Positions 1 through 64,000 are shown, numbered from the stretch's first letter. The stretch is DNA of 64,000 nucleotides from Candidatus Heimdallarchaeota archaeon (GCA_019058275.1 JAHLVW010000062.1:160001-224000); one strand, 5' to 3'. Program-made: numbers and translations. Notes: generated from the sequence alone by a model not told the origin.

Positions 1-2294
1 ATCCTGCATCACCTTATGAAGTATCATATTACAAGAATGGAGCTTTCTATCTAGATATCGAAGTTGATGGGCAATATGGTTATGCAACAGGAGCATCTGG
101 AACAGGTCTAGAAACAATTAATTTTACAGACATTAATAATCCGGAATTTCTTGATTCTTATTTGATTGGAAACCCATTAGAAGTTGAGAAACAAGGAAAT
201 ATCGTCTGCGTTAGTGATTACTCAACAGAGGCGAGATTTTATGACGTCAGTGATGTCACAAATATTCAGTACATCAATGCCTATAGCACACCAACTTTTG
301 GTGTTGGAAATTGTTTCACTGGCGGTGATATTTTTGGAATAACAGATTATTACCAAGGACTTTATCTAGTGAATATCTCTGAACTGTCATCATCAACCGC
401 GCCAACCTACATTGGTAGTTGCTTTTTAGGTGGTATCGTACACAACACATTCGTTTATGGTGATTTATTATTTGTAGCTAAAGGATATAATGGATTACAT
501 ATTTACAATATATCAAATCCATTGTTGCCTGAATTTAAAAGTCAACTAACCATATCATCAAATACAGAAGTTTATAGTGTATATGTTTACAATGATGTTG
601 CTTATGTAGGCGTCACAGGCCATGGATTAGCTTTTGTTGAATTTAGTGATCCATCAAGTCCTACAGTTTTAAATACGGTTTTAATTGGTCGTGAATTTGA
701 AGATATATTTGTACAGGGTAATTATACCTTTATTGCTTGTACTTATAATGGATTAGAAATTTTTAATACAACATCAATATCAACAGCATATCATCTTTCA
801 ACATTCGATGATGGTGGATATGCGTATGGTGTATTTGTAAATGGAAGCTATGCATTTGTTGCAGATGGTGGAGATGAACTAGAAGTAATAGATATCTCAG
901 ATTTAACAAACCCAACTGAATATGCTTCTTATACTGATGGGAATGGTTATGGAGAAGATGTTTGGGTTGAAGGAAAATATATCCTTTTTGCAGATAGCTA
1001 TGATGGTTTAGAAATACTTGATGGAAGCAATCTTGCGTCAATTTCCTTTGTTAGTAGACATGATGATGGAGCTAATGCAAACGGATTACATGTTGAAGGT
1101 GATATGATTTGTGTAGCTGATTTGCGAGATGGATTTGAATTCATCAACTGGAGTGATCCAACGACACCGTTTGAAGTTGCTCAATATGATTATGAAGGAA
1201 ATCCAGAAGGAGTATTCTTACATCAAGGAATCGTCTATGGAGCAGCAAAAGAAGGTGGAGTAAGAATATTAGCATTCGATAATGATGAAGACAACATTTC
1301 AACTTGGTTAGAATTGAATATCTATGGATCAGATCATTACAGTCTAAATAGTGATGCTGATACATTGAGTGATTACGAAGAAGTATACATCTATGGAACA
1401 GCACCAGCTCTATCAGATACTGATTCAGATGCAATAAATGATGATGATGAATTATTTACTTATTCCAGTGATCCATTAGATCCAGATTGTGATGATGATG
1501 GCCTGTCAGATGGGGATGAAGTGGCTCATAGTACAGGCATATGGAATCCAGATTCAGATAGCGATACAATATTAGATGGAGAAGAAGTATTCGCAGGAGT
1601 AGACGGATACATAACAGATCCATTAAGTGATGACACAGATTCAGATGGATTAACTGATCCTTATGAAATTAACACAAGTCTTACAGATCCAACAGATGGA
1701 GATTCAGATGGAGAAGGCTTAGATGATTGGGAAGAGCTCAATCTTGGAACAGATGGCTATATCACAAATCCTCTTGATAGCGACAGCGATGACGATGGTT
1801 TAGACGATTATGAAGAATCTATACTTGGAACTGATGGTTATGTAACTGATCCAACAGATGATGATAGTGACGATGATGGTCTGAATGATGGAGATGAATA
1901 CATAGAAGGTACTGATCCCAATGATGCTGATTCAGATGACGATCTTATTTCAGATGGGGATGAAGTTGGAACCTATGGTTCCGATCCATTATTAGCTGAT
2001 ACAGATGCAGATGGTATTGATGACTATGAAGAATCTATCCCAGGTGATGACGGGTACATTACCGATCCAACAGAAACAGACACAGATGGGGATGGTATTG
2101 ATGATGGAGCTGAAATCACTGCAGGAACAGATCCAACAGATCCAAATGATCCTCCACCAACTACCACTCCAACAAATACAACTACTGAAGAAACAGGTTA
2201 CAAAGGTGGTTTGATTGCTGGATTTACTATCATTACCTCTGTTGCACTATTAGTCTTGGTTTCCGATCGTCAAAGAATTCGATATACCAAATAA
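1..2294 (+). CDS. Surface protein, 5'-partial: LVIVD beta-propeller repeats, acidic DxDxDGLxDxxE Ca-binding repeats, Thr/Pro linker, C-terminal TM anchor
   Basis: Frame is open from the window start; repeated 'YAFVADGxDGLEI.D.S.P' and 'DSDDDGLNDGDE..GTDP' units; ends in a hydrophobic helix plus basic tail. Confidence 0.85.
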   Translation, partial: PASPYEVSYYKNGAFYLDIEVDGQYGYATGASGTGLETINFTDINNPEFLDSYLIGNPLEVEKQGNIVCVSDYSTEARFYDVSDVTNIQYINAYSTPTFGVGNCFTGGDIFGITDYYQGLYLVNISELSSSTAPTYIGSCFLGGIVHNTFVYGDLLFVAKGYNGLHIYNISNPLLPEFKSQLTISSNTEVYSVYVYNDVAYVGVTGHGLAFVEFSDPSSPTVLNTVLIGREFEDIFVQGNYTFIACTYNGLEIFNTTSISTAYHLSTFDDGGYAYGVFVNGSYAFVADGGDELEVIDISDLTNPTEYASYTDGNGYGEDVWVEGKYILFADSYDGLEILDGSNLASISFVSRHDDGANANGLHVEGDMICVADLRDGFEFINWSDPTTPFEVAQYDYEGNPEGVFLHQGIVYGAAKEGGVRILAFDNDEDNISTWLELNIYGSDHYSLNSDADTLSDYEEVYIYGTAPALSDTDSDAINDDDELFTYSSDPLDPDCDDDGLSDGDEVAHSTGIWNPDSDSDTILDGEEVFAGVDGYITDPLSDDTDSDGLTDPYEINTSLTDPTDGDSDGEGLDDWEELNLGTDGYITNPLDSDSDDDGLDDYEESILGTDGYVTDPTDDDSDDDGLNDGDEYIEGTDPNDADSDDDLISDGDEVGTYGSDPLLADTDADGIDDYEESIPGDDGYITDPTETDTDGDGIDDGAEITAGTDPTDPNDPPPTTTPTNTTTEETGYKGGLIAGFTIITSVALLVLVSDRQRIRYTK

Positions 2295-2387
2295 ACTAGA
2301 AATATTAGAAGGAATTTTTTCTTCTTCTTTTTTATTTAGATATTATTTTGTAAAATTAAAAATAAATAAAAGAAAGGGAGAATCTAA

Positions 2388-5049
2388 TTATCTCATTCTC
2401 TTCTTTCTTCTAGTTACAATAACAATTGCTAAAATACCTATTAGTAAAGCACCAGCTCCACCACCAATATAGGGTCCCCATTTGATCATAAAAGCAACGA
2501 AGACTTCCCATTGAGTTGGTGGATTGTAGACAGTATATAGGAAACCTAATTCCAAACTGTTACCAGCATTGTCAGCAATTGTGAAGATTACAACATAATT
2601 CGCGTTTTCGTATTCCTCTGTATTCCAGGTATAATTTACTGGAAAAGTAATCTCATCATACACAGAAGTTCCATTAATTGTTATTTCAAAGGATGCTATG
2701 TTACTTCCTAAATCATAACCTTCTGTAATATTGAATACTACTGTTCCACTTAGTGTTTCTGATTCTGATTGTGCATCTAACACTAGCATAGGATCTATGA
2801 AATCACCAACAACATAAGTAAATGGACTAATTTCTGAACCCAATTCAGTTGTAAATCCATAAATATCTTTAGCTTCGATGTAATAAGAACATATTACTCC
2901 AAATGCAGCAATCGGAATTGTACCAACGAATTTATTTGCGACAACAGACATTGGTGTTGAACCCCATGCGGAATCACCCATTTTGTAGTTTAGCTCAACT
3001 TCATCCAACAGGATGTTGTCATATACATCTACACTTACTTCTACAGTTCCATTATATGCAGGTTCAGCTGGATTTAATTCAAGATTTTCAATTGTAGGTC
3101 CTTCTATATCTCGAACGAAATATATGTCATCAAAGATTGTAGTCGCTACATCAGTTCCAGTAGCATAAGATCCTAACCTTATTTCTGTTATATTCCAATT
3201 ACCTGGACCAAAAGCCATAGTGACATCATCAGTTAGATTTCTAAATAGATTGTTCCAAGTTCCTATTTGATTATGATTTTCAACGAAATAGAAACAAGTA
3301 TTTGAAGAGTTGGACACAAGGTAGTTACTATTATTTCCTAAAACGTATCGAATATACTTGGTATTTTCAATTCGGAGACTTATATCTGAATATGCTAGAC
3401 TTCCTCCAGTATCAGTTAATTTATCTAGTCTCCACCAGAAATCAGTAAATAGATTATCAACTATAGGAAGATAACTTCTTCTCCAACTATAGACATTATT
3501 GAATCCACCATAAGAAGAAAGATTTGCAGCATATGTGCCAGTATAAGCATCTGTGGTAATATTCGCATAATCTGGATCATATGGTGTTAGCCAAAACCTA
3601 ATTGGATCAACAGGGTTGTATGAGAAGATTCCTTCAAAAGATGGATCTGAAAATGGATAAGTAGTTACCTTAAAATCATCCACTAGTAACTGTGGCTCTA
3701 ACTCTTCAGCATCAAAGCATCTTACGTAATAACCAACATAATAAGCTATTTGATTTGGCAAATCCAAGCTTGTCATTAATGTGTAGTAATCAATTTCGAA
3801 ATGACTCCAAGTATCTCGAACACCAAGATCATCCGCTGCTAAATAATATTGATAATAACTAGAAGAAGTATAGTTCCAGAAGGAAGTCATATCATCATTT
3901 TCATCTCCAAGAATAAAGTAATTTGTACCAGAATCTGTTTCATTTGCAGAATGGATATAGAAATAAGCATATTGCGTACCAAGACCTGCTAAATCAGAAT
4001 ATTTCCAATCAAAACTAAAAACAAGATCTCCAGGTTGATTACTGTAATAACCTTTAGGCGATATTTGCCAACCATCATAGATTTCTTTTTCAGCACGTGC
4101 ATATGATTCAGAATAATCGTGAGGTGTTCCAGCAGTCATATTCATAGCACTAGATCCTTGGGTATAATCATCATCTGTAATGTAAACAGAACCTGGACCG
4201 GTATCATAATCACTCCACTCATTAGAGTTCCCGTCTTCAAAATCACCATTTACATTAAAAAGATAATCAAAACCAGTATCATTAGTACATTTAACATTAT
4301 CGAATAGTAAAATTGTATCTCCTACTGAACTTCGTACTGATGTACAATAGAAATACATTTGCCTAATATTTGATATCGATAGATCAGCACTATTACTAAA
4401 TGAATCTTCAAAATCTTTTGTGATATTTCTTACAACATTTGTCCAAGTATTTAATGATCCTCGAATATCAATATGTACTTGATAAGGATAATTTGTTGGC
4501 ATACCACTTACTCTAGAAAGGTAGTAATACAGATAATGATTTCCAACATCCGTTTCGAATACTATATAAAAGTAGATCTCAGCACCCAGAGCATGATCAG
4601 GATTTGCTTTTGCATTATACCAGAAATCCAATGTTATTTTCTCATCGAGATACGATCTTTCTGGAATATTTAGGAACCATTTTGAATCAGATATTTGGGA
4701 ACCCCATTGTTCTGTTCCTCGAGAACTAACATATGCTCCATAACTTCCAGAATGTACTTCATCTTGATATGAATGATTAGCATGGTTATATCCAGAACCT
4801 GAAGGATAAAATGCAGTTGGTTCACCATATACACCATCTTCTTCTAATCCGCCATCTTCAAACACATTTGTTTTTATTCTTTCAGTTCCTCCAACATCTG
4901 CTGTAATAGGATCAATTGCTGGTTGGACAGCTGTTTGAATTGGTTGAGATGTTAGACTACTAAAAGTAGCTTTGCTTTGATTGAAAAATTAATATCTGTG
5001 TTAGAAACAAAGCTAGAAATAGAATTATAAAGGATTTTCTTTTAAACAT
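2388..5049 (-). CDS. Large secreted, membrane-anchored protein with internally repeated jelly-roll-like domains and Ig-like domains; frameshift near 4975 separates the signal peptide
   Basis: ORF 2388..4865. Upstream ATG at 5049 (GGAG RBS) gives MFKRKSFIILFLALFLTQILIF in another frame. Repeated 'W.N..RN.T.D' and 'LFD.V' motifs; C-terminal TM plus RRKKRMR. Confidence 0.7.
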
Positions 5050-5188
5050 AAAATTTTCTCCTTTAAAGAACATTTAATCTAAATTGCTTTAGTTCGAAAC
5101 TAATCTATAAATAATATGCAAAAATAATCTATTTTGTAAAAAAAATGAAAAAAAGGAGGTTTTCCTCCTCTCATCATTCTTTTTGATT

Positions 5189-7549
5189 TCAGAATTCTAA
5201 TTTCATACCAATTTTGCTAAAGAATAATCCAAAGAAATTCGCAATTACTCGAGCCTTTCCTAGTGGTTTTACTTTTATTCTTCCAGTTAAAACAGCTCTT
5301 CGTATGTTTACATCCATATTCAATAGTCTCATCAGAAATGTTTTGTTTTTGAATACAAGAGTTAACGTTGGGCTTTCTATCTGTCCTCGACCAATAGTAT
5401 ATTTCCCGTGGTCTATATGTATCCATGACCAATCTTCTTCTGGTGAATCTGCTACTTCAAAGAGTATTCTTTCATCCGCAACTTCAAATTCTAAAAAGAA
5501 ATCAGGTTCGTTATTGGCAAACAATATTACGTAATCTAAATATGGAAAAACTTCATCCCATTGTAATGCTTTTGCTTCAATTTTGGGAACATATATGTTC
5601 TTTAATCTATCAATTTCCTGTTGAACTTCTTCTGATGTTTTTAGATCGACAGTTGTTGCTATATCTTCTCCTTTGCCTATAATACCTAGCTCTTTTAGTT
5701 TCGCTTCTGTAGGATAACCTGTTTTCCAATCCCATCCTCTGTGTCTGTAATATGTTTTCAAATTGTCTTCTAAGTTTAATTTCAATCCAGCAGTTTTTCC
5801 AGAGCTAAGAACTTTAAGTACATGTTTTGGAAGTTTATCATCTTCTCGAGTAATTCCCATTTTGCATGAAATTACTCTCTTTAAATTGAAGATCCGTTCA
5901 CCAGTTTGCATTAGTTTTCTAGGAGTGTAATGAATACCAGATGCATAAGTTATGTACTTGGCTATTTCTGATACTTTTGATGGTTGATGAAAATTACAAT
6001 TCACAGCTGAATCATCGATTCCTCGTAGATCTTGGAGATGCATGACTCCCTTCTCTCTTCCAGTTATATCATGATTATCTCCATTTATAATATCAAATTC
6101 TGGTGCTTCGAATCCAAAGATTTCTGTTTGAAACCAATCTCCTTTTTCATGGTTTGCTCCACAACAAGCTGTCATATACGACAATGCTTGTCCTGCGTAT
6201 GCTCGAGGGTCATGCATTGGAACCTCAAGACCTTTAACATGAGCTGCTAGTTCTGGGTCAACACCCCATTTTTCAGCCATTCTCTTTACTCCCTCAGCAA
6301 TTACATCACCTATGCCATCTCTAAGAGCTATTTTTTTGATTAGTTTGCAAACTAGTTCCCCATTACCCCAATCAATTTCTTCTAGCTTAATATCTATCAG
6401 TGATTTCTTTATTGCATCAATGGCGATTTTTTCTTTTACAAGGTAGATAAGAAAAGCAATAGAAACTCCACCAGAGATAGTGTCAAATCCATAGATGTTT
6501 GCTAAATGACCCGCTTTTGCTACATATTCTCGACTGAATAATCCACATAAAGGACCGAAGGATGCAACAGTTTCAAATTCTGGACCATCGGTTACAATCT
6601 CTTTTGAATCCTCAACAATTACTGTATGCTTAGCACATTTTATAGTGCAACCTGCACATCCCGAAGTGAAAACTGGCATATGTTCTTTTATTGTTTTTTC
6701 AGTAAGGATTTCTGCTGGAAATTCTGCTTCGGTGAAATAATAAGCTGGAACATCTCCAGCAAACATACCCATATCCATGTAAAGATTAGTTCCATAGAGA
6801 TATTGCATTATAGGTAGAAGTTGAGATAGTTGTTCTTTTTCTTCATTGATTTTATCTCGCAATTCTTTCATTGCTTTTTTATCTTGTCCAGTAATTTTAC
6901 TATGCTTTTGTATAGCTATAGCCTTGAGTTTCTTGGAACCCATTATTGCTCCTAAACCACATCTTCCTTGTGCTCTTCCCTCATCATTTAGAATACAAGC
7001 ATATTTGACAAGATTTTCAGCAGCGGGACCTATGCCTGCAACTCTTAGTCCTTTAACTCCTACTTGTTCTTTGATTGTTTCCTGGGTTTCATAGGTTCCT
7101 TTACCCCAGAGTTTGGAAGCATCTTTAAATTTAATCTCACCATTTTCTATGAGAATGTAACATGGTTTCTCTGATTTCCCAGTAATAACTAACGCATCAT
7201 AACCAGATTTTCGCAAATTAATACAGAAGAATCCTCCACTTGTTCCTTCTCCCCAATGATTTGTGAGGGGAGAGATACCTGACACTGAATATCGTCCTGA
7301 AGCAGGACGAAGACTTCCTGTAACCGGTCCAGTTGCAAATACAATTGGATTTATTGGATGGAAAACATCCTTCTTTAGTGTTTTATAGTCTTCTTCAGAT
7401 AATGAATCATAGATTAGCTTTGCACTTAATCCAGTACCACCAATATAATCTTCTGCAATTTCTGGATCTAATGTTTTTATAACAACTTCTTTCTTTGTTA
7501 GATCAATATAAGCTATTTTTCCATTGTAACCTGTCATTGTTTCAGTCAT
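5189..7549 (-). CDS. aor: Tungsten-type aldehyde:ferredoxin oxidoreductase family protein with C-terminal SCP2 (sterol-carrier) domain
   Basis: GYNGKIAYIDL, GRCGLGAIMGSKKLKAI, CAGCTIKC, DGPEFETV, DTISGG, HDPRA motifs; C-terminal 'AVLTGRIKVK' SCP2-like end. Confidence 0.9.
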   Translation of the reverse strand: MTETMTGYNGKIAYIDLTKKEVVIKTLDPEIAEDYIGGTGLSAKLIYDSLSEEDYKTLKKDVFHPINPIVFATGPVTGSLRPASGRYSVSGISPLTNHWGEGTSGGFFCINLRKSGYDALVITGKSEKPCYILIENGEIKFKDASKLWGKGTYETQETIKEQVGVKGLRVAGIGPAAENLVKYACILNDEGRAQGRCGLGAIMGSKKLKAIAIQKHSKITGQDKKAMKELRDKINEEKEQLSQLLPIMQYLYGTNLYMDMGMFAGDVPAYYFTEAEFPAEILTEKTIKEHMPVFTSGCAGCTIKCAKHTVIVEDSKEIVTDGPEFETVASFGPLCGLFSREYVAKAGHLANIYGFDTISGGVSIAFLIYLVKEKIAIDAIKKSLIDIKLEEIDWGNGELVCKLIKKIALRDGIGDVIAEGVKRMAEKWGVDPELAAHVKGLEVPMHDPRAYAGQALSYMTACCGANHEKGDWFQTEIFGFEAPEFDIINGDNHDITGREKGVMHLQDLRGIDDSAVNCNFHQPSKVSEIAKYITYASGIHYTPRKLMQTGERIFNLKRVISCKMGITREDDKLPKHVLKVLSSGKTAGLKLNLEDNLKTYYRHRGWDWKTGYPTEAKLKELGIIGKGEDIATTVDLKTSEEVQQEIDRLKNIYVPKIEAKALQWDEVFPYLDYVILFANNEPDFFLEFEVADERILFEVADSPEEDWSWIHIDHGKYTIGRGQIESPTLTLVFKNKTFLMRLLNMDVNIRRAVLTGRIKVKPLGKARVIANFFGLFFSKIGMKLEF

Positions 7550-7561
7550 TTTTTCCCACTC

Positions 7562-8872
7562 CTAATATACCAGCTTCTCCCCATCCCAAGCAGCTTCAAA
7601 CATCCGCCTATAGTCTTTTTCCGATACTGGACGGTAAGAAGTTAAAGTACAAACATCTTCCTTTGCATATTTAGCAAGAATGTCTAACTTGCTCATATAA
7701 TCTACTTTGCTAATTTTTGGGTTATCTAATTCTTTAACCGATGCAACTCCTCCAACAGAACGTTGAAAATCTTGTATAGCAGCGATTAGTGCTTCAAGTA
7801 ATTCCTGCCTTGTGGAATATTTCTCTTTAGAGACACCAAATAATGTACATAACTCAAGCCATTTTTCAGTTACCTTTGCTTGCCAAGCAACTGATTGTGC
7901 TGAAAGCATTCCTACTGATAAACCATGATGCACATGCATAACTGCACCAAAGCTATGACCTAGAGCATGTTCAATACCTGGCATTGCATTATTGAATCCC
8001 ATACCTGCATATGTTGCTGCCCATTGCATGTGTTCCAATGCTTCAAGATCTTTAGTTCCATATTTTACCAATCGAGGTAGATATTGAAGGACTTCCTTTA
8101 TAGCTACAATATTTATGGCATCTGATAGAGGAGTACCCCAATTCGATGTAATCGCTCCAATGCTGTGTGCTAATGCGTCTAAACCTGTTGCCATAATTAA
8201 AAATGGAGGTAATGTTTCAACAAATTGAGTGTCTAAAATAACATAATCAGGTAATGTTTCATCAACTGACAAACTTATTTTTTTCGGTGGGGTTCGTCTA
8301 GTATCTGTTATTATTGATGCTGTTGTTACTTCACTTCCTGTACCAATAGTGGTGGGAATTGCAACTAAAGCTTTTACTTTTCTCCTTAATCCAACAGCAT
8401 TATCAAGAATATCAATCTGTAGTAAATTTATTCCTGGTCTTTCATAAACAATCCATAGTGCTTTAGTAGCATCTAGAACAGACCCACCACCCACAGCAAG
8501 GAAAACATTTGGTTTAAATTTATTACAGATTTGAATTCCTTCATCAAGAATATCTAATGGAACTTCTGGCTGTACTCCACTCCAGATTTCAATTTCAAAC
8601 CCATGATTCTCAAAAACTCCTGCAATTCTATTATAAAATGTTTTTGTGAAAGAGTCAGCAATAATTAAGAGTCGTTTATCTCCTTCATCAAATCGTTTGC
8701 CTAGTTCTGTTGCAACATTAAGTAAACCTGTTTTACCACCAAAAATTCGGTTACCGTTGAACGTATTCATTATCCCTCTCATTGCTCTTGCCCCCATAAG
8801 TCCTACTACATCATTTAGAGCGGGACTTTCGTACCATGGTATTTCAAAATCCTCTTTAGTCATAAAAACCAC
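7562..8872 (-). CDS. Iron-containing alcohol dehydrogenase
   Basis: GGGSVLDATK, IPTTIGTGSEVT, GLDALAHSI, HALGHSFG, HHGL motifs. Confidence 0.92.
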   Translation of the reverse strand: MVFMTKEDFEIPWYESPALNDVVGLMGARAMRGIMNTFNGNRIFGGKTGLLNVATELGKRFDEGDKRLLIIADSFTKTFYNRIAGVFENHGFEIEIWSGVQPEVPLDILDEGIQICNKFKPNVFLAVGGGSVLDATKALWIVYERPGINLLQIDILDNAVGLRRKVKALVAIPTTIGTGSEVTTASIITDTRRTPPKKISLSVDETLPDYVILDTQFVETLPPFLIMATGLDALAHSIGAITSNWGTPLSDAINIVAIKEVLQYLPRLVKYGTKDLEALEHMQWAATYAGMGFNNAMPGIEHALGHSFGAVMHVHHGLSVGMLSAQSVAWQAKVTEKWLELCTLFGVSKEKYSTRQELLEALIAAIQDFQRSVGGVASVKELDNPKISKVDYMSKLDILAKYAKEDVCTLTSYRPVSEKDYRRMFEAAWDGEKLVY

Positions 8873-8981
8873 ATCAATTTTTTTGAATCTAAATTAATTG
8901 AGTTTCATTCTTTATAAAATTTCATCATGTAAAAGATGAATTTGTTATGAAATTGCTTAAAAGGACTAAGAAATTAGATTC

Positions 8982-10316
8982 TTAATTTGTTTCTATTTTG
9001 ATTTTTAGACCAAGTTCATTTAAATTCCTAAAGAATAGCTTCTCAACAGTTGATTCTTTAACAGTTCTACCAAAATTAATTACTAGTTTATCACCAAAAC
9101 TAACAACTGCACAACTAGAAGTAATGTTTGTACTTGGGGCTAATACCAATTCAAAGTTTTCAATTTCATCAGAAAATTCCTTTGGCATTGTCACCTTTCC
9201 CATGTTACTTAATTTTCCAGAAAATTGTTGTTCACCAAATCTATTATACAAGAATCCAGCAATTAATTGTTTTGCGAATAATGGTGCAGTCCTAATAATT
9301 GGGAATTGTTCACTACGGACATTCTGGGAAATGTGCTGATTAAGTTGTTTTTTACCAATTTCTTTTCGCATGGAATGATGCACTTGACTTAAGACTTCAT
9401 TGAAACTATGCCAACCTAATCTTGGATCAACTTCAGGTGCTATCATGAAAGTAAAATTCCTCATTGTTTTGGTAGGAAAGATTTTTCTTAAATTTACAGG
9501 AACAGCTATCCTTATTGGTTTCATATGGTTTTTTTGAATATCTGCTGGCAAACTAAATAAGATAGTTTGAAGTGAATCAAGATAAATAGTTGTTAATAAG
9601 TCAGTCATAGTGACTTTTTTCTCTCGAGATACTTTCAGTAGATCCGAAACAGACATTATTCCAGTCGTTACATGAAAGACTCTTTTTTTCTCGTGAGTAA
9701 AAGGTGGTTTGAAAGCAACACTTTTTGTCTTTGTGGAAGGATTCTCTTTTCGATAATTTTTCTTATATGCATAGTCATATTCAGAAGGGTCAGGTGTTTG
9801 GTTTATTCGAAAAATATCTTCCCAATCATTTGAATCTACACCTCGTAAGTGTAAATATTCAGCGACCAATGCTTTCAGAAAAGTTATTGCTCCAGTTCCA
9901 TCTGTTAAGCTATGATGAAATTCTACTGCTACTCTATTAAAATAAGCTCTTACTCTAAATGGAAAAACTCCTCGGTCATAAATTGGTAGTTTTTGACAGG
10001 GATATTTTGATTCTGCAACGATTTTAGGATCATTTGGGTTCTTCTCCCAATAATAATTGAACACACCAGTTCTAAGATGGACATCAAAATAGGGAAATCT
10101 AACCATAATACGATTCAAAGCAGTTTGAAGATCCTTAACATTAATTCGTTGTTTAAGTGTACAAGACATTCTGAAAATACTTGGGGACTTGTCTGAACTA
10201 AGCATACTAAAAATACTGGCAGCATTATCAAGTTTATACCAATTGAAAGGCCTCTTCATTCCATCAAAAAACTTAGGAGTAAAGTTTCTCGAATAGTCCT
10301 GTGCTACATCAGTCAT
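8982..10316 (-). CDS. Alcohol acyltransferase / condensation-domain (CoA-dependent acyltransferase) family protein
   Basis: WYKLDNAA start, HHSLTDG (HxxxD) catalytic motif, VPVNLRKIFP.KTMRNF, LSNMGKV. Confidence 0.8.
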   Translation of the reverse strand: MTDVAQDYSRNFTPKFFDGMKRPFNWYKLDNAASIFSMLSSDKSPSIFRMSCTLKQRINVKDLQTALNRIMVRFPYFDVHLRTGVFNYYWEKNPNDPKIVAESKYPCQKLPIYDRGVFPFRVRAYFNRVAVEFHHSLTDGTGAITFLKALVAEYLHLRGVDSNDWEDIFRINQTPDPSEYDYAYKKNYRKENPSTKTKSVAFKPPFTHEKKRVFHVTTGIMSVSDLLKVSREKKVTMTDLLTTIYLDSLQTILFSLPADIQKNHMKPIRIAVPVNLRKIFPTKTMRNFTFMIAPEVDPRLGWHSFNEVLSQVHHSMRKEIGKKQLNQHISQNVRSEQFPIIRTAPLFAKQLIAGFLYNRFGEQQFSGKLSNMGKVTMPKEFSDEIENFELVLAPSTNITSSCAVVSFGDKLVINFGRTVKESTVEKLFFRNLNELGLKIKIETN

Positions 10317-10413
10317 TGTTAAAAACTACTTGTAATCTAAGAACGACTGAACGTTAACATTGTCAAAAATAAACCTTTGCATTTCGAACATTTATGCACA
10401 TTAGCTGTAAATT

Positions 10414-10779
10414 TTATTCCAAAATTACTACATCATCTAATCGTTTGATCAACCATACACCTAATGGAAATCCAATTATTAGTAATGCACAAGCACTTGC
10501 TAAAATAATAACTGCTAATCCTAACCACCAACCAACTAGATAAAACCAAATTACTCCCAATATTAAGCGTTGACCTGTTTTCCAAGTTAATTCCGGATCA
10601 CGTTCTAATGAAAATACAAATTCTAATTTATCTAGTAACAAAAAACCTACAGGAGCAGTTATGGTTAATGCAACAAGTAGTATACCAATAATATACCAAA
10701 TGATAGAAACCCACCACCCAATTAGAATAGTCCAGAATATTCGAACTATCAAATTAGCCACAATATCTTCCAATTTCAA
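10414..10779 (-). CDS. YccF-like small membrane protein (internal duplication)
   Basis: Two repeats of 'IW..L.GWW....' followed by 'I..P.G..L'. Confidence 0.65.
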   Translation of the reverse strand: MKLEDIVANLIVRIFWTILIGWWVSIIWYIIGILLVALTITAPVGFLLLDKLEFVFSLERDPELTWKTGQRLILGVIWFYLVGWWLGLAVIILASACALLIIGFPLGVWLIKRLDDVVILE

Positions 10780-10843
10780 ACCCCAAAATAAGGATAGATT
10801 ACTATACTAATAATAATATTGGATAAAAGGAAAAGTTGGAGAT

Positions 10844-11236
10844 TTATTCTCCTGCTCTGCCATATATAAAACCCGGTGCACACCAACTACTTTTTTCATC
10901 CATTAACCAAGCGTTAAGTGAATCTTTTTCATAGACCACTACATCATTGACAATAAGCTTGATTTTCTCAATGCACCAATCATCATCTTTTCCAGTATAA
11001 GTTTTCTTACGAAAACAGAGGTATTGAAAATTTGAAGAATCAAAGTTCTCTGGTATATCTAATTCAAAAACATCTGTTTTTCCTTTTTCAAATTCATCAT
11101 ATTTTGGTATGTCTAATTGCCACTTATGACCACCAACATATAATTCCACAGGATTGTCGGTGTCACTTCTTCTTTCTTTACAAGTAGTTATTTCGATAAC
11201 TATTTTCTCAATTTTCTCATATTTTTGATCGGACAA
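10844..11236 (-). CDS. Stand-alone PLAT/LH2 domain protein
   Basis: ITT....SDTDNPV, 'DEFEKGKTDVF', 'DDDWCIEKIKL' match the PLAT consensus. Confidence 0.75.
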   Translation of the reverse strand: MSDQKYEKIEKIVIEITTCKERRSDTDNPVELYVGGHKWQLDIPKYDEFEKGKTDVFELDIPENFDSSNFQYLCFRKKTYTGKDDDWCIEKIKLIVNDVVVYEKDSLNAWLMDEKSSWCAPGFIYGRAGE

Positions 11237-11344
11237 AATTACACCTGCATTTAATAGATGAAGTAAAGTAAAACCTTTTGCTATAAATTAGTATGCCATT
11301 AGATAAATTAGGGAACAATTCTCTGAGCTTTATAAAACCATCCT

Positions 11345-11562
11345 GGAGCAAGATGTGACGGTTTCTCTGATGGTAATGAATGCAATTATGGAACGGATCC
11401 AACAGATCCAAATGATTTTCCATTTACTGCTACCCCCACTCCAAACCAACAAACACTACAACGAAGGAAACTGGTTACAAAGGTGGATTAATCGCAGGTT
11501 TCTCCTTAATAACTATGATAACTTTTGTAGTATTAATAGCAGATCAACGAAGAAAAAGATAA
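11345..11562 (+). pseudogene. Remnant of the 3' end of a paralog of the 1..2294 surface protein
   Basis: gatccaacagatccaaatgat and ggttacaaaggtgg shared with 2129-2210; encodes GTDPTDPND...TGYKGGLIAGF plus TM, with a frameshift. Confidence 0.8.
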
Positions 11563-11614
11563 ACAGATCAATGAAATACACTAGTATTTTTACTAGGCAG
11601 TTTCATTTTCTTTT

Positions 11615-12250
11615 TTATTTAGAACAACATTCCTCGATTTCTTTGACAATATCTGTATCTAAAACTAATGCTAGCCATCCAACATATTCAATCAAGCTAT
11701 CAATTAAATCCCAATTTAGTTTTCCTAGTTTCTCGAGTGTTTTTTTGTTAGCGTTTTCAAATATATCAATTATCAGTCTGTTATTTTCAATAGTTAATTT
11801 GTTGATTAATTCACCTACTGCAGAAGAAGTCAATTTTGTACCGAATTTCTGTTCAAGTAATTCTTGTACAATTTCATTGAATAATTGCATTTCTTTTTCC
11901 GGTAGCTTTTTCTTTTCATGTCCAAGATATCTTTTCAAGAAAATCTTTGCAGTTCTTATGTATATTGTTTCACTTAGTAGCTCATCTGCTCCTTTTGAGG
12001 TTATTCTTTTTCCTGCTTTTGCAACAAAACCGTTCTCAATAAGCTCTTTTAGATAACGATAGATTGACTTATCTGATTTACTAACTCCACTTTTCTCAAA
12101 ATCTTCTACTAATTCTTTTACTGTTCTTGGACCTTGTCTTAGGAATTTTATTATATACTTATAGTTTTCTTCGCTATAGACTAGATCTACTTGCTCTTGT
12201 GTTAGTATGTTTACTATTGTCTGTTTGTAGGTTATTACATCTTGACTCAT
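11615..12250 (-). CDS. Winged-helix transcriptional regulator with C-terminal helical domain (paralog 1)
   Basis: IIKFLRQGPRTVKEL...KSIYRYLKEL..NGFVAKAG; clearly homologous to 17417..18040. Confidence 0.85.
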   Translation of the reverse strand: MSQDVITYKQTIVNILTQEQVDLVYSEENYKYIIKFLRQGPRTVKELVEDFEKSGVSKSDKSIYRYLKELIENGFVAKAGKRITSKGADELLSETIYIRTAKIFLKRYLGHEKKKLPEKEMQLFNEIVQELLEQKFGTKLTSSAVGELINKLTIENNRLIIDIFENANKKTLEKLGKLNWDLIDSLIEYVGWLALVLDTDIVKEIEECCSK

Positions 12251-12272
12251 TCCAATTCACCACTTTGTTTTT

Positions 12273-12420
12273 TTCTCATTCTTTGTTTCACTCATTCTCA
12301 ATATAATATATATCATTCTCATATATTTAAATATTGTTCTTGCATTGTAATATTTAATTCTAATACTATGATATATATTTCTCATTTTTTGAGAAACACT
12401 TATATATAAGTATGAGAATA
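12273..12420. promoter_or_regulatory. Divergent promoter with phased TTCTCA boxes, TTCTCA-N5-TGAGAA palindrome, TATA box and downstream TGAGAA half-site
   Basis: Boxes at 12273, 12295, 12316, 12337 (TTCTTG), 12358 (TTCTAA), 12379; TGAGAA at 12390 and 12413; CTTATATA at 12399. Confidence 0.75.
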
Positions 12421-12452
12421 GCATCTTAAAAAACAAGACGGAGAAATAAAAA

Positions 12453-12550
12453 ATGAGACAAAAACTCTATCACAAAAAACAATTAAAGATCAAATCAAAA
12501 AATACCATAATAAAGTTAGAATGGATTTTGCATTAGTTTATGGTCGTTAA
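12453..12550 (+). CDS. Small basic peptide A (about 32 aa, MRQKTLSQKTIKDQIKKYHNKVRMDFALVYGR if one A is restored in an A-run)
   Basis: GGAG RBS, ATG at 12453; the -1 frame carries the family C-terminus; the span is 98 nt, one short of in-frame; hairpin overlaps the stop. Confidence 0.6.
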
Positions 12551-12573
12551 ATCGGTTTCGATTTTAACGATCA
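12541..12573 (+). terminator. Stem-loop overlapping the stop codon of peptide A
   Basis: TGGTCGTTAAATCG-gttt-CGATTTTAACGATCA. Confidence 0.55.
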
Positions 12574-12785
12574 AACTATTTCTTTAATATTCGTTCTTGC
12601 TTTTTTTATGTACTAATTTTAGCAAGTTTTCTGATAGTCTTCATCAACATTTTGCCTAGAATTATTTAATTTCAGATATCAGTTACTAATTTGCCTATTG
12701 ATGTGGTACGGGTAATTGTTGAAGAATATCTTGAATTTGATATCATAAATGATTATATTCATTTTAACTTAGTGAATTTTTTTTC

Positions 12786-13451
12786 TTAAAAAAGCTTAAT
12801 TCTATCTCGAGGAATATTCACAGGTTTCATATGTGATGGAATCGCATAATCCCACTCAAAGTCTAGTATTTTGTTTAATGTTTTTAAATAAAGATCATAA
12901 TCATCATGGAATCTTTTGAACACAGGTTGGAGTCTGAAAAACATATGCATTATTGTATCCCCAAGGAAAAGTAATTTCTGTTTTTCAGCAAGTATGCAAA
13001 TGTGACCATAAGTATGCCCTGGTACATGAACAGCTCTTAATTGGAGTTCTTGGTCTATAATTTCATTATGTTCAACTAGTTTATTTGGTTTTATTGGGTC
13101 AATTTCTTGTTCTTCAATAAAGTATTTTGCTTCGTCTTTATGACAGATAATTTCAATACGTTCTAAAGGTGATTCGGGAGCACTTATTGTAGTTAGCTCA
13201 TAAATTAAAGTAGGTAATCCACCAGTATGATCTAAGTGTCTATGTGTAAAAACAATACGCTCAATCTTCTCTAGAGAGTCCCACCTCTTTCTTATCTTTT
13301 TTATAATTACAGAAATATCTTTCTCAAGTCCTGTATCAATTAAAGTTAGCATACCATTCTTCTTCTCTACAACAAAGATAGGAACTGAATAGATTCCTTT
13401 TCCAGAAACACTATACAAATCACTTGCGATTTCTTTTACCATGATAGTCAC
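12786..13451 (-). CDS. Metallo-beta-lactamase-fold hydrolase
   Basis: LIDTG, THRHLDHTGG, PGHTYGH, FLGD, PSH motifs. Confidence 0.9.
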   Translation of the reverse strand: MTIMVKEIASDLYSVSGKGIYSVPIFVVEKKNGMLTLIDTGLEKDISVIIKKIRKRWDSLEKIERIVFTHRHLDHTGGLPTLIYELTTISAPESPLERIEIICHKDEAKYFIEEQEIDPIKPNKLVEHNEIIDQELQLRAVHVPGHTYGHICILAEKQKLLFLGDTIMHMFFRLQPVFKRFHDDYDLYLKTLNKILDFEWDYAIPSHMKPVNIPRDRIKLF

Positions 13452-13544
13452 CTAATTGATGTTAAAGGAATTCCTAACTCTTTTATTAATTTTCATAAAG
13501 AAATAAAGTATTCTAAAAAGGAAGAACCTCAAAAAATGAAAGAA

Positions 13545-13576
13545 GAAGAATGATCGGTCTTAAGCAATCATTCTTC
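13545..13576 (-). terminator. Hairpin followed by a T-rich tract downstream of the ABC binding-protein gene
   Basis: GAAGAATGAT...ATCATTCTTC inverted repeat. Confidence 0.5.
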
Positions 13577-13599
13577 ATGATTGAAAGATAATTGATCTA

Positions 13600-15384
13600 C
13601 TATTTTCTCTTTTTTAAGAAGAAAATTTGAGTTGCACCTGCTAAAGCAAGAATGCTGATAACTGCGACTAGTCCTACACCAGTTGTTTCGGTTGTTGTTG
13701 TTAAATCAAAACCAGCAGCTTCTATTTGTTCTAAAGCAAGATTAATACTATATTCATATGGTTCTAATGATTCATCAAAACCGATTGATACTTTTGGCCA
13801 GTGAGTTACTCCTGGGTAACCCATACCATCAAGTATTTCATCGACAATGACTTGTCTTGGAACCAAATGACTAATAGCCTTTCGAATGTGTCTACCGGAT
13901 TCCTCACTTGCAATTGGACATAATTCACCTGTACCTATGTATGGATGAAGCATGTTTACACTCATTTCTTGGTTTCCAGGAGCAGCTACTAAGGAGTAAT
14001 CAATGCCGGAAACACCTTCTATGTCTGATCTTTGAACAAAGAATTCGGAATCAATGATATCAATTGCATCGCCTGCGAGAGCAGAAATGGCACCTTCTTT
14101 ATTGCTATAGAATTCAAAGTAAATATCTTCAAAGTTAGGATCTTCTCCATACCAATCTTTGAAGTATGGATTTCTCTCCAAATGAACTACTCCATTTGTA
14201 CCATCCCAATTCTCTAGGTAATAAGGACCGGTTCCCATGAGTTTATTAGGATCTGAAGTAGCCCAAGTAACAGCTTGAGTTGCGTGATCTTCTGGAGCAA
14301 TAGCACCCCAGATGTGTTCTGGAAGTAATTGAATTCCTAAATTACCATCTTGGAATACATAAGGTTGTAAGAAAGTTATGGTAAAATCATCATCATCAAT
14401 TTTCACAACAGAATCATTGTCCCAGTAAATAGTATTGAATGAATAGGTTGTATGACCTAAACTTTCAGTAGCACCTAATTGGTAAGTGTAGATAACATCA
14501 TCAGTTGTAACAGCTGTACCATCTGCCCATTTAGCATTGGCTACAAGCTTGCAGTTATATGTTAAACCATCAGAGCTACTAATATCTTCAATCAAACGTG
14601 GAGTAAAAGCTCGATCAGCTAAAACAGATCGTTCAACCAATGCACCATAGATTTGAGTCAACCATTGAGCATCATAAGTTGATTCAATTAAATAAGGATG
14701 AAAATCAACAAAGTCAGCAGGAACTGCGAAATGCAATTCAGTAGCACTACCTAATGACCAGTTCTCCATTGGTTGATAAGCAGAAGCCCATAAAAGTGGA
14801 TCCCAGCCATCTAAAACTGGATCATGAGCGTAGAGATTAACGTTGTAGACGATACAAATGCTTGGTTGATCATCATAAAGAATTTCTTGAATTTCTTCAC
14901 CATAATGCATACGATCTGCCCATGCAAAAGATTGTGAATAATTTCCAACAGCCCAATCAAATTCTTGATTGTTATATTGATAATAATTACCACCATATGG
15001 TGTAATTCCATCAGAAGTAAAAAGTCCTGTTGGATCAAAATCAAGTCCCCAACCATAACCTATGAAAAGAATGTCAAATCCACCCTCAGCATAACTTGGT
15101 ATTGGGTATGGACCTGGATGATTCCATGTCCTTGGACCGATTTGTGCCCATCCTGTGTGGTCAAAAACATCAACAGCAATACCTATTTTTGGTAATTGTT
15201 CTACCATCAAAGTTGACCATTGATTTCTTGCAGGATTGGTATTTGGCGCAAGAATACTTATTGAAAAGAATGGTCCTGGATTTGCTGCTTGAACAGGTGT
15301 TGAAATAACTGACATTAAACCTAAGCATGTCAATAAAGCTAACGGAAGGAACATTCTTTTTAAATCCTTCTTGATTAATTTCAT
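13600..15384 (-). CDS. ABC transporter substrate-binding protein, family 5 (OppA/DppA-like), C-terminally membrane-anchored
   Basis: Signal peptide; KWADGTAVTTDDVIYTY, GTGPYYL..W, LERNPYF, RKAISHLVPRQ.IV; Thr linker, TM and KKRK tail. Confidence 0.9.
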   Translation of the reverse strand: MKLIKKDLKRMFLPLALLTCLGLMSVISTPVQAANPGPFFSISILAPNTNPARNQWSTLMVEQLPKIGIAVDVFDHTGWAQIGPRTWNHPGPYPIPSYAEGGFDILFIGYGWGLDFDPTGLFTSDGITPYGGNYYQYNNQEFDWAVGNYSQSFAWADRMHYGEEIQEILYDDQPSICIVYNVNLYAHDPVLDGWDPLLWASAYQPMENWSLGSATELHFAVPADFVDFHPYLIESTYDAQWLTQIYGALVERSVLADRAFTPRLIEDISSSDGLTYNCKLVANAKWADGTAVTTDDVIYTYQLGATESLGHTTYSFNTIYWDNDSVVKIDDDDFTITFLQPYVFQDGNLGIQLLPEHIWGAIAPEDHATQAVTWATSDPNKLMGTGPYYLENWDGTNGVVHLERNPYFKDWYGEDPNFEDIYFEFYSNKEGAISALAGDAIDIIDSEFFVQRSDIEGVSGIDYSLVAAPGNQEMSVNMLHPYIGTGELCPIASEESGRHIRKAISHLVPRQVIVDEILDGMGYPGVTHWPKVSIGFDESLEPYEYSINLALEQIEAAGFDLTTTTETTGVGLVAVISILALAGATQIFFLKKRK

Positions 15385-15454
15385 TTTTTATACCTCTTAA
15401 ATGTAGGGATCTCTATTTGGGGTAGATTTCCCTACCCTATCTATCATTAATAGG

Positions 15455-15483
15455 ATATATAGGTGTTCTCATAACTTTGAGAA
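15455..15483 (-). promoter_or_regulatory. TTCTCA-N6-TGAGAA operator adjacent to the TATA box of the binding-protein gene
   Basis: Minus strand reads ttctca-aagtta-tgagaa-cacctatatat, the same layout as the peptide promoters. Confidence 0.7.
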
Positions 15484-15731
15484 CATGCTCTACTTTATTT
15501 GTCACTATTTTCTAAACTTGTTGAGAATTTAATAATTTTTTACTTCTCAAACAATTTTGAATATTAAACAAGAAGATTAATGATAGACGAAATAGTGTAG
15601 AAATAATTTTTTTCAATTTTGGTTAAGATTTTAACTAATTTCAATATGTAATGTTTAAAAAACTAGAACGCAATAAAGCTTATAGATAAAAAATAGTTTA
15701 CTAAAACAATTGATACTTTGGAGGATGTTAA

Positions 15732-16139
15732 ATGAACGCTTATGATCCAAGAGTTTCTCATTATAGTCGAACAGTTGCATTATTGCTCTGTTGGTTTCTA
15801 GGTGGTTATGGAGCTCATAGGTTTTACGTGGGTAAAGTAGTCTCTGGTTTCTTATGGTTATGCACCGGTGGTCTTTTTGGAATTGGTTGGATAATTGATC
15901 TAATTATGATTGCAACTGGCAGTTTTACTGATGATCATGGGAGAGTCGTCTATAGTTGGGATGGTGGAACACCTCAACCAGCACAAAGAACTGGTCCACC
16001 TCCACAACATGCACAACAACCAAGACCTATTCCTGAACCTGAGAAAAAGAGCACAACTGCTTTTTGTAGTACTTGTGGTGCAGTGGTTGATCGTAGTGAA
16101 ACATATTGCAAACATTGTGGTGCTCAAGTTTTGAATTAA
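15732..16139 (+). CDS. TM2 (NINE) domain protein with C-terminal zinc ribbon
   Basis: [33 protein letters not shown]; CSTCG...CKHCG. Confidence 0.9.
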
Positions 16140-16273
16140 AACACCACAATTCATTTTTATTTTTTTTTGTGATATTTTTTCATAAGCATCCGATTTTTAC
16201 GCTCATAATTGGAATATAATATAAACACGAAAAAACGTTAGTATATTATGCTTAAAATTTTGAGGGTGGTATT

Positions 16274-17340
16274 TTGAAGTTGAAATTTATTGGAATATTT
16301 TTGATTATTTTTTCCTTAACAATTTCATATCCATGTATATCATCACATTCACAACCTGGAAATGAGCCATCTCTCATTAAACCAAAGGCTTTTGCTTTTA
16401 ATGCGAATCATTTAGTAGTGAACCAAGTTAGATTTAATATTATACCAGATTCAGCAATAATTAATGCTAAGAATACTTTACATATAGCATATGGTCATAC
16501 ATCACATGGAAGTCAAATTATAACAGGTATGAATGACTTGCCTGCCTACAAAGAAAGTTTAGGTGGAACCGAAGGGTTATATGATTGGAATGAAGGGGGA
16601 ATTGATGGAGCTTTAGATATAGATGATTACTTTGTTTCAGGTGATTTGGGTAATCCGGACATAAGTTCTTGGACGGAAAGAACTGAAGAATATCTCAACA
16701 ATTCAGCAAATTCAGATGTCAATGTAGTTATGTGGTCATGGTGTGGACAAGTATCTACAGCGACTGAAGCTGACATTGATTTATACCTTAGTCTTATGAC
16801 TGCTTTAGACTTTAGAATTATATCCAGATGTTTATTTTATTTATATGACTGAGCATACAGATGGAACTGGATTAGATGGTAATTTACATATTCGCAATAA
16901 TCAAATACGAGCTTATTGTGAAGCAAATTATAAGATTCTCTTTGACTTTGCTGATTTAGAATCATGATCCTGATGGCAATTATTTTGGTAATAGGAATTG
17001 TACTGATAATTGTGATTATGACGCAAATGATGATGATAATCCTTGGAATGATGGAGCTAATTGGGTTACTGAGTGGCAAAATGAAAATCCAGATGATTGG
17101 TATGATTGCTCTTCAGCTCACAGTCAACCTTTAAATGCAAATATGAAAGTCTATGCTACCTGGTGGCTATAGGCTAGTTTAACAGGTTGGTCTGATCCAT
17201 CTATCACTCCTACACCAAATCCCACTCCAACACCAACTGACGAAACACCAATGTTTGGTGGAGTTATTGGTTTAGCTATTTTTTCTTCATTTATTTTTAT
17301 AACAATTATACTAAGAAGAAATCTAAACAAAAACAAATAA
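16274..17340 (+). pseudogene. Secreted membrane-anchored uncharacterised protein, disrupted
   Basis: HIAYGHTSHGSQI and VVMWSWCGQ; continues in other frames (LFDFAD, CSSAHSQPLN, WWL*A, PTPT linker, TM); frameshifts near 16810 and 16965, TAG near 17170. Confidence 0.7.
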
Positions 17341-17416
17341 AAATAGTATAATACGTAGTATCAAAGAACTCGTGAGAAAAAACACTCACTTGTTTCTTAT
17401 CTTTCTTTAATTGCTA

Positions 17417-18040
17417 TTATTGACAACACTGATTAATTTCATCTGGAATATCAATGTTAAGACTAATTGCTAACCAACTAACAAACTCTTTGACAAAATT
17501 AATTTTTTTCATATCTAAAACAGTAAATTCCTCTAAGGTTTCAGAGTCAGCATTTGAAATTAAATCAATAAAAACCTTATTTCTTTCTGCATTTAGTTTA
17601 TTGCCAAGCTTAGCCAATTTTATTGCAGATAATTCTTTGCCCTTAAAGAGATTTTTCAAAAGTGATAAAGCTACTATATATTCTGGACATGCAACACCTT
17701 CTGGACATTCTTTACAAGCTTTTGTTAGAAATACCTTAGCTGATCTCAAGTAAATTGTCTCACTAATAAGATCACTTTCATCTATTGATGTAATTCGCTT
17801 TCCTGCTTTTGCTACCAATTTTAATTTTAGAAGCTTATTTAAATAACGATAAATTGATTTTTCAGACTTCTCCATATCAAGCTTTTTGAAAGCTTGAACT
17901 AAATCACTAATAGACATTGGACTTTTTGATAAGAATTTCACTGTATATACTAAGTTTTGATCATTAAAACTTTCAAATTGCTCCTTGCTTAATATTAAAA
18001 CTGCCTTTTGTTTATATGTTATTGCTTCTTGTTTTAACAT
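17417..18040 (-). CDS. Winged-helix transcriptional regulator with C-terminal helical domain (paralog 2)
   Basis: ITYKQ, KSEKSIYRYL, VAKAGKRITS, SETIY.R.AK, WLA..L..DI..EI..CC shared with 11615..12250. Confidence 0.85.
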   Translation of the reverse strand: MLKQEAITYKQKAVLILSKEQFESFNDQNLVYTVKFLSKSPMSISDLVQAFKKLDMEKSEKSIYRYLNKLLKLKLVAKAGKRITSIDESDLISETIYLRSAKVFLTKACKECPEGVACPEYIVALSLLKNLFKGKELSAIKLAKLGNKLNAERNKVFIDLISNADSETLEEFTVLDMKKINFVKEFVSWLAISLNIDIPDEINQCCQ

Positions 18041-18065
18041 TATTAAACCTCCTTTTTTGTGTTTA

Positions 18066-18173
18066 TTTTCAATACTATTAATATAATTCTTAGTTTTAAG
18101 TAATTATCGGTCTCAATAATATAAAAATCTTTTCTCAATTGTATGAGAAAACTTATATAAATTCATGAGAATA
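18066..18173. promoter_or_regulatory. Divergent promoter with phased boxes, TTCTCA-N6-TGAGAA palindrome, TATA box and downstream half-site
   Basis: Boxes at 18066, 18087, 18110, 18132; TGAGAA at 18144 and 18166; CTTATATA at 18152. Confidence 0.75.
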
Positions 18174-18209
18174 GTTTCCTAGAAGTTTGATAAAAAAGAG
18201 GTGACAAAA

Positions 18210-18296
18210 ATGCGACATGAAAAGAAAATCAAACGAATAATAAAGAAAGAACAAGAAAACGCAAGAATAAAATTTGCATTATATACAGACAGGTAA
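18210..18296 (+). CDS. Small basic peptide B, 28 aa: MRHEKKIKRIIKKEQENARIKFALYTDR
   Basis: GAGGTG RBS, intact ORF, dedicated promoter, hairpin at 18291-18327 over the stop, homology to peptides A and E. Confidence 0.75.
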   Translation: MRHEKKIKRIIKKEQENARIKFALYTDR

Positions 18297-18546
18297 ATAT
18301 TTGGTCTAGTACGACAATTATTTGCCTAAAAACTTACTAACCTGTTTTCTAATAAAAAAAGGCAAAAAATGATTCTTGCGAAAAACTAATTCTAAAAAAA
18401 TTCTTTGCTTAAGTGTATGATGGATCTATATAATTAGATAGTATTGTGTCTTATTTGAATCATGGTTCTTTCCAATCATCTTTTCTTTCTTTATTCAATG
18501 ATTCCTTATGCTTATCAGCTAATATGTTATACTTTTCAAAGAATAT

Positions 18547-18677
18547 TTCTCATACGCGTTAAAAAGCTTTCTCAGTGCTTACAAATATTATTCTTATATG
18601 TTTAAATATATAGTCTCTTAATCATAAACACATATTCTCACTATGATGAGAAATATTTATATACTAGTATGAGAATA
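18547..18677 (+). promoter_or_regulatory. Third copy of the operator/promoter, with boxes at an exact 22-bp period
   Basis: TTCTCA 18547, TTCTCA 18569, TTCTTA 18591, GTCTCT 18613, TTCTCA 18635; TGAGAA at 18647 and 18670; TTTATATA between them. Confidence 0.75.
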
Positions 18678-18713
18678 ATTTCCTAAGGATGTAGACAAAA
18701 TATGGGTGATTTA

Positions 18714-18815
18714 ATGAAGAAAAACAAGAAATCCATAACAAGTAAAGACATTCAAAAGGAATTAGAAAAAGTCAAGATACTCTTGACTATGTATTATTCA
18801 GATGGATTGATTTAG
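18714..18815 (+). CDS. Small basic peptide C, 33 aa: MKKNKKSITSKDIQKELEKVKILLTMYYSDGLI
   Basis: GGTGA RBS; first ORF after the third promoter; aligns ungapped but divergently with peptide A. Confidence 0.65.
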   Translation: MKKNKKSITSKDIQKELEKVKILLTMYYSDGLI

Positions 18816-18839
18816 CAAGATTCCAGGAGGGGATCACTA

Positions 18840-18911
18840 ATGAATGATAGAAAGAAAATAAAAGATCAAATCAAGAAGGAATTAATCTCTTCCAAAGAGA
18901 GTAGACAGTAA
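18840..18911 (+). CDS. Small basic peptide D, 23 aa: MNDRKKIKDQIKKELISSKESRQ (lacks the hydrophobic C-terminus)
   Basis: GGAGGGG RBS; IKDQIKK is identical to peptide A. Confidence 0.6.
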   Translation: MNDRKKIKDQIKKELISSKESRQ

Positions 18912-18946
18912 AGATCGGCATAAAAAGTAGGTAGGATGGTCCCATA

Positions 18947-19036
18947 TTGAATAAACAAAAGAAAGCTTACAAACAAAAAATCCAAACAGATAAGGAAAAA
19001 ACCAGAATGAGATTCGCCCTATTAACAGGCAAATAA
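18947..19036 (+). CDS. Small basic peptide E, 29 aa (TTG start): MNKQKKAYKQKIQTDKEKTRMRFALLTGK
   Basis: GGATGGT RBS-like sequence; family C-terminus RMRFALLTGK; followed directly by a hairpin and T-tract. Confidence 0.7.
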   Translation: MNKQKKAYKQKIQTDKEKTRMRFALLTGK

Positions 19037-19070
19037 GAAGCGTTCCATCCATGAGGAACGTTTCTTTTTT
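19037..19070 (+). terminator. Hairpin plus oligo-T terminator closing the peptide C-D-E unit
   Basis: GAAGCGTTCC-atccatga-GGAACGTTTC-TTTTTT. Confidence 0.7.
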
Positions 19071-19194
19071 CTTGATCTTATTTTAACTTTGTAGCTTATT
19101 GTTTTAGCTTTTTAGAATTAATGTCTCTGATTTTCAATAGTATAAATTTTTAAGGGAAATTATCTATAATACTATTAGAATAGATGATTTTTTT

Positions 19195-20175
19195 ATGAAC
19201 TGTAAATTCAAGATTTTTATGTTGAATATTATAGTGGTTCTAGTACTTATTTTTGCTAATTTCTCACATTCAGATGCAGCAACGAGATCATGGGATGTAG
19301 GTGATTTGTTTTTATTTAGCTATTCAAATTATTCCTATGCAAACACTACTAATACTGACTTTGTTGTGAGCGATATATTAGTAGTTTCAATTAAAGAAGA
19401 AGGTACTTATAATATTACTCGAGTAGATTTAAGTAATAATACCTATGCTTCTATTTTTACTGGAGTTGCCGGTTCTGGTTCCAATTTATTGAATTATTTT
19501 GGTTGGGAAGAATTCACTAATTATCAATTAGATCCAAATAGCTTTTTCACAATCACTTATGATTGGGATTATGGACATAATGAAATCGTACTAACGTATT
19601 TCAACTTTGGATTAATAGAAAATTGGCCATTTATTGAACCACAGGGGATAGAATTAATTTATTCATGAGCGAGATGTTTAACGAATCTGAAATTGTTGAC
19701 ACAGTTGTTGATCCTTATGAACCTTTAATTCATAATATTACTTTTGGAGATTTCATGAGTAGTGTTGAATCCTTTAGTATTATGAATAAGAATACACTAG
19801 CAGAAGCTGAACTGCAATTCAAGAACAACACTCGAAAATGGACTTTTGAATTTGATCTTTCCAATGTTCTAATGGATTCTGTATATAACATCACATTAAG
19901 GTACGATGAATATTTATCCTTATCAATCAATAATCTACAATTTTGAGTACGAATATACCGATGGTGGAGTACTTGATCGTGTGTTCAGAACAACTACAAT
20001 GGATATAACAATTGAAAATCGATTGTTGCATGTCTACTTTGAACGAAAAATGGTTTCTGGTGATTTCAAATCATTAGAAGCAAATTATCCTTATCTTATG
20101 GTTTTACCAGTGATTTTCCTGATTATATTAGTAATCAAACGGACTAAATCAAAGAATAATGGGAGGATAAAATAA
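19195..20175 (+). pseudogene. Surface protein paralog 1 of a four-gene tandem array (two frameshifts)
   Basis: Three ORF pieces (19195-19668, 19665-19946, 19906-20175) are collinear with 20176..21141. Confidence 0.85.
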
Positions 20176-21141
20176 ATGAGTAAGAAAATCAAATTAGTAA
20201 TCAGTTCACAAATGATACTATTTATATTTATAATAAGTACTAGTCAATTCTCTGTTGCAATGGACCCCTCATGGGAAGAAGGAGTTTTTTATCCTTTTAA
20301 TTTTGTCTTTATATATAAGCACCATCAGCATGATATGAAAAATGATATTTTTGATGAATATGAAATCGAAAACAAAGATGAATATGTTTTTAATATAACT
20401 TATATTGATAACTCAATGCAATGGTTTCATACTATTATCTTTGATTCTCATGGCACTAGTTCTGTGTGGCTTAACTATAACGTCGATGATTTTGCTGATA
20501 ATGTACTAACAATCAGTAATATGTTTGATGTAGATTATGAATGGGATTTTGAACATAATCAAACAGTTTTAACAGACTTTGATTTTCACTTTTTTCCATT
20601 ATATTTCATTGATCCAAATTGGACGACCTATAATAGTCGCTTTGCTGATGTTTTCAATGGCTCTGAAATCGTTGCTACTGTTGCAGATCCTTATGAACCA
20701 ATCACTCATAATTTTACTTTACAAGACGTTTTATCTTTAGCATCTGATTACTCAATCATGGGTCAAAATGATTTAGCGTTAGCAAAAGAGAAGTTTACTG
20801 ACAATAATATTAATTGGACATTTTATTTTGACTTCTCAAACGCTATTAAGGATAATGTCTTCAATACTTCTTTAGGTTTTGATAGTTACGTTCCATATGA
20901 AACATATACAATTGACTTAGGATTTGACTACTCCCCTGGAGGTATTCTTGACCAATTCCGATATAATTTTGTGTACGAAATTATAAAAGATGAAGTTTTT
21001 AGACATTATGAAGTTGTAGAAGAAGCAAATACTGGAGGATTTCCAACAGTAGAAACACCTGGCTTAACGTATTTATTGGCAATTCCTGCAATATTCACAA
21101 TAGTGTTAGTAGTAAAATACACAAAAAAGAGGAAGATGTAA
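20176..21141 (+). CDS. Surface protein paralog 2 (signal peptide, acidic body, PG-TM-K/R C-terminal anchor)
   Basis: YEWD...N.TVL..FDF, YFIDP.W, SIMG, WTF.FD.S, Y..GG.L motifs shared across the array. Confidence 0.8.
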   Translation: MSKKIKLVISSQMILFIFIISTSQFSVAMDPSWEEGVFYPFNFVFIYKHHQHDMKNDIFDEYEIENKDEYVFNITYIDNSMQWFHTIIFDSHGTSSVWLNYNVDDFADNVLTISNMFDVDYEWDFEHNQTVLTDFDFHFFPLYFIDPNWTTYNSRFADVFNGSEIVATVADPYEPITHNFTLQDVLSLASDYSIMGQNDLALAKEKFTDNNINWTFYFDFSNAIKDNVFNTSLGFDSYVPYETYTIDLGFDYSPGGILDQFRYNFVYEIIKDEVFRHYEVVEEANTGGFPTVETPGLTYLLAIPAIFTIVLVVKYTKKRKM

Positions 21142-21195
21142 TAATCTTCTTTTCTTTTTATTTTTTACTTCAACTTTTTATTAGGAAATTCTTAT

Positions 21196-22224
21196 ATGAA
21201 AACATTTGCCAGTCTATTTAGTAATGAGATGAAACTCATGAGCCAAAAAAAGAGTATTTTGATGTTGACTAATTTTATTATTATAGCTCTTTTAGTAAGT
21301 AATGCAATAACAAGTATTGCTATTGAAAGAGAGTACAATGCAGGTAATATCTTTACATGGGGTTTCAATATAGAAGAAGTAATGACTAACACATACTTAG
21401 ATCTTGATCTAGTCTATATTAATGATGAAACTGACAGTGGTGATATCCAGCTAAATATCACTGCCATAGATACACTAACAAAAAACTATGAGGGTATCTG
21501 GTCAGATGATTCTGGAAGTGGTAGTCCTGGAACATATGATTATAGTTTGGATGATTTGGGAGATCGTTTTGAGACAGTGGACCTCTTTGATATTGATTGG
21601 GAATGGGACTATCTAAACAATGTTACTGTTCCAGGTGATTTTGATTTCATGCTTAATACACCATATCTAATGTGGCAAGTTTTTGATCATTCATATCTTA
21701 TCGATCCCAAATGGGGAGATATAAATGATGCAATATTTGCAGGATTCAATCTTACCTATCAAGTAGAGACCTTTTACAATCCATACAATGCAAATATCAC
21801 CTACAATTATACACTAGCTGATGTTTTTGATAATATTTCTTTCAAAATCATGGGTAAAGATACATTAGCTGATGCAGAAGCAAAATTCACTGATACAATT
21901 TACAAATGGAACTTTGTATTTGACTTGTCTGGATTCTTAATGGAAGAATACTGGAATGGTACTACAGACATTTACCAAGCCTATGAAACATATATTGTAA
22001 GTTTATCCCTCGAGTATTCTGAGGGGGGTGTATTACAAGAATTAGAACACACTACAACGACTCTAATAACAATTGATGGAATTCAAGAGGAAGTAAATTA
22101 TAAATTTAAGCTTGCTTTAGGTGGAATGAAATCAGCAACTGTTAATTTTGCAACAATTTCAGCAGTAATTGGTTTGTTTACAATAAGCATTGTAATAGTT
22201 GTAATCAGAAGAAGAAAGAGATAA
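21196..22224 (+). CDS. Surface protein paralog 3 (likely start 21238)
   Basis: Same conserved motifs; C-terminal TM plus RRRKR. Confidence 0.8.
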   Translation: MKTFASLFSNEMKLMSQKKSILMLTNFIIIALLVSNAITSIAIEREYNAGNIFTWGFNIEEVMTNTYLDLDLVYINDETDSGDIQLNITAIDTLTKNYEGIWSDDSGSGSPGTYDYSLDDLGDRFETVDLFDIDWEWDYLNNVTVPGDFDFMLNTPYLMWQVFDHSYLIDPKWGDINDAIFAGFNLTYQVETFYNPYNANITYNYTLADVFDNISFKIMGKDTLADAEAKFTDTIYKWNFVFDLSGFLMEEYWNGTTDIYQAYETYIVSLSLEYSEGGVLQELEHTTTTLITIDGIQEEVNYKFKLALGGMKSATVNFATISAVIGLFTISIVIVVIRRRKR

Positions 22225-22302
22225 TCTCTTTTCTTCCTTTTTCTTTTATGACGGTTCGGAAATTCTTATATGACAATATCCTTTTTAGTCACTTGCTAAA
22301 AG

Positions 22303-23262
22303 GTGATGTTTTTGAACAAGAAAACTATTTTGATGTTGACCAATTTATTTGTTATTATTTTATTTGCAAATCATGCTTTATCTATTCAAGCAGCTTCCCT
22401 TAATATTGCAGCAGGTGATGAATATTTATGGGGTGAGCTTTCCAAGGTAATACTATTAGAAACTGATCCAGATACTGGACTTACTTCCACCTTCACTGTT
22501 ATGGTCGAAAAGGATTGGAATTTGGAAATAACCGATTTAAGAGTTTCTCAAAAAGAATATACCGGAAAATGGACAGATGGGACAGGTTTTGAAGCTGTTA
22601 CAGATCATGATTATGACTGGAGAGAACTTGGCTACAATTTCTTAGCAGAAGATCTGTTTTGGGCAGATTATGAATGGGATGATGATATAAATACCACAGT
22701 TCTAGTTAGTTTTGATTTCGATTATGAACCAGTATATTTGATTGAACCAGAATGGTCTGATATAAATCCTAGCATGAAGAGCATGTTCAATCTTTCACAT
22801 ATCTTAGACACTGTTGTTTATCCTGACAATACAAGTATAATCTATGAATTTACTTTGGGAAGTTTTCTTAATGATACATCCTTCAGTATTATGGGAAAGG
22901 ATACAGTTGATAAAGCCAAAAAGCAATTTAATTATAGCAATAAAAAGTGGACATTTCTGTTTGATCTCTCAGGAATTATGCTTGATGTATATTTTGATGG
23001 AACAGAAATTGTAAAAAAATATTTTGATTCTTATGTCCAAACCTTTGAATTTGAATATTCAACTAATGGAGTATTGCAATCAATAACAAAAGAAGTTGAA
23101 TCACTTTCAATTCAGGGTGATATTAAAGTGGAAACTATTGTTGGTTATTATTTTGCTATTGGTGGAGCAAAATCAGTTAATGCGAACTTTGATACAATCG
23201 CAGCTTTAACAGGTTTATTCACAATAAGTTTAGTTTTTGTTATAATTAGAAAAAGAAGGTAG
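22303..23262 (+). CDS. Surface protein paralog 4
   Basis: Same conserved motifs; signal peptide nearly identical to paralog 3. Confidence 0.8.
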   Translation: MMFLNKKTILMLTNLFVIILFANHALSIQAASLNIAAGDEYLWGELSKVILLETDPDTGLTSTFTVMVEKDWNLEITDLRVSQKEYTGKWTDGTGFEAVTDHDYDWRELGYNFLAEDLFWADYEWDDDINTTVLVSFDFDYEPVYLIEPEWSDINPSMKSMFNLSHILDTVVYPDNTSIIYEFTLGSFLNDTSFSIMGKDTVDKAKKQFNYSNKKWTFLFDLSGIMLDVYFDGTEIVKKYFDSYVQTFEFEYSTNGVLQSITKEVESLSIQGDIKVETIVGYYFAIGGAKSVNANFDTIAALTGLFTISLVFVIIRKRR

Positions 23263-23400
23263 TTTTCCACCTTTTTTCTGTTTTCTTTTGCCTTAATCTT
23301 AATTAATTTATAACTTGCAAATGATAATTTCATTGATGATTGGTTTGCTAATAATTGTCTTTAACGGGATTCGAATCATTTGCAAGTTTAGAAGAGGAAA

Positions 23401-26400
23401 TTGATTATGTTTTCTAGTTTTAAATCAAAAATTATAATTTTATTAATCCTAGCTACCCCCCTAATATCCTTTAGTTTTAATAACTATGGATCTGATTCTC
23501 CTATCACGCAAACCAATTTTCATAATTCAGACTTAACCAATATTTTGGACACTACATCTAATGAAATTAATGGTTTGCTTTGGAATTCAGTTTCTGGATT
23601 AACAGGTGATATAACAACTCCGTTGGTACTTGACTATACAAATACAAGTGAATTAAAGGAAAGTGTCTATATTGGATTTGAAATAAGCTTAACGAAAATC
23701 GATATTGAAACAGGTTTGATTGACTGGATTCATGCAACACCTGGTACGATTCTAAGTATAATACCAAATTGATGATGGAATTAATGATGTGTTTATAACA
23801 GTTGATAATCAATTATTCAACAATACACTAATGATAGATGGTTCAACCAGTGAAACCATATGATCTTTCAGACCACAAGAAGAAGTATGGGATGAAGGAA
23901 TTGGTTACACAAACGAAGAAACACGTTCATGGTCTGGTTTACAGATAGATGACATAGATGATGACAACTTGGATGATGTCTTAGTATCTTCTTATAAAAC
24001 AGTCTTTGCTTTGAGCTCTGTAGATGGTTCATTACTTTGGAAATTTAGTGCAACTAATTACGTCTGGTCCACAGAATTGATAGATGATGTAAATTCAGAT
24101 GGAATAGATGAAATCGCTATAGGTAGTCAAGATGGTGAATTGATACTACTTGATGGATTAGAAGGTTCAGATATTTGGTCTATTCAAGCTTCAGAACCAG
24201 CAAAAGTTGTTGATGCACAAGATATTGAGTATGTTTATGATAGAAGTGTTTTCGATGTCAAAAAATGCATTGACATGAGCAATGATGATTACAATGATAT
24301 CCTTATTACTGATGAAAATGGTTATTGCGCTGTTTTTAGTGTTACAGATGGTCAATTAATTGATCGAGTCAAAGCCTATAGTAGTTCAGGTGGGATAAGT
24401 AATCAAGCATCATTTGGCGATGATAGTTTTTATAATTTAATCAGCATGGAAACTGACACAAATTATGCTTCTCCAAAGATATTGGTAGCAGGACGTTCAA
24501 CTTCTTCAATCGGAAACAGTTCACTTCATTTATTATCATTGAATCAAAATAACATTGGTGTAGATTGGGGAATATATTCGCTAGATATGGAAAATATTAG
24601 ATCAATTGCTACCTGTGTTACCTCAGATCTAACAGTTGATTATACAAAAATGATTATACCATTAGGTGAATCTGGAAGCTCAAATTTCAATAAAACTTTG
24701 GGAGTATATTCAGTAGAAAATCGATCACAAATCGCTGAATGGTATATATCTGTATTTTCTGAAAAAAATGATTTCGAGTTAAATTTTGGTGATTCCAAAT
24801 CAGATAACTACCCATTTAGAGGAAATTATGTTTCTTTTGTAAATGATTATTCAGGTTCTAATGAATCAGAAGTGTTGGTCTTTTTCCAAGGCAATGGTCT
24901 GTTTCTGTTAGATGGTGATACCGGTGATATAATTTGGAGACAATCATTAACAACAAATACCAAAATTGAACCCTTTTATGATGTTAATAATGATTCAACA
25001 ATTGATATCTTGAGTAAAGATGCCTTCTTCCCAGACAATTATCTAGCAAATAGATTTTACATTCAAAAAATATATATGATTGATGGTACCTCAGGTGAAC
25101 TATTGTGGAAACACGAGATTCCTTATGAGGATCAAAAATACACTAATGGTGGTTATCTATAAGGCATAACAACAGATAATGCTACCAATGATAGTATACC
25201 TGATTTATTATTAGTACAACAAGAAGCGTCCTCATTTGAAGCAAGTTTACAAAATTACTCAAAAGTTAAATTAATTGATGGTGCTAATGGAACAATTATA
25301 TGGGTAGCACTTCCTACTGATCCATCATGGGTTTATTCAAAGGAGCAAATGAGAATCAATACAGTAACTACAATCGATGATCAAGATGCAGATAACATAT
25401 CAGATGTTTTGATTTCATGTCAGCGTAGTTTCATTTATTGTAGGAGTGGAGCTACTGGTGAGTATTTATGGAATATTACTCGAGAAGGTTCATTTTTAGA
25501 TCCCAGTCATCGTGATTGATTCCCTGGAATTCAAAAATTTGTTAATGTTGGTAATATACTGGGAAATTATACTGATGATTATGTTTGTGTATGGGATGGT
25601 AGAGTACAGCTAATTGATTCTGATGATTTCTACACTGTTCATTGGGAATGGTTTAATCCATTTGGATAGTTAGATGAACAATATTTCAAAATTCATATAA
25701 ATGAAGCGGAAAATGAAACATTTGTTGTTCTATCTACAAATAAGAATGATAAACAATATACTACCTTTATTAATTTACAAGATAGAACAGTTGAAGCTGA
25801 GATACCTGGAGACTTACCTCAGTGGGACATGCAGTTATTTATTGATGATTTCAATAATGATGATGTTCGTGATCACTTAATGTTTAGACCCTGGGGTAAT
25901 GATGACTTATCAGAATGGGTCTATATTATTTCTGGCTCAGATGGAAGTATAATAAGCTATTATTCTCCATATAAACCAAATTTTGATTACAACTTTTGGG
26001 TTGTAGATCAACTATTCAGAATTGGTATGGACAGTTTTGTTGATATTATAGAAGATCAAAATGGAGATAATGTTCTAGAATTAATAGTTAGTTGGTCTGT
26101 TGGACAACATAGTGAAGAAGAAGATGCTCAAGGAATGGTTGTTGAGCTTCTTGATATGACGAAAACTCAAGCTGAAATTATTCACTATTATAATTTTGTC
26201 AAAGTTAAGAAAGAAGAATGGGTAAAACCATCATCTATTCCATCACTATACACAAAAAACCTTGGTGATGTGACTGGTGATGGAAATCCTGATATTCTTG
26301 TTACTTTGATAGAACCTCTAGGTGAAATTGTTTCTATTATCCTTGATATTTCTGAAGACGAAGGAATTTGGAAAGAGATATCATCAACAATTTTTTCATC

Positions 26401-26875
26401 GATTACACCACAGGACCTTGATGGTTTACTAGCAGATAATTTTGTTTATACAGACATGTATGGAAGAATTAGAGCAGTAGATAGTTTCTATACAGTTGCA
26501 ATCGAATATTTTGATGCAGTAAGAGAAGGAACAGGCAAATACTTAATCCAATGGGAAAGTGACGCAGAGAATGTAATCACAACCATTCTTGTAGATGGTG
26601 AAATGGTATCTACAGTATTTGATTCAGAAGCTGAAATTTATCTTAGCAATGGTAATCATTCAATAAGTGTAGCCATAAAAGATAGCAACGGTATAAGTGC
26701 TTTTGCAAATATGGATGTAACCATCGAAAAGGTTGGTGGAGTATTCATTATTTGGATTGTAATTATTGTAGTAATTATCTCCTTTATTGGAGTTAAGTTA
26801 TTCTTTAGATTTAAACGGAAAGAGGACCTGACTGATTTCGGTCCTGATCTAAGTGAAAAAGATGATTTTGTATGA
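23401..26875 (+). pseudogene. Large FG-GAP/PQQ-type beta-propeller surface protein with C-terminal TM, disrupted
   Basis: Repeated DxNxDGxxD and 'IDG.SG.LLW' units; frameshift near 23765, in-frame stops near 23862, 25160, 25517, 25667. Confidence 0.8.
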
Positions 26876-27963
26876 CCAGTTTTGAAGCACATCCAATAGA
26901 CTCATCAGCTGTAGAAGAAGAAATTGTAAAGAAAGAAGTTTTAGCAATTCAAACTATTGGTTTAAAGAAATACTTTGGCAGAGGATATAATCTAGTTAAA
27001 GGAGTTGATGGAATAAACATAGAAGTTAAGGAAGGAGAAGTTCATGGATTTCTAGGTCCTAATGGAGCTGGTAAGACCACTACAATGCTTATGTTAGCTA
27101 GTACAATTAGACCAACAGCAGGTAAAGCATATGTATTTGGAAAAGCTGTTGGAACACCAGCAGCAAACAAACTTATGGGAGTTGCTATAGCAAACCCACG
27201 TTTTTGGAAGACAATGACTGCTTACAAATATCTTGTTTTTATGGGTCAACTTGCTGGTCTTCAAAAAACATTATCTAAAGAACGTGCAAAGGAATTCATG
27301 CACATATTGGAGATAACTAAACATGTTCATCGATTACCAGTTTCATTTTCAACAAGCATGAAAGCGAAACTTGCGGTAGCTCAGGCACCTATGCATCATC
27401 AAAAATTAGCAATACTTGATGAAAGTACTGCTGGCTTAAATCCAGAATCAAGATTTAAACTAGTCAATACTATAAAAGAACTAGCTCAAACTTTAGGAAC
27501 AAGTATTTTTGTTAGTGGTCATATTCTTACAGAAATCGAGAAGTTAGTTTCTCGAGTATCGATCATTGTAAAGGGTAAGATAGGTTTAACTTGTACCTAA
27601 CAAGAAATGAGGAAAGAATTCTCTACAGGACAATTTACCTTGGAATGCACAAATCCAGAAATAGTAATGCAAGATCTGTTTAACTTAGGTGTGACAGGTC
27701 AAATCTTTATGGATCATACTAATGTAATAATCTTTCAAAGTGATTTCATTGATTATGTTTATGCACAATTACCTGAGATATTAAGAAGAAATGGATCAAA
27801 TCTGATAAGATTCTCACCACTTGAGGTTACTCTAGAGGAAGTATTCATAAACGTCATTTCTAAGAGATTCGGTTTTGATTTCTTATATGAAGATGATATT
27901 TTGAGAGAACAACAAACAGAAAAGCGAGGTATATTCAAAAGATTTGCTAGGAGGGTACAATAA
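26872..27963 (+). pseudogene. ABC transporter ATP-binding protein with an internal stop
   Basis: GPNGAGKTT Walker A, degenerate signature, ILDES; TAA at 27598 then in-frame continuation to TLEEVF. Confidence 0.85.
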
Positions 27964-29009
27964 TGACTGATCAACTACAATACGAAGAAAAATCAACAAT
28001 TGTACCAATTGAAATTGGAGATGAGAAAAGCTGAAAAGAGAAAGAAGGTAAACGTTATTTCGGTATGTTTATAATTTAACAAAAGACTTTCATTGATCTT
28101 TTCAGCCTCAAGCGTGTTTTGAGTTATTTGCTTCTTTCATTTCTGTTTTCATTTATACTTGCTATGGTAGTTTCTGATAATTTAGATGGGCAGTTATCTA
28201 GTATAAGCATTGATTATCAAATAGCTACTATAGTTAACTATTTTGCTTTTGCATCTTTCTTTTGGAATACTGGTATCCTTCTATGGATTTACTCTGGATT
28301 AACAGCTTCAAGCTTTATCTTGAGTGAAGAAACTGGCGGAACAATGATTTTCCTGTTAACAAAACCAATTCGAAGAACTACTTTATAGGTAAGTAAATTC
28401 TTAGGATACTTCTTAAACATGGCTATACTGCAATTCTTCTCTTTACTTCTAAGTTTAGCTACGATATGTGGTTTGTTTGGAGTTTCTACTCCTGTGTTTA
28501 CTGCTGGAATGAAATTCTTGGTTCCAATATATCTATTTGCTCTCTTGTTGATCGCTAGCGTTGGTATGATAATGGGATTCCTTTCAATTGTCAACAAAAG
28601 GATTGTAGTAAATGTTCTAGTTTTGATGTTAGTAATCGTAGTAATTTACTTCGTTGGTATTATATTCCGTGTAGCTATTCCAAATTATTATGCCACTTGG
28701 AGATTATACCTAATAGATTTGGGATATAATTTCAGCTTAATGTTTGTGATTTTCTTGAATTTCTTTGGTTTCCAACCAACACCATTCTTCCAACAAAACT
28801 TTGGAATGTTTTTTGGAACATATGTTAGTATGTTTACAGATGTTTCAGAATTTCTTGGTGCAGCGGATCCTGAAAATGGCTTAACTTTCATGCTTCCAGA
28901 AACAGGTTACATAAATCCAATAGTAACTATCATCGTATTAGTAGTAATTACTGCGGTACTTTTTATTTTAGGTTTAATTATTCTAGAGAGAAAAGATGTT
29001 AGTCCTTAG
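27963..29009 (+). pseudogene. ABC-2 type permease, disrupted
   Basis: E..GGTMIFLLTKPIRR motif, multiple TM helices, stops near 28032 and 28386. Confidence 0.8.
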
Positions 29010-29081
29010 TTGGACATAACTTTTTTATCTCTTTTTTTTATTTGTAATTTAGTTTTAAACAATTACAACTAGGGAATTTTT

Positions 29082-29868
29082 ATGAGTAATAAAAAATCAA
29101 CTAGTTTTATTGGTGATAAGTAATATTTAGACGATTTAACGGCTATGGAATGGTTTAAGAAAAATAAGATACTATCAATTCAACTTTTAGAACCAAAAGA
29201 AGGAAACAAGATTCTTGATGTTGGATGTGGCACTGGTGAGGATGTTTTGGCATTATCTCAAATGGTTGGTGCTGGAGGTAAAGTAGTTGGTATTGATATT
29301 GATGAAAAAATGATTAATGAAGCCAAGAACAAGTCAAAAATGGTTAAAAATGTAGAATTCAGAATAGGTGATGTATATAATTTAGATTTTGAAAATAATA
29401 CATTCCATGGTTGTCGTGCTGATAGAGTATTTCAACATATAAGTGAACTTGAAAAGGCTCTATCTGAAATGGTTAGAGTAGTTAAACCAGGATTTCCAAT
29501 CATTATATTAGATCCTGATTGGGAATCATTGTTAATAGATTCACCAAATGTTGAATTTACAAGAAAATTTCTTAGCTTTCATGCAAGTTCATTTGCTAAT
29601 CCTTGGAGTGGTAGAAGGCTAGCTAATCTTTTCAGAAAACAAAAACTAAAAGATATTCAAGTAATTGCAGATACTTTGATTATTACTAAGTATAAAGAAG
29701 CAGTAATGATATATCTTTTAGAACAATATATTGAGAAAGGTATTGGTGAAAAAGCATTCAATGAATCAGAAGCTGAAGCTTGGAAGAGGTAGTTGATTGA
29801 ACTAAGTAAAAATAACCTATTCTTTAGCTGGTCACCAGTTTTTGCGTTAGTGGATATAAACCTGAATA
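29082..29868 (+). pseudogene. Class I SAM methyltransferase (UbiE-like) with premature stops
   Basis: ILDVGCGTG, ADRVFQH, EMVRVVKPG, DPDWESL; in-frame TAA at about 29121 and TAG at 29790. Confidence 0.8.
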
Positions 29869-29874
29869 GAACAA

Positions 29875-30696
29875 TTAATGTAAAACTAATTCAGTAATAA
29901 GAAATATATCAATAGCGAAAATTACTCCTATGAGAAAGAACATTGGTTTGCCTTTTTTACCTAAAGGAATCATATCACGGATTACAGTAAATAGAACTAA
30001 ACCTAAAGCGAAAGCAAAGACAATGAAGAAAACTACTTCATTGAAAACTAAGAAGACTCCAATTAAAGCTCCTAAAGTTAAATCAACGAAACTTATGATA
30101 CGAAACACTCTTTCTGGTTTTTCTTTTAAATCTCCAATAATTTGCTCTGCAGAAAAAGCTATTGTAAATGCACGGATAGCAAAAGGTATCATTATTATAA
30201 AGGCTACTTCTAAGTTATTCTCATAGAAGACTAATGCAATAAGAATACCTATCATCATACTATGAGTGACTAAAGCTATTGCTTCAAAAACTGCATTGTG
30301 TTCTGGAACGATACAATCAATTTCAGCTAAATTCTTTTTATATTCCACAACAGAATCAAGTGTTTGTTTCTGCTTATCATGTTCATCCTGAGCATGTAAT
30401 TTGATGGATGTTGTTGGATTGTCCTTTAAAATCCGTTTATAGATTATCTTTTCAATTAAAGCAATAATCGTAAATCCTGCAAGCAAAGGAATGTAAAGTC
30501 CTAGAGCTGTTTCATGTCCTACGAAAATTTGTGGTAGAAGTTCTAGAAATAGAATCCCAACCATTAACCCTGCACCTAAACTCTCAAGATGAAAGTGCCA
30601 TTTTCTCATTCGTTCTGATATTTTTTCTCCGATAAAATGGATCAATGTAAGACCTATTGCAACTGAAATTGGAACTATAGTGTTTACAACATCCAA
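29875..30696 (-). CDS. ZIP-like membrane transporter
   Basis: SLGAGLMVGILFLELLP, His-containing loop, several TM helices, RDMIP end. Confidence 0.6.
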   Translation of the reverse strand: MDVVNTIVPISVAIGLTLIHFIGEKISERMRKWHFHLESLGAGLMVGILFLELLPQIFVGHETALGLYIPLLAGFTIIALIEKIIYKRILKDNPTTSIKLHAQDEHDKQKQTLDSVVEYKKNLAEIDCIVPEHNAVFEAIALVTHSMMIGILIALVFYENNLEVAFIIMIPFAIRAFTIAFSAEQIIGDLKEKPERVFRIISFVDLTLGALIGVFLVFNEVVFFIVFAFALGLVLFTVIRDMIPLGKKGKPMFFLIGVIFAIDIFLITELVLH

Positions 30697-30960
30697 ATTA
30701 TCATCACCTATTGTAATAATCTACCACACAATATTAGAGTAAATTGGTTTAGATTTTTAAAGATTAAACAAATTATTTCTTAATAAATACATAATACTCT
30801 GAATTTGTCAACAAAACTCTATTAATTTCTCAGAGATAATCATGACAGAAAATAATCAGTGGAGAATTGTAGATGTTTTGTTGGATTTTATTAAATAATT
30901 AAGCATAGTAAAAAATAGAAACTATTATTTATAAGGAAATAAAATAGGACTCGATACAAT

Positions 30961-32193
30961 ATGTCGAAGTATATCGTCAAAGCAACACCTGATTATCTAC
31001 CTCTAAGTTCTTATGAGTTTGTCAGACATTTTTCAAATCTTCTTACAAGAGAAACATATAATCATTGGATAAACTATGACAACTATACTGCAATAATCGG
31101 TTATTCGTGTAGGTCATTATTTGAGATGATTATGGAGTATTTTAGTAGAGATGATTTAGTAGTTGCTACTACACCAATTCACCATACATCATTCAGAAAT
31201 ATAATTGAAAAATATGTTAAACCTGAAAATATTCACATTATAGAGTTGAATAAAAATTACAATGAAATTGATAAAATTCCTGAGATTGAAAAATGTGATT
31301 TGGTTATTATTACACATTTATTTGGCCAAGATATGGATCTCTCTAAATTCTCAAAGTTTAAAGAAAAACATAATTGTCTAATTATTGAGGATCGAGTTCA
31401 AGGAGGTTCACTTGATCTAAAGTTTAGTAATATAATTATAGATATTTCTCTTTATTCAATGGCTATGGATAAAAGACCAATTGCTCTTGGTGGAGGATTC
31501 ATGTATGTTAATAATAAACACGACAAATTAATTGTTGATTTTAAAGGTATTATTAAGAAGTTACCAAGAGAAAAATTAAGTAGAAGGTTTAAAGATTTAC
31601 TGAAGAAAATACCAACATATTTACTTTACAATAGTCGACAATTTTTCTTCACATTTTTTTGTATACTAAAACTGCTAAATTTTTTCAACAGTAAAATAAG
31701 CATTCTGAATATTACTAAATCATATAGAAAAGGTAATCCTGGTTTTGCCCGTGGTGGTTATATGGTTAAACCATCACAAGGATTGTTAAAGTCGATGTTT
31801 GAGAACTTTAACAAGCATAAACAGGCAGAGCAACTATATACTAAAAAGTACGAGTTCTTTATTGAAAATTTATCACCAAAGATAGTTTTAGATATGTTCC
31901 CATGGTATAAAGGCAATACTTCTCTAACACCTTATAATACAATTTTAGTAAATGAGCAGCTAATAGATGAATTTTTAGAATTTCTAAATGATAATAATAT
32001 GTCTGGTTTGCCAAATCCCACCTATAAAATATTCAACCATTCATATGAAAGTGACTCAAGATATAAGAAGTTCAATAACGGGATAGCATATTTACCATGT
32101 ATTGTTAATATGAGCAAAGATGAAATTATCTATCTAACTAATAAAATTAAGGAATTCTACATTACTTACAAATTAAATGATAAAGAAAAGTAA
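30961..32193 (+). CDS. DegT/DnrJ/EryC1/StrS-like PLP-dependent protein (divergent)
   Basis: VIITHLFGQ, LIIEDRVQG, YSMAMDKRPIALGGG. Confidence 0.7.
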   Translation: MSKYIVKATPDYLPLSSYEFVRHFSNLLTRETYNHWINYDNYTAIIGYSCRSLFEMIMEYFSRDDLVVATTPIHHTSFRNIIEKYVKPENIHIIELNKNYNEIDKIPEIEKCDLVIITHLFGQDMDLSKFSKFKEKHNCLIIEDRVQGGSLDLKFSNIIIDISLYSMAMDKRPIALGGGFMYVNNKHDKLIVDFKGIIKKLPREKLSRRFKDLLKKIPTYLLYNSRQFFFTFFCILKLLNFFNSKISILNITKSYRKGNPGFARGGYMVKPSQGLLKSMFENFNKHKQAEQLYTKKYEFFIENLSPKIVLDMFPWYKGNTSLTPYNTILVNEQLIDEFLEFLNDNNMSGLPNPTYKIFNHSYESDSRYKKFNNGIAYLPCIVNMSKDEIIYLTNKIKEFYITYKLNDKEK

Positions 32194-33461
32194 ACCACAA
32201 ATTTCTCTTTCATTAATTTCCTATTTTCAACTAAAGTGATGAATTCTATTGATAGTTTACGAGCTAATTCAAGTGCTTCAGGTTCAACAACATCTACTGT
32301 ATCATTTTTTGTATGATACCATCGTTTTACTTCTGGATTATCAATATCCATTGCTTCTAGAGATGCTCCGTTAAAAAATCCTCCTTTAACTATTGCACTT
32401 CCATCTGTTGCGCCAAAGGGTAATTCACGATGTGGTAATTCAATACCTACATTTTTCGCTGATTGGACAACCAATTTTACAGTGTCAGAATTATATGTTA
32501 CTCCCAATGTTTTTTCTTTGTGAATAACATGTATATCATCACTTTTTGCTATACCATCAAAGTTTAAGAAGAAAAATGGTTTCTTCTCAAGTTCAGTCTT
32601 ATGTTTTTTAACCTAATATTTGGCTCCTCTTAATCCTGCTTCTTCAGAACCAAAACCAACCAACAGTATTTTCGTGTGGTTAGGGATCAAATTTTTACTA
32701 TTTCCTAGAGTTTCACCTATTCCTTGTAGAATAGCTATACTTGATAAATTATCATTAGCCCCCAATACTGCCCAATTAGTTTTAAAGAAAAATAGCATTG
32801 CTGCCATTGGAGCAATTATTGCAGCGATACCAATTCCTATGTAAATAAAAACTGTTCCTGGTACATTGAAAATCCAACTCGAGATAAAATAACTCACTGA
32901 AAGAATAATATAAATCACCAATAAAATCAGCAAACCTATTAGAAAATAGTTGAAGGTTCTAGGCATATACAAATTAAAATTGAATTGATATGCGGAATCT
33001 AAATGAGCTGAAAACATTAGTGTCTGTTTCCATTCTTTTTTCGGATTTATTTCTCCAATAACATTAACACTTGTTTTTTTTCGGGAAGAGAAAATCAACA
33101 AATTATGCATAGCGTAGAAATTGCATGTAAAAGATTAACATCGCAAAAATAGCTAGCACAGCAGAGACAATCGGGTAAAACCAATAAATGGGGATTCCGA
33201 TTAAAACAAGTAAAGGTGAAAGGAAAGTAAAACTAAGAAATCCTTTTGGAGCTAATTGAAATTCTTTTTCTCTACCTTATCAGAGTATTTCTCGAATTCT
33301 TCTTTGACAAAATTTGCTGCCTTATGTTCAGCTACACTTCCTGCTTCTCTCGGACCAGCTTCCTCACAGATTTTAACCAAGAATCTATGCATGTTATTCA
33401 TTCGTTCTTCTGGAATTTCTTCCTTCCAAACTCGAGTTGCTAATTCTCTATTTTTTGGCAT
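32166..33461 (-). pseudogene. M28-family metallopeptidase with TM insert, disrupted
   Basis: GPREAGS..E, FSAHLDS, GANDNLS, GSEEAGLRG, GATDG, WYHTKND; frameshifts and TAG at 32613. Confidence 0.85.
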
Positions 33462-33535
33462 ATCTTTCTTTTAGCATTTTTACTAAAAAACTTATTCCAG
33501 CTATTTGAAACAAAGTTTTTAATTTTTGGAAATAA

Positions 33536-34507
33536 TTGCTCTATATGTCATTTTATGAAGAGATGAATCCAGCAGATATTACAATTGAGGAAATTGTATC
33601 ATCTGTTAGGAAATTTCTACCAGATATTTCATCTAAATCTATTCGTTTCTTCTATCATGGAAGCTACAATGTTTTTGAAATTGATAAAAAATACATTCTT
33701 CGCATCTCTGATAGAGAATTCCGAAATAATCAAGGTTTGGAAATGTTAAGAAGTGAATCAGAAATTCTAAAATTCCTAAAAAAGAAATTAACTTTAGCTA
33801 TTCCAGAAATTCTTTATCTCCATGACTCAACCAAAATTCCTTTCTCGATTCACCAAAAAATACCTGGAAAATCATTAGTTTTTGTAATTCAAGAACTATC
33901 TTTAGTTCAGAAAAAAAGCATTGGAGCCAAGATAGGTAAATTTCTTTCCAGATTTCATTCAAAGGAATTGAAAGATGAATATCTAAAATGCTTTTCTAAA
34001 TGGAAAGAATTCTTTTCTAGTGATAAAGATTTTTTACGATCTTTTAGAAAGAAATGCTTCACTTGGTTTGAGGAAGCAAAAGAGATTGCTTATCAGTATC
34101 TTAATCAAAACCAACAAGATTGGTTAACAAAGATCTTCGAAGACTATCTAAATAATGATGATAACTTTACTTTTTCTCCAAGGCTTTCACATAATGATTT
34201 TGATACCTCAAATATTTTGATAGATCCTAAATCTGCTAAACTAACAGGAATAATTGATTTCGAGGAATGCAATATATGGGATCCTGCTGTGGATTTGCTT
34301 TTTTTTGATGAAGGACCAGAATTTATAAAGGCTATACTTGATAACTACAAATACTCTAATCAGAAATCTTTAAAAGCTAGAATGAAATTTTTCTATAGCC
34401 AAACATGTACTCCTTACCTTGTTTGGGGAACACAGCACAATAGACCTGGAATGATTGAGGAAGGATTGAAGAGAATTAGAAAAAATATGAAAATGTTTCC
34501 AAAATAA
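33536..34507 (+). CDS. Aminoglycoside phosphotransferase (APH) family kinase
   Basis: HNDFDTSNIL and GIIDFE motifs, DPAVDL. Confidence 0.85.
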   Translation: MLYMSFYEEMNPADITIEEIVSSVRKFLPDISSKSIRFFYHGSYNVFEIDKKYILRISDREFRNNQGLEMLRSESEILKFLKKKLTLAIPEILYLHDSTKIPFSIHQKIPGKSLVFVIQELSLVQKKSIGAKIGKFLSRFHSKELKDEYLKCFSKWKEFFSSDKDFLRSFRKKCFTWFEEAKEIAYQYLNQNQQDWLTKIFEDYLNNDDNFTFSPRLSHNDFDTSNILIDPKSAKLTGIIDFEECNIWDPAVDLLFFDEGPEFIKAILDNYKYSNQKSLKARMKFFYSQTCTPYLVWGTQHNRPGMIEEGLKRIRKNMKMFPK

Positions 34508-34608
34508 AAGAATTATAAATATCAAAAAAGAAATCAATTTATTTATATTGGTATGATGTTTAAATAACTTGAAAAAGCTTTGTTAAAAAAAATCAAGTTG
34601 GTTAAAAA

Positions 34609-35091
34609 TTGACAGAACCGGATACATATTTTGCACCTGCCACAAGATTAGATCAAGGTGATGTTTATCTACAAACAATTAAAATACTTGGATTAAGAAG
34701 TGCAATACAAGTCCTAAATATCTTGCCAAATTTGGTTACTATTTTGAATGTGGAAAGGCAGATAGTTTTCACAAATAAGGCTTTTACAAAATATTTGGAA
34801 ACAAAGAATTTTGATGATGGTCTAGGGTTAAGATCTGGGGAACTTATTGACTGTATTCATGCAAATGATCATATTAATGGATGTGGAACTGGGAAAGATT
34901 GCAAATACTGTGGTGCAGTTCTTACATTATTGAAAAGCCAAGAAACAGGTGTTAAACAAGAAGGCAATGCTAAAATTACTATAAAAAAAGATGGAAAGCA
35001 AATACCTTTAGACTTTCATATTATTGCTAGTCCAATAACCGTTGATAATGAGGTATTTTACATAATTGTTTTAACAGAATATAGTAAGTAA
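34609..35091 (+). CDS. Stand-alone Cys-rich PAS domain protein
   Basis: ILNVERQIVFTN, GLRSGELIDCIHA, GCGTGKDCKYCG. Confidence 0.75.
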   Translation: MTEPDTYFAPATRLDQGDVYLQTIKILGLRSAIQVLNILPNLVTILNVERQIVFTNKAFTKYLETKNFDDGLGLRSGELIDCIHANDHINGCGTGKDCKYCGAVLTLLKSQETGVKQEGNAKITIKKDGKQIPLDFHIIASPITVDNEVFYIIVLTEYSK

Positions 35092-35848
35092 AAGATATTT
35101 CTTGAAAAACAATCTCAAATGTCTATTTTTCATTGTTAATTTCTAAACAAAAAAAATCCCAATTTCCTTTTTAGGATAATAATAATATATCAATTCTTAA
35201 GAAAATTATGTGAAATAACAAATTGTGAATTTGCTTTATTTAGCTATGTTGGATTTATTGCTTAACACAAAGTGGGTTGATTTATTGGAAATGAATATTG
35301 ATGATTCAAATGTTATTAAACTACTAGAAGAAAAAATACAGTTACTTTTGGAGAAAAATAAAATCATTGGTTTATCGATTACACTAATTAATGATGCAAA
35401 GGTTATTTGGGAAAAGGGGTTTGGTTATAAAGATAGAGAAGAGTGTACTAAAGTCACCCCTGAAACTTTATTTGAAGCAGCTTCATTGTCAAAACCAACT
35501 GTAGCATTTCTAACGTTAAAAGCATCAGAAGAAGGAAAACTAAATCTCGATACACCAATGATTGATTACTTGTCGAAACCATATTTAGAAAATCAACCAT
35601 TACAGTAGCAAATAACTGCTCGACATGTATTAACTCACACAACTGGATTTCCAAATTGGGGTGAAGTGAGAGGATCTCCTAAAATATTTTTTACTCCAGG
35701 TGAAAGATTTTCCTATTCTGGTGAGGGATTTATGTACTTGCAAAAAATTCTTGAGAGTATTTATGGAAAATCTCTAGAAGTACTTTCACAAGAAAAACTA
35801 TTCAAACATTTGGGTTTAACAAATGCAAGTTTCATTTGGAGTAATGAT

Positions 35849-35878
35849 ATTGAACAATTGTCTGCTCAAGATTATTTA
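35849..35878 (+). repeat. Left copy of a 30-bp direct repeat
   Basis: attgaacaattgtctgctcaagAttattta, 29/30 identical to 38441-38470. Confidence 0.95.
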
Positions 35879-35880
35879 GT

Positions 35881-36945
35881 TTATTGATTTAATCTGGTGA
35901 GTAATAGATTAATATTAAATTTGTAACATTTTTCAACAAGAAATCTTTTGAATCCCATTCTTTCATTTATTGAAAGCATGGGCATATTACTATCAGCATT
36001 CCCAGTATTTACTATTCGCACTTCAGGAAAATTCTCTCGGAGGTAAAGTAACATTGCAGCTTTCAACCATTTCCCTAATCCTCTACCGCGATAATTTAGA
36101 CCAACTCCAGTAAGATCTTGTTCAACAAGATATGGTTCATCATGAGAATACTGCATATCTGTTAAGCCACTAATCGCGCCATTAGCTTCTTGGGTAATCA
36201 TAGTAAAACATCTAATACCTCTTTCTTTGAAATGTTTCTCCTTTAATCTCAAAGACTCTACTGTTTCTATTCTTCTTTCTTCAAGACCTTCAAGAGGAAC
36301 CAAGTTCATTATTTCAGTGTAAAAATCTGCATAAGATTTTACTATTTCCTCTGGTATTTCTTCAAAAAACAACAACTTGACATTGTTCTTTTTAGCAATC
36401 TTTTCTCCTTCCTTAACCCAGTTCTTCATAAGCTCCCAATCTACATCCTCAAATTTTAATCTGTTTTGTGCACCTTCAAGTGCGAGTTCACCATTGAAAT
36501 ATTCACAAAATGCCCAACCCGCTTCCATAAAACTAAAGGTTTGGAGTGTAGTTAAATTCTTTAAAGTAACCGCTTTGGTTACAAGTTTTTTCAATAATTG
36601 AGTTCCGTATGTTTTTCTTCGATGTTCTTTAGCAATATCTAACCAAAACCAAGCATAACGCTTATTTTCTTCAAAGGCAGGATTTTTTTCATTAGCAACA
36701 TAGAAAAGTGCTCCTCCTATGACTTTTTCTTCTGTTTCTGTTTGCTGAATCATTAACCAATAATAATAATCGAGTAATGGATAATCTGAAAGAAGGACTT
36801 TTTTTCGCGAAACTCTTGAGTATTTTGGATCTTCATCTGGAAAATTTTCTTTATGTATTCCATCAAGTAAATCCAAATAAGAGTTTAGGAGATCTTCCGA
36901 GATTCTCTTAGGATCAAATTCAATAATTTTATTACTTGTTTCCAT
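35881..36945 (-). CDS. Tandem-GNAT acetyltransferase
   Basis: Two acetyl-CoA motifs (HRRKTYGT, YRGRGLGKWLK), NADSNMPMLSINERMGF; likely start at METS (36945). Confidence 0.88.
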   Translation of the reverse strand: METSNKIIEFDPKRISEDLLNSYLDLLDGIHKENFPDEDPKYSRVSRKKVLLSDYPLLDYYYWLMIQQTETEEKVIGGALFYVANEKNPAFEENKRYAWFWLDIAKEHRRKTYGTQLLKKLVTKAVTLKNLTTLQTFSFMEAGWAFCEYFNGELALEGAQNRLKFEDVDWELMKNWVKEGEKIAKKNNVKLLFFEEIPEEIVKSYADFYTEIMNLVPLEGLEERRIETVESLRLKEKHFKERGIRCFTMITQEANGAISGLTDMQYSHDEPYLVEQDLTGVGLNYRGRGLGKWLKAAMLLYLRENFPEVRIVNTGNADSNMPMLSINERMGFKRFLVEKCYKFNINLLLTRLNQ

Positions 36946-37193
36946 GTAATATCGCCTTACTCTCTTTTGTTGGAAGATATAAAAGATATAAAATATAGTA
37001 TTGTGTTTGATATTTAATGTAAATTGTAAGATGAGAAAAGTATGCATGGACTTGTTTCAAGCATTTCTTATTCACAGCTATTATCAAATTATCACAGAAC
37101 ATAATTATAATATCTCTCTTCCTTTTTTGACAATAACGACTCGTTTATAAGGAAAAAACGTGGATGTATAATTATTATAGAGGGATTTGATTT

Positions 37194-38440
37194 ATGATTA
37201 AACTGAGAAATGGGTTTTCCATTATTTTATTTATAATGTTACTTTTACCATTGAGTTCTTTGTTACCAGTTGTAGAATCGGCAACAGATGAACCAGTGAT
37301 TCAAGTACTATACCATCTGCAATAGATGATGCCTACGAAGATGATGATAGTTTTGCAACAGCTAGTGGTATAACACTTAATAGCATGCAATTACGATCAA
37401 TTTATCCTATCGCTGATCCTGACTTCATTGTATTTGAATTAGATACTTTTTATGATGTAGTGATAGCAACTAATACCACAGTCGGTGATACACGAATGTG
37501 GTTGTATGATTATCATCTCACACCAATTATGTTTGATGATAATACTGGTGAATGATCTAAATGCTTCAATTTCTATTGATTTCTTAAAACTAGGATTTTA
37601 CTTTATTAAAATCGAAGAAACAGGAAATGATGCAGAAATCGATGATTATTCAATAATGGTAACAGCCACAGAAGTTTATGATCCATGAACCTGGTGAATA
37701 TGGTGGCGTTACAAACATTGGTTTCAATTCTAGCATCACAAAGAGTATTAATCCAGCAGATGATTGGGATTTCTTTACATTCACAATAGCTACACAATAC
37801 AATATTACAGTGGAAACTTTTGGAACATCAGGGGATACTGTAATTGATCTTCGAACCGTTATTGATGAAGATGCAACGATAATAGATTACAATGATGATA
37901 AAGGAGGAGGGGACACATTCTCAAAACTTACTTTTACGAATTTAGCTCCTGGAACATATTATGTTAAAGTTTATGGGTGGAATAATAACTATTTATGTAA
38001 AAATTACACCTTGTATTTAACAGCATCTAGTAGCGCTGTTTCAGATACTACTGCTCCTGTAATTACAGCTATTACTCCTACTTTTAGTGAATCATATGGT
38101 CCTTACGGAGCAAATATTGATGTTACAAGTTATGATGCTTATGGAATTGAAGAAGTGAAATTATTCTATCGAGTTAATTATGGCAGTTGGAGTAATTATT
38201 CAATGTGGAAAGAATCCTATAATCACTATCTTGCTGCAATTGGTCATTTCGCTGAAGGTGATTTCGTTCAGTATTACTTCACTGCTGAGGATAGCTCTTC
38301 AAATCATAATGAAAGAATCAGTAACAATGGTGGATTATATTACAATTTTACTGTGCTTCATAATGATTTTACTGTTCCAATAATAACAAACGTTGATCAT
38401 AATCCTGTTGCACCAAATGAAACAGAATCAGTTGTTTTTA
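37194..38440 (+). pseudogene. Secreted protein with PPC (pre-peptidase C-terminal) and Ig-like domains, frameshifted and 3'-truncated
   Basis: Signal peptide, DDAYEDDD, D.DFFTF, GDTVIDL, LAPGTYYVKV; truncated at the direct repeat. Confidence 0.75.
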
Positions 38441-38470
38441 ATTGAACAATTGTCTGCTCAAGGTTATTTA
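38441..38470 (+). repeat. Right copy of the 30-bp direct repeat
   Basis: attgaacaattgtctgctcaagGttattta; restores the hydrolase reading IEQLSAQGYL. Confidence 0.95.
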
Positions 38471-39020
38471 CGTGATGGTACAATTAAGAAATGGAAACCT
38501 TTGGAATCTTCTGCTGCAGGTTCTTTACATATATCCGCCACTGGATATGCTCAATTCATAATTAGCTTAATAGAAAATAATTATAAAATGGCTACCAATT
38601 ATCAACGAAATCTCTTGCTGATATGTTCAAACCATGGGTTCCTGTTAGTGATGCTGGATTGGGTAACAAGCATGCTATTCCTAAATCAAAAATTAACGAA
38701 AGTGACTCTGTTTTCTGGGGATTGGGATGGGGTTTAGAGAAAACAAAAGATGGATCAAACTTCTGGCATTGGGGAAATAATGGTAGCTTCCAGAATCTAG
38801 TATTTGCAAACATAGAAGAGAAATCGGGATTTATTTTAATGAACAATTATGAAAGGACTCCATTTGTTTGGGAAGAGATATTGAAAATCGCTTTTGGTAC
38901 AGAACATCCTGGGTTTGATTGGTTAATGTCATTTTATTATGATTAGAATAAGAGATATTGTATTTTAATATCGTAATTTTAAAGAAAAGATATTAATTAA
39001 CAAACAATCAATTCATAATT

Positions 39021-39812
39021 ATGCATACTGAAGTTCTACAAATTTCTTTATTAACTGCTTATGGAAAAGCTTACATTGAAGGCAAAGATGTTTCTTTTGA
39101 AAAAAATCATCCTGGTGCTTATAATCATCGAAATATCCGATTTGTTGCAAAACTTCCCCAAGAACAATTGATAAAAAAAGACATCATAGCAGAAAATCCT
39201 AATGATTGGTTTAAGTACCTTAAAAAAGAGAAATTCATACGATTGCATTTAACCTATCAACCTTCAGCGTATATAAGCTCTAAAGCTCGTCTCAAATCAG
39301 TTTCCGATAACAAAGGTAGTCATTGGCATATTATCGCTGAGAAAGAAGAGAAATGTGATATCTGGAAATCAAAATGGCAATCTGAATCTGGAGAACTAAT
39401 GTCTTACTATTTTTTAATGATTAAAGATTTGGATTTAGGAAGTGTAAACTTTCCAACAATAGAAACAACAAAACTCTATCTAAAGGAGATTTTAAATGAC
39501 TTAGTTGAATTTACCAAGAAGAATGAACTGACCAATTGGATTGAAGTTTTCCAAAATGCCTTAAATTATCTAAGTATTGAGAATCCATCAAAATTAATAG
39601 AAGATGATTACCTTCCTACTGGTTGTTATAGTTTGGAAGCAAAGCAAATACTTGCAGCTTGTGATCAAGCGTGGGTATTTGGTGGTATAGGTTCCTGGAA
39701 TGATGTTGTCCATGTCCATGATTATGATCTATACCGTCGGCTTACTGCTAATCTTTATGACACTCTTTGTAATAGCATTGTTTCTGCGATAAATAGCTAT
39801 CCTGATAAATAA
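39021..39812 (+). CDS. Conserved hypothetical protein (VFGGxGSWND motif, DUF6966-like C-terminus)
   Basis: Intact ORF with AWVFGGIGSWND. Confidence 0.6.
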   Translation: MHTEVLQISLLTAYGKAYIEGKDVSFEKNHPGAYNHRNIRFVAKLPQEQLIKKDIIAENPNDWFKYLKKEKFIRLHLTYQPSAYISSKARLKSVSDNKGSHWHIIAEKEEKCDIWKSKWQSESGELMSYYFLMIKDLDLGSVNFPTIETTKLYLKEILNDLVEFTKKNELTNWIEVFQNALNYLSIENPSKLIEDDYLPTGCYSLEAKQILAACDQAWVFGGIGSWNDVVHVHDYDLYRRLTANLYDTLCNSIVSAINSYPDK

Positions 39813-39995
39813 GTCATACTTCGTTAGAAGCTATCTGAATCCAATTCCATTAAATAGTGCAAAAAATTTCATTCATTAATCTAGCAGCTTTCCTACATTT
39901 TTTTATATTGATTACTGTTTTTCATCATTTTCTTTATTTTAGTCTATTAAATTGATCATGAAAAATCTATTAAAAGAATTTGAATATTTTAATTT

Positions 39996-40610
39996 ATGAG
40001 TATTTGTGTCTGGCTTAATTTTACATTTTTAGTCTTATCAATGATTATATTTACTGCGTTATATTCAATTAGCCTTATGCCTGCAACTCGAAGCAAGAAG
40101 AGAGGAGAGAGAGTCTGGAAGGAAAGCAAAATTTATCGTATTATTGCTTCTATATTTGAAATCATTTTCACTACTTGTTTGATCTTTTGGTATTGGCTTC
40201 CTATACCTACTGTTGCTTGGAAAATATTCGTTACTAGATGGTGGATTGGATTGATTATTTTTTCAGTGATTTTTATTCCAGGATTAATTATTGTTCTTAA
40301 AGGAGTCAAAGATGCAGGTAGTGAAACACTTTCACCTTCAGAAGAAACAAAAATATATGGAGGTATTTACAAAAAGATCAGACATCCACAGACACTTGGA
40401 GAGATGCCTATGTTTGTAGCACTTGCTTTTGCTTTAAATTCCTGGTTTCTAGTCATTTTTACATCTATTTTTATTATACTATATACTCCGCTCACTCTTT
40501 ATCTTGAAGAAAAAGATCTTGTCATACGATTTGGTGAAGATTATTGTCAATATAAGAAAGAGCTAGGAGTTCTTTTGCCAAAATTGAGGAAAAGAAAGAA
40601 TGATAATTAG
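39996..40610 (+). CDS. Isoprenylcysteine carboxyl methyltransferase / PEMT family membrane protein
   Basis: GIYKKIRHPQ, EEKDL..RFGEDY. Confidence 0.85.
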   Translation: MSICVWLNFTFLVLSMIIFTALYSISLMPATRSKKRGERVWKESKIYRIIASIFEIIFTTCLIFWYWLPIPTVAWKIFVTRWWIGLIIFSVIFIPGLIIVLKGVKDAGSETLSPSEETKIYGGIYKKIRHPQTLGEMPMFVALAFALNSWFLVIFTSIFIILYTPLTLYLEEKDLVIRFGEDYCQYKKELGVLLPKLRKRKNDN

Positions 40611-40616
40611 TGCTTC

Positions 40617-41231
40617 TCAACTTGAGCATGTTAGATCTCTTGCAAAGGTAAAAGTAAATCTATTTTTGTTCACTAGCTCAAGACCATATTTTTTATAGAA
40701 GTTTATACCAAGATTATTCTTTGCTCCAACTTCCAAATGGTAACCAATTACATTATTATTTATAAGATGAGATTCAAGCGTTTGCATTAATCTATGACCA
40801 ATACCTTGTCGTTGATATTCAAGTAGAATATTAATATGGAGGTGTGCCGGATATCTTTTCAATAGATTTCTTTGTTTTTTAGAAGTAGGTTTGTTTATGA
40901 TAAAGTGAGCAATAATGCGAGTTTTTAATGATTTTATTTTTATTTCTTTAATTCTGTTTTTAATCAAAGTGGCTGTTGTTTTCTTAAAATCCTCTTCTTG
41001 TTTCTTTGTATCGAGGGTACTCAGAATATAACCAATCACTTTTTTTGTTTTAGTATCAAAGGCTACAAAAGAGTTATTCGTTTCATACCAAACATAGTAT
41101 AAACACCAAAATAAGCTGAAGAGATAGGGATCTGGAAACACTTCTTTTAAGAATAAATCGCCTGTTATAAAACAAATATCGATTAATGACTTTTCATCCT
41201 TTTTATCTAATTTCCTGATTTTGATAGTCAA
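40617..41231 (-). CDS. GNAT acetyltransferase
   Basis: YPAHLHINIL.EYQRQGIG, N..GINFYKKYG. Confidence 0.88.
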   Translation of the reverse strand: MTIKIRKLDKKDEKSLIDICFITGDLFLKEVFPDPYLFSLFWCLYYVWYETNNSFVAFDTKTKKVIGYILSTLDTKKQEEDFKKTTATLIKNRIKEIKIKSLKTRIIAHFIINKPTSKKQRNLLKRYPAHLHINILLEYQRQGIGHRLMQTLESHLINNNVIGYHLEVGAKNNLGINFYKKYGLELVNKNRFTFTFARDLTCSS

Positions 41232-41276
41232 TTAACTGGACTCCTATTTTTAATATTTAGTTCAAATTTCTACTAA

Positions 41277-41789
41277 TCATTTATCTAACTCTATGATCTG
41301 GATATGTTTAGGTGTGCTTGGTATATTCTTTAATTCTTCTTTCAAAATATCTGGTTTGATTACAATATCATCAAGTTCAGATGGTAGAAACCAGCGAAAA
41401 ATTAAGGTTATTTCTCCATACTTCTTTACCCAGGATTCTTCTTTTTCTACTCCATAAAATTCATCCTGTTTTAATTTATCTGCTGAATTTAATGGAGAAA
41501 CCAGGTAAATTAATTCCATTCCATGATGTCTCTCATTATCATATTCAAATAAATTCTCCAATACCCAAAGAAGTCTTTCAATAGTTATATCAACACCAAT
41601 TTCCTCTCGAAATTCTCTTTTCAATGCTTGATCAGAAGTCTCATATAATTGTATGCCACAACCAGGTATTACATAAAAATCATCAATGTTGGATGTATGC
41701 AGAAGAAGCTTTTCTCCTTCCATTATTAAACCACCTGCTCGAAAACCAATATTCTTTATTTCAGTGCTAAATTCTGTCAAAGCTATCAT
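41277..41789 (-). CDS. NUDIX hydrolase
   Basis: PG.G...ETSDQALKREFREEIG. Confidence 0.85.
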   Translation of the reverse strand: MIALTEFSTEIKNIGFRAGGLIMEGEKLLLHTSNIDDFYVIPGCGIQLYETSDQALKREFREEIGVDITIERLLWVLENLFEYDNERHHGMELIYLVSPLNSADKLKQDEFYGVEKEESWVKKYGEITLIFRWFLPSELDDIVIKPDILKEELKNIPSTPKHIQIIELDK

Positions 41790-41860
41790 TTTTTATTTTT
41801 CTAGCTCTTCTTATAGATTTTTTGCTGTTATTTTATTGTGAAACTTTTTTTATCTAAAAC

Positions 41861-42526
41861 ATGTACTGTCTAGATATGGTAGAAATTTCACACTATTCAA
41901 AGGAAGTTGTAAATATCTGTCGAAAGATATACAATAATCAATTAGTGAAACAAGGAGAAGGGAATGTTTCAATTAGAATTCCTAATCAAAATGCTATGAT
42001 TATTACACCATCAGAAAATGATTATGAAAATCTTTCAGAAGATAATATGATCCATATGGATTTTGATGGAGTAGTTTTACAAGGAAAATTGAAACCTTCT
42101 AGCGAACATATCATGCATTGTTACATTTACAGAAAAAGACCAAAAGTAAATTGTATAATTCACACACATTCACCAAATGTTTCTATCCTATCCGTTTTGC
42201 ACAATGATTTACCCGTAATATTTGAAGAAATGGCTATGCTTTTAGGTGGCAGTGTGAAATGTTCAAAATTTGCTCAAGCAGGTACTGAAGAGTTGCCTAA
42301 AGTTGCAATAAAAGCTATGAAAAAACAGAACACAGTTATACTAGCAAATCATGGGTTGTTAGTTGTAGGTCGTACGAGTGAATATTGTGTTAAAACTGCT
42401 GTGATCATTGAAAAAATGGTAAATATCTTTCTTAATGCTAAAAAAATTGGAGATGTAAAAGTAATTTCCACTGATAATCAAAAGAAATTTATTGAAATTT
42501 TTGATGCCAGATACTCTACATATTGA
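41861..42526 (+). CDS. Class II aldolase/adducin family protein
   Basis: EGNVS, ITPS, PSSE..MH, IHTHS, LANHG. Confidence 0.9.
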   Translation: MYCLDMVEISHYSKEVVNICRKIYNNQLVKQGEGNVSIRIPNQNAMIITPSENDYENLSEDNMIHMDFDGVVLQGKLKPSSEHIMHCYIYRKRPKVNCIIHTHSPNVSILSVLHNDLPVIFEEMAMLLGGSVKCSKFAQAGTEELPKVAIKAMKKQNTVILANHGLLVVGRTSEYCVKTAVIIEKMVNIFLNAKKIGDVKVISTDNQKKFIEIFDARYSTY

Positions 42527-42546
42527 ATAGAATTTGATTCCCATAA

Positions 42547-43155
42547 TTGGAAAAGATATTAATTCACATTAAACAATTGAATATCACAAATGATTATATC
42601 AACTTAAATGCTACTTTGGTGGTGAATACACTGCAAGTTTATCACTATATTCTAATTGGAATAGCTGTAATATGGTTCATTGTTATTGTTTCTGTATCTT
42701 GGTCAATCATTAAAGGAGCACCATATTCACCTACGAGAATGGAAAAGGTTCACAATATGCTCAAATTAACTAATTTAAAATCCGGAGAATTAATTTATGA
42801 TCTTGGTTGTGGTGATGGTCGGATATTAATTACTGCTGCACGTCATTTTAATGCTCAAGCTGTTGGTATTGAAATTGATCCTTTCAGATATCTATGGTGT
42901 CAATTTCTTATATCCATTTTAAGATTAAGAAAGAAAGTACGTGTCCTTTATGGTAATCTTTTTACCTTGGATATAAGTGAAGCAGATGTTGTTGTTTGTT
43001 ATTTACTTCAAAAAACAAATGATAAATTGGAAGATAAGCTTAAAGAGGAGTTACAATCTAATTCAAGAATTGTATCAAATAAATTCCTTTTCTCTAGTTT
43101 AACAGCAATACACAAAGATAGTGATCAAGGAATATATGTTTACAAAATTGATTAA
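42547..43155 (+). CDS. FAM173-like class I SAM (protein-lysine) methyltransferase with N-terminal TM, copy 1
   Basis: GAPYSPT, YDLGCGDGRI, GIEIDP, LEDKLKEEL. Confidence 0.8.
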   Translation: MEKILIHIKQLNITNDYINLNATLVVNTLQVYHYILIGIAVIWFIVIVSVSWSIIKGAPYSPTRMEKVHNMLKLTNLKSGELIYDLGCGDGRILITAARHFNAQAVGIEIDPFRYLWCQFLISILRLRKKVRVLYGNLFTLDISEADVVVCYLLQKTNDKLEDKLKEELQSNSRIVSNKFLFSSLTAIHKDSDQGIYVYKID

Positions 43156-43210
43156 CTACCCTTATTGATACTATTAATTTAAAATCGTCAATACTAGTAA
43201 AATTCATTAG

Positions 43211-43789
43211 TTGAAAAAGACAATAAAGATGTTACTTATGCCAAATACTTCTTATTTTGTAGCACTTGGGTTTATTATTCTTGGAATTTTAACACTTGTT
43301 TCTGTTTCTTGGCCAAACAAACGAGGTGCTCCCTACTGGCCTACAAGATTAAAGAAGGTTCGTCAAATGCTAACTATGGCCAATGTTCAACCTGGTGAAT
43401 TGGTTTTTGACCTTGGTTGTGGTGATGGTCGGATTATTGTTATGGCTGCAAGACGCTTTAATGCTAGAGCTGTAGGTATAGAAATTGATCTTATACGTTA
43501 TCTTTGGTGTCAATTTTTAATCACAATACTTGGCTTACGTAAAAAAGTTCGAGTAATTTATGGTGATCTATTTACAAAGGATATTAGTAATGCTGATGTT
43601 GTCATTTGTTTTTTACTTCAAAATACTAATGATAAACTTGAAAGCAAACTTATAGAAGAACTACGACCTAATGCTAGAGTTGTTTCTCATACATATCTCT
43701 TTTCAGGTTTACCTTTAATTGCTATGGACGGAGAACAAGGATTATATGCTTATAATATTGGAATACAATCTGAAGGAAAAACTGATTAA
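43211..43789 (+). CDS. FAM173-like class I SAM methyltransferase with N-terminal TM, copy 2
   Basis: GAPYWPT, FDLGCGDGRI; closely similar to copy 1. Confidence 0.8.
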   Translation: MKKTIKMLLMPNTSYFVALGFIILGILTLVSVSWPNKRGAPYWPTRLKKVRQMLTMANVQPGELVFDLGCGDGRIIVMAARRFNARAVGIEIDLIRYLWCQFLITILGLRKKVRVIYGDLFTKDISNADVVICFLLQNTNDKLESKLIEELRPNARVVSHTYLFSGLPLIAMDGEQGLYAYNIGIQSEGKTD

Positions 43790-44151
43790 TCCTTTTCTGT
43801 CTCATCATTACTCTTCTTAATATACTCCTTATAAACTGGAGACATAAGTTCAATGCCCTCTCGCATCATATTAGAAATTATTCATCTATTATTAACTGAT
43901 ATTTTTACTATTTATTCGATAATTAAAAATGGAAAAGATTCACTAAATCAAACTAATATTGATTAAGGTTATTCAAATACAAGAATAATGGATTAAACTT
44001 TTAGGGGTATTTTTTCAAAATAATAATTTACTTTGTAATGATTTGAATTTCTACTACTATGATGCGAAAAGATTCATTAAATTAGAATAGTAGTTATTAA
44101 TACAAGGAGAAGAATATTCTATCCTGAGAATTATTATAGGGGATTAATAAT

Positions 44152-45207
44152 TTGAAGAACAAAATTTTGAGAAGAATTTCTCTTTTTTCTTTTGCTATGC
44201 TATTGGTTTTTAATTCATTTAATTCAATGAATCTAAATAAAATAGAGAGTATTGATCCTTACTTCACTCTTGTTTTCAAAACAAATAGCGGTGGAGTAAG
44301 ACCCGATTATGGTTATAAATTACAAGAACAGCTAGAACTTGTTGGGATTAATTTAACAGTTATTGTACAAGACTGGCCAACCTTTGTAGCTAAATTGATC
44401 ATTTTCAGAGACTTTGACCTTTTTTACGTCTGTCTACAAGGTGGTGGAAAAAGTCCAGATTATACTGGAATTTACGATGAAAACGGTTCACTCAACTTGT
44501 TCGGTTATAGTACAGACATGGATTATCATCATGATTTTGGTACAGGTATTAATCAATGGTATATGGACTTTGGTAATTTGATGATACCATCTGATAGTGC
44601 AAATAGGATACAACATTACTGGGATTGGGAACAATATATGATGAATAACATACTTCCCTTACAATCGACTTTCACACCTTATTATTACACAGCAAATTGG
44701 GCTAATCTTGATGGATACGATGTTCAGAATGATCTAATACAGTCTTGGGGAAAAATGTCTTGGAATGGAGCTCATTCTGAACAAGCTTCATTAAATGAAA
44801 TAGTTTATTCTGATGGCCCTTGGTCTGATCTTAACCTATTGTTCCAAGATGATGCTGCATCAGCTAGGATAAGCAAAGCTACACTGGATCCTTTGATATG
44901 GTATGATTCTGATGCAACATGGCAAAAACAAAAACACGATGATTTACAAGGAAAATATGTTTTTGTTTCTGGAAAGAGATTCTTCCATTATTTCGGATCC
45001 AAACCTTTAGAGCTTCCTTCAACTGAACTAATTAACATTCTTTATTGTGATATTGGTCATAAATGTATAGCTGATCCTGAGGTTCCACAAGAATTTCTTG
45101 ATTTTATTCATGATTTTAAGAAACAAAAGAAAATTGGATTTGTATCTCCTCCAGAAATTTGGCTAGAAAATGATGAATCATGGAAACAGTGTGAACCCAA
45201 AGAATAA
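44152..45207 (+). pseudogene. Chimeric ORF: N-terminal part of a family-5 ABC binding protein fused to an unrelated C-terminal fragment (Nmad2-like)
   Basis: Binding-protein motifs end at DPLIWYDS (about 44910); then HDDLQGKYVFVS...HYFGSKPLELP...IGHK. Confidence 0.6.
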
Positions 45208-45279
45208 ATATGATTTAATTCCTTTATCAGCGAAAAGTTAAAATGGAAGTCTTATAAAAATAAGACTGAGCTGAATTTT

Positions 45280-45645
45280 ATGTCCAAAAAGTCAAAAATA
45301 GTTTTTAATGCAGCTGATATTCATTCTAAACTTACATTAGAAGAAATTATTGCATTGATATCTACAGGAGATCGTGATTCACCTGAATATGGTCTAACAC
45401 TGATGATTCTTAAGAATCTGATTTCTGGTGATCGTTCTATCTCTAAAGATCAAATGTATGATATGTTTATGAGGAATCGGGAGCATATTTCAAAAGCAAG
45501 TTTCTATCGCATTCTTAGTAGACTTATATCTAGGGGAATGGTCACTTTTGATGATAAAAGACAAATCTATACACCAGCAATTTTATTTTCAAATTCATTA
45601 CAAAAATTAGCAATTGCATGGGAATCATTAGTATTAAGTCAGTGA
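45280..45645 (+). CDS. Small winged-helix DNA-binding protein
   Basis: ISKASFYRILSRLISRGMV. Confidence 0.7.
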   Translation: MSKKSKIVFNAADIHSKLTLEEIIALISTGDRDSPEYGLTLMILKNLISGDRSISKDQMYDMFMRNREHISKASFYRILSRLISRGMVTFDDKRQIYTPAILFSNSLQKLAIAWESLVLSQ

Positions 45646-45718
45646 TTTCTTTAACTTCAGAAAAACAGACACAAGTGATTTCAAGATTCAAAGAATATGA
45701 AATAGAGCTTTAGAGACA

Positions 45719-46777
45719 TCATAAAATATCTCTTTTTTCTAGCTCTTCTCTAATATCTTGCGATGAAAGGTGTATATACTTTAAGACATTGTTAATATTC
45801 CTATGTCTTGTTATTCTCCTAACCCATCCGATATCAAGACCTTGTTTAAGCAAATTAGTTGCACGACTATGTCTTAATGTGTAGTATCTAACATCATATC
45901 CTGCAGCTTTAGCAACAGGTCTAAAAACATGAGTTGCAAAATTGTTAGGATGATATTTCTTACCAGTTTTTGTTGGAAATAGAATATCTTCACCTTTTTT
46001 CAAATACTTGTAGTTATCAAGATAGTTCTTCAAAACTTTGCACAATTTATCTGAAATAGGAATTGCTTGGGGTTGCGAGTGTTTTAAAGGTTTTTCAATG
46101 AACACTTCTTTTTTCTTAAGATCTAAGTGTTTTAGTTTTAAATTACATAGCTCATCTGTTCTTAGTGCTGCTTCATAAGCCATTATAATCATTGATTTCA
46201 GTTTAAGTCCATCAAAATAGAAGCAGATATTTGGATAGGTTTTATGTTGTGTTGCTCTTGTGCTCTTAGGTGCAGGATATTTTCTACATGAGCAACAATC
46301 TGCTTCTGAAACTGCTTTGTGTTGAAAAGTACAATATTTAGAAGCAGTGTCTGCTATTTGTACAATGTTGTCAATTGTAAGAACATCTGGATTAAAATTA
46401 TCATTAAATTTCGGTGATGGAATTCTTGTCCAATTTAATTGTCTCTCATTTACTTCTAGGAATTTCTTTATTGTAGTTAGATATTTGTAAACACTCTTTC
46501 CACTTAATCCCGAATTCTCTTTAGTATAATCCTCTAATTCTTGTTTTGAAGGATTTCGACCAAAATTCCTTACGAATTTCTTAATCATACGTTTTTCTTT
46601 TAACCAGAGTTGGAACTTAATAATGTCATTTTCTTTTAGATACTCAAATTGTATACTATTCTCGAGTAGAAACTCTTGAAACCACTCTAATATGTCCAAA
46701 TATTGTCTTACTGTATGTGGAGAACGTTCCTCCACCTCTAGGAATCCTTTGAAAATTTCAATTTGAGTTGATAACAA
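45719..46777 (-). CDS. Tyrosine recombinase/integrase (Xer-like) with a Cys-rich insert
   Basis: RSPHTVRQY N-terminal domain, LRTDEL, TLRHSRAT, RH..I....KY catalytic motifs. Confidence 0.9.
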   Translation of the reverse strand: MLSTQIEIFKGFLEVEERSPHTVRQYLDILEWFQEFLLENSIQFEYLKENDIIKFQLWLKEKRMIKKFVRNFGRNPSKQELEDYTKENSGLSGKSVYKYLTTIKKFLEVNERQLNWTRIPSPKFNDNFNPDVLTIDNIVQIADTASKYCTFQHKAVSEADCCSCRKYPAPKSTRATQHKTYPNICFYFDGLKLKSMIIMAYEAALRTDELCNLKLKHLDLKKKEVFIEKPLKHSQPQAIPISDKLCKVLKNYLDNYKYLKKGEDILFPTKTGKKYHPNNFATHVFRPVAKAAGYDVRYYTLRHSRATNLLKQGLDIGWVRRITRHRNINNVLKYIHLSSQDIREELEKRDIL

Positions 46778-47061
46778 AACCTCACATCACTCAAGCATTT
46801 TGTTTTATACGTAAAGAAAGATGAACACGAATAAAAACAACTGTAATACTAATATCATATATCGATAATACAAAATTTACTGCTAAGAAACATAGTTTCA
46901 TTATAGTTGCTATTTTAATTACATTTTATGTTGAAAACAAAAAAGTGAAATAAGAGATGTGTATACAAAAGATTGATTATGTTATATTATCAGATTCAAA
47001 AAATAAAGCAACAATGTAATAAAGTAAACCTATTTGATATTTAAATACAATTGAGTATTGA

Positions 47062-48654
47062 GTGTTTCGCATTATGAATAGAAAGGCTAAGAAAACCAAA
47101 AAGCCTAAAGAAAATAATAAAACAGTTAGTGGAAACAAGAATGTTATTGTAGAAGAGCTAAAGAACACTAAAGAAGAGTTAATTTTACTTAAAAAACGTT
47201 TTAATTCATTATTTGAAAGAACAAATGATGCAATAATTCTTACTGATCTTGAAACCATGAGATTTGAAATGGTAAATTAAAAAGCAATGGATTTATTTGG
47301 TTTTACAAAGGATGAGATGAAGAATTTTTCAGCAAGGGATTTTATTCCAGAGAGCGATTTAGAAGACAGTGAAAGCAAGCTGACTGAATTATTAAGTGGG
47401 GAAAATTTACCAATTTATGAACGTATTTTCCAAAAAAAATCTGGGGAGCTATTTCATGCAGAAATAAATCTTTCATTGATAGAGGATCATGTAACTAACA
47501 GAAAGTTCTTTCAAAGTATAATGAGAGATATAACAAAAAGAAAAATAACTGAGGTAGCAAAGGAACGAGAAAGAAGAGTCTTCCAGAAAATAGCTAATGC
47601 TGCTATCCAAACTACTGATATTCATGAATTTTGCAATCGTGCTCTAGCAGATTTATTGGAAGAACTTGATTTTAATTTTGGAACATTAAGAATACTGGAT
47701 AAGGATCTGGATGCCTTAGTACCTATTGCTGTAAATGGAATTCCTGATCATTTAACAAGAGAATTAAATCCAATTATAGTATCAGATGATAAATACATAG
47801 TCTCTTATGTTATAAGAAATAAGAAACCAATCTTTACTGGTGATGCAAGAAATGAATCTTTTTTAAAGAAATATCAGTCACGTTTGGAATTATTTAATGT
47901 TATAGCTTTACTCTCTTGACCTATTCTTGATAAGGATAATAATGTATTTGGTGTTTTACAACTTTCAGCAAACGAACCTAAAGAACTACAAAAAGAGGAC
48001 ATAGCATTTTTCGAATCAATTGCTCATATCTTAACAAATGCTTTGGAAAGATTACAAGCTGAAGAAGCTTTAGAAGAAGCCTTTCACGAAAGACAGGAAA
48101 TTAATCGGATTATTGAATTAAGTCCAGCTGTAATATTCTTGTGGCATAATGAAGAGGATTGGCTAGTGGAATATGTTTCTAAGAATGTTAACATATTTGG
48201 TTATAATCCTGATGAATTCTATTCTGGAAAAATTATCCATCCTAATGATCTTGAAGTAGAACCAATTTTAAATTATAATCACGATGTTTCTCCTTATACT
48301 TCCCCTCTTGAATATAGAATCATAACTAAAGATGGTAAAATTAAATGGGTTATAGAATATTCAACGCCAAGGGTGAATAAAGAAGGTAAAATAACTCATT
48401 ATTATGGTTTAATATTGGACATAACAGAAAGAAGAAAGCAAGAAGAATTTCTGATTAGAGACCGTACTACTTTTAAAATAGAATTAATTAAGAAGAAGGG
48501 TATTGAAACACCATTAGTTTGTGTTTCAGGTTCTGAGATGTTTGATATTAAAGATCAATGTCTTGATGTTGGAGCAAAAGCATTTATTCTGAAAGACAAT
48601 TTAACAGAATTTGCGAAAACAATAGAGAATATTTTGAAACAATGTTTTGGTTAA
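47062..48654 (+). pseudogene. PAS-GAF-PAS sensor remnant fused to the C-terminal half of a receiver domain
   Basis: One frame with TAA at 47278 and TGA at 47917; RDITKRK and DITERRK PAS ends; ends TPLVCVSG...GAKAFILK. Confidence 0.8.
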
Positions 48655-48666
48655 TTAAAACATTAG

Positions 48667-48722
48667 AATGGAAGAATCAGGTAAGAAATAAAGAACAATA
48701 GTTCTTACCTGAATTCTCCATT
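48667..48722. terminator. Long inverted repeat between convergent genes
   Basis: aatggaagaaTCAGGTAAGAA...TTCTTACCTGAattctccatt. Confidence 0.55.
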
Positions 48723-48780
48723 ACTTTACCAATTATTTTGGATTTTGAGGGATATTCCAGATCAATGCATGGTGATCAAA

Positions 48781-49563
48781 TTAGACTGAAGCGCCACATT
48801 GAGGACAATAGCGAGTGTCCTTAGGGGTTAAGGGTGAACCGCAAGATTGGCAGAATTTACCATCTATATCTTCTGATAAATCATCATTATCTTCTTCTCT
48901 TTGTTCTGAAGAATCAGCTCTTTCTTCTCTTTTTGGTTTAGTATTTTTGCTATTGAAATATGCTGTAGCAATAATTTTTGCAAAGAAACCTGTTAATCCA
49001 AAAAGCAATATAAATGCCATTATTGAAGCAGCAGTTATGTGGCCCCAAGGTATAATAGTAACATCAAGGTCTAATGTAACATTAAATTCACTATCATTAA
49101 AAACAATGAAATAATAATCATCTTCCGATGAGACTTGTAAATTATTGACATCGAAATCTGCTCGATGATAGTAAAAAGTACTATTTAATGCAGTTGGTTC
49201 AGGATAACTAGCTATAGCCCAATCTTCAAATTGTATTCTTGACATTACTGATAGAATAATCGGCACAGGATCAAAATGTGTTACAATATATGTCCTGTTC
49301 TCATCATATGGGTCTGTTGTATTTACATCATATCGGTACTCTGAATCAAACCTCATGTTAATTCTAGCAGCTTCTCTTATTTCAAAATTAAAGTAACTAT
49401 GCTCTCCAACTAACATAATCTCATTGGGATAATACATATAAAAGGTTTTAACATTTCTACCTATATTAATCCCTTCAACAATACCAGCAACACAACTTCC
49501 AATAATTAAGAATACCATGATTCCTGTGAAATCTGTAAAGAATTTGTAATTACTACTGGTCAT
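48781..49563 (-). CDS. Two-TM membrane protein with C-terminal double zinc ribbon
   Basis: FCQSCG...YCPQCG. Confidence 0.75.
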   Translation of the reverse strand: MTSSNYKFFTDFTGIMVFLIIGSCVAGIVEGINIGRNVKTFYMYYPNEIMLVGEHSYFNFEIREAARINMRFDSEYRYDVNTTDPYDENRTYIVTHFDPVPIILSVMSRIQFEDWAIASYPEPTALNSTFYYHRADFDVNNLQVSSEDDYYFIVFNDSEFNVTLDLDVTIIPWGHITAASIMAFILLFGLTGFFAKIIATAYFNSKNTKPKREERADSSEQREEDNDDLSEDIDGKFCQSCGSPLTPKDTRYCPQCGASV

Positions 49564-49611
49564 TCTTTTTCACCTTTTTTTTTGAACCTTATAATAACTA
49601 AAGTTTTGTTA

Positions 49612-49640
49612 GTTACTACTTGAGTAGTGACCTTTATATA
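49612..49640 (+). promoter_or_regulatory. Palindromic operator next to the TATA box of the TrmB-family gene
   Basis: GTTACTACT-TG-AGTAGTGAC followed by CTTTATATA. Confidence 0.6.
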
Positions 49641-49672
49641 TGTATCTTAACATATAGTAATCATTAAAATAG

Positions 49673-50728
49673 ATGAAATCAAAAGTTAGATGTTGTGATA
49701 GTATGCAGATAAGCGAACAGCTAGTTGAGGGTCTCACAAAAATAGGGTTGCAAAAATATCAAGCACAGGTATATATTGCCAGTCTTGTTCTAGGTGAAGC
49801 TTCTGCGTACTTAATTGCCAAAGAATCTAATGTACCTAGATCCAAAGTCTATGAGGTTTTAGATGGATTAGTTGAATTAGGATTTATAGCTAAAGTTCCT
49901 TCTGACAAAGGAATGCTTTTCAAAGCATTACCCCCAGAAGATACTATTGATAATGCCATAATAAGTATTGTTAATACTATTGATAGTGTAAAAAAGGAAA
50001 TTGAAGTTTTAAAAGAGGATCAAAAAGGAAAATCTTCAGATCCACCAATTGTAATTTTCAGTAATACTAGTTCTTTAATGGATATGATAAAAGATGGTGC
50101 TTTTCTCGAGGCATGGATTGATAACAATTTAGCTATTGCAATGGATTTACGAAAGGCAATTTCAAAGAAAAAGTGTGATATTCATACGATTACAAGTACT
50201 TTTCCCTTATCATTTATTTTGGGATCCGAGGATTCTTACTTTATTCGAGGAAGAAATGGTTCTTTGTTCATGATTAGATTTTCTAACAATATCATTCAAC
50301 AAATCCTTGGGTTAGTTGAAAAAACAAAACCTGAAATAAAAGAGGAAATCACTCGAGAAAGCGGAGTTAGAATTCTTCGAGAAACAGCTATTATGAGCTT
50401 AGATGACAAAATTAGATTAGTCATTCCAGGTTTTGATTGGAAAACTGAAAAGGTTCTTTTCTGGGGATATATTGACACATCTGCTGGTGCATTTAAGAGT
50501 ATAACTCCTTGTGATTGTTTTATTACTGATACTCGAATACTAATTAGTTCTGATGATGGTCGAGTTTTTGCTAGAGCTATTAAATTCATTAAGAAAATTT
50601 ATTTAGCTAATAATCAAGTTAATATCACGTTTTCTAGAGTTGGTGGAACAGAACAGTTAGCTATCAAATCTATTTCTTATGCTAAAATAATCGATAATTT
50701 ACTTGGTTTCATTTTGAAGAGAAAATAA
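49673..50728 (+). CDS. TrmB-family transcriptional regulator
   Basis: GLQKYQAQVY..L..GEASAY.IAKESNVPRSKVYEVL..L. Confidence 0.9.
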   Translation: MKSKVRCCDSMQISEQLVEGLTKIGLQKYQAQVYIASLVLGEASAYLIAKESNVPRSKVYEVLDGLVELGFIAKVPSDKGMLFKALPPEDTIDNAIISIVNTIDSVKKEIEVLKEDQKGKSSDPPIVIFSNTSSLMDMIKDGAFLEAWIDNNLAIAMDLRKAISKKKCDIHTITSTFPLSFILGSEDSYFIRGRNGSLFMIRFSNNIIQQILGLVEKTKPEIKEEITRESGVRILRETAIMSLDDKIRLVIPGFDWKTEKVLFWGYIDTSAGAFKSITPCDCFITDTRILISSDDGRVFARAIKFIKKIYLANNQVNITFSRVGGTEQLAIKSISYAKIIDNLLGFILKRK

Positions 50729-50800
50729 TTAAGGGAAATTGTAAATAACCCTTTTCTTTATATTTTTGATGTAATGAGGATACTAATTATGATACTTAAG

Positions 50801-53211
50801 TGAACGCTAAAGTTGGGATTTTTGATCACTTATGGAACTGACACAATGTCTTCGTGCTTAAGCGCTATTAGATATATGCTGAAGAACTTACCATCTAATG
50901 TAGCAATCACCGGATCACAAGTACCATTAAGCTTTCAATTTTCTTCCTCTGATGTTTATCCAAATGTCGAGAATTCAATCAAATTGCTTACACAACTAAC
51001 TGGACCAGAGGTTTTTGTTGTTTTCAATTATGGTCAAGCAGCATTTCAAGATGCATTATGGAAAATTGATAAGTGGTCTCCAGATGCTTTTACCGGGGAA
51101 GAATTAGCAAAAATTTCTTTGGATGAGATTATAATCAAGGGAAGAGCTTACCCACTTAATCTTACTAGAAAATTGGACAAGTTGTTTCACATACGAACTG
51201 AGGTACTATTGACTCTATTCAAACTGATGATGGTTTGTTAATACCAACTGGCAATCTTGTTTCCAATTTCATATCTCAGAGATTCAAAGAATCTTATGAG
51301 GAATTCATATCTATTTCACTAATGTCTGTAGATTCCTGGAAAATTATTAGTAAGAGAATTGCTGATGAATGTCAAAAAGCAGGTTATACTACCTTCTGTG
51401 ATGATAATTTCAATTCAAACATCCAAATTATATCTACTTCACCTTTGATGACAGAACAAGATTATATGGATGCTTTTGATAAAGCGGATGGAATCATTTT
51501 GAATGCTTTTGGAAGTGGGACAATCAACACTAAAATTGACTCTGGTTTTTTTCCTTTGCCAGCAATAGAAAAGGCAATTGCAAAAGGAAAAGTAATAGTA
51601 ATTGCTTCTCATACACCATTTGGGACACAAGATTTCATTTATCAAAACGCTTGGGAGCCTATAAGAAAAAGAGCTATTCCTGCTGGAGATTTCAGTATAT
51701 CCCATTGTCAGATAAAATTAGCTTATATTCTTGGGCATATGAAGGAACTAACTAAAATTGCAAAGAAAAACAAAATTCCTTTTGATGTACTCATCAAAAT
51801 CGCATTTCTAACAGGTATTGACTTTAGATCAAATGCTAGTAGAAAGAAGTTCGAGAAACTAATTGGATACCAAATACCCTTAAGAGATCCTTTCTTTAAT
51901 TTGCCATTTGAATTAGGATTACAAAAAATTATTCGTTTCTTGAATAAAAAAGAAACACAACAAATCAAAATTAATACTTAATCATTTGTAGATGCATTTG
52001 AGAAGTACTTCAAACAACCTAATAAGAGAAATAAATGGGCTATGATATTTAAACCAGATACTGTAATTGGTAGTAACCAATGGGGGGAATTAATTGATGA
52101 AGCAAAGAATTTAGCAACCATCACTAGTGAACTTCTTGATTGGAATGTTGTGATTCTAGAGTTATCTGAAATAAACTATCAAGATTTACTTGAGAAAGTG
52201 GGTTTATTATGTACAAATGAAACGTTTGGTGAATTCCTATGACCATTTAGATATGTCATTATTGAAGGGGAAAGACAATCCCTATACGATGCGCAAAGCT
52301 ATGATCAAATCTCAAATGGTTTATTCAGTAGAGAAGATTATTTGCATTTATTACGAAGTATTATGTTAGCTCGAAATAAACCTGGTTCAAATCCTGCATT
52401 ATTTTTATGTCTTGGACATCAAGGTTATGCAGAGATGCTAAGGGAATATTTAGTTAATTTAATCAAAAATGCAAAACAAACATCTGAAATCATTACTAAA
52501 TATGATGAAAAAGCAGCACAACATTTCAAAAAATTGATTAGTGAGATATCAAATGTTGGTGAGAATATTGTTGTTAGAAGAAGAAATGATGAAATTGTTG
52601 CGAGCAATTTTACAGATCAATATTTTGCTGTAAAACAAAATGAGATGCCAGAAGTTGGTTTAAAGAGACTAATTATCTACAAACCACCTAAAGATAAGGT
52701 TCCTGATGAACTAATTAAAGTCTATAATAAGATTTCAAAATTACATGTAGGATTACTCGAGGATTTCTATTTGCTAGAATCACTTGACATTGTAATGCTA
52801 CATGGTGATGAAGTCAATGAAGAAGCTATTCTATTCATAAATTGGGCACTTAGCTTAATATCAAAGTTCTCAAGATCACATTTCAAGATTCTACAAGAAG
52901 ACCCACAATTGCGTAAAATATCTAACCTACCTATTGGATTAGAAATACCAAGCTCAACACTTTATGGTTTTGATGAGAAGGATAAGACGCTAACAGAAAT
53001 TGCTGGATTGGTTGTTTACTATTATGATCCACAAACAGGAATTGTAAAACGAGATTACACTTTGCAATACCATCCTGAACTAATGGAAGAAATCAGGATA
53101 TTACAGAAAAAAGATTTCGAGAGCAAAACGCTCCTCGATTTGCCAGATGGTATACAATTATTGCTATCATGTCTACAAGCAGGATTTATTGAAACATCAA
53201 AGAAGTTTTAA
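50801..53211 (+). pseudogene. Asparaginase-like domain fused to a class I glutamine amidotransferase-like domain, disrupted
   Basis: YGTDTM, TGSQVP, frameshifted T(G)GTIDS, GIILNAFGSG; one frame 51235-53211 with stops at 51979 and 52240; LCLGHQ and QYHPE. Confidence 0.75.
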
Positions 53212-53217
53212 TGAAAT

Positions 53218-53898
53218 CTATTTCTCTTCTTCTCCAGCTTTTTGTGCAACGATCCAAACGTAACCACGTAAATCATCTGGTCGTCGTAGTCTCTCGTCCC
53301 GTCCTACACTCAAAAGTGTCCAACCCTTAAAGACTTCTCTTAACTCTTCTTCGTAAATGAATTTCATTGGTGGATCTGTTTTGAAGTGTGGGGGAATATT
53401 TCCAGAATATGCAACCATGCCACCAGGTTTAATGGCCGCAGCAATTTCCTTAAGTCTAGGAATTGCTCTATCAAATAGATATTGTAATACTTGAACAGCA
53501 ACAATAATATCGTAACTTTCTGGTTCTAACGTCCAATCATCAATATTTTTCTGTTTAGCTATAACTTGTTTCTCTAATCCTAGTACTTTTGCTCTTCTGC
53601 TAGTCACTTCAATAGCACTTTCCAGAGCATCTATTGCATGAACCTTACAACCAAGTTTTGCAAGAAAACAAGCATATCGGCCATCCCCACAACCAAGATC
53701 TAAAGCTTTTAAACATTCACCTTTTCCATAAATCTTCATACCTATAACCTGAACTGGTTGAGTGATAAAAGTTAGATTCTTATACTGTTCGTCTGAACCT
53801 TCTAATAACTTCTTGTGATAATTGTCCCAACCATTCATCCATTTATCTGGAGCTTGAACTTTTAAGTGCTCTTTCTTTGAATTCATTTTGGCAACCAA
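53218..53898 (-). CDS. Class I SAM methyltransferase (TehB-like)
   Basis: ALDLGCGDGRYACFLA..G..V.AID. Confidence 0.85.
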   Translation of the reverse strand: MVAKMNSKKEHLKVQAPDKWMNGWDNYHKKLLEGSDEQYKNLTFITQPVQVIGMKIYGKGECLKALDLGCGDGRYACFLAKLGCKVHAIDALESAIEVTSRRAKVLGLEKQVIAKQKNIDDWTLEPESYDIIVAVQVLQYLFDRAIPRLKEIAAAIKPGGMVAYSGNIPPHFKTDPPMKFIYEEELREVFKGWTLLSVGRDERLRRPDDLRGYVWIVAQKAGEEEK

Positions 53899-54019
53899 AA
53901 ATCAATTGATTTACATCTTTTTTAAACAAATCAAAGCTCTTGGAAAATCCCTTAAATATCCAGTTTGTAACATAAATGAGAAAGAATTATTAGATTTTAA
54001 TAATCATAAATAGTCTGGT

Positions 54020-55768
54020 ATGGAAAGTGGTTGTAGTTTGTTAAAGAAAGTATCATTATACAAAATCCTTATTATTTTTGGCTTACTCTTGTGCATTTTA
54101 CCAATTGGTATGCAGATTCAAGTAGACTATAGATTAAGAGATAATGAAGCAGTAATTTTCATAGATGCATTAGGTAACAAAATATACAACACCTACTATC
54201 CAGGTGATAGGGATGTTGGGATAATGCTTTTCCATGGTATGGGAGAAGATCAAACATCACTTGATATGTTTGTTTCAAAATTTCAAAAAATAGGTTATCA
54301 TGTATTTGGAACTGATTTCTCAGGGCATGGGAGATCTTCGGGGATAATTCCATCAGGGGAGAATTCGGGTGAAATCTTAGCTCATCAGGTAAGCTGGGCT
54401 AAAGATGCATTTAAACAAAAATCTGGTTTGGAAGATTCTGAGATTTTTATGCTAGGTCACAGTATGGGTGCAAGAGGTGTTATGAAATCAATTTTATCTG
54501 ATCCTAACCCAGTAAATGGTTGCATTCTTCTTGGTGCATCAATTCATGTTGATGAAGATAATAATACTGAAAATTGGGCAAACAGTTTAGGTCCAACAAA
54601 TCCTTCAATTAATGTTTTAATTGTTACTGGAACTTGGGAAGATGTTTTCCCACCTAAAGAAGCGTTTGATCTTTACAAGAAATTAGCAAATCTTACTACT
54701 CCAGCTGAACCAAAATCAGATTTTACAATAACTTCTGAAGGTTATAATAAGGAAATTGTTATTCTAAAAGGTATAACGCATACTCATGAATCTATGAGTA
54801 TGAGAGTAGTAAATAGTATTGCTCATTGGACTGAGGATATGTCAATAAGAAATAATGATCATATGCAAGAAATTCTTATGCCAGATCATAGATTTCATTT
54901 TCAAGATACTCGAGCATTACTTTCAATATTAGAGGTAATTGGGATATTTCTTATGCTAATCTTTGGTACAAAACTTGTTTCAATTCAAATGGATAAGAAT
55001 AAGCTTGAACAACCCACAGCTAAAACAGAGTATAACATTATAAATCAAAAGGAACTTGAAGGAATCAGCATAACAAATACTCGGAATTTCTTTTTATATA
55101 AATTCCTGATCTGGTTGGGAGGATTGGGTATTGCTGCTCTAATTGGTTTAATATTCATAGCTCTTCCTCTCGAATCCCCTTACTTCACTTTACTTTTCGT
55201 TTGTCCAATAGCAGGTTATGGTATCATGCTAATGATATTATATCTAATAGGCAGAAATCCTGGAACAGAAGGAAAGTGGCGTCCTAGTTTTAGAACAGTA
55301 ACTAAAGATGTGAATCAATGGAATATTCTTTTCGGATTCTTAGTTAGTCTGGTAATTATAACTGTTTTTTCATATTTCATTAGCTCATTTATGTATCATG
55401 TTTTTCCATTAAACATTAGGTTGTTCTGGTTAGTTATCTACACATTGTTTGCCACATTTGGTTTTTATTTCCTCCAGTACGAACAAGAACAGCTAAGAAA
55501 AGAATTCCCCGGTCAAAAGAAGTTTACAATTTATAACAATTTATTATTTTTAGCTCCTTTTGTCATTGGAAGTCTTTACATTCTAATCACTGGATCAATT
55601 ATCTACTTCGTTGATGCAATGCATGATTTAATCATTTTAGCACTGGTTATCTTTGTAGGTAATTTGCTGCAAAAAATATGGAAAAAACCAATTTTTACTG
55701 CTTACATTCAAGCATTTCTATTAATGTTCCTTCTACTACCAAGAGGACAACTTACTTGGTTCTTTTAG
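54020..55768 (+). CDS. Alpha/beta hydrolase with multi-TM C-terminal domain
   Basis: FHGMG, DFSGHGRS, GHSMG nucleophile elbow. Confidence 0.85.
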   Translation: MESGCSLLKKVSLYKILIIFGLLLCILPIGMQIQVDYRLRDNEAVIFIDALGNKIYNTYYPGDRDVGIMLFHGMGEDQTSLDMFVSKFQKIGYHVFGTDFSGHGRSSGIIPSGENSGEILAHQVSWAKDAFKQKSGLEDSEIFMLGHSMGARGVMKSILSDPNPVNGCILLGASIHVDEDNNTENWANSLGPTNPSINVLIVTGTWEDVFPPKEAFDLYKKLANLTTPAEPKSDFTITSEGYNKEIVILKGITHTHESMSMRVVNSIAHWTEDMSIRNNDHMQEILMPDHRFHFQDTRALLSILEVIGIFLMLIFGTKLVSIQMDKNKLEQPTAKTEYNIINQKELEGISITNTRNFFLYKFLIWLGGLGIAALIGLIFIALPLESPYFTLLFVCPIAGYGIMLMILYLIGRNPGTEGKWRPSFRTVTKDVNQWNILFGFLVSLVIITVFSYFISSFMYHVFPLNIRLFWLVIYTLFATFGFYFLQYEQEQLRKEFPGQKKFTIYNNLLFLAPFVIGSLYILITGSIIYFVDAMHDLIILALVIFVGNLLQKIWKKPIFTAYIQAFLLMFLLLPRGQLTWFF

Positions 55769-55792
55769 AAAAAAAATGTGGTTAGCAATAAA

Positions 55793-56644
55793 TTACAATA
55801 TTGCTAATCCTTGTTTTTTAGCTTTTTTCTCAACAGCAACTAATAATAATCTAGCTATGATTAGATACAAAACAGTGCAAACACCTAATATAACAAATTC
55901 TTGCCAAATTGGGAGCAGTGTAATATATTTATCGCCAAAAATAAAATGACGCATCAAATCGAAATTATATGTGAATGGAAAGGCTAGTGTTATGTATTTC
56001 ATAGCAGTTCCAAATCTTTGATTAAGAACAATAAAACCTTGAACAGGTAAAAATGCTCCAAATAGAAATTGAATTAATTGATGTGTCATTGAAACAAATA
56101 GTCTAGCTTGTCTGTAGAGAATAGCTAACATACCAAAATATATTCCAACAGCAATATTGGAAATCATAGCAATAAGTGCTATAAGTAATGTAAAACCAAT
56201 TACTGCAAAATTTGTTAGTACTCCCGCTAACCATAAAGTTAGTACATAGAGTGGTATAAAGAATACTAAGCTAATAAGAGCTCTAGCAATAGAGGTAGAT
56301 AACAAGTATCCTAACCTTGTAGAAGGTGTAACAAACACTGCCTCTAATGTTCCATAATGAATATCTTCTTCTATTCTATTGAGTGGAGCCCAAGTTGCTA
56401 TGCTCGAAAACATTTGTATAATAGCTCCTGTCATCATGAAGATGAAAAGATCATTTTCAGAAAGACCAATTAATGCCAATACTTCTGGACTGAAGTAGTA
56501 TGCTCCTCCAATTATGGCAAAACCGAGGGTTAATGAAATAATTTCCAAAAACATGCCCATGAAAAATGCTCTATATCTAACATAGGTTTTTAGATCTCGC
56601 CAAACACCTTAGAAGATTACTCTTGAATTATGTTGTATACTCAT
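55793..56644 (-). pseudogene. ABC-2 permease with an early in-frame stop
   Basis: ATG at 56644; TAA at 56609-56611 where the paralog has Lys (KGIWRD); YGTLEAVFVTP. Confidence 0.75.
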
Positions 56645-56656
56645 TTCATTATCCTC

Positions 56657-57529
56657 TTAAAGAATTGCTAATCCTGTATCTTTCGCTTTCTTTTCAACTC
56701 GTTTAAGTAGAAAATATGCAAATACTACAAAAAGCAATGATGATACTACTAGCAGAACAAATTCTAACCATACTGGGAAAAGAGTAGTATATTCTGAACC
56801 AAACATAAAGTATCTGAATAAATCATAACAGTATGTATAAGGAAACATTTGAACAATGTACTTTAGTATTGTTCCTCCGATTTTATTCATTCCAATGAAT
56901 GCTTGAACTGGAACAAATGCTCCACAAATGAATTGGAATATGTTGGCCAAGAATATCGCAATTGGTTGTATTCTTCTTATTAAAATTGCTAGCATAGCAA
57001 AAAAGAGTCCAAATGCAATCATACTTATTATAGTTAGAAGAACTGTTAACAATGTAGTACCAATTACATAACCATTTGTTAATGCTCCATGAACTCCTAG
57101 AATTATTACATAAGCTGGAACAAAGAAAAGTAAATTTAAAATTGAATCCGAGAGTATTGGTGAGAGTAAATAAGCTATTCTACTAGTTGGTGAGACAAAA
57201 ACAGCTTCTAATGTCCCATAATGTATATCTTGTTGTACTCTTCCTAAAGGTGCCCATAAAGCTGTGTCACTAAATGTACTTAGAGCAATACCTCCTGCAA
57301 AAAACACAAAAACTTGAGTGCTTAAAATTCCAGTTTCAGATGTTGTTATTGGATTGAAGGTGAGTATTACTCCAAAAATATATGCTGCTCCTAATCCTAC
57401 CATCATATTCATTAGCCAACCTATGAGCCTTAGCTTGTATCTTCGAATGTTTACTAAATCTCGCCATATTCCTTTTCCAACCACTCTTAGAGAACCGTTG
57501 AAAACATGTTTAACATATTGAACTGACAA
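56657..57529 (-). CDS. ABC-2 type permease
   Basis: DIHYGTLEAVFVSP, six TM helices. Confidence 0.88.
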   Translation of the reverse strand: MSVQYVKHVFNGSLRVVGKGIWRDLVNIRRYKLRLIGWLMNMMVGLGAAYIFGVILTFNPITTSETGILSTQVFVFFAGGIALSTFSDTALWAPLGRVQQDIHYGTLEAVFVSPTSRIAYLLSPILSDSILNLLFFVPAYVIILGVHGALTNGYVIGTTLLTVLLTIISMIAFGLFFAMLAILIRRIQPIAIFLANIFQFICGAFVPVQAFIGMNKIGGTILKYIVQMFPYTYCYDLFRYFMFGSEYTTLFPVWLEFVLLVVSSLLFVVFAYFLLKRVEKKAKDTGLAIL

Positions 57530-57531
57530 AA

Positions 57532-58509
57532 CTAAGCCTCCAAATCAACCTTTTTATCACAGTATTTTAGAAAAACGTCTTCTAAAGTAGCTGTTCTATA
57601 GGAAATAACCGGATTAATGTTATACTTCCTACAAATTTCCATAACAGATTCAAAAGCTTGAGAACTATCACTTACTGGCATTCGTAAGTAACCGTTTTCT
57701 TGTTTCACTTCCTTTACTGTATCAAGTGTAGCTATTTCTTGTAAAAATTCTGGAGTAGCTGTTTCAGTGGATCTTAAACGTAATTCCAATAGTTGGATAT
57801 TAATATCATCCATTAGATTTTGTGGAGTATCTACAGCAACAACTTTTCCTTCATAAATGATGGCTACACGATCACACAATTCCTCTATTTCAGACATGAT
57901 CTGAGAAGTTATTATAATTGTTTTTCCTTTTTTCTTTGCATAATCTTTCACAAAACTTCGAATCTTCTTGGCTGCAATTGGGTCTAAACCTTTACTGATT
58001 TCATCAGCAAAAACCAAATCAGGATTGTGTAAAAATCCCCTCATGACAACAATTGCTTGCTTTTGACCTCCAGAAAGTCTCATAACTTCTTTGTCGAAAA
58101 TCTCATGATTATCGTAAGTTTTTTTGAATTCCTCAAGTTGTTCAGCAAAATCATCTTTGCTCATATTATAAAGAGCAGCAAAGAATTCTAAGTTTTCTTT
58201 ACCCGTTAATCGTGCATATGTTGATCTTTCAGAATCTTGACCTATGTATCCAATTCTTTTACGAATTTCTTTTTCTTCTTTTACGACATCTAATCCGAGA
58301 ACTTTGACTTCTCCATCAGTTTTTCCTAAGAGAGTTGAACATATTTTAATGAAAGTGGTTTTTCCAGCACCGTTTGGTCCTAGAATGCCGAAAATCTCTC
58401 CTTCCTTTACCTGTAAATCTAATCCCTTTAATGCTTCTGTTTCTTTCTTTCTGCTTTTATATGTCTTCTTTACACCTTTCGCTTCTAAAGCATACACTTC
58501 TATCACCAT
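57532..58509 (-). CDS. ABC exporter ATP-binding protein
   Basis: GPNGAGKTT, LSGGQKQ, VFADE, TLEDVF. Confidence 0.92.
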   Translation of the reverse strand: MVIEVYALEAKGVKKTYKSRKKETEALKGLDLQVKEGEIFGILGPNGAGKTTFIKICSTLLGKTDGEVKVLGLDVVKEEKEIRKRIGYIGQDSERSTYARLTGKENLEFFAALYNMSKDDFAEQLEEFKKTYDNHEIFDKEVMRLSGGQKQAIVVMRGFLHNPDLVFADEISKGLDPIAAKKIRSFVKDYAKKKGKTIIITSQIMSEIEELCDRVAIIYEGKVVAVDTPQNLMDDINIQLLELRLRSTETATPEFLQEIATLDTVKEVKQENGYLRMPVSDSSQAFESVMEICRKYNINPVISYRTATLEDVFLKYCDKKVDLEA

Positions 58510-58658
58510 TATTTGCTAACATAAAGTTGATATCTATGTATAAAAGAGGGATTCACAATTCGAAGACTCAAATTGAGACCACAATTAGTGAGGTCACGAC
58601 TTGAGACTTTTAGTTATATTAATATAGGGGATTTTTTTCGAATCTTGAGAAAAATTGA

Positions 58659-59597
58659 TTAAAATTTCTTTTGCCAATAATAAACTTCTATTTTTTCTGT
58701 AAATCCAAGTGAATCATAGAGACGATTGGCTCCTTCTGTTGTGGCAGCTCCGGGTATACAAATTACTGAGGGATTATATTCTTTTAATCGAATCAAAGCT
58801 TCATTTATTACTGCTTTTGCTAATCCAAGTCTTCTATACTTTGGATGTGTTCCTACAGGTTCTAGTTCAACAATTTTGCTTTTTGGATCTAACCTAACTG
58901 TACAAAAGGCTGCAAAATCACCATTAGGTGCAACTGCTATAATGTCTAATTTTTCATTATAGAAAGAAGCTGAAGTAAATATTTCAAATATTCTCTCAGT
59001 CATTTTGTTACAATGTGGAAAAACTGTGCTAATAACTTCTCGGTATTTAACAAAATCCTTTGTTATATTTACATTTCTAATATGAAACCCATTAGGAATA
59101 TCGTAATTAGATACAGGTAATTCTAGTGGTCTATTTCGATTGTATTCATCAAATCCAAGATTTTTATAATCAAGTTTTGACAGTAAATTAATCCGTTTTG
59201 TATCTGTTCCTAAAACATAGAAATTTAATTCTGGTTCTTCTGATGCTCTTCTGGTTTTTTTCCTTTGCTCCTCTATCCAATGAATGATTTCTTCTTCATA
59301 AAATCTATATTTGGGATGTATTTGTAACCAGCAAACCTTCTGCTTTTCAATAGCTAAAACAGCAATAATCTTAGGTTGAGATGCTATTTTGTCAATTTCT
59401 TCCCAAATTGTAACTTCTTTATCCTCTTCATCTTGATATTCAGTACCACATGAACATGCTTTCCGATTTTCAAATCTTGAAGGAACCCAAGTAAAATGTG
59501 AATCTTTTAGAGGATATGTTTTTCCAAGAAAATCGCGAACTAATTCAAAATCCTTATCCCAATTAAAAGAACGATTTTGTAAGGTCATATGAAACAC
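58659..59597 (-). CDS. GNAT acetyltransferase
   Basis: EPVGTHPKYRRLGLAKA, A.RLYDSLGF. Confidence 0.88.
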   Translation of the reverse strand: MFHMTLQNRSFNWDKDFELVRDFLGKTYPLKDSHFTWVPSRFENRKACSCGTEYQDEEDKEVTIWEEIDKIASQPKIIAVLAIEKQKVCWLQIHPKYRFYEEEIIHWIEEQRKKTRRASEEPELNFYVLGTDTKRINLLSKLDYKNLGFDEYNRNRPLELPVSNYDIPNGFHIRNVNITKDFVKYREVISTVFPHCNKMTERIFEIFTSASFYNEKLDIIAVAPNGDFAAFCTVRLDPKSKIVELEPVGTHPKYRRLGLAKAVINEALIRLKEYNPSVICIPGAATTEGANRLYDSLGFTEKIEVYYWQKKF

Positions 59598-59685
59598 TAC
59601 TTCTAACTCAGATGTGAAATTTAAAAAAATACTGCTAAATCTTTAGAAGTTTTTGAATAAACAAAAAAAAGAAAATTGAAGAGAT

Positions 59686-61419
59686 TTATTTCAGATACTC
59701 AAACAATTTTGTGAATTTCTGAATATATTTTATCCCTTTAATCTTGAGCTTTCCTGATAAAATTGCTTTTAGAGGTTTAGTTTTTCCTAATGCTAATCCG
59801 AAGAAACTAGGTTTGGTTGTAATTAAAACACCATCGCTTTCATTCTTTTCCTTCTGGATATTATCTTTAGTGTTAGCAATTGGGTGAAAAGTCACTTTTC
59901 CTTTGTTGATAACAACTTTGATTGCATTTACATCATCTTTAGCAACTAAAAGAACAGAATAATTTTCATTAGAATATTTTTCTTCAAATGTTTTATTACT
60001 GTTTAGAGATTTCATCATAGCATAAATAATTCCCGCAAAACCTTGGTATGGTTTGACATCTTCATAGATTGGAAGAACCATTTCCAATGATTTTTTGAAT
60101 CGAACAAGTATTTCGTCAACAACTGCTTCATCCATAATTGTTGATAATATGAAGCCAGTTACTCCTCGAGAAATTACATATAATTCTTGAATTGCTAAAG
60201 CAATCTGAAGATATTCTGAAAATTCCAAGTAGGGTATAGTATTGAAGACTATGTGTTGCTTATTCATTGGAACTTCATCTGGGAATTGAATGTAAGTAAT
60301 AGATTGAATGCCATCCACATGACAAATTATGTCTAATTCCTTCATTATCTTCTTCAAACCATCCCGTAGCTTATTACCCAAAACATCTAATTTTTTGATT
60401 GCTGCTTCATCATATAGCTCCAAAGCAGCTATTCCAGCAGTCATAGTCATAGCATTACCACTGAAAGTACCAGAATGCATAATGTAGTCTTTCTTCATTG
60501 GATTAAATTGCTGCATAATTTCTCGTTTGCCACCAAAAGCACCAACAGGAAGTCCACCGCCAATAGTTTTTCCTAATGCAGTTAGGTCTGAATCAATTCC
60601 AATTAGCTTCTGTATTCCACCAGTTGATAAACGAAAAGTGATAACCTCATCTAAAATCAAAAGAATATTATATTTCTTTGTTAATTCACGTATACCCTTC
60701 AGATATTCAACAGTAAAAGTAGTACCACCACCATAGCCCATGACTGGTTCAACAATCATAGCAGCGATTTTCTTATGATGTTTTTTCATAACCTTTTCAG
60801 CTGCAGCTAAATCATTAAAAGGAACAACATAAACGTCTTTTAGGATAGCATCCGAAACTCCTTTTTCAACAAAAGCTTTAGGCATTTTTTCTGCTGTTAG
60901 ATCAGGATCCATATTTACCATTGCATAATCATGGGACCCATGATAACCACCTTCAGCTTTAATGATTCCTTTCTTTCCAGTATAAACTCTAGCAGCTCGA
61001 ATAGAAAACATAGTTGCTTCAGTTCCAGAATTACAAAAACGGATTTCTTCAATAGATGGAATACGTTCACAGAGAATTTTAGCAAGCTGATATTGATTTA
61101 CCATTGGTGCAGCATGAGCTGTTCCTTGACTTGCTTGTCTTTGTAATGCTTCAACAATTTTCGGATGAGCATGCCCATGCAGTAAAACTGTCATGTTGTT
61201 TTGTACATCAAGATATTTATTGCCATCAACATCCCAAAGATAATAGCCTTCACCTTTTGTTACAAAGAATGGATACGGTGGGAAATATGCGATATTTCTA
61301 GTTCCACCACCTGGTAACCATTTTTGAGCTTTTTCAAAATGTTCTTTTGATTTTGGTGTTCTAGCTTCATATTGACTAATAATGTCTTGTTTCACTTTTT
61401 CTAAGTTCTTAGATGCCAT
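59686..61419 (-). CDS. Class III aminotransferase (GSA-like) with C-terminal SCP2 domain
   Basis: WDVDGNKYLD, FCNSGTEA, GGYHG, LILDEVITFR, ALGKTIGGG; C-terminal KAILSGKLKIKG. Confidence 0.88.
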   Translation of the reverse strand: MASKNLEKVKQDIISQYEARTPKSKEHFEKAQKWLPGGGTRNIAYFPPYPFFVTKGEGYYLWDVDGNKYLDVQNNMTVLLHGHAHPKIVEALQRQASQGTAHAAPMVNQYQLAKILCERIPSIEEIRFCNSGTEATMFSIRAARVYTGKKGIIKAEGGYHGSHDYAMVNMDPDLTAEKMPKAFVEKGVSDAILKDVYVVPFNDLAAAEKVMKKHHKKIAAMIVEPVMGYGGGTTFTVEYLKGIRELTKKYNILLILDEVITFRLSTGGIQKLIGIDSDLTALGKTIGGGLPVGAFGGKREIMQQFNPMKKDYIMHSGTFSGNAMTMTAGIAALELYDEAAIKKLDVLGNKLRDGLKKIMKELDIICHVDGIQSITYIQFPDEVPMNKQHIVFNTIPYLEFSEYLQIALAIQELYVISRGVTGFILSTIMDEAVVDEILVRFKKSLEMVLPIYEDVKPYQGFAGIIYAMMKSLNSNKTFEEKYSNENYSVLLVAKDDVNAIKVVINKGKVTFHPIANTKDNIQKEKNESDGVLITTKPSFFGLALGKTKPLKAILSGKLKIKGIKYIQKFTKLFEYLK

Positions 61420-61636
61420 ATATATTCAACTCAAATGTGATATTCAATCAAACATTTTACTAAATACTTTGTATATTAAAAACTTTCATATGAAAAAAAT
61501 CTACTAAAATTAGATATTTTGAATTGTTTGTAAATTTTAAACAAAAAAGTTTATTTTTTTTCGGAATTTAGGTTGTTGAATTTAATGAAATTTTACTATT
61601 AAAAAAAAAGAATAAATTAACACAAAGAGTGTTAAT

Positions 61637-62584
61637 TTAAGATGCTGAAATACTACCTGTAGTTGTATCAAGATCGAAAAGATATTTTATTGTTTTACTT
61701 GAATAACTGTTTGATTCGTAAAAGTTTTCTCCACCTGGAAGAGTTATACTACCTGTTGTTGTTTGAGCAGTTATTCTTATTCCAAAATCGTTCTCATCTA
61801 AAGTATATAGAACATCAATTGATCCTGTAGTTGTTGATGCGTCATATGTTGTTGTATAATTATCTGCAGGGATAGCTACTTGGTCTACCGTTAGATCAAT
61901 TGACCCAGTTGTAGTTGTTATGGTCCAGTAAATATCATCAGCGAATTTAACATCTTGTGATATTACATCAATGCTTCCAGTAGTAGTTACTAAGCTTATA
62001 GTTGAGGTATTAAGAAATGTGTTATCACCAAAATCAGCAGATATTGATCCAGTTGTTATAGCAACACTAAGCATTCGAATTTCGCTTTCTGTTATAGAAT
62101 CAAAATCTAAATCAATACTACCTGTTGTAGTTATTATATCGTATTCAGCAATAGCATCCGGATTAATCTTAACAAACAACTTTTGATAAAAAGCATCTTT
62201 ATCAGTCCATTTCCAGGTAAGATCACCTGAATCAAAAGAGATAATCACTTTTCCTTCAGTAATTGATGAAGTGAAATTTATAGCATCAGCTAATATGGCT
62301 TCTGATCTCCCCCACATTTCCATTCTCACTTCTACTAATGATGTTAATGTATCATCATTTTCAATGGAAATACTTCCAACAGTGTTTTCAATATTTACTG
62401 TGAGATTAAGATTGTCTGTTGTTGTATAAGTATAATTAGTCTCTCCAATTAAAGTGAAAGGCCCACCACGAAAAACAACTACTGCGACCACACCAGCAAT
62501 TACCGCTACAGCTATCACAATAATTATTATTAATCCAACAATTCCATTTCTGTCATTTTTTAGTTTTTTGAATTGTTTCTTCAA
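61637..62584 (-). CDS. Membrane-anchored DUF4097-like beta-repeat (adhesin-like) protein
   Basis: N-terminal TM; about seven TTTGSI repeats. Confidence 0.75.
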   Translation of the reverse strand: MKKQFKKLKNDRNGIVGLIIIIVIAVAVIAGVVAVVVFRGGPFTLIGETNYTYTTTDNLNLTVNIENTVGSISIENDDTLTSLVEVRMEMWGRSEAILADAINFTSSITEGKVIISFDSGDLTWKWTDKDAFYQKLFVKINPDAIAEYDIITTTGSIDLDFDSITESEIRMLSVAITTGSISADFGDNTFLNTSTISLVTTTGSIDVISQDVKFADDIYWTITTTTGSIDLTVDQVAIPADNYTTTYDASTTTGSIDVLYTLDENDFGIRITAQTTTGSITLPGGENFYESNSYSSKTIKYLFDLDTTTGSISAS

Positions 62585-62740
62585 ATTTACACACTCAATA
62601 TAAAATTAATACTAAAAGACACTAGGAAAAAGGGATAATAAATAGCATCATTTAATTTCTAATAAAAAAAAACAATTTGATAGTATAAAACTACTAAGTA
62701 GAATTCTTTTTTAATAGGAAAAAACTAACAAAAATCCATT

Positions 62741-64000
62741 ATGAAAGATTTAGCCCGAAAAATATTGGACAAAGTAGAACTTGGTCCGGGCGGGTTTGCT
62801 GATATTCGCTTTCAAAATTCTGAAACGTTGTATATGCATATTCAAAACGGCATTACTCATGAAATGAATTCAACCAGAATGGGTGGAGCAGCTGCTCGGG
62901 CTTTAGTTGGTGGAGCATGGGGTTTTAGTACTACCGCAGATATTACAAAAGAATCTCTCAAGAAGATTCTTAAATCAGCTGTAGGAATGGCAAAAGTTGC
63001 TTCTGCAAAAATAAAAGAACCTCGGAAAGTTGACTCTAGTTTCGCATCTCAAGGAACAGCGAAATTAAAGATGGATGTAGATCCAAAAGATGTCTCAATT
63101 AAGGAGAAATTAAAGATTACTCAAGATTATGAGAAGAGTATTCGCGAAGTAGATGAACGTATTGTGAATTCTACTAGCCGTTATGGAGAGACTATAAGTT
63201 CTGAAACAATAATTAATTCAAATGGAACAGATGTAACAACTGAGAGTGGTGTATTCCGATTAATCTCTGGTGCAGTAGCACGAGAAGGAAATTTACAACA
63301 AAGAGTGTCAGATGATGTAGCATCATCAAAAGGGATCAAGTCGATTTTAGATTACAATGCAATTGAACAGGGAACGAAAGTAGGAGAAAAAGCTATTGAG
63401 CTTCTTTCTGCAGATAAACCTCCAAGTGGAAAAATGAATTTAGTCATGGATGCAAGTTTAGTTGGAGTGTTCATACATGAAGCCTTTGGTCATGCTTGCG
63501 AAGCTGATGGAATTATTACTAAAAGATCAATTTTACATGATAAATTGAATAAAAAAGTAGGTGTAGAAGAGATAAGTGTAACTGACGACCCTACAAAAGA
63601 TGGTTTAAGAGGTTCATTTATGTATGATTCCGAAGGAACCAAAGCAAGACCAAGAAAGTTAGTTACAGATGGTGTTTTAACAGAATTCTTCCATACATTG
63701 GAAACAGCTACTATGTTAGGTCATGAACCAAATGGTTCTGGTAGAGCAATGGATTTTAGATCCCCACCTTTAGCTAGGATGGGTAATACCTATGTTGAAG
63801 CTGGTGATAAATCCATGGATGAATTGTTCGAAATAATCGGTGAAGGAGTCTTCCTTGAGAAATCATACGGAGGATATGTCAATCCAGCAAAAGGACAGTT
63901 TATGTTTTCAGCTCAAAATGGCTATGTCATTAAAAACGGTAAAAAAGACTCTATAACACAGAATGTCTCCATGTCTGGTATGATTATGGAAGTCTTGACA
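62741..64000 (+). CDS. tldD: TldD/PmbA family metalloprotease, 3'-partial
   Basis: My translation: MKDLARKIL..., GAWGFS, GVFIHEAFGHACEAD (HExxGH), DSEG, RMGNTY; runs off the window. Confidence 0.9.
   Translation, partial: MKDLARKILDKVELGPGGFADIRFQNSETLYMHIQNGITHEMNSTRMGGAAARALVGGAWGFSTTADITKESLKKILKSAVGMAKVASAKIKEPRKVDSSFASQGTAKLKMDVDPKDVSIKEKLKITQDYEKSIREVDERIVNSTSRYGETISSETIINSNGTDVTTESGVFRLISGAVAREGNLQQRVSDDVASSKGIKSILDYNAIEQGTKVGEKAIELLSADKPPSGKMNLVMDASLVGVFIHEAFGHACEADGIITKRSILHDKLNKKVGVEEISVTDDPTKDGLRGSFMYDSEGTKARPRKLVTDGVLTEFFHTLETATMLGHEPNGSGRAMDFRSPPLARMGNTYVEAGDKSMDELFEIIGEGVFLEKSYGGYVNPAKGQFMFSAQNGYVIKNGKKDSITQNVSMSGMIMEVLT

Follow-up and report, generated by a model that had tools for sequence, protein, structure and literature searches.

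Palindromic operator of an Asgard winged-helix regulator family and an associated family of small proteins in a Heimdallarchaeota archaeon

Introduction

How Asgard archaea regulate their genes is a subject on which there is almost no knowledge. In a stretch of 64,000 nucleotides from a Candidatus Heimdallarchaeota archaeon (the window in this text), two related regulator genes were each found to lie opposite a very short open reading frame (ORF). The locus raises the question whether the small products are signals that the regulators read, being exported and re-imported as the initial annotation had suggested, or are products that the regulators control. The regulators, the sites around their promoters, the small ORFs and the remaining genes under the same sites were analysed in the window and in other Asgard genomes.

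Results

Regulators

The two regulators (Table 1) were found to share 41% identity (E 2e-48), which bears out their description as paralogues. The HTH_5 family of Pfam was matched by regulator 1 at 25.5 bits, above the gathering cut-off of 22 bits, and by regulator 2 at 19.4 bits, below it, while the PadR family was not reached (16.8 bits against a cut-off of 27 bits) and the structural matches to PadR and VanR were weak (E about 1e-3, TM about 0.3). The AF2 model of regulator 1 (pLDDT 80) contained a winged helix followed by about 90 residues in five helices; with neither a TPR nor an HTH_3 family found in the regulators by Pfam, the earlier statement that they are not RRNPP/TPR proteins holds. 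PH1932 was the sole candidate for a full-length structural match (Foldseek E 3.6e-7, 201 columns, TM 0.41-0.45). The VIA alignment to PH1932 had a Z of 10.9 over 173 residues but an rmsd of 8.3, and the sequence profile matched it in the winged helix alone (E 0.0077). The winged-helix core was also aligned with the class of CzrA, SmtB, SqrR, BigR and HlyU at a Z of about 9.3-10.5.

A total of 77 regulator homologues were found, all of them bearing the names Heimdallarchaeota or Asgard group archaeon, in keeping with the Asgard origin that had been supposed. The family was found to contain a conserved C-terminal Cys motif, and the Cys-Cys terminus was peculiar to the subclade of peptide-linked regulators.

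Table 1. Positions of the regulators, operators, small-protein genes and binding-protein gene in the window
Feature	Position	Strand	Remarks
Regulator 1	11615..12250	-	211 aa; ArsR-type winged helix at the N-terminus, five-helix domain at the C-terminus; Cys-Cys end
Regulator 1 own promoter	12273..12321	-	three TGAGAA half-sites 21-22 bp apart, either side of its TATA box
Operator O1	palindrome 12379-12395; TATA box 12400-12408; third half-site 12413-12418	+	promoter of small protein P1
Small protein P1	12453..12550	+	frameshifted here; A6 run at 12474-12479
Family-5 solute-binding protein	13600..15384	-	594 aa; N-terminal signal-like segment, C-terminal membrane anchor
Operator O2	palindrome 15466-15483; TATA box 15453-15461	-	binding-protein promoter
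Near-palindrome beyond O2	15510-15527		one mismatch; 22 bp from O2
Half-site beyond O2	15544-15549		44 bp from O2
Regulator 2	17417..18040	-	207 aa; regulator 1 paralogue; Cys-Cys end
Operator O3	palindrome 18132-18149; region 18132..18171		back-to-back promoters of small protein P3 and regulator 2
O3, P3 side	18153-18171		TATA and half-site, towards small protein P3
O3, regulator 2 side		-	TATA and degenerate half-site, towards regulator 2
Small protein P3	18210..18296	+	28 aa; then hairpin and T-tract; family profile E 3e-11
Half-sites upstream of O4	18547..18574	+	two TTCTCA, 22 bp apart
Operator O4	palindrome 18635-18652; TATA box 18657-18665; third half-site 18670-18675	+	P4 operon promoter
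P4 operon	18702..19036	+	three small-protein genes
P4a	18702-18815	+	37 aa
P4b	18840-18911	+	23 aa; without C-terminal motif
P4c	18947-19036	+	29 aa; TTG start
P4 operon terminator	19040..19075	+	hairpin and T-tract

Operator

Exact TTCTCA-N5/6-TGAGAA palindromes were found four times in the window against 0.05 expected, a number reached in none of 100 shuffles. All four were found upstream of TATA boxes, as the initial annotation had placed them, with the TATA-like box beginning 3-4 nt after the end of the palindrome, followed in the three small-protein promoters by the presence of a third TGAGAA half-site 3-4 nt past the TATA box. The four intergenic regions (1123 bp) were found to contain 18 half-sites against 1.15 expected, at a spacing of 21-23 bp. 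Near-palindromes at 63092-63135 were dropped for their position inside a gene.

The whole genome of the source archaeon contained 14 palindromes where a control pattern gave 0; a sister species had 7 (control 0), and so had a third genome (control 1). At loci of other Asgard genomes (30-49% GC), picked by regulator homology only, the palindrome was present 70-130 bp upstream of the regulator start in 22 of the 29, and this recurrence identifies TTCTCA-N5/6-TGAGAA as the operator of this regulator family. In the distant family f16, a promoter of palindrome, TATA box and half-site was found to serve the regulator alone; no divergent small ORF was present opposite this regulator, and the conserved motif at that place was the 3′ end of the upstream gene. 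The half-sites repeated every 21-23 bp around the TATA boxes, those of the regulators included, argue for auto-repression of the regulators.

Binding protein and other members of the regulon

The binding protein was matched by SBP_bac_5 of Pfam at 137.9 bits against a cut-off of 32.4 bits. The earlier label of an OppA/DppA-like protein under the operator was right as to family 5 and operator O2 but was not upheld at the level of equivalogs, as the NCBIfam models Opp4A (60 bits, cut-off 650), NikA (51, cut-off 393) and OppA (24.5, cut-off 947) were not reached; assignment to family 5 spans peptide, nickel or opine as ligand class. Its orthologue in genome G151, a second species (63%), was found to retain its own palindrome, and family-5 binding proteins were found again near regulators at loci L055 and L058. 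Together with the 22 foreign regulator loci, this sustains the view that regulators, peptides and binding protein have one operator in common. Neither an Opp permease nor a peptide exporter linked to the cassette was found in the window, where the one candidate was an ABC-2 pair at a distance of 40 kb and unrelated to it, while BPD_transp_1, the domain of Opp/Dpp-type permeases, was matched 13 times elsewhere in the genome, none of the matches adjoining the binding protein.

The predicted regulon also contained a GNAT-like protein of 294 residues, whose orthologues retain the operator in other species, and several secreted proteins (a beta-lactamase-fold hydrolase, a DJ-1/PfpI protein and an LVIVD-repeat protein). 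Genes beside the regulators at loci L038 and L052 had been considered as orthologues of the GNAT-like protein and were set aside after tblastn at 1e-5 gave no confirmation. None of the genes seen in the regulon was of the metal-efflux or sulfide kind. On comparison of the genomes, the pairing of operator with regulator and the membership of this predicted regulon are counted as established.

Small proteins

The tiny ORFs had been described as one peptide family, and they were found to be present as described and to form one real family, with the exceptions that P1 is frameshifted in the assembly and that P4b does not contain the C-terminal motif. A run of A7 was found in P1 in the contigs of three sequencing runs and in another public assembly (99.9% identical), so the frameshift belongs to the present assembly only; the A7 version is an intact ORF of 32 residues with the family motif. 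At least 13 copies were found in the source genome (profile matches E 2e-13 to 1e-4), and about 39 public clusters share their length and pattern. The proteins contained 27-37 residues, typically about 29, and were lysine-rich with a median net charge of +6. An N-part like IKxQIKK was followed by a [AT]R[MI]K[FY]AL..G C-terminus at a fixed distance of 0-3 residues from the stop codon. All 29 residues were conserved, the C-terminus being the most conserved part across the paralogues and nearly identical in all. Four foreign contigs were found to contain tandem ORFs that are conserved and have ribosome-binding sites (GGTG/GGAGG) as well as terminators, and substitutions by codon position were 47/33/80. 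From the ribosome-binding sites, terminators, codon-position bias and public clusters, the small ORFs are, by the criteria of sequence, real genes of a previously undescribed family.

A single helix was predicted by AF2 (pLDDT 86.6). No N-terminal hydrophobic segment was found in 49 family members, as expected from the earlier remark that the peptides have no classical signal sequence, and one public variant of 86 residues was found to contain a signal-like N-terminal extension in frame. Beside the small-protein genes, the loci read showed neither a signal sequence nor an exporter nor a protease for processing. Searches for a known family drew only chance-level matches from Pfam, no match better than E 0.8 from PDB profiles, none of use from the ESM Atlas and, over 11000-19500, none from Rfam. 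The top profile match, P0078 of 696 residues, is a repeat protein containing part of the motif 11 times and was treated as spurious. An amphipathic helix was likewise rejected, as the hydrophobic moment did not exceed that of shuffled sequences (median z -0.1); the mean hydrophobicity was -0.33.

Peptide genes were found to adjoin regulators at P1, P3 and P4, on contigs C1 and C96, and at loci L055-L058, L093 and L101, with divergent, operator-sharing placement at no fewer than six loci in four genomes. The orthologue of P3 in G151 adjoins the orthologue of regulator 2, and C96 contained a paralogous three-gene array beside tandem regulators. At least six of the at least 13 peptide genes in the genome were found away from these regulators, under another promoter type with GTCACA-N3-TGTGAC. 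Some copies were located 20-30 nt upstream of larger genes, which encode a protein with a bactofilin domain (contig C22) and one of 306 residues that contains an HTH_5-like domain (contig C107). The peptide profile, a short one that diverged peptides in other lineages may escape, matched two of the 151 sampled Asgard genomes, against 39 for the regulator profile. All the peptides found belong to one genus-level lineage, and the regulator with its operator is much older.

Discussion

Proposed mechanism

The reading to which we lean, by a modest degree, is that the regulators are dimeric repressors of ArsR/PH1932 type with TTCTCA-N5/6-TGAGAA as operator, and that the small proteins are outputs under their control and not the ligand. 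The regulators of about 210 residues would bind as dimers to the palindrome abutting the BRE/TATA element. At a distance of two helical turns there are additional TGAGAA half-sites, some placed between TATA box and transcription start and others farther upstream; the bound regulator would probably spread cooperatively along one face of the DNA and shut out TBP, TFB or RNA polymerase. The regulators' own genes would be auto-repressed, often through back-to-back promoters with one common palindrome. The regulon would comprise the regulators, the membrane-anchored binding protein, the GNAT-like protein and secreted proteins, with the small proteins added in one Heimdall lineage. The C-terminal helical domain with its conserved Cys motif may sense a signal that lifts repression, and the small proteins would be trans-acting, most likely within the cell.

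From the position of the sites alone we infer repression rather than activation; a site just upstream of the BRE can also recruit TFB, which counts against repression. The cue and the role of the small proteins are likewise suggested rather than observed. That the small proteins are outputs is indicated by their presence in far fewer genomes than the regulator and by the many peptide genes under another promoter. Against it, operator-sharing peptide genes with a co-regulated orphan binding protein are exactly the layout of a peptide-sensing loop.

Comparison with known systems

The RRNPP systems of Firmicutes (Rgg/SHP, PlcR/PapR, and PrgX/PrgQ with the dedicated OppA-like PrgZ) resemble the present one in a short peptide gene divergent from the regulator and in a palindromic operator common with the regulator, which is autoregulated. 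Both also have several paralogous cassettes in a genome and a regulon that includes an OppA-like orphan binding protein and many secreted proteins. In contrast to their HTH-plus-TPR regulators, in which a TPR-type peptide-binding domain follows an XRE-type HTH, those found here contain an ArsR/PH1932-type winged helix and a helical domain within 210 residues; the peptides are hydrophilic, charged and conserved throughout, without signal or hydrophobic core, a good part of their genes lie away from the regulator, and the promoters are of archaeal TATA/BRE type.

PH1932 of Pyrococcus horikoshii (PDB 1uly/2cwe) and Phr (2p4w) are of similar length (about 190-210 residues) and may share the winged helix followed by a C-terminal helical domain, and Phr represses through binding over the core promoter (PMC6316755). 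Sequence similarity to these is marginal, the operator sequence is another, and the present family is Asgard-only with its own C-terminal Cys motif. The thiol- or metal-sensing ArsR/SmtB proteins named above share the winged-helix core, autoregulation and palindromic operators, and the conserved cysteines near the C-terminus here could sense metal or redox state, whereas those proteins are of about 100 residues without the extra five-helix domain. Bacterial small regulatory proteins of fewer than 50 residues bind larger proteins (PMC10730256) and are similar in size, in helical structure and in stand-alone regulated transcription units; they have no sequence relationship to the present proteins, which form a multigene family with two operator-controlled promoter types.

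Alternative explanations

A peptide-pheromone circuit was considered unlikely. The small proteins would be exported and trimmed to a hydrophobic C-terminal piece, captured by the co-regulated binding protein and imported by an Opp-type permease whose genes lie at another locus, and would then bind to the C-terminal domain of the regulator, with derepression and auto-induction that include secreted 'public goods'. The divergent regulator and peptide genes with one operator in the window, on C1 and at L055-L058 and L093 agree with this, as do the positive-feedback wiring of peptide promoters under the regulator's operator, the retained operator of the G151 binding protein, the family-5 proteins near two foreign regulators and the 86-residue variant. 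The binding protein without adjacent permease, with its candidate partners elsewhere, resembles the layout of PrgZ/TraC of enterococcal pheromone plasmids, and the PlcR regulon is likewise rich in secreted proteins. However, neither signal sequence nor exporter nor protease adjoins the genes, many peptide genes lie apart from these regulators, many lineages contain regulator and operator with no peptide match, and the regulator has no TPR domain. The C-terminus, which would be the mature part, is near-identical in all paralogues and offers no specificity of pairs, the opposite of what pherotype specificity needs. On the lineage limits, the unlinked genes, the conserved C-termini and the missing export signal, the exported and re-imported ligand of the initial annotation is so far not supported. 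It is correspondingly improbable that the locus represents the first peptide-based cell-cell signalling in archaea, built from leaderless propeptides of about 29 residues, a dedicated binding protein and a non-TPR repressor and evolved independently of RRNPP. Complex prediction of two copies of the C1 regulator with its cognate 32-residue peptide, made with alignments, gave 0.01 against a mark of 0.32 and counts neither way.

Binding of the small helix to the C-terminal domain of the regulator inside the cell, as anti-repressor or co-repressor without export, would account for the tight linkage and common operator, and the Cys-Cys terminus of the peptide-linked subclade fits it. Peptides and adjoining regulators diverge in parallel: the C1 peptide is closest to the L056 peptide, the L056 and C1 regulators being 77% identical, and P3 has its counterpart in the G151 peptide that adjoins the orthologue of regulator 2. 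The C107 copy precedes a different protein with an HTH_5-like domain. Synteny alone predicts such co-divergence, though, many peptide genes are away from regulators and no role is left for the co-regulated binding protein; this feedback was considered unlikely too. Leaderless cationic antimicrobial peptides, archaeocin-like and made with secreted hydrolases on release of the repressor, would suit the charge and length, the tandem arrays with many paralogues and the co-regulated beta-lactamase-fold hydrolase and other secreted proteins, but the low hydrophobicity, the unremarkable helical moment and the lack, around the loci read, of any gene for an ABC exporter or for immunity make this very improbable. 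The slimmest chance was given to cis-acting leader (ribosome-arrest) peptides or dual-function small RNAs, with the C-terminus by the stop codon acting in the ribosome tunnel: the position of the motif, a length that roughly fills the exit tunnel and the C22 and C107 copies speak for it, whereas P1, P3, the P4 operon and most copies stand alone, with a hairpin and conserved T-tract and no downstream gene.

Significance

The assignment of regulator, operator and regulon is complete and was validated by comparison. The small-protein family is lineage-specific and mostly unannotated; its genes number at least 13 in a genome and fall under two distinct operator systems, and annotation routinely misses such small proteins. 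If they are ligands or signals, they would form the first archaeal peptide-sensing circuit, in the Heimdall lineage closest to eukaryotes; if not, they would still be a tightly repressed new effector family. Being controlled together with secreted hydrolases and a binding protein of the cell surface, they point to an extracellular programme that a sediment archaeon living by peptide fermentation can switch.

Operator and promoter layout

The region studied (GC ~31%) was found to contain four exact TTCTCA-N5/6-TGAGAA palindromes vs 0.05 expected, a number reached in none of 100 shuffles, which confirmed the palindromic promoters reported in the initial annotation. In the intergenic regions read, the promoters followed a fixed order of palindrome, 3-4 nt gap and TATA-like box. 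In the three peptide promoters, an extra TGAGAA half-site came 3-4 nt past the TATA box, and the small ORF then followed, with GGTG/GGAGG as its ribosome-binding site. One palindrome was common to two back-to-back promoters, directed toward the small-protein gene P3 and toward regulator 2, and TGAGAA half-sites were found on both sides of the TATA box of regulator 1 itself. Half-sites numbered 18 in 1123 bp of four intergenic regions vs 1.15 expected from the genome-wide frequency, and their spacing of 21-23 bp corresponds to two helical turns; the geometry of the sites suggests a repression mechanism.

The gene divergent from the binding protein was found to encode a TM2-domain protein, which combines a Pro/Gln-rich linker with a zinc ribbon at the C-terminus. 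This gene may also be a target, because a near-palindrome and a half-site fall in the part of the intergenic region nearer to it.

Location of the features in the window and of related loci (C, contigs of the genome of the window; L, loci read)
Feature	Location	Strand
Upstream neighbours of the cassette	8982-11236	
Regulator 1	11615-12250	-
Small-protein gene P1	12453	
Binding-protein gene	13600-15384	-
Near-palindrome	15510-15527	
Half-site beside it	15544	
TM2-domain protein gene	15732-16139	
Secreted 192-residue ORF	16274-16852	
Length difference between contigs	16810	
Overlapping ORF	16845	
Regulator 2	17417-18040	-
Shared palindrome	18132	
Small-protein gene P3	18210-18296	
Small-protein operon P4a/P4b/P4c	18702-19036	+
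Run of paralogous genes	19195-23262	
First copy of the run	19195-20175	
Operator promoter of 37-residue ORF (L064)	C84:14577-14616	
Small-protein family member on C107	C107:9849-9950	
306-residue protein (L072)	C107:8766-9686	
Distant regulator paralogues	C8:43568, C61:106105, C22:103995	
Second promoter (L069-L074)	C69:4407, C22:71513, C102:1651, C1:115818, C55:21999	
Second promoter, sister species G123	L076, L078, L082	
P0095 gene (L106, 722-nt contig, ENA ERZ23498365)	203-463	

Regulator family and its operator

The two wHTH regulators were found to be paralogues, as had been proposed, with 41% identity (E 2e-48) and an ArsR-type winged helix. In the AF2 model (pLDDT 80), residues 18-105 formed the winged helix and residues 118-209 five helices. 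The only full-length structural relative was PH1932 of Pyrococcus horikoshii, with a Foldseek E of 3.6e-7 and a VIA Z of 10.9 (173 residues, rmsd 8.3); its sequence-profile link to the family was marginal (E 0.0077). CzrA, SmtB, RosR and Phr resembled the winged helix alone. The family has a cysteine motif at the C-terminus: the subclade that includes regulators 1 and 2 had Cys-Cys, often the sole cysteines of the protein, whereas distant families had Cys-Phe or Cys-Tyr and another subclade Ile-Phe or Leu-Phe. The window corresponds to C55:160001-224000 of a 4.1-Mb assembly, in which 11 regulator paralogues were found; all homologues came from Heimdallarchaeota or Asgard bins, and the family occurred in 39 of the 151 sampled Asgard genomes, in six families.

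Exact palindromes numbered 14 in this genome vs 0 for the control pattern. Among 29 foreign loci fetched purely by regulator protein homology, from genomes of 30 to 49% GC, a palindrome was present within ~130 bp of the regulator start in 22, the chance expectation, estimated from the pattern length, being ~0.01 per locus. The comparison strongly supports the palindrome as the operator of the regulator family. In the distant family f16, the regulator itself was found to be driven by the palindrome together with a TATA-like box and a third half-site, and no small ORF was found opposite to it; auto-regulation is therefore the ancestral state. On contigs C8, C61 and C22 of this genome, more distant paralogues contained other upstream palindromes, of the TGTCAT..ATGACA type, which suggests operator divergence within the family.

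The upstream neighbours of the cassette were a 444-residue protein, which contained an HHxxxDG motif and weakly matched alcohol acetyltransferases (condensation-like), a YccF membrane protein, and a PLAT/LH2-domain protein of 130 residues that stands alone. In L056 and L107, synteny with the cassette was found for the PLAT gene.

Small-protein family

On four contigs with regulators ~60-80% identical to the C1 paralogue, the palindrome, TATA box and half-site were followed by a tandem pair of ORFs, each 29-34 codons long, that diverge from the regulator and end in a conserved T-rich terminator; some were already annotated by gene callers. A 13-member profile detected at least 13 copies in this genome (E 2e-13 to ~0.03), and an 18-member alignment (A3) detected six in the sister species, whereas the remaining 149 of the sampled Asgard genomes gave no match. 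Among 1.84 billion representatives, 39 clusters of 27-58 residues were found to contain the same pattern. Substitutions at codon positions 1/2/3 were 47/33/80 in eight ortholog or paralog pairs. As the initial annotation had supposed, the tiny ORFs form one peptide family and are genes of an undescribed multigene family of ~29-residue proteins. The AF2 model contained a single helix at residues 2-30 (pLDDT 86.6) and the median charge was +6; no amphipathicity was found by hydrophobic moment, and no known family was matched.

The P1 gene was found to be frameshifted in the window (A6 vs A7 in the C1 paralogue). Contigs of three runs insert the missing A, and GCA_019058195.1, 99.9% identical over 3.1 kb, contained an intact 32-residue gene (P0085), so that the break is an assembly error or a minor variant.

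The 86-residue P0095 fuses a signal-peptide-like N-terminus in frame to a family member; since both ATGs carry a GGAGG ribosome-binding site, P0095 could be either a secreted variant or a gene that was called too long. Some 20 nt downstream of the C107 member come a short Lys/Glu-rich ORF and a 306-residue protein whose C-terminus is HTH_5/DUF7347-like, and this gene order recurs in the sister species (L080).

Within the 192-residue ORF, contigs of two runs (X1, X5) were 4 nt shorter than the window; this ORF and the overlapping one may be one gene frameshifted in the assembly, or a strain variant. The run of paralogous genes contained signal-like N-termini and membrane-anchor-like C-termini, with no Pfam family, and its first copy was seemingly split into three ORFs.

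Binding protein and wider regulon

The binding protein was found to belong to the family-5 solute-binding proteins and to have a membrane anchor at its C-terminus; it reached no OppA, DppA or NikA equivalog threshold and adjoined no permease. This genome contained ~14 family-5 binding proteins (from 18 SBP_bac_5 matches), and elsewhere in it 13 matches to BPD_transp_1, the Opp/Dpp-type permease domain, were found. Family-5 binding proteins were also found near the cassette in L055 and L058.

In this genome, an exact palindrome just upstream of a TATA box preceded the binding protein, secreted LVIVD-repeat, DJ-1/PfpI and beta-lactamase-fold proteins, an 82-residue protein and small-protein genes on contigs C1 and C84, and sites with one mismatch preceded the gene of a 294-residue GNAT-like protein and, on contig C96, an array of small-protein genes next to tandem regulators. 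The sister species contained seven palindromes vs 0 for the control, one upstream of the GNAT-like orthologue (58% identity) and others before regulators and secreted proteins. A third genome (GCA_035528035.1) contained seven vs one for the control. One of these was common to the orthologue of regulator 2 and a P3-like gene of 32 residues divergent from it; the binding-protein orthologue (63% identity), 1 kb from that pair, contained its own exact palindrome and TATA box, and the GNAT-like orthologue was also preceded by a palindrome.

On C84, a full operator promoter beside a tRNA gene was also found to lead into a divergent ORF of 37 residues, which is rich in Arg/Lys, has an end rich in Tyr/Trp/Gly and was unmatched by the small-protein profile.

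Second promoter type and role of the small proteins

The peptide pairs on C69, C22 and C102 and their sister-species orthologues were not adjacent to these regulators and contained an equally elaborate GTCACA-N3/4-TGTGAC promoter, followed by the conserved boxes CTC..TGAGTCT and GTGAATC.GCTTTATATA and a conserved 5′ leader. Besides small-protein tandem pairs, this promoter was found to drive bactofilin-domain genes and a basic ORF of 32 residues that is unrelated to the family.

The initial annotation had suggested that the system may be a peptide-sensing circuit, with peptide bound by the C-terminal domain of the regulators; in the pheromone form of this reading, the small proteins would be exported. 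The divergent cassettes sharing one operator, the feedback wiring, the co-regulated orphan binding protein, kept in a second species, and the regulon rich in secreted proteins are reminiscent of PrgX/PrgQ/PrgZ and PlcR/PapR and favour that reading. However, the regulator and operator were far more widespread than the peptides (39 vs 2 of 151 genomes), and several peptide pairs stand apart under a promoter that also serves bactofilin-domain genes. The C-terminal motif, the putative mature signal, was the most conserved part across all paralogues and the N-terminal part varied, so that complete cross-talk among paralogues would be expected; no signal sequence, exporter or protease was found to be linked. 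The small proteins are therefore ranked as regulated outputs; exported pheromones are regarded as unlikely, and an intracellular partner of the regulator as slightly less likely still.

The underlying observation was confirmed, and its interpretation was partly supported. The new elements are a regulator, operator and regulon defined in an Asgard archaeon, and an undescribed multigene family of ~29-residue proteins.
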